Shown: positions 1 to 63,307, numbered from the whole stretch's first letter. The stretch is 63,307 bases of DNA, filler included, from Octopus bimaculoides (GCF_001194135.2; 5 parts of 5 records of this genome joined end to end with filler, not necessarily neighbours in it), one strand, 5' to 3'. Numbers and translations are program-made. The notes: a model not told the origin generated them from the letters alone.

Positions 1-63
<63 letters not shown>

Positions 64-1364
64 TATATACGTATATATGTATACACATATATACATATGT
101 ATTTATATATGTATATTTATTTATATATATAAATTTATCTATTTGTACATATATGCATATATGTATATATGCATGTATATATGTATCTATGTGTGTATGT
201 GTCTTTCATTTCAGTACAAATATATTTTATATGCACACACATGTACATATGTGTGCATGTGCTTGTGTGTGTGTATGTGTGTGTACGCGCGTGTGTGTGT
301 GTGTGTGTGTGTGTGTATTTTGTATATATCTGAGTTTTTGCTAATGTACTTGCGTGTAACCATTTCTGTATAAGTGTGTTCCTAAGTGTGTGTGTATATA
401 TACATACATATGTGTGTGTGTCTGTGTGTTTGCATGAACGAGAGTTTAAACGTTGTTATATATACTTAATTATATATTTATATATATTCCCTTACGTATT
501 TATATATATTCAATTATATATATAAATGAATGCAGAATTTATTTATGCCCATAATTATCTATCAATATCTACATCTTTACCTATTTAACTTTCTGCGTGC
601 GTGTATAAGTGTGCGAATACATATAAGTATGTAGTATGTACCTACATATCTTCACATAGGTATATATATATATATATATNNNNNNNNNNNNNNNNNNNNN
701 NNNNNNNNNNNNNNNNNNNNNNNNNNNNNNNNNNNNNNNNNNNNNNNNNNNNNNNNNNNNNNNNNNNNNNNNNNNNNNNNNNNNNNNNNNNNNNNNNNNN
801 NNNNNNNNNNNNNNNNNNNNNNNNNNNNNNNNNNNNNNNNNNNNNNNNNNNNNNNNNNNNNNNNNNNNNNNNNNNNNNNNNNNNNNNNNNNNNNNNNNNN
901 NNNNNNNNNNNNNNNNNNNNNNNNNNNNNNNNNNNNNNNNNNNNNNNNNNNNNNNNNNNNNNNNNNNNNNNNNNNNNNNNNNNNNNNNNNNNNNNNNNNN
1001 NNNNNNNNNNNNNNNNNNNNNNNNNNNNNNNNNNNNNNNNNNNNNNNNNNNNNNNNNNNNNNNNNNNNNNNNNNNNNNNNNNNNNNNNNNNNNNNNNNNN
1101 NNNNNNNNNNNNNNNNNNNNNNNNNNNNNNNNNNNNNNNNNNNNNNNNNNNNNNNNNNNNNNNNNNNNNNNNNNNNNNNNNNNNNNNNNNNNNNNNNNNN
1201 NNNNNNNNNNNNNNNNNNNNNNNNNNNNNNNNNNNNNNNNNNNNNNNNNNNNNNNNNNNNNNNNNNNNNNNNNNNNNNNNNNNNNNNNNNNNNNNNNNNN
1301 NNNNNNNNNNNNNNNNNNNNNNNNNNNNNNNNNNNNNNNNNNNNNNNNNNNNNNNNNNNNNNNN

Positions 1365-1397
<33 letters not shown>

Positions 1398-1760
1398 CAT
1401 CTATATAAATACCTATATATATATAAGTACATGTATATACATATTTGCACACACAAATATACCAACATACACACATGAACATACATACATACTTCTATCC
1501 CATATAGTTATGAACGTATTAATTCTAAAGAAATAGCTATTATCTGATTTATTGTTATATTTTATTGTTATTTGTTTTATTGATATTTATAGATATTACC
1601 TTTACCATGGGCCATTTCTTATTGTCTTATTAATATAAATGGATATTGCATTCGGCGAAATATAGCATAACAATAGAGGTATTAATATTAATGTATATTT
1701 TACGTATATCACGTATGGCCGTAGATAGAGACTTATAGTTAGATAGATAGATAGAGACTT

Positions 1761-1833
<73 letters not shown>

Positions 1834-2748
1834 CGTGCACACAAATATAGGGTTTATGGGTTGATAGATAGATGACTATATGTATATTGAGAGTGATGGA
1901 TACATAGAGAAAACCTGATATAGGAAGATACCTTGACGGATAGAGAAAAGGAGAAAAGAATGAGAAAAATATATGCATATAGAAATATATTAACGCATAT
2001 ATGCATATATGTTTGTGTAGCTATATATGTATATATACATATACATACATACATGCATACATATATGTGTGTAGCTGATGAAGAAGAATGTTCTCTATGT
2101 GGCTTGTGTGTTTTCTCGTCTACGTTTTGTTTGCAATGTCCTGTACCCAGATATGCACCTATACATACAGGTGGATGTCGGTATGCACATACCTGTACGT
2201 ATATATGCATATACTCATTTACTATTTGTTTATATATATATATATATATATATACAAACAAATAGTAAATGAGTATATGNNNNNNNNNNNNNNNNNNNNN
2301 NNNNNNNNNNNNNNNNNNNNNNNNNNNNNNNNNNNNNNNNNNNNNNNNNNNNNNNNNNNNNNNNNNNNNNNNNNNNNNNNNNNNNNNNNNNNNNNNNNNN
2401 NNNNNNNNNNNNNNNNNNNNNNNNNNNNNNNNNNNNNNNNNNNNNNNNNNNNNNNNNNNNNNNNNNNNNNNNNNNNNNNNNNNNNNNNNNNNNNNNNNNN
2501 NNNNNNNNNNNNNNNNNNNNNNNNNNNNNNNNNNNNNNNNNNNNNNNNNNNNNNNNNNNNNNNNNNNNNNNNNNNNNNNNNNNNNNNNNNNNNNNNNNNN
2601 NNNNNNNNNNNNNNNNNNNNNNNNNNNNNNNNNNNNNNNNNNNNNNNNNNNNNNNNNNNNNNNNNNNNNNNNNNNNNNNNNNNNNNNNNNNNNNNNNNNN
2701 NNNNNNNNNNNNNNNNNNNNNNNNNNNNNNNNNNNNNNNNNNNNNNNN

Positions 2749-2789
<41 letters not shown>

Positions 2790-3319
2790 TGTTACTGTTG
2801 TTGATTCCCGTCGTTGTTACTCAGAGTTGCACATCCTTAAATATACTTGCGATTTATCAGGTTGCATTTACCGAAGAAAACCCGTGTCTCCTGAGCAGAG
2901 TGGTGGTTAATGATGAAAGCGAATCACGTGGTTAAATGTGATGCAGGAAGACAGTGACAAACGCATTTCACCTCACGTATTAACATGATCTTTCCTTGTT
3001 GGTGTTCTATTGGTCTTACAGACACTAAGAGACCATTGTATTTAGTTGTGTATACTCGTCACATTTTCAAGGCAGCTCTCCAGTTTAGTGTCATTTTGAG
3101 TCTCGTTTTTAGTTTTCTCTACTGTATATTCACTTGTCTGGATCGATTTTCAGTTTTTATGCTCCACGAGTTCCTATGAGTGGTCCCCTCAATGTAAGTA
3201 ATGTAGTATTCTGTGTTCTAATACAACCTCCACGTTAAGTTGGATACCAAGGTTATCTTTTGGTACTAATACTGCTACTGTGGCTATTGATAAGCCCCTC
3301 TGAGCCATACGAATTCTAT

Positions 3320-3660
3320 GAAAGCGTATGGATCAGTGGTTAAAGCGTCAGGCTCACAGTCATGAGGCAATGAGTTCAATTCTCGGACCAAGCTGTGTGT
3401 TATGTTCTTGAGCAAGACACTTTATTTCACGTTACTCCAGTTCACTCAACTATAAAAATGAGTTGTGACGTCACTGGTGCCAAGCTGTATCGGCCCCTTT
3501 GCCTTTCCCTTGGATAACATCAGTGGCGTGGAGAGTGGGGAGGCTGGTATGCATGGGCGATTGCTGGTCTTCCGTACACAACCTTGGCCGGACCTGTGCC
3601 TCGGAGAGGAACTTTCTAGGTACAAACCTATGGTTATTCATAACCAAAGAGGGTTTTTTA
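3320..3660 (+). mobile_element. tRNA-derived SINE family C
   Basis: Colinear with 12830-13165 (TCAGTGGTTAAAGCG...GAGTTCAATTC...GTGACGTCACTGGTGCCAAGC). Confidence 0.8.
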
Positions 3661-3689
3661 CTTTTTGTGGCTATTTATAATTCCTTAAC

Positions 3690-4500
3690 CAATTTGTTTT
3701 CCTCCATTACTCCAGATATCTTTCCAAAGGTTCCTCACTTCTTCAGCATCTGCTACGCCATTCTCTCAATGTTCATTTTCATTGTTCAGCTGTCGGTATA
3801 ATTTCCTGCCATTGTTTCTGAAGAGCCTGTTATGATAGAGATTTATTCTTTGTTTGTATCTAGTATTTTTACCCATCATTGCCTGAATATTTTATTTCAT
3901 CTCTTCTTTATCAGCCTCTGTTTCTGATGTTATATTTTCTTTGGAGTCTCTACTTAAGTCTTTCATTCACCTTCTTTTCTATTACAGTATCCATCCTTTC
4001 AAGATATTTATTGAGTTGCTTAATTTTATTCTCAAGTTTCTTTTTCCATCATGGGCCTTTACTCCATTTTTCTGCTCGACTTTTCACACCAACAATCTCT
4101 ATGCAACAGATACTGCACAGTATATGATATTATTTACATCTGTTTGTTATGTTCTCAACTTTGATTTTTCACGAACAGTTTATCCAACATCTTTACTGCT
4201 TTTCGTAATTTTTCACTTTCGATTCGTCTCAAAGCAAGTCATCTCGTTTTATCCATATTTCTTGTCTCATTTAAACGTTCAAATAAGCTCCTCTCTTTTT
4301 CTATAATATACTTTCCCTCTGTGAAGCAAAATATTATATACAACCTCGCAACTACTCCTTCCCTCATAGGCGATTCATTGATCTTTCTGCTATTTCTTGT
4401 TCAATTTCCTCTCCTGTGGAACTATATTATTCATCTTGCACTCTTCTGAAAATCTCTTCCAACTCCAATTGGAAGGGCCATTGTTTTCTCATTACTTGAC
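3690..4500 (-). pseudogene. R4/Dong-clade (RLE-type) non-LTR ORF fragment, region N-terminal to RT
   Basis: Minus-strand translation GP*WKKKLENKIKQLNKYLER...IQAMMGKNTRYKQRINLYHNRLFRNNGRKLYRQLN...DAEEVRNLWKDIWS resembles the PxWKxRL...NxxF...FWxxIW motifs of RLE elements. Confidence 0.7.
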
Positions 4501-4549
4501 TTTTTATCTAGAAGTCTCCGTTCTCTTTCTCCCTACGTCCCTCCCCTCC

Positions 4550-4584
<35 letters not shown>

Positions 4585-4599
4585 CCTCTCTCTCTTCAT

Positions 4600-5699
4600 A
4601 TTTCAAGCATTCTTTTTCTGCTATCTATTTTTCCGGGCTCACTCCAGTAGTAATATTCCATCACAAGTCTGTTGTCACTCTGAGACCGCCTTCTGCTAAT
4701 CCTTGCCACAGCGGTTGAATAATGACCAGATCCAATCTATAGCAGAACGGGACACTTGCTGCACAAAAGATCTTCATCCAATGACCTAGACTCATTAACA
4801 CTGATGTGACAGGGCTAACAAGAGGTAACATGTAGTCAGGGGTCTTCAAAATGAATTTACAAGTTCTAAAATCTTCCAAGGGCCGCAAAACAATCCTGCG
4901 ACTGTTCTCAGTCGTGGGTACCACGAGTAAAAGGTTCGAGATCGAAGATACTCAGTAAAAAACTTCGTCGCCACATTTGTCGATGTAGAAACCACTTCGG
5001 GGCCTCTTGCCCTAAAGGGCTAGAAAAACTAGGCAAATAAATGAAAACGAAAAACTGTGGAGTCCAGCCGAAGCAGCAACAAGGGCAATACATCCCAGTT
5101 TCGGAAGCAGCATCAGACAAGACTCCTAGAAAGGCACGAGAAACTACAACATTGTCAATCCTGCAACCAAGTCCGCAAATACCCAGTCTCCTAAGAATGG
5201 TAACCAGTGGCACCCACTCCATTGTCGTGTGATAAGGAAGAAACAATGGTTGCAGAGGAAAGAGTACAAACCCGTGAAGAAAACTGTGAAGAAAAAAAAA
5301 ATAAAGGACAAACGTCTGACAAGAGACAACATAAAACAAATTAAAATGGCTGAAGAGGAACAATTCGCAGAACGACCCCCCACCACCACCACTCAATAAA
5401 ATACCAAAAAAAAAAAAAAACGAAGAGGATGAAGGAGAAGAACTTTTATTATTTTTTTTTTTAGAGGTGGAGGATTCTACTTCTATGTCATTTGTTATAT
5501 ATTTTTATTGTTGTGAATTTAATCAATGTAAACGTCATATATTTTGCACTTTGTATTTCGTCCTTTGATAATGTCCTCACTTTTTGGGACCTTGCGGTCA
5601 TAATAATAATAATAATAATCACTATGAATTTTTCTTCTCCCTTTAATTTTGTTTTGTATTTTTTAGCCGAGTGTCTCCCCGACACATGGGGTAAAGAAA
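4600..5699 (+). mobile_element. Degenerate third gag/ORF1-type element
   Basis: Decayed knuckle RRHICRCRNHFGASCPK at ~4970-5015, a GRKTILRL segment resembling GRKTSKVRV, a charged tail, and a 3' end CCCC-GACACAT-GGGG-TAAAGAAA at 5677-5699. The 5' boundary is uncertain. Confidence 0.5.
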
Positions 5700-5867
5700 C
5701 TCACTGTATACATTGATAAGTCATTAAAATAAACACACCTGATTGTTCGTTTACAAAATCGAATAAAGTTATGCAGGAAAGATTATTTGCATGGAAAGTT
5801 CTTATTGTCATTGTTGTTGTTATTTTATTGTTGTTGTCGTTGTTAATTATTCTTATTCTTCTTCTTC

Positions 5868-5902
<35 letters not shown>

Positions 5903-7089
5903 ATTATTATTATTATTATTATTATTATTATTTTATGTTTGACTTTTGTTTTGCATTTGTACAAGTTGGATCCAAGTCTCACCCAGAGACCTCAAGAGAC
6001 AACAAGTTAGAAGTTCATGTAGGTGTTATGCCTAGGGTACCATATATCTGGATTTGTATAGTTTTGTTCTAGTGAATGTTTAAGAAACCATAAGAAAATT
6101 ATGTGNNNNNNNNNNNNNNNNNNNNNNNNNNNNNNNNNNNNNNNNNNNNNNNNNNNNNNNNNNNNNNNNNNNNNNNNNNNNNNNNNNNNNNNNNNNNNNN
6201 NNNNNNNNNNNNNNNNNNNNNNNNNNNNNNNNNNNNNNNNNNNNNNNNNNNNNNNNNNNNNNNNNNNNNNNNNNNNNNNNNNNNNNNNNNNNNNNNNNNN
6301 NNNNNNNNNNNNNNNNNNNNNNNNNNNNNNNNNNNNNNNNNNNNNNNNNNNNNNNNNNNNNNNNNNNNNNNNNNNNNNNNNNNNNNNNNNNNNNNNNNNN
6401 NNNNNNNNNNNNNNNNNNNNNNNNNNNNNNNNNNNNNNNNNNNNNNNNNNNNNNNNNNNNNNNNNNNNNNNNNNNNNNNNNNNNNNNNNNNNNNNNNNNN
6501 NNNNNNNNNNNNNNNNNNNNNNNNNNNNNNNNNNNNNNNNNNNNNNNNNNNNNNNNNNNNNNNNNNNNNNNNNNNNNNNNNNNNNNNNNNNNNNNNNNNN
6601 NNNNNNNNNNNNNNNNNNNNNNNNNNNNNNNNNNNNNNNNNNNNNNNNNNNNNNNNNNNNNNNNNNNNNNNNNNNNNNNNNNNNNNNNNNNNNNNNNNNN
6701 NNNNNNNNNNNNNNNNNNNNNNNNNNNNNNNNNNNNNNNNNNNNNNNNNNNNNNNNNNNNNNNNNNNNNNNNNNNNNNNNNNNNNNNNNNNNNNNNNNNN
6801 NNNNNNNNNNNNNNNNNNNNNNNNNNNNNNNNNNNNNNNNNNNNNNNNNNNNNNNNNNNNNNNNNNNNNNNNNNNNNNNNNNNNNNNNNNNNNNNNNNNN
6901 NNNNNNNNNNNNNNNNNNNNNNNNNNNNNNNNNNNNNNNNNNNNNNNNNNNNNNNNNNNNNNNNNNNNNNNNNNNNNNNNNNNNNNNNNNNNNNNNNNNN
7001 NNNNNNNNNNNNNNNNNNNNNNNNNNNNNNNNNNNNNNNNNNNNNNNNNNNNNNNNNNNNNNNNNNNNNNNNNNNNNNNNNNNNNNNNN

Positions 7090-7127
<38 letters not shown>

Positions 7128-7134
7128 CGACGAC

Positions 7135-7171
<37 letters not shown>

Positions 7172-7368
7172 CTTGGATAACAGTGGTGTTGGATGGTGGC
7201 ACCGGTGGTGGCGGTAGTGGTTGATGATGATGATGATGATGACGACCGACGTTGCTATTGTTTAACTCCGGTTCAGCAACACTGATTCGCCAAAAACTTA
7301 TTATCAAAGACATTCCACAGAGATTCCTCCTTGTTGTCTCTTTCTGTAGTCATGAGGATGATGATGAA

Positions 7369-7459
<91 letters not shown>

Positions 7460-7572
7460 GTGATGATGACGATGACGATGATGATGATGATGATGGTGAT
7501 GATGACGACGACGACGTCGACGTCGACAACGATGACGACGACTACGACGACAACAACGACGACGATCATGAA

Positions 7573-7617
<45 letters not shown>

Positions 7618-7650
7618 GGTGATGATGATGATGATGATGATGACGATGAC

Positions 7651-7739
<89 letters not shown>

Positions 7740-8460
7740 NNNNNNNNNNNNNNNNNNNNNNNNNNNNNNNNNNNNNNNNNNNNNNNNNNNNNNNNNNNNN
7801 NNNNNNNNNNNNNNNNNNNNNNNNNNNNNNNNNNNNNNNNNNNNNNNNNNNNNNNNNNNNNNNNNNNNNNNNNNNNNNNNNNNNNNNNNNNNNNNNNNNN
7901 NNNNNNNNNNNNNNNNNNNNNNNNNNNNNNNNNNNNNNNNNNNNNNNNNNNNNNNNNNNNNNNNNNNNNNNNNNNNNNNNNNNNNNNNNNNNNNNNNNNN
8001 NNNNNNNNNNNNNNNNNNNNNNNNNNNNNNNNNNNNNNNNNNNGGTGGTGGTGGTGGTGGCGGTCGTCGTCGTCGTCGTAGAGATAACGGCATTTAGCGT
8101 GTTGAGTTTAATGATGGCAAGTGTTGTTATTATTATTCTTAAGATTATTGATGATGATGATGATGATGATGACGACGACGACGAGGACGACGATGACGAC
8201 GACGGCAACGACGACGATTATGATGATGATGATGATGATAATGATGGTGATGATGATGATGATGATGACGAAGAGGACGTCGACCACCACCACCACCACC
8301 ACCACCACCACCACCACCACCACCACGATGACGATGATAGTGGTAATGATTGTATCGGTGGTTGTGGTGAAGGTTTTGATAATGGTTCATAAGGATGAAG
8401 ATGGTGGTGGCGGTCGTGGTGGTGGTAGTGGCGGAGGCGGTAGCGTTAATGTTATTGTTT
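7090..8460 (+). repeat. Compound (GAT)/(GAC)/(GGT)/(CAC) trinucleotide microsatellite
   Basis: Read directly; the poly-D/M ORFs are artefacts. Confidence 0.95.
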
Positions 8461-8628
8461 TCTTGATAAAATATTTATCGTCCAATGGATTCTCATCCGT
8501 CATACATTATTTTATATATACATGTGGATGCATATACATGGTACATATACACAAACACATAAAGATATATATATACATACATACATACATTCCTACTCAT
8601 TTCTGTATGTAAGTATATATCGTGTATC

Positions 8629-8660
<32 letters not shown>

Positions 8661-8869
8661 TACACACCTGCATATAATTATGCATTTATGTATTACGTAT
8701 ATATACACATACATACATAGAGATAATAGAAATATATGTGTGTGTATGTGTATGTATGCATGTATATATGTAGGAAGATAGAGAGGTGTGTATGTACGTA
8801 CGCATGCATGTATGTATGCACATAAATATAAGTATGTGTATAAGGCCTTTCTTAGAATGCATATACGCA

Positions 8870-9140
8870 TACACATACAAACACACATATCTATATATGT
8901 ACGTATGTATGCATGTATGTATATACATATATACATATATACACATACTCACCGCACGATCATACGTACATACTTACACACTCACAGAACCACTACACAC
9001 ACATACACACACATATCTATATACGTATGTATGTATGTATGCATGTATGTATATACATATATATGCATACTCACCGCACGATTATACATACATACTTACA
9101 CACTCACAGAACCACCACACACACACAGACATGCACACAT
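8870..9140 (+). repeat. Tandem duplication (~125 bp) built from CA/TA microsatellite
   Basis: CATACTCACCGCACGAT...CACTCACAGAACCAC occurs twice. Confidence 0.75.
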
Positions 9141-9738
9141 ACACGCACACATATGCATTGACGCACATTCATATTAAGAGGGATATTTCCAGAGGAATCA
9201 GTGACCCCTCCAATCCCATCTCATCTCTTACACGTTCTTAATAAATTCCTTCTTAATATTGCTTCAAACGGTTAAACACTATTATGTTATCGAATTAGAA
9301 TACGAGGAAACATTGCGCTCCATTATTATCACGCTGCTGTGACGATATACTCATAACGTCATCATATAAACCGAAGACAGTGTAGATTATCTGCAGATAT
9401 CACACACTTTGAAGTTATTAATGGAAACATTGAAGACTGTTGATAAATTATATGGGATATAGCAATCGTTTACTATAAATGGTACGGTGGTACAGGTACG
9501 GTGGGTGTATATAGATGTGATTACGTAGGTATTATGAGTCTCTGTACGTACGTGTATGTGTGTGTGTGTGTGTGTGTATATGCATGTTTCTACATATGTG
9601 GATGTATGTTTATATGTATATGTAAGCATATGCATGTATATATATATATGTATATATGTGTATACATGCCTGTATACTCACATATGCATACATATATGTG
9701 TGTGTGTGCGTGTGCATGTATAACTGCATATGCATTAC

Positions 9739-9824
<86 letters not shown>

Positions 9825-9924
9825 GTGTATGTATGTGCATGTATGTGAATATGTAATGTTTGTACGTATGTGTTTATGCATGTATCTGTGTATATAAGTG
9901 CTTTCGTATGCATGTAGGTATGTT

Positions 9925-9963
<39 letters not shown>

Positions 9964-10072
9964 TTGAGCGTATGTATCTATGTGTATGCTTATGCGCATA
10001 TATGAATATTTGTATGTATGTATATATGCTTGTATACATGTATGGGTGTATGTATGTAGAAAAACTGTATTA

Positions 10073-10123
<51 letters not shown>

Positions 10124-10804
10124 NNNNNNNNNNNNNNNNNNNNNNNNNNNNNNNNNNNNNNNNNNNNNNNNNNNNNNNNNNNNNNNNNNNNNNNNNNNNN
10201 NNNNNNNNNNNNNNNNNNNNNNNNNNNNNNNNNNNNNNNNNNNNNNNNNNNNNNNNNNNNNNNNNNNNNNNNNNNNNNNNNNNNNNNNNNNNNNNNNNNN
10301 NNNNNNNNNNNNNNNNNNNNNNNNNNNNNNNNNNNNNNNNNNNNNNNNNNNNNNNNNNNNNNNNNNNNNNNNNNNNNNNNNNNNNNNNNNNNNNNNNNNN
10401 NNNNNNNNNNNNNNNNNNNNNNNNNNNNNNNNNNNNNNNNNNNNNNNNNNNNNNNNNNNNNNNNNNNNNNNNNNNNNNNNNNNNNNNNNNNNNNNNNNNN
10501 NNNNNNNNNNNNNNNNNNNNNNNNNNNNNNNNNNNNNNNNNNNNNNNNNNNNNNNNNNNNNNNNNNNNNNNNNNNNNNNNNNNNNNNNNNNNNNNNNNNN
10601 NNNNNNNNNNNNNNNNNNNNNNNNNNNNNNNNNNNNNNNNNNNNNNNNNNNNNNNNNNNNNNNNNNNNNNNNNNNNNNNNNNNNNNNNNNNNNNNNNNNN
10701 NNNNNNNNNNNNNNNNNNNNNNNNNNNNNNNNNNNNNNNNNNNNNNNNNNNNNNNNNNNNNNNNNNNNNNNNNNNNNNNNNNNNNNNNNNNNNNNNNNNN
10801 NNNN

Positions 10805-10841
<37 letters not shown>

Positions 10842-11751
10842 AGAGACTCCTTCCTAACAGATATGGAAGACTCATAAAACAGAAAAGAGAGTCTATTATT
10901 GCTATTATTTCCTGTATTGGCAGAATTTCTGCTCCATCATCACATTCAGAATTTCAATGAGTCCATCTCCAATCATCAATAATTAACCATTCTACGACAG
11001 AGAACAGACTGATATCAAGTTGAATAAAAGAACGTATGAGTCAGGAACCGGAGTCGGTGTAATCCATTGGCACGTCCCCCTCAATATGGCGGGCCTTGGA
11101 CTCTGCAATGAACTGGCAGCGTCCTGTTCAAGTAGAATGGTGTGCTTTTAGTCAGTTGTACATCATGGAAATTGGGTAAGTGGCCATAGGAGACCCCCTA
11201 GGGGCTATGAAAGCTGAACGACAACAAAGTGAATGCATGAGATCGTTGCGCTGATACTTGCCTGAACGCCGATTAGTATGATGATGGTGATGAGGAGGTG
11301 GAGGAGGAGGAGCGGGAGGGGAGGCGAGGNNNNNNNNNNNNNNNNNNNNNNNNNNNNNNNNNNNNNNNNNNNNNNNNNNNNNNNNNNNNNNNNNNNNNNN
11401 NNNNNNNNNNNNNNNNNNNNNNNNNNNNNNNNNNNNNNNNNNNNNNNNNNNNNNNNNNNNNNNNNNNNNNNNNNNNNNNNNNNNNNNNNNNNNNNNNNNN
11501 NNNNNNNNNNNNNNNNNNNNNNNNNNNNNNNNNNNNNNNNNNNNNNNNNNNNNNNNNNNNNNNNNNNNNNNNNNNNNNNNNNNNNNNNNNNNNNNNNNNN
11601 NNNNNNNNNNNNNNNNNNNNNNNNNNNNNNNNNNNNNNNNNNNNNNNNNNNNNNNNNNNNNNNNNNNNNNNAAAAGAAGAAAGAAAAGCAAGGAAGGAAA
11701 GAAAGAAAAGAGAAAGAAACAAACAAACAAAGGAAAGCAAAGAAGGAGGGA

Positions 11752-11846
<95 letters not shown>

Positions 11847-12044
11847 GTGGCAGTATCAAGTCCCAGCACTCCTTTCTTCAAATTCCCACATCAGGGATCT
11901 ATAATGACCACAATTATGTAATCTACCCCTTTAAAAAAAAAAGGCGTGGGGGTCCCCTAATCACCAACCAGGCCGTGGATCATTTGGTACGGAGCCGCAC
12001 AGAAAGAATACATTTTAGGATTTTATTTCTATCTTATTGACCCC

Positions 12045-12240
12045 CGTGGTGAACTGGCAGAATCATTAGCACTATGAACAAAATTGCTTCATCGTCTGTC
12101 TTTACGTTCTGAGATCAAATTCCGCCACGGCGGACTTTGCTGTTCATCCTTTTGAAGTCGATAAAATAAATACCAGGGTCAATGAATTGACAATCTCTTT
12201 CCCCAAATTTCAGGCCCTGTGTTTATAGTAGAAAAAATTT
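12045..12240 (+). mobile_element. tRNA-SINE family B copy
   Basis: GGTGAACTGGCAGAATCATTAGC...GAGATCAAATTCCGCC. Confidence 0.7.
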
Positions 12241-12829
12241 TATTGACTATCACAGTCTGCAGGGTGTTTTCACATTATATGTGTAATCTTTCTTTTTCCG
12301 CTTCATCTTTTGCTTGTTTCAGTCATTTGACTACGGCTATGCTGGAGCGCTGCCTTGAAGAATTTTAGTCGAGCAATTCGATTCCAGTATGCTTTTCTTT
12401 TCCTTGATACTCTTTAAAAGTTATCTGGATGCATTTCTTTTTTCAGGTGTCATCTAAATTATAAATTTTCTATATATTTCGAGTGAACCACTCATCATCG
12501 GAGTCGCTACTGCTCTAACCTGCTGTTGTCTGTGCTACTACAGCCTCTGTTGGAGCAGCTACTAGTGCGACTGTTTTGTTGCCAACAATCCGTTAACTAT
12601 TTCTCTTCTAATGACGGGCGGCTCGCCTGAAATCATCAATGTTCTCTTCACATTTTAAGAAGCTCTTCGCAGTATTTATTTTAAATATATCTTAATGCTT
12701 CAAGAGAATTTCAACGCTCATAGTTATATGTACATGGCTTGATTAAATGTTTATTTTGAGGTTCAGTAATCACATATGCAGACATACATAAATACCTACG
12801 TACATACGTAGTTATATATGTGTGTGAGT

Positions 12830-13165
12830 GAAGGCGCATGGCTCAGTGGTTGGAGCGTCGAGCTTACGATCGTGAGGTTGTGAGTTCGAATCCCGGACCG
12901 GGCTGCGTGTTGTGATCTTGAACAAGACACTTTATTTCACGTTGCTCCAGTTCACTCAGCTGTAGAAATGAGTTGCGACGTCACAGGTGCCAAGCTCTAT
13001 CGGCCTTTGCCTTTCCCTTGAATAACACTGGTGACGTGGAGAGGAGAGGCTGGTATGCATGGGTGACCACTAGTCTTTCATAAAACAACATTGCCCAGAC
13101 TTGTGCCTGGGAGGGTAACTTTCTCGGTGCAATCTTATGGTCAGTCATGACGGAAGGGGGTCTCA
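12830..13165 (+). mobile_element. tRNA-derived SINE family C
   Basis: GAAGGCGCATGGCTCAGTGGTTGGAGCG...GAGTTCGAATCCCGG head; the body is shared with 3320-3660. Confidence 0.85.
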
Positions 13166-13242
13166 GATATATATGTTTGTGTATGTATGTTTGTATGTAT
13201 GTATTTATGTATGTATGTATGTATGTATGTATGTATGTATGT

Positions 13243-13796
13243 GTTAGCAGAGTAGTACGATCTAAAGTGATCTTGGTACAGGCAGTTTGTTAAACTCAAG
13301 CACATACACGGCTTGTATGGATAACACAATTATGTAACCCAAACATGGATGTATGTATGTTTTTCCATAGAGTTTTATTGAAGTTTTTCTTACAAGAGTT
13401 GAAGCCGATCGCTAGCAAAGCGACAAGGCCTTTGGAGTTAAGAGTGTTCCAGGTGTTTGGAAATCTATCGTTGAGCTGCTGTGTTGTTTGAGCTGTCGAT
13501 GCACACACCTAAGTGTCTGCATCTATTCATGCAATGAATCTCACATGGAGAATCTTTGGAATGTCTTATAAGTCTTCACTGTGCCGCAAATAGATTGGAT
13601 TTGAAGAAGCCGCATGTTTCTTTTGGTCTTTCTTCGAAAAAAACCTAGGATTTCTAGGTTTTTGCGTGACTTTGTATGTACATTGTTTAGTGCCCCTATG
13701 AGGATAGCCACAAGTGAGAATTCATAGTCAGGGTACAAGAACTGCACGTTCCGCTTCAAGTGACCATAAATGTTCTATTTTCCTAGACTTTTGATA
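13243..13796 (-). mobile_element. 5'-truncated R4/Dong-like non-LTR 3' end embedded in a (CATA)n microsatellite
   Basis: 13541-13780 reads NIYGHLKRNVQFLYPDYEFSLVAILIGALNNV...LGF...LLQIQSICGTVKTYKTF, resembling an RLE C-terminus (PxxxGALG). (TATG)n lies on both sides. Confidence 0.65.
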
Positions 13797-13897
13797 CATG
13801 TATGTATGTATGTATGTATGTATACAAGTTGTCACTTTGTAACTTTCAGAATCAATTTTAGTCCCGTAGTAGAGAGATTAGACAGACAGACAGACAC

Positions 13898-13985
<88 letters not shown>

Positions 13986-14025
13986 GGATGGATAGATGGA
14001 TAGATAGATAGATAGATAGATAGAC

Positions 14026-14069
<44 letters not shown>

Positions 14070-14360
14070 TAGATGTTTNNNNNNNNNNNNNNNNNNNNNN
14101 NNNNNNNNNNNNNNNNNNNNNNNNNNNNNNNNNNNNNNNNNNNNNNNNNNNNNNNNNNNNNNNNNNNNNNNNNNNNNNNNNNNNNNNNNNNNNNNNNNNN
14201 NNNNNNNNNNNNNNNNNNNNNNNNNNNNNNNNNNNNNNNNNNNNNNNNNNNNNNNNNNNNNNNNNNNNNNNNNNNNNNNNNNNNNNNNNNNNNNNNNNNN
14301 NNNNNNNNNNNNNNNNNNNNNNNNNNNNNNNNNNNNNNNNNNNNNNNNNNNNNNNNNNNN

Positions 14361-14416
<56 letters not shown>

Positions 14417-14461
14417 TATGTCTGTGCATGTGCATATTTTCATATATTTCCTGGTTGTGCA

Positions 14462-14493
<32 letters not shown>

Positions 14494-14675
14494 CATACGT
14501 ATATGTATGTATGTATGTATATGTGTATAAAATCAATAAGGCAGTAAAAATCCATTGCCATATCTTTGTAATCAATAATTTGTCTATGACAATGAGTTAT
14601 TGATTTAGTCAGTAGCTAATTATCTGTGTTAATTACGTTCTCTTTAATGAGGTGCCGCTGCACTCAATTTTATAA

Positions 14676-14711
<36 letters not shown>

Positions 14712-16323
14712 AACTGCTGTTGCTGCTGAAGCTGTCGGCTGCCGTTGCCTCTGTTAAAGCAATTTCCGCTCTCACTCGCTGCTGTTTCTTACTGTTGCTG
14801 GCCCTATTGGAACCGCTACTACTGCGGCTGCCGCTTGCCACTTGTTCTGTTTCATGTGAATGCTGTTGTTGTTGTTGTTGTGGTGGTGGTGGTGGTGGTG
14901 GTGGTGGTGGTGGTGGTTGTGGTGGTGGTTGTGGTAGTGGTGGTGATGATGATGGTGGTGGTTGTAGTGGTAGTAATGGTGGTAGTGGTGGTGGTAGTGT
15001 TGGTAATGGTGGAAAGGATGAAGATGATGGTAGTGATGCTTGTGTTGGTAGTGATGCTTGTGTTGGTGGTGTTGGTGACAGACAAAAGACACAGTTTCCA
15101 AATGGTGTCTATTATTTTGATACCAATTGCAATGTCGTTCTTGCTATTGAAGAAAACCACGTGTTAAGGTCATCTCTACAGATTTTCCATAGAAATTATA
15201 GCCAGCACTGACTGTTGTTACGACGTTTCGTATCCAAGATGTCAAATATAAACAAACGATGAGATCGAAAATGAAAAATTGGATAATGAGCGTATATGCC
15301 ATACTTCGGGAGTTTTTGCTCCTTCATTACCACCCATTCTAACCCTAATCCTCCACTAACACATTCTTTAAATTNNNNNNNNNNNNNNNNNNNNNNNNNN
15401 NNNNNNNNNNNNNNNNNNNNNNNNNNNNNNNNNNNNNNNNNNNNNNNNNNNNNNNNNNNNNNNNNNNNNNNNNNNNNNNNNNNNNNNNNNNNNNNNNNNN
15501 NNNNNNNNNNNNNNNNNNNNNNNNNNNNNNNNNNNNNNNNNNNNNNNNNNNNNNNNNNNNNNNNNNNNNNNNNNNNNNNNNNNNNNNNNNNNNNNNNNNN
15601 NNNNNNNNNNNNNNNNNNNNNNNNNNNNNNNNNNNNNNNNNNNNNNNNNNNNNNNNNNNNNNNNNNNNNNNNNNNNNNNNNNNNNNNNNNNNNNNNNNNN
15701 NNNNNNNNNNNNNNNNNNNNNNNNNNNNNNNNNNNNNNNNNNNNNNNNNNNNNNNNNNNNNNNNNNNNNNNNNNNNNNNNNNNNNNNNNNNNNNNNNNNN
15801 NNNNNNNNNNNNNNNNNNNNNNNNNNNNNNNNNNNNNNNAACAATTTACATATATGTACCACAAAGTTTATTAAAGTTTTTTGTAAATCAATACCATTTA
15901 CTACTGTGTTAGCAGTGCACTTAAACCACGTGTTAAGGTCCTCTCTGCAGATTTTCCATAGAAATTATAGCCAGCACTGACTGTTGTTGCGACGTTTCGT
16001 ATCCAAGATGTCAAATATAAACAAACGATGAAATCGAAGATGAAAAATTGGATAAAGGGCGTATATGCCATACTTCGGGAGTTTTTGCTCCTTCATTACC
16101 ACCCATTCTAACCCTAATCCTCCACTAACACATTCTTTAAATTGCCACTAAATGCAGCGATGCAACATTATTGGAATTACCAATTTTCATATTAAACACA
16201 TTCCAGGAAATTGGTATGCATATATTCATGATTTGTAGGGGACACGGTATTTCGTTACGCAATCATAATGTACTACAAATACGTGCTAAGGACATCTGTA
16301 GAGATGGTTTTAACACTTGAAAT

Positions 16324-16750
16324 GCGGCGAGCTGGCAGAATCGCTAGCACGCCGGGCGAAATGCTTAGCGGTATTTCGTCTCTCTTTACTTTCTGAGTTC
16401 AAATTCCGCCGACGTCGACTTTGCTTTCATCCTTTCGGGGTCGATAAATTAAGTAGCAGTTACGCACTGGGGTCGATCTAATCGACTTAATCCCTTTGTC
16501 TGTCCTTGTTTGTTGTCCCCTCTATGTTTAGCCCCTTGTGGGCAATAAAGAAATAAGAATTGTTAGCACGCCGGGCGAAATGCTTAGGAGTATTTCGTCT
16601 GTCTTTACGTTCTGAGTTCAAATTCCGCCGAGGTCGACTTTGCCTTTCATCCTTAATAAATTAAGTACCAGTTGCGTACTGAGGTCGATCTAATCGACTA
16701 GCCCCACCTCCCCCAAAAATTTCGGGCCTTGTACCAAGAGAAGAAAAGAT
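16324..16750 (+). mobile_element. Two nested/tandem tRNA-SINE family B copies; the first ends in a hairpin+AATAAAG tail
   Basis: GCGGCGAGCTGGCAGAATCG...TTCTGAGTTCAAATTCCGCC (A/B boxes). The tail GCCC-CTTGT-GGGC-AATAAAGAAAT is at 16531-16554, and the SINE body restarts at AGAAT 16556. Confidence 0.8.
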
Positions 16751-17095
16751 TACTTAATACGTNNNNNNNNNNNNNNNNNNNNNNNNNNNNNNNNNNNNNN
16801 NNNNNNTTAATTAATTAANNNNNNNNNNNNNNNNNNNNNNNNNNNNNNNNNNNNNNNNNNNNAGGAATGTGTAGTGGTGGGATGGACTTATGAGGGAGGG
16901 TTGAGGATGAAGGGAAACGGGAGAAGGAGGTAGGGGAAGGTGCGTATGAGAGAAGAGAGAAAGACAGGAAGAGAGAAGAGAGAAAGAGAGTAGGGGTGAA
17001 GAGAAGTAGGAGTGAAGAGAAGTAGGAATCGGAGCAAGAGAGGAGATGTGGGTGGGAGGAATTAGGGGGACGGGGAGAGAAACAAAGGGAGGAGG

Positions 17096-17350
17096 TTAGA
17101 TGAAGAGGGGAGGAGAGTTGAGCCCATGTGGCGCAAAGAAGCGAAGAGAGAAGATTAATCTCTGTTCACGGCGCAAACGGGAGTCCTGATGGCCCCTGTG
17201 CAAGGACAATCCGAACACGTACAGGTGTTGCAAAGAGTGACCGGTAGAGTGGAAATAGGCATGAGACTGGGGTGTCATTGCTGAGGCCGTTGTCTCGGGG
17301 GTGTTCCGCAAACCGGTCAGCCAAGCGGCATCCCGTTTGTCCGATTGTTT
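17096..17350 (-). pseudogene. Penelope-like element GIY-YIG endonuclease C-terminal fragment
   Basis: IGQTGCRLADRFAEH, then a frameshift, then YFHSTGHSLQHLYVFGL...RLRREQRLIFSLRFFAPHGLN. Confidence 0.8.
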
Positions 17351-19679
17351 ATATTATATATATATATATATATAGGGTGTGCTATGTGAATTTATGGATA
17401 CGTATCCCATAAAACTCAACAAATTTGTTAAAAATGGAGACGAGAAGATATTAAAATAATGTGTGTGTGTGTTTATATATATGTTATGTGAGCGAAATAC
17501 ATTCACGCACACTCGTACACGTGTACACACACACACACACACACGCACATGCAGGAGGAGATGCAGCGCTGGGATGCAGCGCTGGGATGCAGCGCTGGGA
17601 TGCAGCACTGTACTGGAAGTGGAGAATAGGCGATAGCTACATCCAAAATAAAAAGAGGTAGTTGAAGATACATACACACATACAATCTTTGTGAAATGTA
17701 TAACAATTTATTTTTGTCGCTTATTAGTATTTATGTAATTACTTTTGATAGCTTCATGTGATTCCCTACTATAGTTTTAAGACCATTTGAGATGTATGCA
17801 GAATTTTTTTTCATCACTCTGAGGTTTGGTTTGTTATTTCTGGCACTATCTTACTCTTTCCTCACAGTATCTCTTTCCTGTGATTTTTAGTGATGAATAT
17901 GTTTTGCATGCGCTGAGTGATTGTGATTACTGACGTGTCTTTCAGTGTCAGCCGGTGTAAATGAACCCACTAAGACTAGTTCGATCTCCTATATTTGTTT
18001 GAGAACAAAAGTTTAATTGTTAGAATATACAAGAGAAGTTGGAACATCAGGAAATGTTTCCAAATATTTTAAATTTTTGTTTCATAATTTCAAAATATAA
18101 TATTTTCCACATGTTTTAACATTTCATGTTAAAAAATAAATATTGTTTTATATTTTAAAGATTCTGGGAAAATATCTTTTATTTGTTATTTTGGTTGAAT
18201 TGCTTCTTATTTATTTTGCTACTTTTTCTTCATTTTAAATTTGTAACTAAAATTTGGAAACAAGCAAAATTACTGATTCTAACAATTCGATAAAATGGAA
18301 TCCCGATAGTCAAGAATCACGTTTTTATGACAAATAGGTTTCAGTGTTGTAATTTCTTTTAAAAAAATCGTTATCAATAGCAACATATTGATTATCGCGG
18401 TCTCAGAAAATGATAATGAATAAAAATAAAAAATACATTTAACAATGTTTTTGTGCATAAGATGGGAGCCAGTAAATTTGTTTTCTCTTTTCGAGGCATT
18501 GAAATTTCGAAGTTTAGAATGGAATATTTCTAAGACGAAAGTAGAATAGCGATGATTACACGAGAGATAAATAGAGCAAGAATTTTAGAATGAGGCAATA
18601 TTTTATTTTGTAATTTTTCTCTTCTATTTTGTATGTGTAAGCGATACTATTTTGTTTTGTAATTTATGGTAAAAATGTTCAGCAATACAATACGATCCCC
18701 AACGGTGGATTCATGCTCGGGATTGAATATGAATGTCAGTATTTCTTTTCAATAACGAATGTTAACAGGAAATCAATGAGCGTTGTGCTTGTTTTCACAA
18801 CAATTCACCTCAACGGACTTTTAAAATGTTAAAGAGTTAGTTTTTCCTCACATTAAATTCACAGACGACGTATGAAACAATTTTCAAAAAAACTCAATTT
18901 ATTTTGTGTTGAATAAGATCAATAAGCTTCTTTAAAACCTCTTTCATTAAATGGATCGAAATTATAACCTTTTAGGGGCCTCAGTCTTTGTCTCCCAAAC
19001 CCAAATTATTGATATATCTATGCATCAAGGAATTTGAACAAAGTATTTCTGAAATTTTCATTTATAGTACAGTATGTAAATCCTAGCTTTTTCTCACGGA
19101 TTCATGTTCTCGTTCATTTACTTATCCATCCATGTCTTTCTAAACACAATTTTTTACGCTTATTTTAAGAGTGCTATTTTTACGTTTTACTTAAAAGAAA
19201 GAAGGGAGACGCTCAAAACCCTTTATTTTTGAAGCACCCCAAATCTGGTGAGAGAGAAGAAGGAAGTTGTTCTCAAACCAGAAAACTGGCGCCAAAGACT
19301 TCAGCAGTATAACATCGCCATGTATTTATCATACTATGTGTATACATACCTCTAGAAAGCATGATGCTGTGAAAATGCCTGCTATAAAATCTCTTCGTTG
19401 ACTTGTTTTAAAAACACGATTCATATACTAGCACGAGAGAAACATTGTCATTACGTGTTTTGTCTTTGAGCTTTGGGAATTCAGTACGCTCGAGTGTCAC
19501 CTGCTTAAACAACATTCATACCTCGATATATAGGAATGAGTAAATAAAACATTAATTGCTGCTATAGAAGATTGCCAAGCTGTGAAAGACTTCGGTGTAA
19601 GCAATTGAAGCAACTTTAAATTAAAGCCACTATCTACTTATCATACTTAATGTATACATACTGTTGAAAGGCATGTCTT

Positions 19680-20040
19680 TTACTCTTTTACTTGTTTCAG
19701 TCATTTGATTGCGGCCATGCTGGAGCACCGCCTTTAGTCGAAGAAATCGACCCCAGGACTTATTCTTTGTAAGCCTAGTACTTATTCTATCGGTTTCTTT
19801 TGCCGAACCGCTAAGTTACGGGGACGTAAACACACCAGCATCGGTTGTCCAGCGATGTTGGGTGACAAACACAGACACACGAACATACACACACACATAC
19901 ATATATATACATATGTACGATGGGCTTCTTTCAGTTTCCGTCTACCAAATCCACTCACAAGGCTTTCGACGGCCCAAAGCTATAGTAGAAGACACTTGCC
20001 CAAGGTTCCACGAAGTGGGACTGAACCCGGAAACATGCGT
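19680..20040 (-). mobile_element. tRNA-derived SINE family A, 5'-truncated
   Basis: Similar by eye to 26098-26682; the head breaks off after the B-box. Confidence 0.8.
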
Positions 20041-21149
20041 GGAACCCGGTATGTGTGGAATTCTATGAGATAAAATTCCTTAATGCACCACAAGAGAAAT
20101 GGTAGTGTTAAAACTAGCAGCCGAGTGCTTTCACTGCCCAAGAGCATAAAAAGCCGAAACAAATACTGCAATGCATCTCGTCTGAACTCTTCTAATTGTG
20201 CTCATCATCATCTCTCGATTTATATTTTATTTTAATCTTTCAAAAGGATGAAAGACAAAAGCGGATCTCGTGATTTGAACTCAGATAGAAGAGACTGGAG
20301 CAAATAATCGTAAATAGTTTGTTATCCGCTGTAACGATTTTACCTAGTGATGTAGTTCAATTAACTGTTACGCTTAAACGAACTGTAACAAAGTTAACAT
20401 CACCCGCCTTGGAGGGCGAACAGTGTCATAAACGGCAGGACAATGGATTAAATGCCTTGCAGTACTTCATAGTTTCATTTTACGTTCTCCGTTCATATTC
20501 CTCCGGAATCAATTGTATTGCCTTCCAGACTTCCGTGATCGACATAATAAATACCATTAATAAACCGAAATAGAGGCCATCAACTTTACTCTGCCTGAAA
20601 CCTTCTTTACTTCCACAAAGTTTAGGATTGAATATTAAGCGTTAGGAATGAATATTAACTTTCGGTGAATCCTAAAAATTCTTTAACAGTACAGAATTAA
20701 TTACTGTCTTTGATTTGTCGATATGCTAAGTAAAGCGACAGCAACGCGTTCCTCATACACATAATATTTAAACGGTATTAATCCTTTTCTGCTATGAGAG
20801 TGATTGCGTTCGTCACCCTCCACCGCTTGACGGATGATGCTGGTACGTTACGTCCTCGTAACCTGGCGATTCGTTAGAATATACTGTCAGAATAATTATT
20901 GTACTTTAAAATATGCACTGGTATTCATTTGTTCGAGTGAACCCTTCAAGGTGTTGCCTGATCGTGTCTGCAGTCCAATGAGTCTAATAAGTAAAGGATA
21001 AAAAATATATGCGATCAACTGATTTCAAATCACGACACATATCGAAATTTGAATTTTTTATGCATTCAATGATTTTTTTTCTATTATTCCGAATTTTAAT
21101 CTACAACGTCCACGCAATCACTGCCACTAACAACATCTCTACCAACAAT

Positions 21150-21365
21150 AAAGGAGCACTCCGTCGTTTGCGACGATGTGGGTCCCAGATGATACGATCA
21201 ACGGAACAGCTTGCTCGTGAAATTAACGTGAAAGTGGCTAAGCCCTGAGTGAACTACAGCAACGAGAAATAGTCTTGTTGAAGGACACAATGCCTTGCTA
21301 CGTATCGAACTCGTGACTTCAAAATCTTGAACCGAATACCTTATCCACTAAGCCACGCATTTTCA
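21150..21365 (-). mobile_element. tRNA-derived SINE, same subfamily as 41335-41645
   Basis: Reverse complement of the 41335 copy (GGAACAGCTTGCTCGTGAAATTAACGTGAAAGTGGC). Confidence 0.7.
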
Positions 21366-23090
21366 CAATGTGTGCATGTATGTATATGTGCACACATGCA
21401 TGCACACACAGACAGACAGACACAAACATACACATACACTGAGACGCATACACCCAAACACTTTATTACTCCAAGTAGACTCAAATATCAAAATTAACTG
21501 TGCTAATGATTTAAATTAATTACCAATGTGTTCTATTTACATTGGATGTGTAAAATTAAATTGCATACCGTTATGATTATATAACTGTGTACACAAATCA
21601 ATATCTACCAGTGAATTAACATACATTTATAAAGAAAATGAAATATCTCATGTTTTCTACGTGGAAATTAAACTATACTTAATAATCAAAATAGTAAACT
21701 GTGAAACTATATTAAAATAATATTAGTTAGTTGCCTGTTTATTATTTGATTATTTTATTTTCACCGTCAAAAGCAAGAGTTTTGTCTAGGCACTTCGCTA
21801 CTCACTTGGCGTTAAGTATGAGCCAGCGATGTAGCTCCAATTCGGTAGCTCGATTTACTAAAAACATTAGCTCTGCAACCAAATATTACAGGTTACTCTC
21901 TTGAGAATGAAGGACGCATGAATAATGTCATCCTGGGTAAAATAGAACAGCGGTTCCCAAGCATTTTGCATCAAGGACGCCTTCATGCAAAACAATCTAA
22001 CAAGTTTTTTATGGACCGGAGGATCACGCGAATAATAAAACACGATGCTGTAGGTATTTAATTTAATTGTTACATACATACACACTGAATAATGGCATAC
22101 ATAAAACTGGATAATGACATACATACACACATAGTAAAACATATTAAGAAGCATAAGGTACTGAAATTTTGTTGGAAAAAAAATATTTTTATGAAGTAAA
22201 ATACTTACATAGTCGACTGGTTTCGTTTAGGCTAATCATGACTAAGTAATTATTAATAATCTAATAATTTTTTGTTATTACAATAAGCCTTCATTGCATG
22301 TTAGTAGGGGGCAGGATATTTTGTAAATGAATTGAGAGGTAAATTTCAGGGGAGAAACCAAACTTCATCCTAACCGACGGAGTGACCCTTTTAATACTCG
22401 GTGAATCAGTCCATCAACCTCAGTGCTCAAATCGTACATATGTTGGAAGGATGAAAATTGACCTCGGGGAATTGTCGAATGTAAAGGAGGACGAAGTGAC
22501 GCTAATCATTTTATCTGGCGTGTTAACGGTTCTGATGGCTCACCGGTTTAATTTCTTCAAAGGGTGTTGTTGTTTTTGTCAATGGTACTGTTTTTTTTAA
22601 TTTTTATTGTTTTAGAGGCGGCGGCGGCGGCGGTGGCCACGGTGGTGGTAATTGTGACCACCAGGTCATAGCTGTGGTGGTGGTGGTTGTGGTTGTATTA
22701 ATTGCGATGGGTTTCTATTTTTATTGTCGTTGTTCACTTTTGGAGTCAGATATAATCAAGCAAAGTTACGATCAAATAAATTCGCAGTATTGTATATTCA
22801 AGCTTGGTCTACTCAAACCTTAACTAATATACATTTTTCTCCATTTTACGCCAACAAGATGCGATTTAGAAGATATGTGGCTGCTATTTTTTTTTTCAGA
22901 TTGTGCAACCACATAATGATTACTTGCTTTTCTGTTTCTTGTATTCGGCGACGAAACAATCTGTTCCACCAATGTTATTCTTTTGATACGTATATGCATA
23001 TGCTTTGAGTGATTAATATTCTAATATTTAATATACTATAGTTAATATAATATACATAAATCCATATAATTTCTCTCCCCTCTCTCTCCA

Positions 23091-23147
<57 letters not shown>

Positions 23148-23481
23148 GTCAATCTATTTATTTCTATTTCTATTTCTCTCTCCCACTTTTTTCCAATTTC
23201 TGTTGTTGATCGTTACCGGTTGTGAGACGGCTTCCATATTAACTGCCTTTGTCGAGGCATCCCTTTGAGGGCCTATGGATTCCCATGGCATTAGTTAACA
23301 TCTTTATTCTCATTCCCATGCGTGTATCATCTAATTAGCATTTTAGCGAAGCCGAAATGAATCATCTTTTCAAGCCACTTCAAGAAGTAACGAGTGTAGA
23401 TGTTTACAAACTGTAGGCGTCTTCTCTGGCCAATAAGGAAAATACAATTAGCAAGAATATTAATATTTAATGCAAGGAATA

Positions 23482-23695
23482 CGGTGAACTGGCAGAATCG
23501 TCAGCACACAGTGCAAAATGCTTAGCGGCATTTCGTCCGTCTCTACGTATTGAGTTCAAATTCCCCCGTCGTCGACTTTACCATTCATTCTTTCGGGTTC
23601 CATAAAATTAGTAACATTTTAATGCTGGGGGGCAATGTATTTGACTTTCGCACTCCACCGAAATTGCTGTTCTTGTGCCAAAGTTTGAATCCAAT
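23482..23695 (+). mobile_element. tRNA-SINE family B copy
   Basis: GGTGAACTGGCAGAATCGTCAGCAC...GAGTTCAAATTCCCC. Confidence 0.75.
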
Positions 23696-24546
23696 ATTTA
23701 TTGCAAGGCGGTTCGATTTGAAGCATAACTAGGAAAAGGACTTGAAGGCCTTCAGCAAGGAGGGGAGGCAACTTTAAATAGGTTTCGGCTTTATTATGTC
23801 TCCTCATCAACGAACATATATTTTATCATCCTTGCTGAGGCTGTGCTAAATGAACCACAAACTAATTAATATACACCGGTATACGAAGAAAATTAAAATT
23901 TTCGATGAGCGAATTTCCCTGTGGCACAAGTGAACGAAAACAATAATTTCGTTAAGTATAACATAGTGAAGCAAGCTACGAGCTGAGAACGAAAAAATAC
24001 AGATCAATATTAGAAATTGATTAATGATATCAGAAAGACCTGCTCATCCTAACGTCCATTTTTAAACTACTTTCTCACCAACCCTGCACCATAACATATG
24101 CTGACAGAACGGAACCTAAAATAAGCAGTAAAAGCATGAGTATGTAAGAATCAATTTGCAAGTGACTGATTAATATGAGGCAAAATAAAGCATGTCTATC
24201 ATATTGGCAAATACCAATTAAGATATATATAAGCAACGTCAGCAACAATAACAGAGAAGAACGAAAAATAAAATATATATTTGTGTATGAAGAGACGTAG
24301 AGAGTAGAACTAAGTGGAAAATGTATTGGAAAACTGATGATAATCTAATGATGGCTCGTTTACAAAAGGGACCAATTGTGTAGTATCAAAACTAGTGGTA
24401 AGGCTGAAAGTTATTCTAGGAAAGGAAAGAATTTTGGCTCGACAGACAGTATTTCAGTCCTTCATTCAGTGAGTGCTTAGTGAATCCATTACACTGACCA
24501 AACAAACATTAGTAAGACATTTTAAAATATATACTTGTTTGTGAAC

Positions 24547-24720
24547 AGGCATGACTGTGTGGTAAGAAGCTTGCTTCTCAATCACATGGTTCCGGTTTCA
24601 GTCCCACTGCGTGGTACCTTGGGCAAGTACCTTCTACTATAGCCTCGGGGCGACCAAAGCCTTGTCAGTGGATTTGGTCGACGGAAACTGAAAGAAGCCC
24701 GTCGCATATATATATATACA
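24547..24720 (+). mobile_element. tRNA-derived SINE family A, 5' half with an empty target site
   Basis: CAGGCATGACTGTGTGGTAAGAAGCTTGCTTCTCAATCACATGGTTCCGGTTTCAGTCCCACTGCG shows A-box and B-box-like motifs. Confidence 0.85.
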
Positions 24721-24799
24721 TATGCATGTATACGGCTCCGTATTGCGGTACATAACATAGCATTTAGGTTTGTGTTATCTTCACCCCTTCGTCCTTTTT

Positions 24800-25135
24800 C
24801 ATAAGGAAGTATTCTGGCAGGATCACTGACTGAGACTCCATCGGTTACAATGACGAGGGTGCCAAAGGAGCAGACTGCTCCCGAAATTAAGAAATGGCTG
24901 AGCATACCGCTGAGAGGCGTACCATCAATGTAGTTCTCAGGAAGATTCGGCGTGATATTCGGAGAAAGTCACAACGCTGTCGATTTGAAATGCAACTTAC
25001 TTTTTGCCAGATGAGTGGACTGGAGCAAACGTGAAATAAAGTGTCTTGCCCAAGGACACAACTCACCACCGGGTATCGAACACAGGAGCTTCGATCGTGA
25101 GCCGGAAACTCTGACCGCTAAGTCATGAGCCTTCA
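24800..25135 (-). mobile_element. tRNA-derived SINE, family C-related
   Basis: GTGAAATAAAGTGTCTTGCCCAAGGACACAAC...GGTATCGAAC...CATGAGCCTTC is the reverse complement of the family C head. Confidence 0.7.
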
Positions 25136-25589
25136 GGATCACTAGTGCACCGGAAACAATCTTTGGTATTATTCCTTTGGTTACTGTTCATCATGAGCAC
25201 AAATCCTGCGGAAGGACAATTGTCCGTTTCATTCTTTCGTGGTCGATAAAATAAAGTACCATTCAAGTGCTAAAATCGATGCTATTGGCTTACCTCCTGC
25301 TTTCAAATTTACTGTCCGTGTTCTAAATCAGAAACAGTATTTTGCATACGCACACACACACATACGCACACATTTCCTGAGACATACATACATACATACA
25401 TACACACACTCACAATTCCTTACTCTTACCCTTCCCTTTCCCTCGTTCCTCTTATTGTGTACTTCTTTCTTTTATTTTACTATTGTTTACATATCATTAT
25501 CACCGTCATCATTCTCTCTCTTCCTTCCCCTCTCGTTTTCTCTCTCTTTTTTCCCTCCCTCTTTTCCTTCACTCGTTCTGCCTCCCTCC

Positions 25590-25845
25590 CTCACTCTTCT
25601 CCAATACCTCTGCTTTCCATTATGCACTCTCAATTCCGCATTATTCTCAGCCACTCTCCTTTCTCTTTCTTCCTCTGCATTTCCACTCACTATGTCACTA
25701 TCTATCTATCTATCTATCTTCCCCCTTCTTTTCCTCACTCTTTCTGCCTTCCTCATTTTGTTCTCCAATACCCCTGCTTTCCATTATGCACTCTCAATTC
25801 CGCATTACCTCACACACTCTCTCAATTCCGCATTATTCTCACGCG
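25590..25845 (+). repeat. Pyrimidine-rich minisatellite
   Basis: CCAATACC(T/C)CTGCTTTCCATTATGCACTCTCAATTCCGCATTA occurs twice, plus a partial third copy. Confidence 0.7.
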
Positions 25846-26097
25846 CTCTCATTTCTCTCTTTCTTCCTATTTCCATTCCCCCCCTCTCTCTCTCTCTCTC
25901 TTTTATTTTCCACTGGCCCATCCATTTCAAATCCCCATTTTCGTAGAATTTATTGTCTTATTTTTTAACCATTATCTCTCCCGCTTGTTAATTCATCTCT
26001 CTTTCTGATATCTCCATTCTCTCTAGATGTCTCATTGCCTCTTACCATTTCACTCACCGTCTCTCCTCTAATATCTTTCACAATTTCCACGTCTACA

Positions 26098-26682
26098 TAC
26101 TCTTTTACTCTTTTACTTGTTTCAGTCATTTGACAGCGGTCATGCTGGAGCACCACCTTTAGTCGAGAAAATCGACCCCAAGATTTATTCTTTGTAAGCC
26201 TAGTACTTATTCTATCGGTTTCTTTTTGCCGAACCGCTAAGTTACGGGGGACATAAACACACCAGCATCGGTTGTCAAGCGATGTCGGGAGGACAAACAC
26301 AGACACACATATATATACATATATACGACGGGCTTCTTTCAGTTTCCGTCNNNNNNNNNNGAAAATCGACCCCAAGATTTATTCTTTGTAAGCCTAGTAC
26401 TTATTCTATCGGTTTCTTTTTGCCGAACCGCTAAGTTACGGGGGACATAAACACACCAGCATCGGTTGTCAAGCGATGTCGGGAGGACAAACACAGACAC
26501 ACATATATATACATATATACGACGGGCTTCTTTCAGTTTCCGTCTCCCAAATCCACTCACAAGGCTTTGGTCGGCCCGAAGCTATAGTAGAAGACACTTG
26601 CCCAAGATGCCACGCAGTGGGACTGAACCCGGAACCATGTGGTTGGTAAGCAAGCTACTTACCACACAACCACTCCTGCGCC
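26098..26682 (-). mobile_element. tRNA-derived SINE family A, full length (with an assembly duplication across a 10-N gap)
   Basis: Head at ~26620-26682, internal (AT)/(AC) stretch, tail TACTCTTTTACTTGTTTCAGTCATTTG shared with other copies. Confidence 0.85.
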
Positions 26683-26848
26683 TATATATTTCTCCCCCAT
26701 GGATCTCCCTTATTTGGTTCATTCATTATAAGTAGTAACTTTCTTCTATTTATTGCCTGTATCTTTCCTAAGCTTATATCATACAAGTGCCTCAACGTCT
26801 AACACTCTCTAACTCTTAATCTCTCTTTCTCCCCCTCCCTGCTCTCTA

Positions 26849-26981
<133 letters not shown>

Positions 26982-27338
26982 ATCTCGCCTTTGCATCTAT
27001 ACACAATTTTAATATCCATGTTATCATACTTTAACCTTCTTTCTCTGTAAGGCATTGTTTAACATTTGAACACAGATTTAAGATATCGCCATTTTCCTAT
27101 CGCTCGAATTCGCTTGCCTTTCTTTCAGTACAAATAATGTTGTTTTTTTAACACACGCATAATCAGATTTGACATAATATTATTAGGATTTCTTTTTTTC
27201 TGTTTTTTTTTTCTTTTTCTCGTCTTTTATTGTAAAACCAAGATTGCTTCGATAAGGCAACAAATACAAGGAATTGGATCACTTCAGTTTTCCACACAAA
27301 CAAATATCTACGTCTCTATCAAAAATATCTTTATGTAT

Positions 27339-27375
<37 letters not shown>

Positions 27376-28221
27376 CACACACANNNNNNNNNNNNNNNNN
27401 NNNNNNNNNNNNNNNNNNNNNNNNNNNNNNNNNNNNNNNNNNNNNNNNNNNNNNNNNNNNNNNNNNNNNNNNNNNNNNNNNNNNNNNNNNNNNNNNNNNN
27501 NNNNNNNNNNNNNNNNNNNNNNNNNNNNNNNNNNNNNNNNNNNNNNNNNNNNNNNNNNNNNNNNNNNNNNNNNNNNNNNNNNNNNNNNNNNNNNNNNNNN
27601 NNNNNNNNNNNNNNNNNNNNNNNNNNNNNNNNNNNNNNNNNNNNNNNNNNNNNNNNNNNNNNNNNNNNNNNNNNNNNNNNNNNNNNNNNNNNNNNNNNNN
27701 NNNNNNNNNNNNNNNNNNNNNNNNNNNNNNNNNNNNNNNNNNNNNNNNNNNNNNNNNNNNNNNNNNNNNNNNNNNNNNNNNNNNNNNNNNNNNNNNNNNN
27801 NNNNNNNNNNNNNNNNNNNNNNNNNNNNNNNNNNNNNNNNNNNNNNNNNNNNNNNNNNNNNNNNNNNNNNNNNNNNNNNNNNNNNNNNNNNNNNNNNNNN
27901 NNNNNNNNNNNNNNNNNNNNNNNNNNNNNNNNNNNNNNNNNNNNNNNNNNNNNNNNNNNNNNNNNNNNNNNNNNNNNNNNNNNNNNNNNNNNNNNNNNNN
28001 NNNNNNNNNNNNNNNNNNNNNNNNNNNNNNNNNNNNNNNNNNNNNNNNNNNNNNNNNNNNNNNNNNNNNNNNNNNNNNNNNNNNNNNNNNNNNNNNNNNN
28101 NNNNNNNNNNNNNNNNNNNNNNNNNNNNNNNNNNNNNNNNNNNNNNNNNNNNNNNNNNNNNNNNNNNNNNNNNNNNNNNNNNATACCATAAGCAAATATA
28201 TATACATGCATACACACACAC

Positions 28222-28253
<32 letters not shown>

Positions 28254-28924
28254 TATACATAGTACATACATACTTACATATCGATAAAGGGTAGGTAAGA
28301 GAGGGAGAGAGAGGCAAGAGCCGTCTTTGTATCAGAGCTAATACTTTGGCGCAGCATCAGGATAGGAGTTTTAGCTTGATCGACATTTTTAAACAACTAA
28401 AGAATAGGCCAATCAATGGATTAGAATCACAGTAACGATATTCATTGGTCTATTGATTACTCTCCTGTTTTTAACAAGACAAACACATAAAAAAAAATGT
28501 TTATATGATTTGAAAGATATCTGACATGATTACAGTAAGTCCGAATATAAATCTAAAATGTATAATGAAAAGCAACACACACATATATGTGTATGTATGT
28601 GTATATGTATATATATTTAATTATATATATATATAATATATATATATANNNNNNNNNNNNNNNNNNNNNNNNNNNNNNNNNNNNNNNNNNNNTTAATTAA
28701 TTAANNNNNNNNNNNNNNNNNNNNNNNNNNNNNNNNNNNNNNNNNNNNTTTTTTTTTTTTTTTTTTTTTTTTTTCCTTCCTTCCCCCTCCCAAAAAGAAA
28801 AGCTCTACATTGTATTTGTCCCATCTTCGTTGAGCCCTGTGTGGCTAATAAAAGAAATGTATCTACCTAACTGTCTGCCTACCTCTCTATCTACCTATCG
28901 ATCTATCTCTGTTATCTATCTTTC

Positions 28925-28960
<36 letters not shown>

Positions 28961-29085
28961 TTATCTATCTGTTTATCTATCTATCTATTTGTCTACCTGT
29001 CTATCTATTTATCTGTTTGTCTGTCTGTCTGTCTATCTATGTATCACAGTTTCTCTTTCTGTCTCTGTGTTTATATATATATGTT

Positions 29086-29165
<80 letters not shown>

Positions 29166-29733
29166 TGTGTGTGTGTGAGCACGCGTGTAAATGTATTATT
29201 TATGCATGTATAATCCATCTGTGTATGCTCTCTATCTATCAATCTATCTATCTATTTATTTATCTTTGCTTGTGTTTATGTGTAACAAAATGCAATATTT
29301 TACTATCGTTAATTCAGATTATAATAGTACAATCAATTATTCAATCAATCTGATTACACTAACAATCGTATAAATTGGTGGGTCTTTAGTGCTATTTGTG
29401 AACAACAATCTCGCGATCTTTATGAAAACAATGTTTCCTCTCTCTCATTCTCTCTCTCTTTCTATCCGTATACATTAAATGGTGATGACAACATGATCAA
29501 TATATTCATTACATCTAACACATATTCAGAAACATCGATATAAAGAAAGAATATCTACATAAGCAATATATACTCAAACTCAAAACAAGACAATGAAACT
29601 CGCGAACGATCGCATTCATAATATATGTTTATGCATGGTGTATATCTATTGTATATCTATATATGTTTAAACATTCCAAAGTAACTTTATCCATATATAC
29701 AATAGTAACACACATATATATATACAGTTAGGT

Positions 29734-29769
<36 letters not shown>

Positions 29770-30764
29770 AATTTATATATTTACACACATACATAAATCA
29801 TTTCTTTTATTTGTTAGCCTGTGACAAACAAAGGAAGGGCAATGCTTTTCTTTATCTTTTCAACGTTAACATAACTCAGGTATCGACTATTGTATGGTGA
29901 TACTGCTGCCGGCATTCATGGTTCATGGTTCGCATTGTATCAGCTTAGAGGATGATTTTTAGGTGTTTATGATGATGTCTGTGTCAAACCGGATATCAGC
30001 TCTCATCCATGGGACCTACGTTCAAAGATATTTCCTATACTAACCACCTTATTTGCATCTTTTGTTGCTTAATGCTCTTGCTTGATAGGACTGGAGTTAT
30101 CCCAGGTTTGTAGTACCAGAGACGTCATCATCCGTAGAGCCGACCAGGTTCACTAGTGCCCTCTATTAATGGCGGTCCTTTGTTAGTCCCTCTGCATTCA
30201 CCAAGGTGACGTCGAGCCTCTGGAGATCTCTCCCCAATTACGCCCTGCCATGAGGCCTCCTCTATCCCGCAGCTGCTGCGTCAAATGAGAGTTAAAGCCC
30301 TGGTAAGATGATCTAGCAGGAGACAGAGAACATGTACGAACTAACGCATGCGATGGATAACTGTAAGGAAGTTGCGTAGTTCTTTGTTGGAAACCTGATG
30401 GTACCTTCTGATGTTCTCGATGGTTCTCAGGGCTCTGCTATCGAAGTCGTCGATCCTCTTTCAGTTTTTTTTTCAGGCTTCGTGCATTTACCTCTACATT
30501 GTTCAATATGTTGTTACTCTTATTTCAAATGCACGTTGTAATTTTAGTGATATTTAACTATTATTTTAAACGGTTCAACCGATCACGAAGTGATTCCTTG
30601 CTGTTTTAAACAAAATGGATAAAACTCAAAGCATACGCAAATACATATATGTATCATATATGTATCATATGTGTGTGTTTGTGAGTGTGCGTATGTTTGT
30701 ATGTTTGTGTGTACATATATGTGTGTGTGCACGAGTAGGTGTATGTGTCTGTATGTGTAGACGC

Positions 30765-30965
30765 CATGATTTTTCGCTGACCAAACACCATTCAATTTTT
30801 TTTCTCCGTGTTTTTCTCCTTGTTTTCTCCGTATTCTTTCTGTTGAAGAGCGTAGCTCGAAACGTTAAAGACTTTCTGTATTCCCGAGCGTCAAACTAAT
30901 ACATCCTTTTGTTGTTTACACCACCTGTCCTCGTCTGTTGTTGTTGTTTTTCGTACATTCTCCCA
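30765..30965 (+). repeat. PLE-like terminal repeat fragment; inverted homologue at 58585-58755
   Basis: TTCTGTTGAAGAGCGTAGCTCGAAACGT... is near-identical to the reverse complement of 58585-58755. Confidence 0.65.
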
Positions 30966-32408
30966 TATATATATCATAGTTATCCGTTGAATGCTGAGTA
31001 TTTCTGTGATGGATAGCGTCCCATGTGACTCACCAAAGCTAGCTACAGGCAAATACTAGAATAAATTCTAATGGAAATAAGCAAAGCGAAGATTAAAGAA
31101 CAAGGTACCTTTTGACAAGTCACCTGACGAGGTACATTTACACACAATGAAACGTGCAAGTTACAATCACTTTGATTAAATTCTTGAAGAAAGTTCTGAA
31201 AAATTTCCTCCTTCATCTTATCAGAATGGAAGAAATTTGAAGAGCGCTGTGTGTTACGGAACATGTGATGCGGATCGGCTGAGAAGATCCTGCGATTTAT
31301 AAAACAGTATTGAGACGGACGTCAAAAGGATGAAGGAGAAAACGAGAAATATGATGGGTCACATGGCACTAAACCTTTCAGAAGGACCTTATGGGGTCAA
31401 AAGACTTTAGAAGAATACTGGGCACGATATTCATCGAGGACAATGGAAGAGAACAGCCACCTATGCACAAACAGCGCAAGATCGATTCACCGAGTGTTTA
31501 CTGAAACTTCTCAGTGTTAAAGAAAAAACTGTGTCATATGGTCGATCGATTTGCTAGAAATAGCACCCAAATCAAATCTCCCCTAAATCACACTCTGCCA
31601 CTTTTAAGAAGAAAAAAAAATACATTGGGTAATATAGTTCTAGGAATACTATGGCCGAATAAACATGAGATTGTAACGGATTTCAGAATAGGTGTTCGTC
31701 GTCAAAGTTAACTCGGGAATAAACAACAGCAACAACAATGACAACAAACTCAGGAGCTACTCAGGTCGATCAACGATCATTATGCTACTTTATCTCAGGT
31801 TTTGTTGTTGTAGTTGTTTTAAGTTTAATTCTTCTTAACGACACTTTATTGAAAATCAATGCTGTTATAGGTTATCAGAATAGGTAAATAAGATTTTATT
31901 TATTCTAGTATTATTTGGTCTGTCAGCTCTGCTTTTTTTCCTGGCTCAATAGCCCACATCAAGCACTAGCTTACAACTTCATTAATGTTCCTTGTTTCAA
32001 AAGCAACACAATCAGGATAAACACTGTCGCATATTTATTCTAGACTGAACAGTCACTGCCATTTCACATTAAGGGAGATTTTGTTTTAATATCTTTTTTA
32101 CACGTTCGATTTTGTCTATTTTATTTGATGATCTCTTTTTGGTGTCGATTTTTCTTTTCTTTTTTTTTTTTTTTCATTATTTCTTTCTCTGTCTTTATTT
32201 ATTTATTTTCGGTCAGTAAATCTTTTGCACTGATAACATCGCTTTTGCATCAATAAAATGATTCACAATTAGATCTATGTTTTCAGTATAGTATTTTAAT
32301 TAGATCTCTCTTCTGACAATATCTTTATATACATGTGCGTATGTGGGTGTTTATATACCTGTATGTGTGCTTGTAAGATATATATATTCTGTATATATAT
32401 ATATATAT

Positions 32409-32466
<58 letters not shown>

Positions 32467-32749
32467 TATTTACATATAAATATTATCTATGTACGCGTAA
32501 ATGTGTGCGTCTGTTTGTCTACGTATACATGTATTTGTTTACACATATATATGTCTATATACTTGTCTATCACATTTTAGCTATTGAATTCGGCCATGGT
32601 AGAGAACCATCATTATATATATATGTATATATACACAAACACACACACATATATATATATATCAGTATACTGATACTCATATATATATGCATATATATAC
32701 TTGTATGTGTGCACACACACATATATATATATATGCACACACACACGCA

Positions 32750-32781
<32 letters not shown>

Positions 32782-33706
32782 CACACATACACGTTCGTTT
32801 CGGTTATTTGTCTGTGGCTATGCTGGAGCACCGCTTTGAAGGGTTTTGGTCCAAAAATCGTTCCCAGTACATATTTTTCTGTTAACCAAGTACTTATTCT
32901 ATCGCTTTATTTTGCCGAACCGCTATATTACGGGGATGGAAACACACCAACTCCATTGTCAATCAGTGATGGAAGGACAAACACAGCCACAGAAACCACA
33001 CACACACACACACACACACACACNNNNNNNNNNNNNNNNNNNNNNNNNNNNNNNNNNNNNNNNNNNNNNNNNNNNNNNNNNNNNNNNNNNNNNNNNNNNN
33101 NNNNNNNNNNNNNNNNNNNNNNNNNNNNNNNNNNNNNNNNNNNNNNNNNNNNNNNNNNNNNNNNNNNNNNNNNNNNNNNNNNNNNNNNNNNNNNNNNNNN
33201 NNNNNNNNNNNNNNNNNNNNNNNNNNNNNNNNNNNNNNNNNNNNNNNNNNNNNNNNNNNNNNNNNNNNNNNNNNNNNNNNNNNNNNNNNNNNNNNNNNNN
33301 NNNNNNNNNNNNNNNNNNNNNNNNNNNNNNNNNNNNNNNNNNNNNNNNNNNNNNNNNNNNNNNNNNNNNNNNNNNNNNNNNNNNNNNNNNNNNNNNNNNN
33401 NNNNNNNNNNNNNNNNNNNNNNNNNNNNNNNNNNNNNNNNNNNNNNNNNNNNNNNNNNNNNNNNNNNNNNNNNNNNNNCACATATATATATATATCAGTA
33501 TACTGATACTCATATATATATGCATATATATACTTGTATGTGTGCACACACACATATATATATATATATACACGACACGCTTCTTTCAGTTTCCGTCTAC
33601 CAAATCGACTCACAAGCCTTTAGTTGACCCGAGGCTATAGTAGAAGGCCAAGGTGCCACGCCGTGTCACTGTATCCGGAACTATGCAGCTTTGTAGCAAG
33701 CTTCTT

Positions 33707-35890
33707 TATTTCATAAAAATTGGCCATAAAGGCCTCACAGAAAAAGGGAAGCTGCGGGCTAGACATAGACATAATGTTATGTGAATGAAAAAATGATGAC
33801 TAATGAATAAATGGGGGGGGCACAAGCAGCGCCCGCCGACTGTCTGATACCCGAAAACATTGTTCTCGTATATATGAGACGACAAGCCTCTTACACTGTT
33901 CGTAATGTTCATTGATACAAAAAGGAGGCATTACGCCTCTTACTTTGTTTAAACTAAATGAGGTTTCAAACCTCTCCTCCATTCATAACATTCAGGTTTT
34001 TCAACTTTTTATCCATATTCCTCCCCAGCATCGCTTGTGACCACATCTTTCGCCATCGCCCACGCCTCATTTAAGCACAAAGCAGGTGACGTGTCGGCGT
34101 CGCCCGGTCACAAGCGATACTCCTCATTAAGCCCCTCCAACCTACGCAACACGGACATCGTTATGACCTCCACAGTTATCTGCGGAGGCCATACGGGATC
34201 ACTTGTATAGGTCAAAGTTGCTCCCTTCTGGTGCTTTTCCAGCACCTCCTCTACCTCTCCGCCTCTGTAGAAGAAGACCGATAATTCCTCTTCCTCCGGG
34301 GACGAGGTAGCCACTTCCGCACTCGTCGGCACAATTTCCACCGACGGTGGCTCCTCCCCCGCCAGTGGTACGACTCCCACCGACGAAGTTCCGGGACATT
34401 CCGGTACTATGTCAATGACTGCCGGCAATGTCCCGTTTCTCTTCCTCTTCCTTTTTTTTCTTCTCAACTGAGAGAAAGTGCGTCTCCTGCGTGGCCGGGA
34501 GATTCACCTCCCCTCCTTCATCCCTAGGATCCTTCGGTGAGCAACCATTGTTGCTCACTTTCTTCCTCTTGCGGCTCTTCTTTGAGGAATCCTCCTCCTC
34601 CTCGGCCGCTTTTGTTCCCTCTTCCACAGCGGTCTCAACCAACTGCACCAGGACTTTACTTTGTCCCGGGGAACAGTTTTTCTTTATATGGCCTGGCTCC
34701 AGGCACCGATGACACCTGGGGGTGGTGACCCTCAAGAATCACTGGATACCTCAAACCGGCCATTTTCAAGAAATCCGGAAATACCACATTTTTGGCTGAT
34801 TGGGTCTACAGGTTTAAAACCGCCTTTGACCCAACCCAATCAGCCGCAGACAAAATTTTAACATTTATGAGCTTAGCTCCGCTGCCACCCAGACCCCGGC
34901 AGATAGTGACTTTTATCTACTCGGGTTCTATTCCGGGTGGCAAACTGCCGACTCAAGCCCTTGTCAATTTTTTCCCACAATACGTGGGAAGAAACAATAT
35001 TTCGTCGCCCTCTAAGGGCTGACTCGCACAATTGCGAGCTTCTTCAGGGGTTTCAAATAGCACACACTTCGCCAACTCTCTTTCAATTACATTCTTTTCG
35101 AATAGGGCGATGGTGTCGAGTGACTTAGAGTAAGTCCTCAACACCACCGTCCTCTTTTCGAAGTCTTTCAACCACTGTTTTAGTGGGACAATTTCCCACA
35201 CCAAAACATTGTCCTTGTTCTTTTTTTTTTTAATAAAAGTCCACAAACAGTTCAGAAGGAAATCAAAAGAAGGTCTCAACAAAAAGGAAGGAAGAAAAAA
35301 TGAAAACAGTTCAATAAAGAAAGTCACAAGAAGAAGAAAAGAAAACAACAGTTCAAAAAAAAAACACAGCAAAAAATCTTCTGGACACTCGGTAATCCAG
35401 GCCTATTTGGTACTCCAACTTGGACCCGGAACGCCACAACTTGGAAGACAACTTTCACAAAGTTTGGTAAAAAGAAGTTGTGGTATCTTCTAAATTTTCA
35501 TAATTTTTGAAACAAAACTATTCACTAAAAGTGAACAAATTTTGGACGCGAAATACGCCTCAACAATTATCACAATTAAGTGAGAAAAAAACTATTCACT
35601 TAACGTGAACAAATTTTTCGAAGCGGGATACGACCCCAAACACAAATTCTCACAATTAAGTGAATAAAACTTTTCACTTAAAGTGAACAAATTCTGCCCA
35701 ACTTCAGGCAGACCAGTGTACAGAATCCAGTGGGGACTCCTTGCTTGTACAAAAATATTACAAACAACAAACCACCACTGGACCCAAACTACAAAAAGTC
35801 TTACCTTGCAGTTGAGCTTAACTTAATTCGCCACGCTACTTAGCGTGGCCTAACCGCCTTCAGCGTTTCGACTGACAATACGCATGCGCG
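33707..35890 (-). mobile_element. ORF1-only (half-L1/HAL1-like) Tx1/L1-type non-LTR element 1, inserted in a tRNA-SINE head
   Basis: Bounded by AGCAAGCTTCTT at 33695-33706 and within 35891-35907. The 5' end is CGCGCATGCG and the 3' end is GGCC-TTTAT-GGCC...AAATAAAG. It carries a gag-like ORF1 remnant with a CCHC knuckle; no EN/RT motifs are seen in 2.2 kb. Confidence 0.8.
33990..35210 (-). pseudogene. Disrupted ORF1/gag-like protein of element 1 (RRM-like region + CX2CX4HX4C knuckle + acidic/basic tail)
   Basis: Reads ...ILFLPTYCGKKLTRA*VGSLPPGIEPE*IKV...ILEG/PRCHRCLEPGHIKKNC, with in-frame stops and frameshifts. Aligns by eye with element 2 ORF1 (LLPTYLGRKTSKVRVEGISPDIEVAWI). Both ends are approximate. 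Confidence 0.8.
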
Positions 35891-35907
35891 TGGGAAGCAA
35901 GCTTCTT

Positions 35908-37390
35908 TATTTAAATATTTTTGCCATAAAGGCATTGCACGGAGGGGACACTACAACACATGTAGAGACATATAACAATTAAAAATATAAAAACAAAATA
36001 TGATATAATGAATGATACATGAAAATGCACGTGAACAACAAATTAAAAATATGATAATATGAATGATATCTGAAAATGATATTATGAAGAGTGTGCTACT
36101 CACCCCACACTGAGTAACACCACTCGCTGCCTCTGAGTCCTAAATCCTTTTTTATTTCAGTTCAAACTTTTTCCTCTTTCTCCATCACTTAATGACATCG
36201 TTCTCTCTTCCATGCATTCATAACCTTTTTCACCGGGAGGTAGGGGGGGTCTTCTAAATTTTGTGATATCTGTTCTTTCTTTTTCTTTTTTTCCTGTGGG
36301 GAAATGGGGTGGGTGGGTTTGGTATCTGTATGGAGAGGGTGGGTCTGAGTGGTCTTGGGTGGGATGGAGTAGGGCTGGGGTACCACATCATACTCAGTAT
36401 CTTTTCTTTTTCTCCTTCTGCTCTCTGTAACTTTCCATTCTTCCTCCTTTTTCTCCTTTCCTCCGTCTGTCTTTTCTTCCTCTCTTTTCTCTTCCGTCTC
36501 CACAACTGCATCCTCAGCCATTGTCCTTTGTTGAGGGCAGTATGCTCTAATGTGGCCCTTTTGACCACATTTAAACAACGTGGTGCTCTGCCCTCTACCC
36601 ATACTCCCAATACTATTTCTCCCAACGTCACTCTCTCCGCCAAATTTTCTAACTGTTTCGCCTCCGATTGTGTGATAATCTCCAATTTTTTCCCTTTAAA
36701 TCCTCCTTCCACCGTGTCTGTGGCTTGGAGGACAGCCACCGCCTCCTCACTTCCAACGAGGACGGCTGCCGCTATCCAAGCCACTTCTATATCGGGTGAA
36801 ATTCCTTCTACCCTCACCTTAGAAGTCTTTCTTCCTAGGTACGTGGGTAGAAGTAATAGTTCCTTCGTTTTAATAGTTGTGCTCGCCAGCTTCTTCGCCT
36901 CCTCCGCTGTCCTAAACTGGACAACCACCGTCCCATATCCATTTCCTTTGGCTATATACGTCACTTCCTTCGAAAGCCCCTTCAGGGCTTTTTCTACTTT
37001 TTCCATCTCGATCCGCTCCACCTTCCTTTTCTCCACTGCGTACACCTTGTAGGTGATGGTCTTTTTTTCCATAACCCTTTTCGGGGTAATAACTTTACAT
37101 CACCGCCCACCTTCTGTGTCATGTTACACAGCTTCTTCAATCCGGTTAGGTCCACTTCCTTTTTCTTCGTCTCTGCAGCTTCAGCAAAACTCTTTACTTT
37201 TTCCAAATGCTCATCCATTCTATTTACCGCCTTAACGACCTCCTCCTCCGCTGAGGACAGCTCATACTCGCTAAGGTCCGAATACACTCCTTTCTACCGG
37301 TAAAACTCACCGACAAACCGCTGCCAAGCAGCTCAAAAAATTCCGTAGGTCTCGTCAAAAATCAACACAGCGAATACACCGGCGCATGCG
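35908..37390 (-). mobile_element. ORF1-only Tx1/L1-type non-LTR element 2, in tandem with element 1
   Basis: Flanked by a 17-bp TSD TGGGAAGCAAG(C/G)TTCTT at 35891-35907 and 37391-37407 (16/17 identical). The 5' end is CGCATGCGCC and the 3' end is TGCC-TTTAT-GGCA...AAATAAAG. No ORF2. Confidence 0.82.
36189..37218 (-). pseudogene. Near-intact ORF1/gag-like protein of element 2 (two frameshifts)
   Basis: ORF-track pieces 36994-37287, 36254-37072 and 36189-36602 join into MDEHLEKV...VVVQFRTAEEAKKL...LGRKTSKVRVEGISP...WVEGRAPRC/FKCGQKGHIRAYC..., with a 1-nt deletion at the knuckle. Confidence 0.82.
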
Positions 37391-40169
37391 TGGGAAGCAA
37401 GGTTCTTACCACACAGTCGTGCCTGCGCCATCTATACTTACATATCATTAAACTAATACAACTGTTTTTGGTCCTCTCATCTAACTTCATCTTTTGTTTC
37501 TGTAAACTATATATAATTATATATGTATATATATATATATATATATNNNNNNNNNNNNNNNNNNNNNNNNNNNNNNNNNNNNNNNNNNNNNNNNNNNNNN
37601 NNNNNNNNNNNNNNNNNNNNNNNNNNNNNNNNNNNNNNNNNNNNNNNNNNNNNNNNNNNNNNNNNNNNNNNNNTTTAAATTTGGGTATACACCTTGTAGT
37701 ATGGTGTTTAAAGCCGTTAACTGTAATCAGGTTCCCGATGTCGTCAACACTATGGATCTAAATACCACTGGATTTACTTCAGGAATTTCTTTGTGTCCGT
37801 CGAGTATATAACATACTAGCAGCTGAGCCCGGTTTCACCTGGTCAGAAAACGACGCGAAGAGAGAAACGAAGACATAAAAAAGAGGAAGAAGTGGATACG
37901 AAGTTGTGTTTGGGCGACGGGTCTTGGTAGAAAAAAAAGAATGTCATGGAGAGTTAGTAAGGAGAGCAAAGCAAGACTGGACTTACGTGGGCTGGCAGGA
38001 CGATGAAAAATTTGCGGAGTTGAAATTGAACAGGCGGTAGTAATTAAATATCATGCCCTTGTATGTGTGTGTGTGGGAGGGGGCAAGGGGGAAACCTAGG
38101 GGACAGCCTCGCGGCTGTGATGCTCTACAAATATTTGAGGTGCATTATTCGGTGCAAATGTGTCTCCGCCAGTACTTGTCAAAAGTTACTTCGTCTTTAA
38201 TCTCCGTTTCGCTTATTTCGACTAGGATATATATTTGGGTAGTTGTCGTTTGCTACTCGTATACACGAAAACTGTATTCTAATTGAAATAAGATAAACAG
38301 AAATTTCAGAAAAAAACGAGATACTTTTTGAAATGTCACCTGACGAGAAACGTCCTCACCGAATAATGCACCTCAGCTGTCCCTACAGCATCTCAGCCAC
38401 GAGGCACCGATGCACGATGGGTCGAAATCATCGTAGTGAATAATAGTCTAGTGAATTCCATTTTCTTTTCCTTGTGATATTCAACTATTTCCCTGATATT
38501 TATGACTATATACACACACACCCTGTGTTATACACACCGTGTGTTTTCTCTTGTATCATTATGTGCTTTGTAGAATGATACATTAAGGAGCGTTTTTAAT
38601 GACTACCTCCGGATTATTGAATCCATATATTGTAGCTTATATATATATACACACATGTATATATATATATACATACATACATACATATGCGAGGTGTCCA
38701 TAGCCTATCTTTACATTTTTGGCAATTTCTTGCATCTATTTCGAGCATGGTATTTAAATACTCCTGCCTGTTCAAACATAAATTTCGAACAATGATAATC
38801 TATTTTCGGATAAAAAAATGTTATTTGTGTATTAAGGCTACTATCGGTTTCATGTTAAGGGATACATTCACAATTATCATGCCTATTACATGGAAATATT
38901 ATATATTATAGTTTGACTCAGCTCCAAGTGGCTTAAAGTTTCGGGGGCACATGTGTTGAACCTATCGCATCAGATATCATGAGAAAGATAAAAGATGTGA
39001 GACAAATTCAAGAATGCTTCTGGATGTTAGGCCTCTGTTGGTCAACTTAGCACTTAATGCTCTGGAAGTAACAAATGTTGTTTTCGTTATTCGTAGGCCC
39101 ACTTGCTCGGACAATATGTTGACATGAAGCTATTTCTACTTTTCCGAAAAGATGTGGTATCGCATATCCAATGTTTTTAGCTCAGTCGTCTTTCAATGGA
39201 GTATGAACCTCTACACCACATTCTGTAATCTATGAGGATTCTGTCATTCAAAGATTTGTTTATACAACCCCACTCTCCACATCTGATAGGATCGCAAGAC
39301 ACAACACAGGCATAACAGCCGATGATATTTAAGGGAAATTATAAACAGTACACCCCTTTGAGTGCTGGGGTAGAAAAAAATTCCACCTCCCTGTCCCACT
39401 TCATTTTGTGATTCAGCAAACACCGGAACAACTTCTCCAATATCAAATGGAGAATCAATGATAATCTTCACTCGTAATTGGTCTTCACTCGCATTGACAA
39501 CTCCGTCTCCGCGCGAGATTCCACATACTCTACCAACCTGCAGTATCCATCAACAGGAATATACTATCTTCAGAAGAATGTCCTGTTGATGAACTTCAAG
39601 CCATTGATATCCGATAATCCAAATATACTACCCTAGGTTGCCTCCACCCACAAACACACATACAAAGGCATGATATTTAATTACTCCCGCCTGTTCAAAC
39701 TACAGCCCCACCCATGTTGATTATCCAGCCTCAACTTTAACTTAACATCATTAGTCTAATTACTACCGCGTAACGGCTTCTGCCATTAATGTGTGGCACC
39801 GATTACAATGAACGGCTATCGGGCTGTCGCTGAATACGATATGCCATAGCTTGTCGCCAAAGTAGCAACAGTTCCATGCCAACATCATAGCCGCCAAAAT
39901 AGCAACAGTTCTATATCAACAACCTGGGCCTAAGAATAAAGAAAAGAACAGGTGTCACTTACACAGCATGAACACTTAACACTACTAGAAGCCTAAAATC
40001 CAAAAGCCATCTTGAGTTTGTCTCAAATTCGTTCTCTCCTCATATCTGATGGTACCAGTGCCTGTTCTAGCGGTCGAGTGTAAATTAATGACTAGACCAA
40101 ATACGGTCGATACCACGTGAACTGGTGGTCTCGGCACTGGATGTAGCGTAGATTTATCTACTCGCAAGC

Positions 40170-40700
40170 GATATAAAAAAAAGTGCATTTTGCACCAAAA
40201 GCTAATATGAGACTTTCTCACATGGTAACAACCGCAGTATAGTTTCTTCTAATAGAATATCCACGTTTAAGTAGGGATAAGTATTACGTCTCTTTAATAA
40301 TACTGTCTCTATCGCTAATATATATTTTTTTAGCAAGGAACTGGCTAAAAGTGACACCTGCGCCTGTTCTGGTACTGTCAATCTATATGTCACTGGTGGG
40401 GAGGTGAGTCGCTGCGATCTCTAGTAGTCGAGTGTCCATCACCGATGAGACCAAGGAAGGTCGAAATCAGGTGATCTAGTAGTCGTGGCGCTGGAGGTAG
40501 CGGGGATTTATCTCTTGGCTAACGAAATGAACAAGTGTGTATTTTGTACCAAAAAACCAATATGAGATTTTCTCTCATGGTATCTACCACAGTATAGTTT
40601 GTTTTAATAGAACATCCTTGTTTAAGTGGGGATAAATATTGTCTCTCCGCATTTATACTGCCTCTGTCGCTAATATATAGATATATAATATGTAAACTAG
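40170..40700 (+). repeat. Diverged direct repeat (~350-bp period) bracketing a hammerhead-like motif
   Basis: ~40180-40325 is similar to ~40535-40680; ATCAC-CGATGA-GACC-AAGGAA-GGTC-GAAA-TCAG-GTGAT lies at ~40438-40477. Confidence 0.55.
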
Positions 40701-41334
40701 TAAAATACGAAACCATGAGTGCCGACAGCAATAACACCCGTCAGCAGTCGATAACTCTGTCTAGTTTGACGTTGAAAAGATCAAAAAATATAGCCCTTCC
40801 TTTGTTTGCCACAGGCTAACAAACAAAAGGAATGATTTATGCATGTATGTAAATACCGTATATATGTATGTATATTATGTACGTATGCTCGTATGTATGT
40901 TTGCTTACGTATGTATGCATGTATGTGTATCTAAGCATATANNNNNNNNNNNNNNNNNNNNNNNNNNNNNNNNNNNNNNNNNNNNNNNNNNNNNNNNNNN
41001 NNNNNNNNNNNNNNNNNNNNNNNNNNNNNNNNNNNNNNNNNNNNNNNNNNNNNNNNNNNNNNNNNNNNNNNNNNNNNNNNNNNNNNNNNNNNNNNNNNNN
41101 TATAGGTATATGTATGTATATATGTAAATATTTTGTTCTGTTTATATATTATATATTATGTAATGGCTTTGTTTATGCATGATTTGTTTCATTGTGTCTG
41201 GTCGTTTTATATATCGACAGCATTTATCTCATGAATATGTATATCCAAATACATAGCATATAAACATTAGCATTATGCGTAAAACATTCACAAGCACACA
41301 GCCATGCATATAAACACACACATATACATTCATA

Positions 41335-41645
41335 GTGAAGGCGTGTGACTTAGTAGTTATGAAATTCGAATCATGATCGTAAGGTCGTGGGTTCGATGCC
41401 CGGCAGTTCGTTGTGTCCTAGATCATGACAGTTTATTTCACGCTGCTCAGCAGGCAAAAATGATTTGTACCTGTAATTTAAAGGGCCGGTTTTGTCTCGT
41501 TCCGTGTCGCTCTGAATCAGCCTGAGAACTACGTTAAGAGTACGTGTGTTTCTGGAATGCTCGGCCACTTTCACGTTAATATCACGACCAGGCTGTTCCA
41601 TTGGGCGGATCATCTGGAACCATCGTAGTCGTAACCGTCTCACAC
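41335..41645 (+). mobile_element. tRNA-derived SINE related to family C, different 3' body
   Basis: GAAGGCGTGTGACTTAGTAG...GGGTTCGATGCC head. The body CACTTTCACGTTAATATCACGACCAGGCTGTTCC also occurs inverted at ~21150-21365. Confidence 0.75.
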
Positions 41646-41912
41646 AAACACATATACGCATATACATTATGATACTCTACCAGGCTTTCTTAGGGTTGCG
41701 CAAAGCAACCAGAAACAGGTAAACCGGTAAGTGATCTCTCCTTGCTAGACATAACAATCGAAATCATCGTCGAATCACAGCCCTGGCATACGTATTTAGT
41801 TTCTCATCATGTCCCATCGTTTAGATTATACATATGCGCGCGCGCACACACGCGCAAACGCACGAATGCACACACTCACCTCATACAAACACTTGCACAC
41901 ACATACAAAAAG

Positions 41913-41945
<33 letters not shown>

Positions 41946-42754
41946 CTCGCGTGCACACACATACGCTCGCATTCACACAGACATACACATACAAAAACTA
42001 AGATAAACGCGCATACACACTCACCCACATACACTCGAAATTTATTTTAAATCTCTATTAAATTCTTATCACTATACTTTACGCGAGTATTGAGTTTTGT
42101 TTCTGTCAACAATGTTTGTATGCACATACTTATATTTAACACATTCAACAGATACGTACGTATGTTCTTTCCTGTTTTTCATTATTTAAATTCATCATTG
42201 TTGGAGTGTAGATGAAAACAATATCACATTTTAAACCTAAGAAATAGTTCTACTGTTCCGCTAACAGATTGTATTTGTAATGTAAGGCTCAGTTGGTTGA
42301 TTTCCTTTTCTCAAAATCGAAGCTGTTCTAGTGATGTCTCTAGCCAATCGAAGGTGAAATTGCATCTGATGCCATCTCAGTTGCGTTGGCGGACGGCTAG
42401 CCCCGTAGTTTATTTTACATGTGTACTGTGTTAAATTGTGGATTTCTACTTTATTATTCTACTTTATTATTTCATAGTTAGTCTGTTTCTGAAATTATCA
42501 ATATGATGATAGCGGTAGCAACTGCTGCTTCTTCTGGGGGTTTTCTTGTTTTTTATTTGTTTTTCCATATTACAATGTGCTATAATTGCTCTTCGTATTA
42601 AACGCATGGCTAACCGACGAGAACAACTCATGTTTGTGTGTTTGATCTAACAGTTTGAGACACGAATTTTTACAACTTAAATGTTTACATAGAAATTCGT
42701 GTATTACATTGATTGTCTGAAGTATGTTCTGTGGTTTGTTGGTTTTATGTTTCT

Positions 42755-42834
<80 letters not shown>

Positions 42835-42878
42835 GCCCGCGCGCGTGATGTGTGCGTGTGTGTGTGTGTGTGGACGAG

Positions 42879-43458
42879 CAGGTCCGGTTTTAAGCCACTT
42901 CGGCAAGTTTGTCAAAATGGGACCCAAGAGAGGGACTCATGCACACGTTCGAGCGGAGGATGCTATAATGAATTACATATTTCCTTATATTTTCATTGCT
43001 TTGAGGATTTACTTAACAATACCCGTAACAGATGCATCAGGTAAAAAAAGTTTTCCAAACCTAAAACTTATTAAATCATACCGACGGTCAACAATTTCAT
43101 AAGAGATGCTAAATAATTTACCGATGCTATCTATAGAAAATGACATTACTAAAAATATTAACTTTCAAATGGTTTTCAAAGTCTTCTCGGATAAATAAGT
43201 CTGTTTTTAGAAGACCTCTTCACAAAATTGTTAGTCAGTGATTATCTTGACTTGTAATAAAACATTAAAACTTTCATATGAGCTTTCAGTTTTTAGTATA
43301 TCATTGTGGCTAATGGTGGAGTCTGAAACGCTCAAACCTTTTTGACCGGGACGGGCGTACGATACGAAGCATAAAACATCAATCTTCAGCTTTTGTAGAG
43401 TAGAGGGTCCCACTGACATTTCTCTAACTAGAACCCACACCTTCTAGCACCGCCCCTA
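42879..43458 (+). mobile_element. Non-autonomous hAT element retaining the C-terminal dimerisation domain
   Basis: IALRIYLTIPVTDASGKKSFPNLKLIKSYRRSTIS*EMLNNLPMLSIEND is hATC-like. Ends are CAGG.../...CCCTA, with a candidate 8-bp TSD TGGACGAG/TCGATGAG (6/8). Confidence 0.8.
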
Positions 43459-44442
43459 TCGATGAGGAGAGATTTTCGTATTATATTCCTAGATTTAGTC
43501 AATACTGAAACTCAATATATATTCTACCCTACTTTATGATTTCCGAATGTTATATTCAACCATTTTATTATTAAGATTCATTAGTAGTATACATGTCGTT
43601 TCTATGCCTAAAATTTAGTGAGTGTTTTATCTTAAATATGTGAATGAGAATATGTTCTTTTACGACTCTAGTGCTTGGTCTGCAAAAGGCTTTGAACATT
43701 AATTATTGTCTTTTTAATTATAGCATCATCGGTAAGTAATAATATAAATTATTCTTAGATCATCATTGATGGCTGATAACACTGTGTAATTTAACTTTTG
43801 TCCTTGGGTAGCAACTGTTATTTTGTTACTTGTTTACTCTTAGAAAGTATGAAAACTGGCCAATATTTCATTCAAACATTGCTTTAGTTACATTTATTCA
43901 AGCTCCAAAGAATCCCTCTCAACACATAAAGTTGCCCTACTATGCAGTTGCCCTACTACTCTAGCTCATCATCAGAGATGCACATATTGTGAACCACTGA
44001 GGGACATGCTCAAGTGGTTAAGGTCAAGCAACTGATAGGTAAATCTATGGTATTGAGTAGAATATTTGTCATAACGATATTTCTGCTTCAGCAATTCGGC
44101 GTTGAATCTGTCAGAAATGTAGTGAAAAATAGATCAGTTTCAAAACATTGATGTCCGGAGACAAAAACAAAAATAGTAGTCATTTCCCTTGGATTCTAGA
44201 TAGAAGTAAATAGGAAATAACACTTACTGACCAAAGACGAAAAAATACATAAAAATGTTCTTACAGTGTAATCGATGATTCAATCAAAGAGGTCAGTTGC
44301 AGACCTGCAACCGTATCTGACTCCCCTGTTGATAGAAAACAAATTAGAGTCCTTCCCATTTGCACGCACGCAGCTCTCGGCACTGCTATAAAGCGCGCCT
44401 GTTGTGGGTGACGATTACTTCTATTGATAGGAAGAGCACAGC

Positions 44443-44790
44443 TTAGGAGGATCTTGGTGAAGAGTTTGCCTGGGATGAGGAGGAAGGTATTATCCTTGTG
44501 GCTGCTGTAGACAAGGTCGTTGCCCTTCCGTTTTCAGAAAGCGAGGATGATGATTCGAGTTCAACCATTGGGAATAGTTCTGTGGACTTTACTTTCATTC
44601 GACGCTGCAGATGCAGGTTAGAAGAGGTCACGTGTTGGAAGAGATTACGGGAGATCTCCAGAGGCTTGACTTCACCTTGGAGAATGCAGTGGGGCTGGCA
44701 TGAGATCGCCAGTGGTCGAGAGCACTGGAGAAGCTGGTCGGCTCTACTCATGTGCACATCTCTAGGACCATTAATATGGAATGATCCCAA
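44443..44790 (-). CDS. Candidate terminal coding exon of an unidentified host gene
   Basis: Acceptor ...CTCTTACTTGATACAG|TTG, then 115 open codons (LGSFHINGPRDVHMSRADQLLQCSRPL...SSPRSS*). Non-repetitive and GC-richer than the flanks. Confidence 0.5.
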   Translation of the reverse strand: MGSFHINGPRDVHMSRADQLLQCSRPLAISCQPHCILQGEVKPLEISRNLFQHVTSSNLHLQRRMKVKSTELFPMVELESSSSLSENGRATTLSTAATRIIPSSSSQANSSPRSS

Positions 44791-45019
44791 CTGTATCAAG
44801 TAAGAGCAAATAATATATATCTATATCTATATCTATCTATCTATCTATCTATATCTATCTCTCTCTCTGTCTCTCTCTCTCTCTCTCTCTATANNNNNNN
44901 NNNNNNNNNNNNNNNNNNNNNNNNNNNNNNNNNNNNNATATATATATATATATATATATATATATACTAGCATATATATATTTATACTAGCAGAGATAGC
45001 CGGCCTTGCGTGGGATTAG

Positions 45020-48000
45020 AATGGCATAGACTAAAACCTAAACATAAACCTAACTATAACCCTAACCATAGCTCTAACCCTAACACTAAACCTAACGCTA
45101 ACCCTACCCCTAAACCAACCCTTAAGCCTAACCCTCACTCTAATCCTGACCTTGACCCTGCCCCTAGCCCTTAACCTAGCATTAATACTAACAATATCCC
45201 TAAACCTAAACCTCACATACCCCTATCACTAACCCTAACACTAATACTAGCCCTAAACCAAATACAAGCCCTAGCCCTATATCTAACCCTAACACTAAAC
45301 CTAACACTAACAATAGCCCTAAATATAAATCTAACCCTAACGCTAACCATAACACGAACTTAACCCTACACCTAATCATAAACTTAACGTAATCCCTAAC
45401 TCTGAACTTAAACCTAACCGTAACCCTAACACTAAATATAACCCTAAACCTAACGCCAACCCTAAACCTAAACCTAACCCAAAACTAAACCCTAACCGTA
45501 AAACTAACCCTAACCCTAATCCTAAAACTAACCCTAACCATATCCCTAACCCTAAAACTAACACTATCTGTAACTCTAAATTTAATGGTAACACTATTCC
45601 TAACAGAAACCTTAACATTAATCCCAAACTTAATCCTAGACCTAATCCTTACCCTAATCCTAGACCTAAACCTAACACTAACCCAGAACATAACACCAAC
45701 CCAAAACCTAACCCTAACACTAACACTAACCCTAACACTAAACCTAAAGCTAATACTAACTCTAACACTAACACACTCCCTAACCCTAACCCTAGACGTA
45801 AACCTAACGCTAAACTTAAACCTAACCCTACCGCTAACCCCAAACCTATCCCTCATCCTTACCCTCACACGAAACTTAAACCTAACCCTAACACTAAACC
45901 TAACCTTAACACTAACACTAACCCTAATCCTAACCATAACACTAACATTAACCCTAACCTAAAGATAACACAAGACCTAAACCTAACCCTGACTTTAACC
46001 CGAACCATAACACTAACCCTAATCCTAACCCTAACCCTAAACCTAACCATGACCCTAACCCTAACCCTAAACCTAACAATAACACTAACACTAACACTAA
46101 AACTCACCCTAACCTTAAAGCTAACGCTAAAACTAACCTAACACTAAAACCAAACCTAACCTTAACCCTAACTCTAACCCTAAACCTAACTCTAACCCAC
46201 AGCTTAAAACTAAATCCAACAAAAGCACTAACCCTAACTCTGACCCTCACCCTAACACTGACTCTATCCCTATCCCTAACCTTAGCCCTAAAATTAACCC
46301 TAACCCTAAACCTAACCCTAACTAACCCTAAGCCTCGACCTCACCCTAACTCGAAAATCAGCCCAAACCCTAACCCTAACGCTAACTCTAATCTTAACCC
46401 TATCCCCAACACTAAAACCTAAACACAAACCTAACTCTAACCCTAACCATAACTATAACCCTAACACTAAACCTAACGCTAACCCTACTCCTAAACCAAA
46501 CCTTAAACCTAACCCTCACTCTAATCCTGACCTTGACCCTGCCCCTAGCCCTAAACCTAGCATTAATACTAACAATACCCCTAAATCTAAACCTCACATA
46601 CCCCTAACACTAACCCTAACACTAACCCTAAACCTAAACACAAAACCCCAACCCTAACCTCAAGCCAACTCTAAATCTAACATAAGCATAGCCCTAACCC
46701 CAAACCTAATACTAAACTGAATCCTAGCCCTAACACAAAATCTAACCCTGACCCAAAAGAAACTCTAACGATAACCCTAACACTAAAGCCGTCCCTAACC
46801 CTAAACGTAACACTAACCCGACCCCTAACACGAACCGTAAACCTAACCCCAACCTTAAACATAAAACTAACCTTAACGATAACACCAAACCTAACCCAAA
46901 CTCTAACACTCAATCCCACATTAAACCTGACCCTAACACTAAACATAAACCTAGACCTAACTCTAAAACCAACCTTAACCTTAACCCGAAGCCTAAACCT
47001 AGCGCTAATCCTAGCACTGACCCTATCCCTAACCCTAAACTCAACACTAAACCTAACCAAAACCATAAAACTAAATCACCCTAAACCTAACCCTAAACAA
47101 ACACTAACCCTACCTATAACCCTAACACTAACCCTTATCCTAAACCTAGCCATAAACCTAATCTTCACCCTAAACCTAACATTAACGCTTGAAATAAACC
47201 TAACCATAACTCTAACCCTAACCCTATACGTAACCTTAAACCAAACCCTAATCCTAGCACTAAAATTAACCTTAACACTAAACCTAAACTTAACCCTAAC
47301 CCTAACCCGAACCCGAACTATAAAACTAACTACAATCCAAACACTAAACCCAACCCCAAACCTGAAAATTTGCCTAACCCTAACACTAAACCTAAATGTA
47401 ACCATAACCATAACACTAACACTAGCCCTAAACCTAAACCTAACGCTAACACTAACATTAACACTAAACCTAAACATAGACCTAAACCTAACACTAACCC
47501 TAACCCTAACCCTACGCCTAACTATAAACCTAACCCGAACCCTAATTCTAAACATAACCCTATCCGTAACCCTAACACTAAACATAAACCTAACCCTAAC
47601 TCTAAACCTAAACCTCGCATTAACTTTAATCCTAACAATAAATCCGACCCTAAACCTATCCCTAACGCTAACACTGACCATAACTATAACACTAAACCTA
47701 ACCCTAACCCTGACCCTCATCCTAACCCACACACTAACCCCAAACCTAACGCTACACATAAACCTAGACCTAACCCTAGCCGTAAACTTAACATTAACAT
47801 TAAACTTAACTCTAAACCTAACGAGAAACATAAAGCCAACCCTAATCCTAAATTTAATCATAACCATAACACTAACCCTAATCCTAAATGTAACCCTAAC
47901 TATATCCCTAACCTTAACACTAACACTATCTGAAACCCTAACCTTAACTATAACAGTGCCCCTAACACAAACCCTAACACTAATCCCAGCCTTCATCCTA

Positions 48001-48945
48001 GACCTCAAAACTTACCCTAACTGTAACACTAGACCTAAACCTAACTCTAACGCTAAAACTAACCCTAAACCTAGACATAACACTCACCCTAATCCTAAAC
48101 CTAACTCTAAACCTAACTGTAACCCTAAGTCTAATAATAACACTAACCCGAAACATAACCCTAAACCTAACTCTATCCCTACACATAAACCTAACCCTGC
48201 CACTAGCCACAAACCTAACTGTAACCTTAACCCTAACCCTAAACCTNNNNNNNNNNTAAACCTAACTCTATCCCTACACATAAACCTAACCCTGCCACTA
48301 GCCACAAACCTAACTGTAACCTTAACCCTAACCCTAAACCTAACTCTAATCATAACCCTAAACCTAACACCAACCCTAAACGTAAAACTAGCCCTAACAC
48401 TAAACCGAAATCTAACACTCACCCTTACCCTAAGCCTTACCCTAACCATTACACAAAATCTACCCTAACACTAACCCCAAAAGTAATCATAAACCTACCC
48501 TTAAACCTAAACCTAACATAAAACCTAACCCTTAGCCTAACCCTGACGCTAACCTTATCCTTAGCCCTAAACCTAGCCCTAAACCTAACCCTAACCCTAA
48601 TCTAAAGCCTACGCTTAACACTAACATCAAACCTAACACTAACACTAAAACTAACCTAAAACTTAACCCTAACCCCAAACCTAACGCTAAGCCTAACCCT
48701 AACCCTAACCTTAAACCTAACCCTATCACTAAATCTAACCCTAACCCTAACCCTAACAATAACCCTAACACTAACACTAACCTTAACCCTACATCTAACC
48801 CTAACTCTCAACCTAACCTAACCTAAGCCTAACACTACGCCTAACTCTAAACCTAACCCAAACACTAACCCTAACCCTAAACCTAACACTAAAACTAATC
48901 ATAACCCTAACACTAACGATAAAACTGAAACAAACCCTAAATATA
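45020..48945 (+). repeat. Interstitial degenerate telomere-like (CCCTAA)n array, ~3.9 kb
   Basis: Hexamer variants CCCTAA/CACTAA/CCTAAA/CCTTAA throughout; the internal block 45030-45240 recurs at 46412-46620. Confidence 0.9.
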
Positions 48946-49861
48946 ACGTGTATGTATGTAAGCATTGAACCTGTATATTTATATATACACACACACGCAC
49001 ATACACACGCACACACACACTCACACACACACACAAACATATATATATATATTCTTTACTTATACAGATGTTTATATATATCAATATCTGCACATAACCG
49101 GTACTCATATGTATATGGATACGTGTATACCCACACATATGTGCATCTGCATGTTATATTGCCCCTGTACAAGCGTGTATATATACCGTGTATATATATA
49201 TACATTCACACATACACACGCACATACGTATGCGCACATACAAATACACGGACATATGCACGGATGCACGCACGGGCGATTATAATTAGATGGTTGTGAT
49301 ATTCAAGTATGAGTATGAGTGAGGAGTTAGATAGGGGTTAGAAGTTAAAATATAGATTTATAAGGCCATAGGGATTACCAAAAGAGTATTGTGGAAATGT
49401 ACTGTACGGTCATTTTGGCATTTGGATTTGTGGTAGAATTTGAATGTGTGGAAAAAGCGGTGGTATATATATATATATGGAGTGCAAGATGTGGGCTTAG
49501 CCCCATTTGGCATCTATCTGTAGCATGTTTGTGTTGTTTATCAGCACCCTTTATCATAATTATATCTTTATAATTATATATTAGTATTAGCTGTTACCTA
49601 TATGGTTTTTATTTTATGCTGGCCACTTGATGGAATCTTTATAATGATTTTATCTTTAATTATGTATAAATACATATTTTTTTTACTCCGGTCAATTTAT
49701 ATTCACTTCGGTATTATTTTTGTCGTAAAAGCACGTGGTTGAGGGGAATAAATTAGATATGACTCATATGTAGGTGTGAATTTATGTATATATATACGTG
49801 TGGATATGGTATCCACACGTATGGTATGTATAAATATTTGCATTTATGTACTGTGGAGTAT

Positions 49862-49919
49862 ATTATACTGAAGACGGCAGAGGGATTTTATATCCCTAAG
49901 CTAGAAATCGATCTATAAT
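49862..49919 (+). ncRNA. Type I minimal hammerhead ribozyme-like motif (PLE-type)
   Basis: ATTATA-CTGAAGA-[stem II with AGGGA/TCCCT]-GAAA-TCGATC-TATAAT. Stem I is ATTATA/TATAAT, stem III is the palindrome ATCGAT, and the cleavage triplet is AUC. The base of stem II is mismatched. Confidence 0.55.
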
Positions 49920-51204
49920 TAATCCTTTCTAAAAAAAAAATCTTCTATATATACTTACTGTTAACAAAAGTCGGGATGCGTGGCATTCAGTCACTCAATA
50001 TGAGAGATGCATTAAATACTAAAAAACGTACACACAGGACACATAAGGACCCTAATTCTTCTTCAGTTATCAACCGAAATGTTAATACACATTCTCATAT
50101 CGGCAGCACCCGCAAAATTTGCTCGAGCAAACAAAACGATACAGAATGGACGTACGAACGTACACAAATGTAGTTTAAAACGATTGACGAAGACAGAACA
50201 AATACGGCCTTTCGGTCAAACACGCGAGAATGGTGGGTAACGGGTGGAAGAAATCCTGAATGGATATTATAGAAAGAGAAATAGCAAGAGAGGAGATAGA
50301 TATTGACCGGCAAGCTAGGCGTCCAGTGACGAAAGGCAGAGAGATGAGAAAATTAGTCACGGATCACGTGTGAGTAGAAGATAGTGGTGAAGGAGATTAT
50401 ATAAATACACACATATATGAATGTCCGATTGTGTTTTGTGCTTTGTGCTTTTTGTTCTATCTTTATTGCATGGTTTGTTTTACGGCTTTAATTTAACAGC
50501 CTTTCTTTATCAGTGTAAAACATTATTTATACACTTAATTATTTTTATATTATATTTTATTTGTTATTTTTCTAATCTTTGTAAATCACTTTATAAGAAG
50601 AGTTCTGCATTATAACCCAGTTTTTTCGTGTAAATGAGTAGCGAACTACAACTATCAAGATGTATTACAATGCAAATAAGCGAAACCGATGTTACAAAAC
50701 GTGGTACATTTTGACAAGTCATCTGACGAGACACATCTGCACCAATGATGCGCCATAACTGCTTGTACAGCATCTCACCCGCGACACACCGAAACAAGTT
50801 TTGTGATATCATGTCTCATTCAAATAGGGAGTTGTTGTTGTTGGTGTTGACAGATGTATCCAGTTATAGATGGTATATCTGTTATCCCTCGAAGAAGAAA
50901 TTTGTCCAGATTTCGTTTGTGGATGAAAGGATCTTTTCCTTTGGCTTGTTTTGAGATAACGTTAAATAATTGGCTTGTTTTGAAATAACGTTAAATAGAA
51001 CAGGGTCTAGGAATTGTGTAGGAGGTGTATTGCACGTGGGCCTAGCCTTGGATGAATTCTGAATTCAATATTAAGCTCGTTTAGGCAATGTTGGTGGTAT
51101 ATTCTCCACATTATGGAAATGATGTAGGACTCATACTAGCGCTGGAGAGAATATAACTTAGATAACTTAGATATGGTTCTATATTTAAGAGATGAGGAAT
51201 TATA

Positions 51205-51345
51205 TACATTATTTATATTTGACGGATATTTGTCCTCATCTTGTTTGTTGTTAACACAACGTTTCGGCTGATATACCCTCCAGCCTTCATCAGGTGTCTC
51301 GGGGAAATTTCGAACTTGGGTTCTCATTCCTAAGGTATTTTTCGA

Positions 51346-51387
<42 letters not shown>

Positions 51388-51692
51388 TCAGGTCACTGCC
51401 TGGAATCGAACTCGGAATATTGGGGTTAGTAGCCCGCGCTCTTAACCACTACGCCACAGGCATGTGGCGTAGTGGTTAAGAGTGCGGACTACAAACCCCA
51501 AGATTCCGAGTTCGATTCCAGGTAGTGATCTTAATAATAATATTAATAACATCGAAAAATACCTTAGGAAAGAGAACCCAGGTTCGAAATTTCCCCAAGA
51601 CACCTGAAGAAGGCTGGAGGGTATATCAGCCGAAACGTTGTGTTAACAACAAACAAGATGAGGATAGATATCCGTCAAATGTAAATAATGTA
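51205..51692. mobile_element. Head-to-head pair of tRNA-head repeats, each with a hammerhead-like PLE-type tail
   Basis: Each unit has GTGGCGTAGTGGTTAAGAG...GAGTTCGATTCC (A/B boxes), then (TAA)n, then GACAC-CTGANGA-A-GGCTG...CAGCC-GAAA-CGTT-GTGTT. A 4-nt spacer lies at 51459-51462. Confidence 0.75.
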
Positions 51693-53259
51693 AATGATTT
51701 TAATAATGAACTTAGATATGTTTCAGCAAAAGATTGGTCTAGGCTATGTCTAACTAAATACCACCAGCCGTTTGTATCTGTTAAACCATTTTAAAGTCAA
51801 ATTTTGTGTTATCCTGGCCCATTCAAGCAGGGAGTCGTTGTTGACTGAGGTATATCCAGGTATAGGTGGCTTATCTGGTATCCTTTGATCTTTATGCAGT
51901 ACAATGAAACTGGCGTCCTTGTTATGTGAAGCAATTATAATTTTCATAATCTGTATATCTTCGTAGCCTTACATTTTACACATATGTAGAGCACGTCTCT
52001 AACGATAGTTATTTTTTGTTGCTTTTCTTTGGGCGTTGCTGGAAAAAGGAAGGAGGGCAGTAAATTAATTTTCAAATATGACTTTACGTTCCAGTTTTCG
52101 TCCACCATGAGAAATCAAAAACCGTCTTCGATTCTAAAATACAAATTAAAAATCAGTGCAAAATTCTAAAATCGCCAGAAAAACACGCACGCATTCGCAC
52201 ACACGCAAACACAAACACATACATATACATATACACGCACACACACATAGATGTACTCATACAATCTGTAGGAAACAGACATGCTTTGTTAAAAAGATGC
52301 AATTATGAGTCAGTGATTTTATAACGATATCCATGAAGCGAACGACGTGGATATGGAGTCACGAAGCTGGTTCTCTTATGTTTCCTAGTACGTGATTTTT
52401 TAAAGTGAAGGCCCCATTCTGATTTCAATAGACTGGCTAATAATTGTTTTATGATGAAAAGCTGGAAACGACGAAAAAGAAAAAAAGTCAAACAAACGAA
52501 ATCAATATTTGAAAGGGAGCGCTGTCAGTCCATATCTCGGCAGTAATATAATAAGAGTAATTATCATTCAAAACCGATCTCGATTGCATCAAGCTAGCTG
52601 TTAACGGATATTAGTTCTTTCTTCAACTAATGAGATATATTGTTGGTAAAATAACTAACAGTCAATAGAACGGGTAGGATGTCTGGTTTTGGTGCAAACG
52701 GAAAATCAGAAACGTTAGGAATAACCGTAGCGTTTAGAGACAATAATATTTGGAAATAGGCTTTAGTAGTTTATTGGGTTACCTCCGTTAATCTAATCGA
52801 TAAGCCACTGAAATCTTTTCTAATAGAAATACAACTCCTGCCAGACAGCCATTTTTGATTTTGTCAGCTGATCCATGTATTGTTCATAGCATACGTCTGC
52901 CGCCTGTCTTATACAGAACAGTTCTATATATTTTGTTTCATTTATATTTTAACGAATATTATACTGGATCGTAGCAGCATGGTAGCGGAAGAGCGCCGAG
53001 GTAGAATTTACTATATTTACTTTCGTTCTTTCCCATTACGGGTTCAAATCTCATTGTGATCAATTTAATGCTTTCATGTATCAGAGATCGATTAAATGAA
53101 GAAATGGTAATAATCTACATATTGATTGTAATATTTGATTTAACTTAATTTCTCCATATTCTGAGTTGATATCCTTCCTTAATTAACTTTCCTCCCCATG
53201 TAACCAGTGGTATTGATGGAAGAATAAGTAGTAATATTAGTTTCAAATTTTGACACAAG

Positions 53260-53960
53260 GCCAGGAGTTTTAGAAGAGATAAACCGATTACATCGACCCA
53301 GTGCTCAGCTGGTACTTATTTTCAACCTGAAATAAATGAAAAGTCAATCTCGGGTGGAATTTGAACTCAGAACGTAAGGACGGACAAAATGCTGCTAAAC
53401 CCAGCATGACAACGATTCTGCGAGCTCGCCGCTTTATTTACAAAAGAATAAGTACGCCTGATGCTCAACCAATTCTGCCAACTCACTGCTAGTTAGTATT
53501 AATATTAATTTCAAATTTTGACACGTGGCAATCATGTTCGGGGAAGAAGACAAGTCGATTAAACTGATCCCAGTCTTAAAGCAAAGTCGACCTCAGTGGA
53601 ATTAGAGCTGAGAACGTGAAGACGGGCCAAATGCCGATAAGCATTTTGCCTGGCGTGCTATCGATTCTGTCAGCTCGCCGCCCTAATTAGTAATAATATT
53701 AAAACAGCCTGTCAGAGGTCGCTTCGCTTAATGATACAGAGCGTTCAGCCGGTATCTGAGAGTTACAGGGTTCGATTCTCTGTAGCCGCCTGCTGAAAAC
53801 TGTAGAGCAGGCGGAGAGCTGTCAGAATCGTTAGCTCGCCTGGCAAAATGATCAGCGGTATTCTGCTTGTATTTACGTTCTGAATTCAAATTCCGCCGAT
53901 GTCAACTTTGTCTTTCATCCTTTTCGGGTAGATAAAATAAGTACCAGTTGAGCACTTACG
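53260..53960. mobile_element. Cluster of three family B SINE copies (two on -, one on +)
   Basis: Repeated GGAATTTGAACTCAGAACGT (-) and GAGCTGTCAGAATCGTTAGC...GAATTCAAATTCCGCC (+). Confidence 0.75.
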
Positions 53961-53982
53961 CATCTTACGTTTCCTAATTGTC

Positions 53983-54443
53983 TGGGGTTGATCAAATAAG
54001 TACCAGCTAAGCACCGGGGTCCATGCAATCAACTCCCAACTCTGCTTAAAGTTGCTGGTTTTGTGTCAAGATTGGAAAGAGTTATTATTACACTTAAAGT
54101 ATTGAACGCAGTGTCATTGGGATCGCATGTGTCCCATTCCTGACATTAATTTCTATTTATTCTCCTCCAAGGTCAATATTTACTTGTAGTTGAATATAAA
54201 TATAGTTTATGAGATATAAACTATATTTATATTCAACTACAAGTAAATATTGACCTTGGAGGAGAATAAATAGAAATTAATGTCAGGAATGGGACACATG
54301 CGATCCCAATGACACTGCGTTCAATACTTTAAGTGTAATAATAACTCTTTCCAATCTTGACACAAAACCAGCAACTTTAAGCAGAGTTGGGAGTTGATTG
54401 CATGGACCCCGGTGCTTAGCTGGTACTTATTTGATCAACCCCA
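53983..54443. repeat. Near-perfect palindrome with 228-bp arms and a 5-nt spacer
   Basis: 53983-54210 is the reverse complement of 54216-54443. Confidence 0.9.
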
Positions 54444-55239
54444 AAAGGAAGAAATGGAAAATCGACTACGGCAGATCTTGAACTCGGAAGGTAAACGTCC
54501 AAAACAAATGCTATTAAACGTTTTGTCAGGTGTTTTGTCAAACACTTACACACATAAATATATAGAGAGAGAGAGGGATACAAACATATGCATATATGTG
54601 TTTAAGTATGTATCTATACCAGTGTGTGTGTAAGCATATTATTAATATCTATCTATAATTACATATATACATATGAATACATTCACACGCATGCGTGCAC
54701 ACTCATACATATGCGGATACAAATGTATGCATTTATGTGTATATGTATATATGCCTATGCCCGTATGTGGCTGTGAAAATATATATATATCAACACATAT
54801 ACACACACTCACACTTACACATACATACACATATACATTCATATATATATGTATGTGTGTGTGTGTGTGTGTGTGTGGAGAAAGAGAGGGAGATAGGGAG
54901 AAGGAGTTTGAGAGAGGGATACAAATATATGCATATATGCGTATAAATAGGTCTCTTTGCTCGTATGTGTGTGAGTAAGCATATATCTATCTATATACCT
55001 ATATATATANNNNNNNNNNNNNNNNNNNNNNNNNNNNNNNNNNNNNNNNNNNNTTAATTAATTAANNNNNNNNNNNNNNNNNNNNNNNNNNNNNNNNNNN
55101 NNNNNNNNNCTTATAAACGCTTATGAAATTTATACATTAATATTTGCTTAAAATAACATATTTTTACATTTATTTATTTAACAGTATTTAACAAATAGGT
55201 TTATTATCAATTAAAAGATTTCGATTAAAAAACATATAT

Positions 55240-55340
55240 AAAATCAAATTGCCCATAAAAAGTATTTGCAGTCCACGGACCCCTGTCTTGTCTTTGCGGA
55301 CCCCCTGTGGTCCGCGGACCAGTTTGAAAACCCCTGATCT
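55240..55340. mobile_element. hAT (Charlie-like) MITE end
   Basis: GTCCACGGACCCC...GGTCCGCGGACCAGTTTGAAAACCCCTG is a typical hAT terminus; a similar fragment lies at ~57160-57200. Confidence 0.5.
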
Positions 55341-56691
55341 AGAAGATTCCTAATAGTCTTGCTGTTACTGAAGTTGTTGGTGTTATTGTCGTTGTGATGA
55401 CTATGGACGTGAGGACGAAGGCGTGGTTGATGTTTCATGTTTGAGGCAGATATGGGCGAGGTCACGAAATCTATAGGTGTTACTTGAAACCCTCAACACA
55501 CGCAATATTTTATTCTTTGCATTTGCTTGTTTGTTGTTGTTTTTGTTGTTTTCTTCTATGATTTTCGATGTCTTTATTACGCCTTTGTTTCGTCTATGTT
55601 CATGCAGATTCAATGAACAGTCATATGAATGTGTGTATATATGTATGTTCACAAGTATACATAAAAAGATAGATACATATACACATACGTATAATATACA
55701 GACACACACATATATATATATATATATAACTTTGGAATTGATTCTAGAATTACATATCAAGCAATGAATAATGCATTTCTACTATACGCACAAAGCCTGA
55801 AATTTTGACAGAGGGGTTAGTCGATTAGATCGACCCTAGTACGCAACTGGTACTTGATTTATCGACCTCCCCCCCCCCNNNNNNNNNNNNNNNNNNNNNN
55901 NNNNNNNNNNNNNNNNNNNNNNNNNNNNNNNNNNNNNNNNNNNNNNNNNNNNNNNNNNNNNNNNNNNNNNNNNNNNNNNNNNNNNNNNNNNNNNNNNNNN
56001 NNNNNNNNNNNNNNNNNNNNNNNNNNNNNNNNNNNNNNNNNNNNNNNNNNNNNNNNNNNNNNNNNNNNNNNNNNNNNNNNNNNNNNNNNNNNNNNNNNNN
56101 NNNNNNNNNNNNNNNNNNNNNNNNNNNNNNNNNNNNNNNNNNNNNNNNNNNNNNNNNNNNNNNNNNNNNNNNNNNNNNNNNNNNNNNNNNNNNNNNNNNN
56201 NNNNNNNNNNNNNNNNNNNNNNNNNNNNNNNNNNNNNNNNNNNNNNNNNNNNNNNNNNNNNNNNNNNNNNNNNNNNNNNNNNNNNNNNNNNNNNNNNNNN
56301 NNNNNNNNNNNNNNNNNNNNNNNNNNNNNNNNNNNNNNNNNNNNNNNNNNNNNNNNNNNNNNNNNNNNNNNNNNNNNNNNNNNNNNNNNNNNNNNNNNNN
56401 NNNNNNNNNNNNNNNNNNNNNNNNNNNNNNNNNNNNNNNNNNNNNNNNNNNNNNNNNNNNNNNNNNNNNNNNNNNNNNNNNNNNNNNNNNNNNNNNNNNN
56501 NNNNNNNNNNNNNNNNNNNNNNNNNNNNNNNNNNNNNNNNNNNNNNNNNNNNNNNNNNNNNNNNNNNNNNNNNNNNNNNNNNNNNNNNNNNNNNNNNNNN
56601 NNNNNNNNNNNNNNNNNNNNNNNNNNNNNNNNNNNNNNNNNNNNNNNNNNNNNNNNNNNNNNNNNNNNNNNNNNNNNNNNNNNNNNNNNNN

Positions 56692-56725
<34 letters not shown>

Positions 56726-57991
56726 TAAATTTAGATTTAGTAGGGTATTTAGATACCACTTGCTATAACCTGAGCCATCGCTTGAAAAACACCAGTAACT
56801 CACTATTAAGATACATACGGACAATGCAATGAATATAGGAGAAACAGGCTTACCTTGCGTGGAATACATAAGTAAGGAAAGTATATTTCAATATCAATTG
56901 ATTTCACCGTCTGTATGACAAACATACTCTGGGATCGTCAATTGAAAATAACATTTTTAACATGTATTTCTGAAATATTCATCATCGTGAGCCAGTATAA
57001 ATTTAAATAAAGAAGGATTATTACCGTTAGTAATGATAATAGTAGGTGGTTAGCAAAATATAAGCTACAGGCAAAATATAAGCTAAATTTAGATTCAGTA
57101 GGTTATTTAAATACCACTTGCTATAATCAGAGCCATCGCCCGGAAATTTTGAATTAAGTTCACGGACCGCCAGTACTACCTTTGCGGACCACCAGGGTTA
57201 CTTCTACTTTTATAGCACGTACAGAAAACGTTGTTGCACGAATGCATGCAGCACATGTACTACAGCAGTACTATACGTAGCTTAAATACTAAGATTGAAA
57301 AGCCAGGGGCAATTTACGCCTACTTGATCTACCAAAAAAATGAAATATTTTGCATTTTATGCATAGTAATCAGACTAACTTTCATAATTTTATTGAAGTA
57401 GGTGCATATTTTGCCATAAAAGGAAAATGTTGCTATCGATCTATTTTNNNNNNNNNNATATGCACATATATACACACATACATACACACATACCACCCAA
57501 TCTATCACCCTGACTACCTACCTAAATACATACATATATATTTACATCCATATACTCATACATACCTACGTAAAAAGTCACATGCATGCATATATACTTG
57601 TATACGTACACACCAAGCAAACCTACTTCCACACACACACACATACAATATATATTAATAGACATATATAGCCACAACCGTAATTATCCATACATACCCT
57701 TATGCCTACTTGTAATCATGCCTACATATTTATCTACCCACCTTCATACTTATACATATACATACAGGTGTATGTTATTATGTATGTGTAGACGCATGCG
57801 CATGTTTATATGTACGTACATACTTATATTATGCGACCATCTTTTTAAGTGTGAGTAATTGTCTATGTATACGCATGTATACCTGTATTATATGCGAGCA
57901 TCTGTGCATCTATATTTGCTGTGTATGTGTTGTATATGTGTATACGCACATATAAGCGTGTATATGTATGTGCATGAATGTATGGCTATGA

Positions 57992-58085
<94 letters not shown>

Positions 58086-58450
58086 CTCTGTGTGTGTTCC
58101 CGAATCCCTGATCATCTTAAGATCATATAGAATCATCAAATCCTTAATCCGTTAATCCTGAACGGGATCTGAAGGGCTGTTAGTAAGAGAACAAAGCAAG
58201 GGAGAAGAAGAGGAGGAAAAGAAAAGACAAAATATAAGCATTTTAAATATATATATGCATATATATATATGTGTGTGTGTATGTATATATATATGTGTGT
58301 GTGTGTGAGTGTGTGTGTGTATATATGTGTGAGTTAGATTCACAAAGTTAGATTCATACTACATACATACATGCATATCTACCTACCTACCTACCTACCT
58401 ACCAGCCTACCCAGCCACCTTTCCCCCGCCCTCTCTCCCTTCCTACCTAC

Positions 58451-58510
<60 letters not shown>

Positions 58511-58950
58511 GTATACACATACATGCTTATATATATATATGCATATACGTGTGTGTGTGTGAGTGTGTGTGTGTATATATATATGGGAGAATATACAAAT
58601 AATAACAACAGACGAGGACAGGTGGTGTAAATAACAAAAGTATATATTAGTATGACGCTCGGGAATACGGAAAGTCTTTGACGTTTCGAGCTACGCTCTT
58701 CAACAGAAAGAATACGGAGACAAGGAGAAAAACACGGAGAAAAAAATTGAATGTGTGTGTGTGTGTGTGTGTGTGGCTCCAGTTTCTTAATGAGGAAGTC
58801 CACTATTCTAAGATTAATTGTTTTACGTTGAGTGGCCCTGATAGATGCCACGTCGGCCCCTGAACACAGTTTGAAGTTGTTGATGATGCAATTATATAGT
58901 ATACATCCCACGATGCTATGCCCGGTGAGCCCAACTGTATATTAAGTCCC

Positions 58951-59652
58951 CATTTGCAGATCGCATAACATATAGCAATACGAGGATGTTGTGTCGACGC
59001 CCCCCAGACGATGAAGTAGGCTAGCCCAATACGTAGATATAGAGAGAGAAGTCTAGACGTCGAGGTAGTTGAGTAGAGGTCATCCGAACGTGCGATATAA
59101 CAGTGGCGACGAGGATTTCGTAGCTCACACAGCTAATGTGTAGTATTGCGATATAACTGAGGAGTTGCTGAAAAGTTTCTGGCTTTAAGGGTGTCCTGAA
59201 AGGCCTGGTTGTAGGTCCAAACTTCCAAGTTCTTTCACAGGGCTTAGAAACACTGAAGGACCACTGTAATAATTGTGTGAATCTGAGAGAGGAATATGCT
59301 GAATAAAGTTATATTTAACTGACCATCTAGTATTTTCTTTTACCCAAAGCCAGGAACTTTTTAGCACCCCCTTATAATAGTTCTGTTGTTGAAATAGAGT
59401 AGTTTTAGAAAGTACATGTCCGACTTGGATTACAGCAACTCCTCAGTTATATCGCAATACTACACATTAGCTGTGTGAGCTACGAAATCCTCGTCGCCAC
59501 TGTTATATCGCACGTTCGGATGACCTCTACTCAACTACCTCGAAGTCTAGACTTCTCTCTCTATATCTACGTATTGGGCTAGCCTACTTCATCGTCTGGG
59601 GGGCGTCGACACAACATCCTCGTATTGCTATATGTTATGCGATCTGCAAATG
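58951..59652. repeat. Long inverted repeat with 220-bp arms and a 262-bp spacer
   Basis: 58951-59170 is the reverse complement of 59433-59652; one mismatch was noticed. Confidence 0.9.
59156..59374. mobile_element. Tc1/mariner-like MITE
   Basis: Imperfect TIRs GAGGAGTTGCTGAAAAGTTTCTGGCTTT / AAAGCCAGGAACTTTTTAGCACCCCCT, flanked by TA. Confidence 0.7.
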
Positions 59653-60280
59653 AGGTTTACTGACTTCAGTAATCGTCTGGCGAAAGATGGAGCATAATCG
59701 GTTTTTTTTTATTAAGCTTGGTGTTCGTACTTTTGTCAACTGTGTTGCAGAACATGTTGCGTATACAGGCCATTTCATTTCGTGCGTATGTGGCATTGGC
59801 TGTAGTGGACAAGGCTGACACATAGTACACAAACAGGTTTCTACTGTCAGCTTTCTGGTAGCCGTAATCCTGAGCTGGAAATCGAGAAGAGAGAGGCTTC
59901 CAGAGTCATCTGGGTGTTCAAATTTAAATTTTATGTGTTCGTTGACGATGTTTAATCTCTGGTGTATGTCGATAGCTTCTTTCCAGGAGAAGACAAGCAT
60001 CTGGATGTCGTCGATGTATCTGGAGTAAAAGGCGCATAAGTAGCAGTTGCTGAAGCATCGTGCGCTGCAGTTGGTCTATGCAGGCTTGAGATAACCAGCA
60101 GGCCTGACGAGCTTGATCCAATCGGTAGACCTAAGACCAGCTTATGTACTACGTGGTTGTACTTGAAGCAGGTGTTACAAAATATGCTTCATAGATCTTG
60201 GATGTCTGAGAGTGTAACGCCAAAGGAATGGAGGTAGGTAACTGAAGAGAGAAAAGTGGAAGAAGGCTGGACAAATACGG
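59653..60280 (-). pseudogene. Penelope-like element reverse transcriptase fragment
   Basis: GLPIGSSSSGLL, then a frameshift, then FYSRYIDDIQMLV...NIVNEHIKFKFEHPDDSGSLSLLDFQL...RNEMACIRNMFC. Confidence 0.8.
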
Positions 60281-60314
60281 TGATTTTACACTATAAATAC
60301 ATATATATATATTC

Positions 60315-60540
60315 ATGTACTTGTTTCAATCATCAGAATGTGACCATGTTGGAGCACCGCCTTTAAGAATTTTTAGTCGAATATATCAGCCCCAGAAGTA
60401 CTTTTTTTTAAAGCCTAGTACTTATATTCAATCGTTTTCTTTTGCCGAAGCGCTAGTTTACTGGGATGTAAACACACCAACACTGGTTGCCAGGCGGTAG
60501 TGGGGAGACCAACCAAACACAGACACAAAGATACATACAT
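60315..60540 (-). mobile_element. SINE family A, 3' half
   Basis: TACTTGTTTCAATCATC...GGAGCACCGCCTTT...GCCTAGTACTTAT...GTAAACACACCA matches the family A tail. Confidence 0.75.
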
Positions 60541-60541
60541 A

Positions 60542-60572
<31 letters not shown>

Positions 60573-61252
60573 NNNNNNNNNNNNNNNNNNNNNNNNNNNN
60601 NNNNNNNNNNNNNNNNNNNNNNNNNNNNNNNNNNNNNNNNNNNNNNNNNNNNNNNNNNNNNNNNNNNNNNNNNNNNNNNNNNNNNNNNNNNNNNNNNNNN
60701 NNNNNNNNNNNNNNNNNNNNNNNNNNNNNNNNNNNNNNNNNNNNNNNNNNNNNNNNNNNNNNNNNNNNNNNNNNNNNNNNNNNNNNNNNNNNNNNNNNNN
60801 NNNNNNNNNNNNNNNNNNNNNNNNNATATGTATGTATGTATATATGCATATATGGAAAATATAGGGAATATAAGCGATAATAAATTATGGAGTAGACAGC
60901 CAGGATAATAAAGTGTATTGTGTAGACCTCCTGCGATTGGAACGTAACATATAAACCTCCCGAGTCTTTATATCTAAGCATGCTTTCAGTTTAACAAACA
61001 AACGACACACATTCTAACATATATATTCGCTCACCCACACATAAAATATATACCTATATAGGTTATAGATACCCACGCACACACACAAACATATATATGT
61101 ATGCGTGCGAGTGTGCGTGTGTGTGTTTGTTCATAAGGAGATAGAGAAATAGAGAAAGCGAGCGAGTGTGAGAGGGGGGGGGGTAAAGATTGATAGATAG
61201 ATGTGTTATCATTTAGATTAAATGTATACAACTCAGCCTCATAGTGTATCAT

Positions 61253-61287
<35 letters not shown>

Positions 61288-61899
61288 CTCGCGCACGAAT
61301 ACATGTCTATACACACACATATACAAATACATATGTCCTGTGTGTACATGAGTATATATATATAAATAGGTTATTAATAGAGTAGGGGCGCCGCTTGCTT
61401 TACTTCCAAAGAGACAAACATAAACAATGAATTAAAAAAGTCGCTATACATACATAAACATATATACATATTATACACAAACATTTTGCATAAACTGTAT
61501 AAAACATAATACACACATTATATATAAACATTTTACATAAATCATTCAAGCAAGCGAAGTGGGTTATACGAGATCAGACAATCTGCTAGAGATTGCAACA
61601 AAAATTTTCCCGAATGACATCCTCTTGTCTTTTCCCGAATGACATTCTCCTAGTTTTAGGTATCCTGCATATGGGAAAATGATGGAATGATCATTTTGAT
61701 CTTAGGCATGTTCGATTACATTTGATCTAGATTTAAATGACACAACATACCAAACCTTGGTGAATATATACAAGAAGCAGGCATACACAACACTAGTAAT
61801 TCTTCCATCTGTGATACACATTGTATATCGCCACAACGTTACGGTTTCAGTACTCACTCAAATAAAGAATATAGGCCAGGAAGAATTGGTCTTATCAAT

Positions 61900-62105
61900 G
61901 AACTGCCAATGAAAACTCATGGACACACGCGACATGATAATTCAACTGCTTGTTCCAATCCTGTACAACAGACTCGATCTAATAAACCAAACAATAGACA
62001 TAGGAATCAGGATATCCTCTGGTTCAACTCGATTTTCGGTTCGCATGTTTCAAATTCGCTGGAAAAATTTTTGCTGATTTGGACAAGTGTTTTCCTAAAT
62101 CTGAA
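61900..62105 (+). pseudogene. Penelope-like element fragment (linker between RT and GIY-YIG)
   Basis: NNRHRNQDILWFNSIFGSHVSNSLEKFLLI resembles the PLE motif RxRxIxWFNPPxSxxVxTNxGxxFL. Confidence 0.6.
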
Positions 62106-62268
62106 CGGTGTCATGCTATTTTTAATGTGCTTATATACATATAACATATATATATATATATATATATANNNNNNNNNNNNNNNNNNNNNNNNNNNNNNNN
62201 NNNNNNNNNNNNTTAATTAATTAANNNNNNNNNNNNNNNNNNNNNNNNNNNNNNNNNNNNNNNNNNNN

Positions 62269-62307
<39 letters not shown>

Positions 62308-62494
62308 TGTGGTGGTGGTAGTAGTAGTGGTGGTGGTGGTGGTGGTGGTGGAGGCAGTGGTGTAGGTGTTGGTGGTGATAGTAGTAGTAGTGGCGGTGAT
62401 GGTTGTTGTTGTGGTGGTGGTGATGGTGATGGTGGAGATGGTGGTAGTGGCAGCGGCGGAGGTGATGGTGCAATTTCTATTATCCTTGTCATTT

Positions 62495-62830
62495 AACCCC
62501 AGGTCAGTCCTGATCCAGACAGACCCATGATCAAAGATGTTCCAACCATGACCATCCCATCTTTTCTCCAGGCATAGTGTATCTAGGACTACATTATCTT
62601 ATGTGTCCTTCCTTGTTTGTTCTAGTTATTGTTTAGCCCCAGGTCAGTCCTGATCCAGTAGACCTATAATCAAAAATGACCATCCCATCCCATATTTTAT
62701 TCAGGCATAGTGTATCTAGGACTACATTATCTAATGTGTCCTTCCTTTTTATTCATAATTAGCCACAGGTCAGTCCTAATCCAACACACCTATGATCAAA
62801 GTGATTCCAGCCATGACCCTCACTCTCTGC
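62495..62830 (+). repeat. Tandem repeat, ~3 diverged units of ~130-140 bp
   Basis: Repeating CAGGTCAGTCCTGATCCA...CAGGCATAGTGTATCTAGGACTACATTATC. Confidence 0.8.
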
Positions 62831-63307
62831 TTTCCCCAATGCAATCCACGCAATCCATTCCATGCTTGTTTTTCTGTAAAAGGTTGTGGTGCAATCTGAT
62901 GGTTGTTTGGCTGCTATTTCTAGCAGATCGAGTACCTACATATCAGCTTCCTCAACTGAAAGGCGCCACACATTGGGGGTCAAGTAGCTGTGCATGTCAA
63001 GTGCAGTTTTATTGACTGCTGCACACTTCACTTGCAACATGGTCAGTGGGTCACGTCAGTCGCTGCTCCTCCATTTCCTGCATGATGCAGCATGAGTTAA
63101 CGAGGGAAGCTACATGTGGTTGCTTGAAATAGAAGCTACACATTCGAACCTCCAGGGTAAGCCCTGCCATTTGCCACCATCTATATCTCTCTCTCTTCCT
63201 TTATTCAATCATCCCTTTTATATTCCGATCCCCGTCCCTTGTGAGTATGCCCACCATTTTGCCAGCATCTCCATCCTGCTGTCCCCTACTCTCTCTCTCT
63301 CTCTCTC

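What the first reader, a model, noticed from the sequence alone, without database searches (positions are those of the whole stretch)
33695..37429. Two different ORF1-only retroelements stacked at one site in a SINE's tRNA head: a candidate site-specific half-Tx1 system
Seen: a family A SINE is split just after its A-box. Three copies of the target (AGCAAGCTTCTT 33695-33706; TGGGAAGCAAGCTTCTT 35891-35907; TGGGAAGCAAGGTTCTT 37391-37407) delimit two elements of 2184 and 1483 bp, both in the SINE's orientation. Their ORF1s are homologous but divergent (RRM-like + CCHC), and neither has EN/RT. An empty site is present at 24560-24580. Known: Tx1-clade L1s include sequence-specific families (Keno-U2, Mutsu-5S, Dewa-tRNA arrays), and HAL1 are ORF1-only L1 derivatives. 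Inference: an autonomous Tx1 partner cuts tRNA/tRNA-SINE A-boxes, and non-autonomous ORF1-only families exploit this highly abundant target, which each TSD regenerates. The better-preserved TSD pair and ORF suggest element 2 inserted later.
Basis: partly seen in the sequence, partly recalled or inferred. Interest (0 to 1): 0.92.

Follow-up and report, generated by a model that had tools for sequence, protein, structure and literature searches.

The report
ORF1-only retroelements stacked in a SINE
Two different protein-coding but polymerase-less jumping genes sit head-to-tail at the same nucleotide of an octopus short repeat (SINE), and relatives in other octopus genomes use the same or a similar site, so this is a small site-specific parasite of L1/Tx1-type retrotransposons and not a chance pile-up.

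Summary
On the minus strand a SINE is split after base 22, one base past its A-box-like motif. Two elements of 1483 bp (E2) and 2184 bp (E1) lie in tandem, in the SINE's orientation. They are bounded by three copies of AAGAAGCTTGCT(TCCCA): 0.01-0.07 copies expected by chance, 2-3 seen.

Both elements carry only a decayed ORF1 (two RRM-like domains plus a CCHC knuckle, 30% identical to each other). Neither shows any EN/RT trace.

Five loci from three Octopus species, plus two Logan contigs of unnamed source, support site-specific insertion:
- An E1 relative in O. sinensis has the same 5' junction in a different copy of this SINE.
- An intact 1598-bp ORF1-only E2 relative sits in a second SINE family with a clean 19-nt duplication at a similar motif (|NAGAARC).
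- Full-length relatives (ORF1 plus APE-EN/RT/zf-RVT ORF2; best solved match human L1 ORF2p) share the 3' tail module. They target microsatellites or repeats, some with 17-19-nt duplications or repeated target copies, and often stack head-to-tail.

ORF1 evolved under purifying selection (dN/dS about 0.25).

Not shown: the autonomous partner, Tx1 clade placement by RT phylogeny, genome-wide enrichment, and any targeting of true tRNA genes. Verdict: a new variant of a known kind, of moderate interest.

The parts
37408..37429 (-). SINE-A head, consensus positions 1-22, including the A-box-like motif (positions 11-21)
   Evidence: blastn to the SINE consensus validated on intact copies; A-box scan
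37391..37407 (-). Target copy 1 (AAGAACCTTGCTTCCCA), SINE positions 23-39
35908..37390 (-). Element E2, 1483 bp, ORF1-only: 103-nt 5' UTR, ORF1 broken by two frameshifts with its start codon now GTG, 281-nt 3' UTR
   Evidence: ORF1 homologues P0001-P0003; no ORF2 similarity
36189..37287 (-). E2 ORF1 in three frame pieces (36994-37287, about 36539-37072, 36189-36581): helical N-terminus, two RRM-like domains, a CCHC knuckle (FKCGQKGHIRAYC; its first Cys is lost at the second frameshift, relatives read CFKCGQKGH), K/E-rich tail
   Evidence: fold of the homologue P0014
35908..35954 (-). E2 3' tail module (..GTGTCCCC..TGCCTTTATGGCA..AAATA) shared with full-length LINEs
   Evidence: tail alignment A6, nhmmer E 1.9e-4, hairpin pair counts
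35891..35907 (-). Target copy 2 (AAGAAGCTTGCTTCCCA) between E2 and E1
33707..35890 (-). Element E1, 2184 bp, ORF1-only: 5' end CGCGCATGCG.., ORF1 with three in-frame stops, at least two frameshifts and a deletion in the first RRM, then a C-terminal extension and 3' UTR
   Evidence: 60% aa / 69% nt identity to the O. sinensis copy P0014/L005
35508..35693 (-). 78-bp x 2.4 tandem repeat in the E1 5' UTR
34108..35222 (-). E1 ORF1 remnants (about 34953-35222, 34412-34735 with the CCHC knuckle CHRCLEPGHIKKNC, 34108-34467 C-terminal part)
33707..33750 (-). E1 3' tail module (..GGCCTTTATGGCC..GAAATA)
   Evidence: E 5.6e-4
33695..33706 (-). Target copy 3 (AAGAAGCTTGCT), start of the SINE remainder
33566..33694 (-). 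Rest of SINE-A (consensus positions about 35-170, B-box region, body, tail) followed by a (TA)n tract
   Evidence: 81% identity to the consensus over 23-170

Best explanation
E1 and E2 are two diverged families of ORF1-only, non-autonomous non-LTR retrotransposons. They derive from an octopod superfamily of L1-group LINEs, most likely the Tx1 clade.

Inferred mechanism. Each element is transcribed from its own 5' end and makes a type I ORF1 protein (two RRM-like domains plus a CCHC knuckle). It is copied in trans by the EN/RT of a full-length relative, which recognises the shared 3' tail module: a short hairpin followed by AATAAAGAA.

Integration is target-primed and site-specific. The lower strand of a SINE head is nicked at or next to an AGAA motif (GGT|AAGAAGC in SINE-A, one base after the A-box-like motif). 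The 3' end of the RNA can pair there. A second cut about 17-19 nt downstream gives a long target duplication.

Because the duplication restores the site upstream of the insert, a later element can enter it. E1 inserted first. E2 then inserted into the upstream copy, producing the head-to-tail stack. The insert separates the SINE's A- and B-box-like motifs.

Shown: the anatomy, homology, absence of ORF2, reuse of the site at independent loci, the shared tail, long TSDs or repeated target copies at several relatives' junctions, target specificity of full-length relatives, and purifying selection on ORF1.

Inferred: mobilisation in trans, which enzyme does it, the role of RNA-target pairing, and the promoter.
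For: Anatomy and statistics.

ORF1 homology. A profile search gave 751 hits, 206 at E<=1e-10. All 15 members that carry a species name are octopod (14 Octopus, 1 Argonauta hians). The AlphaFold model of the E1-family ORF1 (P0014) has pLDDT 81, and its best PDB matches are tandem-RRM proteins such as SFPQ/NONO and hnRNP A1 UP1. The CCHC knuckle is seen.

No ORF2.

Same site elsewhere. L005 (O. sinensis) reads GGTAAGTAGCTTGCTTCC|TGTGCATGCG with unrelated flanks.

Second SINE. L009 holds an intact 384-aa ORF1 in a 1598-bp element with no ORF2, a 19-nt TSD CAGAAAYGTTAGCACGCCG, in sense orientation. The SINE is restored when the insert is removed, and intact copies show the empty site.

Full-length relatives.
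- L006 ORF2 has Exo_endo_phos, RVT_1 and zf-RVT, and matches human L1 ORF2p at 2e-71.
- L011 is flanked on both sides by (ATT)n.
- L012 has two LINEs, each preceded by the 19-mer TTTTTCAAACAGCTGGTCG.
- L013, L010 and L009 tails abut T[TA]GGTA[TC]TT in SINE-B at three junctions, one with a 17-nt TSD.

Shared 3' module across ORF1-only and full-length elements.

Stacks appear in the window and in L006, L007, L010 and L012.

Selection: dN 0.23, dS 0.93 for E1 against the L005 ORF1.

Literature. Type I ORF1 in animals fits Tx1 (PMC5203782). Tx1 families target other transposons and stack (PMC4494074). L1-Tx1 is the L1-group class annotated in octopus (PMC13282606, PMC8967140).
Against: - Only four insertion events at SINE heads were seen. 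One (L005) lacks its 3' junction. One (L009) is in another SINE, where the site does not lie after the A-box candidate in the same way.
- No full-length element with the CCTTTATGG-type tail, or sitting in SINE-A, was found.
- The third target copy in the window matches over 12 nt only.
- All three SINE-A 5' junctions share TTCC(CA)YGYGCATGCG. Part of the 'duplication' could therefore travel with the element (a transduced or homology-resolved 5' end).
- Tx1 placement has not been tested by phylogeny.
- tRNA models do not recognise either SINE head.
- The stack sits on a 4-kb contig between assembly gaps.
Confidence: 0.7

Rival explanations
1. The specificity is real but is not read by an endonuclease. 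It comes from base pairing between element RNA and the target. The conserved 3' terminus ..AATAAAGAA, or a read-through copy of the downstream target before the poly(A) site, would pair with AGAA-containing sites. Upstream SINE sequence carried at the 5' end would resolve the 5' junction by homology. Alternatively, the complex is tethered to Pol III factors on the SINE.
For: All tails end ..AATAAAGAAA(T). In E1/E2 the AAGAA at the junction can belong to either tail or target. AATAAA spans the E1/E2 3' junctions, so transcripts would run into the target copy. Three independent 5' junctions share TTCC(CA)YGYGCATGCG, which resembles SINE positions 35-48.
Against: Other subfamilies with the same AAAGAAAT terminus land at quite different sequences: (ATT)n, TTGGTATTT, TTTTTCAAAC. 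Five bases of pairing therefore cannot set the site alone. One tail family hits GGTAYTT in both orientations of SINE-B, which argues against Pol III tethering.
Confidence: 0.25
2. E1 and E2 are dead internal-deletion copies of ordinary full-length LINEs. Each lost ORF2 on its own, and they are not members of propagating ORF1-only lineages.
For: Deleted LINE copies are common. L010 shows an internally deleted E2-like copy. No multi-copy census of E1/E2 was possible.
Against: E2 and the O. sinensis element L009 are only 44% identical in ORF1, yet have the same architecture and size: 103/117-nt 5' UTR, ORF1, 281/326-nt 3' UTR, 1483/1598 bp. L009's ORF1 is intact. L007 carries further 1.4-1.8-kb ORF1-only units. 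No ORF2 remnant was found at E<=10. dN/dS is 0.25.
Confidence: 0.1
3. The stack arose by chance nesting of non-specific insertions, or is a mis-join of two separate SINE insertions in a draft assembly.
For: The contig 33479-37546 is bounded by N runs. The two elements overlap only through the 17-27-nt repeat.
Against: The two 3' junctions are identical to the base and in the same orientation. The same junction occurs in another species. Stacks recur in chromosome-level assemblies (L006, L010, L012). A 17-nt overlap is too short for usual assembly k-mers.
Confidence: 0.04

Closest known systems
Target-specific Tx1-clade LINEs (Tx1L in Tx1D, Keno/U2, Mutsu/5S, Dewa/tRNA arrays, Kibi/Koshi microsatellites, Tx1-Mar in Mariner-N4_AMi; Kojima & Fujiwara 2004; PMC4494074)
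   Same: Relatives have an L1-group ORF2. ORF1 is type I (RRM plus CCHC). Insertion goes into a defined site of a repeated sequence, sister families have different targets including microsatellites and other transposons, and copies stack at the target.
   Different: The target here is the head of a SINE, which I did not find described. E1/E2 have no ORF2. The duplications are long (17-19 nt). Clade placement has not been tested by RT phylogeny.
HAL1 (half-L1) elements of mammals (Bao & Jurka 2010, cited in PMC4494074)
   Same: Non-autonomous LINE derivatives that keep ORF1 and lose ORF2, and that propagate as families.
   Different: From my own knowledge: HAL1 carries the type II (Transposase_22) ORF1, ends in poly(A) and has no site specificity. 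Here ORF1 is type I, the tail is a specific module and insertion is targeted.
SINEU / Tx1-Mar pairing in crocodilians (PMC4494074)
   Same: Non-autonomous elements share the target site of Tx1 LINEs and are found stacked with them. Some Tx1 families carry target-derived sequence at their 5' ends.
   Different: SINEU elements are short and non-coding with snRNA heads. E1/E2 are coding and 1.5-2.2 kb long.
HeT-A / TART telomeric retrotransposons of Drosophila (own knowledge)
   Same: A Gag/ORF1-only element depends on another element's RT and forms head-to-tail arrays in one orientation.
   Different: They belong to the Jockey clade, add to chromosome ends without a target duplication, and are not in SINEs. 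The resemblance is functional only.
tRNA-gene-targeting elements (Dictyostelium TRE5/TRE3, yeast Ty3; Dada DNA transposons, PMC3706591)
   Same: Association with Pol III-type (A/B box) sequences as a 'safe' multicopy target.
   Different: From my own knowledge, TRE and Ty3 insert at set distances outside the gene through Pol III factors. Here the insertion is inside the head at a defined sequence, and one sister family uses both orientations.

Membership tests
L1-group / Tx1-clade non-LTR retrotransposon | ORF2 with APE-type endonuclease, reverse transcriptase and a C-terminal zinc-binding motif | tested here: not met
   E1 and E2 have no ORF2 similarity. Full-length relatives with homologous ORF1 and tail do have it: L006 ORF2 carries Exo_endo_phos, RVT_1 and zf-RVT and matches human L1 ORF2p at 2e-71; L011 and L012 are similar. 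E1/E2 are therefore derivatives, not autonomous members.
L1-group / Tx1-clade non-LTR retrotransposon | RT domain groups with Tx1 and not with L1 proper in a phylogeny with reference elements | not testable with these tools
   No Repbase or Tx1 reference sequences were on hand. The indirect evidence is that published octopus annotations list L1-Tx1 as the L1-group class (PMC13282606, PMC8967140).
L1-group / Tx1-clade non-LTR retrotransposon | Type I ORF1p: RRM domain(s) plus a CCHC zinc knuckle | tested here: met
   zf-CCHC is weak in Pfam, but the knuckle is clear in profile-to-PDB matches. The AF2 model of P0014 has pLDDT 81 and matches tandem-RRM proteins. For the definition see PMC5203782.
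L1-group / Tx1-clade non-LTR retrotransposon | Target-sequence-specific insertion | tested here: met
   The sample is small. E1, E2 and L005 share one SINE-A position. L009 is at a similar motif in SINE-B. Sister families sit at (ATT)n, at GGTAYTT (three junctions) and at a 19-mer in another repeat. No genome-wide count was made.
ORF1-only non-autonomous LINE (HAL1-like) | ORF1 retained and ORF2 absent, with the same architecture in several diverged copies | tested here: met
   E2 at 1483 bp, L009 at 1598 bp with an intact 384-aa ORF1, and the L007 units.
ORF1-only non-autonomous LINE (HAL1-like) | Ends shared with an identified autonomous parent | tested here: inconclusive
   The 3' module is shared with full-length LINEs of the superfamily. 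However, the CCTTTATGG subtype was seen only in the three ORF1-only elements (E1, E2, L009) and in one tail whose body was not seen (L007a). No parent was found.
ORF1-only non-autonomous LINE (HAL1-like) | ORF1 kept by selection during family evolution | tested here: met
   E1 against the L005 ORF1: dN 0.23, dS 0.93, 255 codons. E2 against L009: pN 0.36, pS 0.76.
tRNA-derived SINE as the target | Pol III A and B boxes and a tRNA-like head | tested here: inconclusive
   In an intact copy the A-box-like motif scores 10/11 at positions 11-21 and the B-box-like motif 8/11 near position 53-54. ARAGORN and the Rfam tRNA model find nothing in the window or in intact copies. The literature classes octopus SINEs as tRNA-Core/tRNA-Deu (PMC8967140).
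Target-site duplication of a TPRT insertion | Direct repeat of target sequence at both ends, and an intact target restored when the insert is removed | tested here: met
   Window: SINE positions 1-39 plus 23-170. L009: 19 nt. L010 short copy: 17 nt. L012: 19-mer before each of the two 5' ends. The exact length in the window is ambiguous (12, 17 or up to about 25 nt).

The most novel reading that the evidence does not exclude
Octopods harbour long-lived, selected ORF1-only lineages that form a second parasitic layer. They live off Tx1-like LINEs and are aimed specifically at the promoter heads of the genome's most abundant SINEs. Each insertion splits the A and B boxes, so it disables a competitor and at the same time recreates its own landing site. 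ORF1p, or the RNA ends, and not only the partner's endonuclease, might contribute to choosing the site.
Probability: 0.15. Interest if true: 0.75.

Novelty: new variant of a known kind. Interest (0 to 1): 0.55.

Why it matters
Site-specific LINEs are models for how retroelements choose safe landing sites, and they are starting points for targeted gene insertion. This case combines three known properties that I did not find described together:
- Tx1-style target specificity.
- Loss of ORF2 with ORF1 retained under selection, as in HAL1.
- A SINE head as the target.

Octopus genomes are unusually rich in SINEs, so such elements could influence SINE activity and local genome structure. They also offer a natural test of what ORF1p contributes when the polymerase is supplied in trans.

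Tried and rejected
- Rfam and ARAGORN on the piece gave only low-complexity hits and no tRNA. The Rfam tRNA model also fails on intact SINE copies.
- Self-BLAST of the piece found no other SINE-A, E1 or E2 copy.
- The word-indexed protein search was poor. It gave 4 hits, then 3-4 hits with alignments swamped by low-complexity tails.
- Exact look-ups failed for P0002-P0004 and for the window ORF.
- The metagenome scan returned only unrelated zinc knuckles, and one alignment was too diverse to scan with.
- The profile search against PDB sequences matched only CCHC knuckles.
- Pfam scans of ten long ORF1-family proteins found no RT. One is a Helitron/PIF1 chimera and others are gene-model chimeras.
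- Rejected: the SINE head is simply part of the element. In the two loci with both junctions, a complete SINE is restored when the insert is removed.
- Rejected: 'just after the A box' as a general rule. It does not hold in SINE-B.
- L1 EN chimera entries in the PDB do not separate Tx1 from L1.

Full report
**What is there**

The region reads on the minus strand. In that orientation the order is:
- SINE head, 37429-37408.
- AAGAACCTTGCTTCCCA, 37407-37391.
- Element E2, 37390-35908, 1483 bp.
- AAGAAGCTTGCTTCCCA, 35907-35891.
- Element E1, 35890-33707, 2184 bp.
- AAGAAGCTTGCT, 33706-33695, running straight into the rest of the SINE (to about 33566) and a (TA)n tract.

The 12-mer occurs three times with at most 1 mismatch, where 0.07 is expected. 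The 17-mer occurs twice with at most 2 mismatches, where 0.01 is expected.

I recalled a consensus for this octopus SINE and treated it as a lead. Intact copies in fetched Octopus loci match it at 90-96% (L006), which validates it. Against this consensus the window has positions 1-39 upstream of the inserts and positions 23-170 downstream. The SINE is therefore split at 22|23 with a 17-nt overlap, and removing the inserts restores a whole SINE. An A-box-like motif (10/11) occupies positions 11-21.

**What the elements encode**

Neither element, nor anything else in the 26-kb piece, has EN or RT similarity.

E2 has a 103-nt leader and then an ORF1 of about 330 codons. The ORF is broken by two frameshifts, and its start codon now reads GTG. 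A 281-nt 3' UTR follows.

E1 is more decayed. It has three in-frame stops, at least two frameshifts, and a deletion in the first RNA-binding domain. It also has a 78-bp tandem repeat in its leader.

The two ORF1s are 30% identical (E 4e-12).

A profile of the ORF1 finds 751 proteins at E<=0.001, and 206 at E<=1e-10, in the 1.8-billion-protein representative library. Of the 30 members I looked up, 15 carry a species name: 14 are from Octopus vulgaris, O. sinensis or O. bimaculoides, and one is from Argonauta hians.

An AlphaFold model of the intact E1-family protein P0014 has pLDDT 81. Its best matches among solved structures are tandem-RRM proteins (SFPQ/NONO, hnRNP A1 UP1). A CCHC knuckle follows the RRM-like domains. 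This is the 'type I' ORF1p, which in animals is associated with the Tx1 branch of L1-like elements (PMC5203782).

**Related loci**

Exact-protein look-ups gave about 20 kb of DNA around seven family members, plus two short Logan contigs of unnamed source.

1. L005 (O. sinensis) holds an E1-family ORF1, 69% nt and 60% aa identical to E1. Its 5' end is again preceded by the head of the same SINE, broken at the same place..GGCATGGCTGTGTGGTAAGTAGCTTGCTTCC|TGTGCATGCG... The outer flanks are unrelated, so this is an independent insertion. Its 3' part is lost.

2. L009 (O. sinensis) holds an E2 relative, 44% identical in ORF1. It is an intact ORF1-only element of 1598 bp with an open 384-codon ORF1. 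Its layout matches E2 and it has no ORF2. It sits in sense orientation in the head of a second SINE family (SINE-B). It is flanked by a clean 19-nt duplication, CAGAAAYGTTAGCACGCCG. Many intact SINE-B copies show the empty site.

The two sites share a core. The break lies one base before AGAARC: GGT|AAGAAGC in SINE-A and TGG|CAGAAAC in SINE-B.

3. L007, a 5-kb contig, carries at least three ORF1-only units head-to-tail.

4. L010 (O. bimaculoides) has an E2-like element followed directly by the 5' end of another ORF1 family. A short repeat marks both 5' borders.

**Full-length relatives**

- L006 (O. vulgaris) has three head-to-tail copies of a 5.28-kb LINE. Its ORF1 belongs to this family. Its ORF2 has APE endonuclease, RT and zf-RVT domains, and its best solved match is human L1 ORF2p (2e-71).
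- L011 (O. sinensis) has a full-length LINE flanked on both sides by (ATT)n.
- L012 (O. bimaculoides) has two full-length LINEs in tandem. Each is preceded by the same 19-mer, TTTTTCAAACAGCTGGTCG, which lies inside another repeat.

A profile of the last 45-60 nt of all these elements shows a shared 3' module: TTGTCCC..TCTATGT..CCYTTNTGG..AATAAAGAAA(T). It links E1 and E2 (E 6e-4 and 2e-4) to the full-length LINEs. There is modest covariation support for a 4-bp hairpin in this module.

The same profile uncovered further 3' ends. One tail family abuts T[TA]GGTA[TC]TT at three junctions in SINE-B. Two are in sense and one in antisense orientation. One of these belongs to an ORF1+ORF2 element (L013). 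Another is a 75-nt truncated copy with a 17-nt duplication.

The superfamily is therefore target-specific, and different subfamilies have different targets. Long duplications or repeated target copies (17-19 nt) were seen at several junctions. It stacks in five of the ten loci examined (the window plus nine fetched). This is the behaviour described for Tx1-clade LINEs, including targets that are other transposons and stacked copies (PMC4494074). Published octopus repeat annotations list L1-Tx1 as the L1-group class (PMC13282606, PMC8967140).

**Are E1 and E2 a lineage or debris?**

E2 and L009 have the same architecture despite 56% protein divergence. L009's reading frame is intact, and no ORF2 remnant is present. 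dN/dS between E1 and the O. sinensis copy is 0.25 (dN 0.23, dS 0.93, 255 codons). Together these argue that ORF1-only elements propagate as such and need their ORF1. They are analogous to mammalian HAL1, but with a type I ORF1, a specific tail and a specific target.

**Order of events**

The pair of target copies around E2 is 16/17 identical. The copy downstream of E1 agrees only over 12 nt. E2's ORF is also less damaged.

**Uncertainties**

- The length of the duplication in the window is ambiguous (12, 17 or up to about 25 nt). All tails end in ..AATAAAGAA, so the AAGAA at the 3' junction may belong to the element. That would be microhomology usable for priming.
- The three SINE-A 5' junctions share TTCC(CA)YGYGCATGCG, which resembles SINE positions 35-48. 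Part of the 'duplication' could be carried by the element, or the junction could be resolved by homology.
- AATAAA spans the E1/E2 3' junctions, so transcripts probably extend into the downstream target copy. RNA-target pairing may therefore contribute to specificity alongside the endonuclease. It cannot be the whole story, because sister families with the same terminus land at quite different sequences.
- 'Just after the A box' holds for SINE-A but does not hold in the same way for SINE-B. tRNA models do not recognise either head. Nothing here shows use of real tRNA genes.
- No autonomous element with the CCTTTATGG-type tail, or in the SINE-A site, was found.
- Clade placement is by inference, not by RT phylogeny.
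- Specificity rests on four events.
- The stack lies on a 4-kb contig between assembly gaps. However, stacks recur in chromosome-level assemblies.

**Comparison and verdict**

It works like a target-specific Tx1-type LINE system with HAL1-like ORF1-only passengers. It is not an autonomous member of that family, because it has no ORF2. I rate it a new variant of a known kind. The combination of a SINE-head target, ORF1-only elements under selection, and tail sharing was not found in the papers searched. Every component has precedent. Interest is moderate (0.55).

A frameshift-bridged ORF1 translation was used only as a search query.

Noticed in passing
window 45037-48917: A 3.9-kb degenerate array of CCTAAC, the complement of the TTAGGG telomere repeat, with 64% matches. 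It is an interstitial telomere-like tract about 7.6 kb from the stacked elements.
   Followed up: no
window 28815-28857 (+), next to 28860-29045: The 3' tail of another LINE of the same superfamily (nhmmer E 8e-4) directly abuts a (TATC)n microsatellite. The body of the element is cut off by the edge of the piece. It may be a microsatellite-targeting sister family.
   Followed up: partly
window 53291-53956: Three copies of the second SINE family (SINE-B), all with uninterrupted heads (empty sites).
   Followed up: partly
L006 4440-19200 (O. vulgaris OX597840.1): Three 99-100% identical head-to-tail copies of a 5.28-kb full-length L1/Tx1-like LINE, separated by CTGATAA / CCCGATA, with the upstream flank ending ..AACCCGACA. 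The third copy runs into an assembly gap. The target was not identified.
   Followed up: partly
L013 14355-14400; L010 9572-9530 (-); L009 6121-6170: One tail family (..GCCCCYTGTGGGYAATAAAGAAAT) meets SINE-B at T[TA]GGTA[TC]TT at three junctions, in both orientations of the SINE. The L010 copy is a 75-nt stump with a 17-nt duplication, GGTATTTAACCYAGCT.
   Followed up: partly
SINE-B copies, e.g. L009 11150-11174, window 53907-53940: The 3' region of SINE-B (CATCCTTTCGGGGTCGATAAATTAA) weakly resembles the LINE tail module (nhmmer E 3-6, not significant). SINE-B might itself be mobilised by this LINE superfamily.
   Followed up: no
L005 11520-11560: A second GCGCGCATGCGC palindrome (an NRF1-site-like motif, as at the 5' ends of E1 and E2) follows ..CTGTGTAGGGTTCA. 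It could be the 5' end of another element.
   Followed up: no
proteins P0001, P0003, P0040, P0065: Public gene models fuse this ORF1 to host exons or to other transposons: a Cys-loop receptor N-terminus, C2H2 zinc fingers, LDL-receptor repeats, Helitron/PIF1. P0006 is named 'EPM2A-interacting 1-like' and P0025 'ABC transporter F family member 4-like'. These are probably annotation artefacts.
   Followed up: no
proteins P0004, P0036, P0090, P0011, P0035, P0032, P0102: Many longer family members share a C-terminal motif after the K/E-rich linker (..L[KR]xxFPxDVG..). It has no Pfam match. E1 keeps a remnant of this extension (34108-34467).
   Followed up: no
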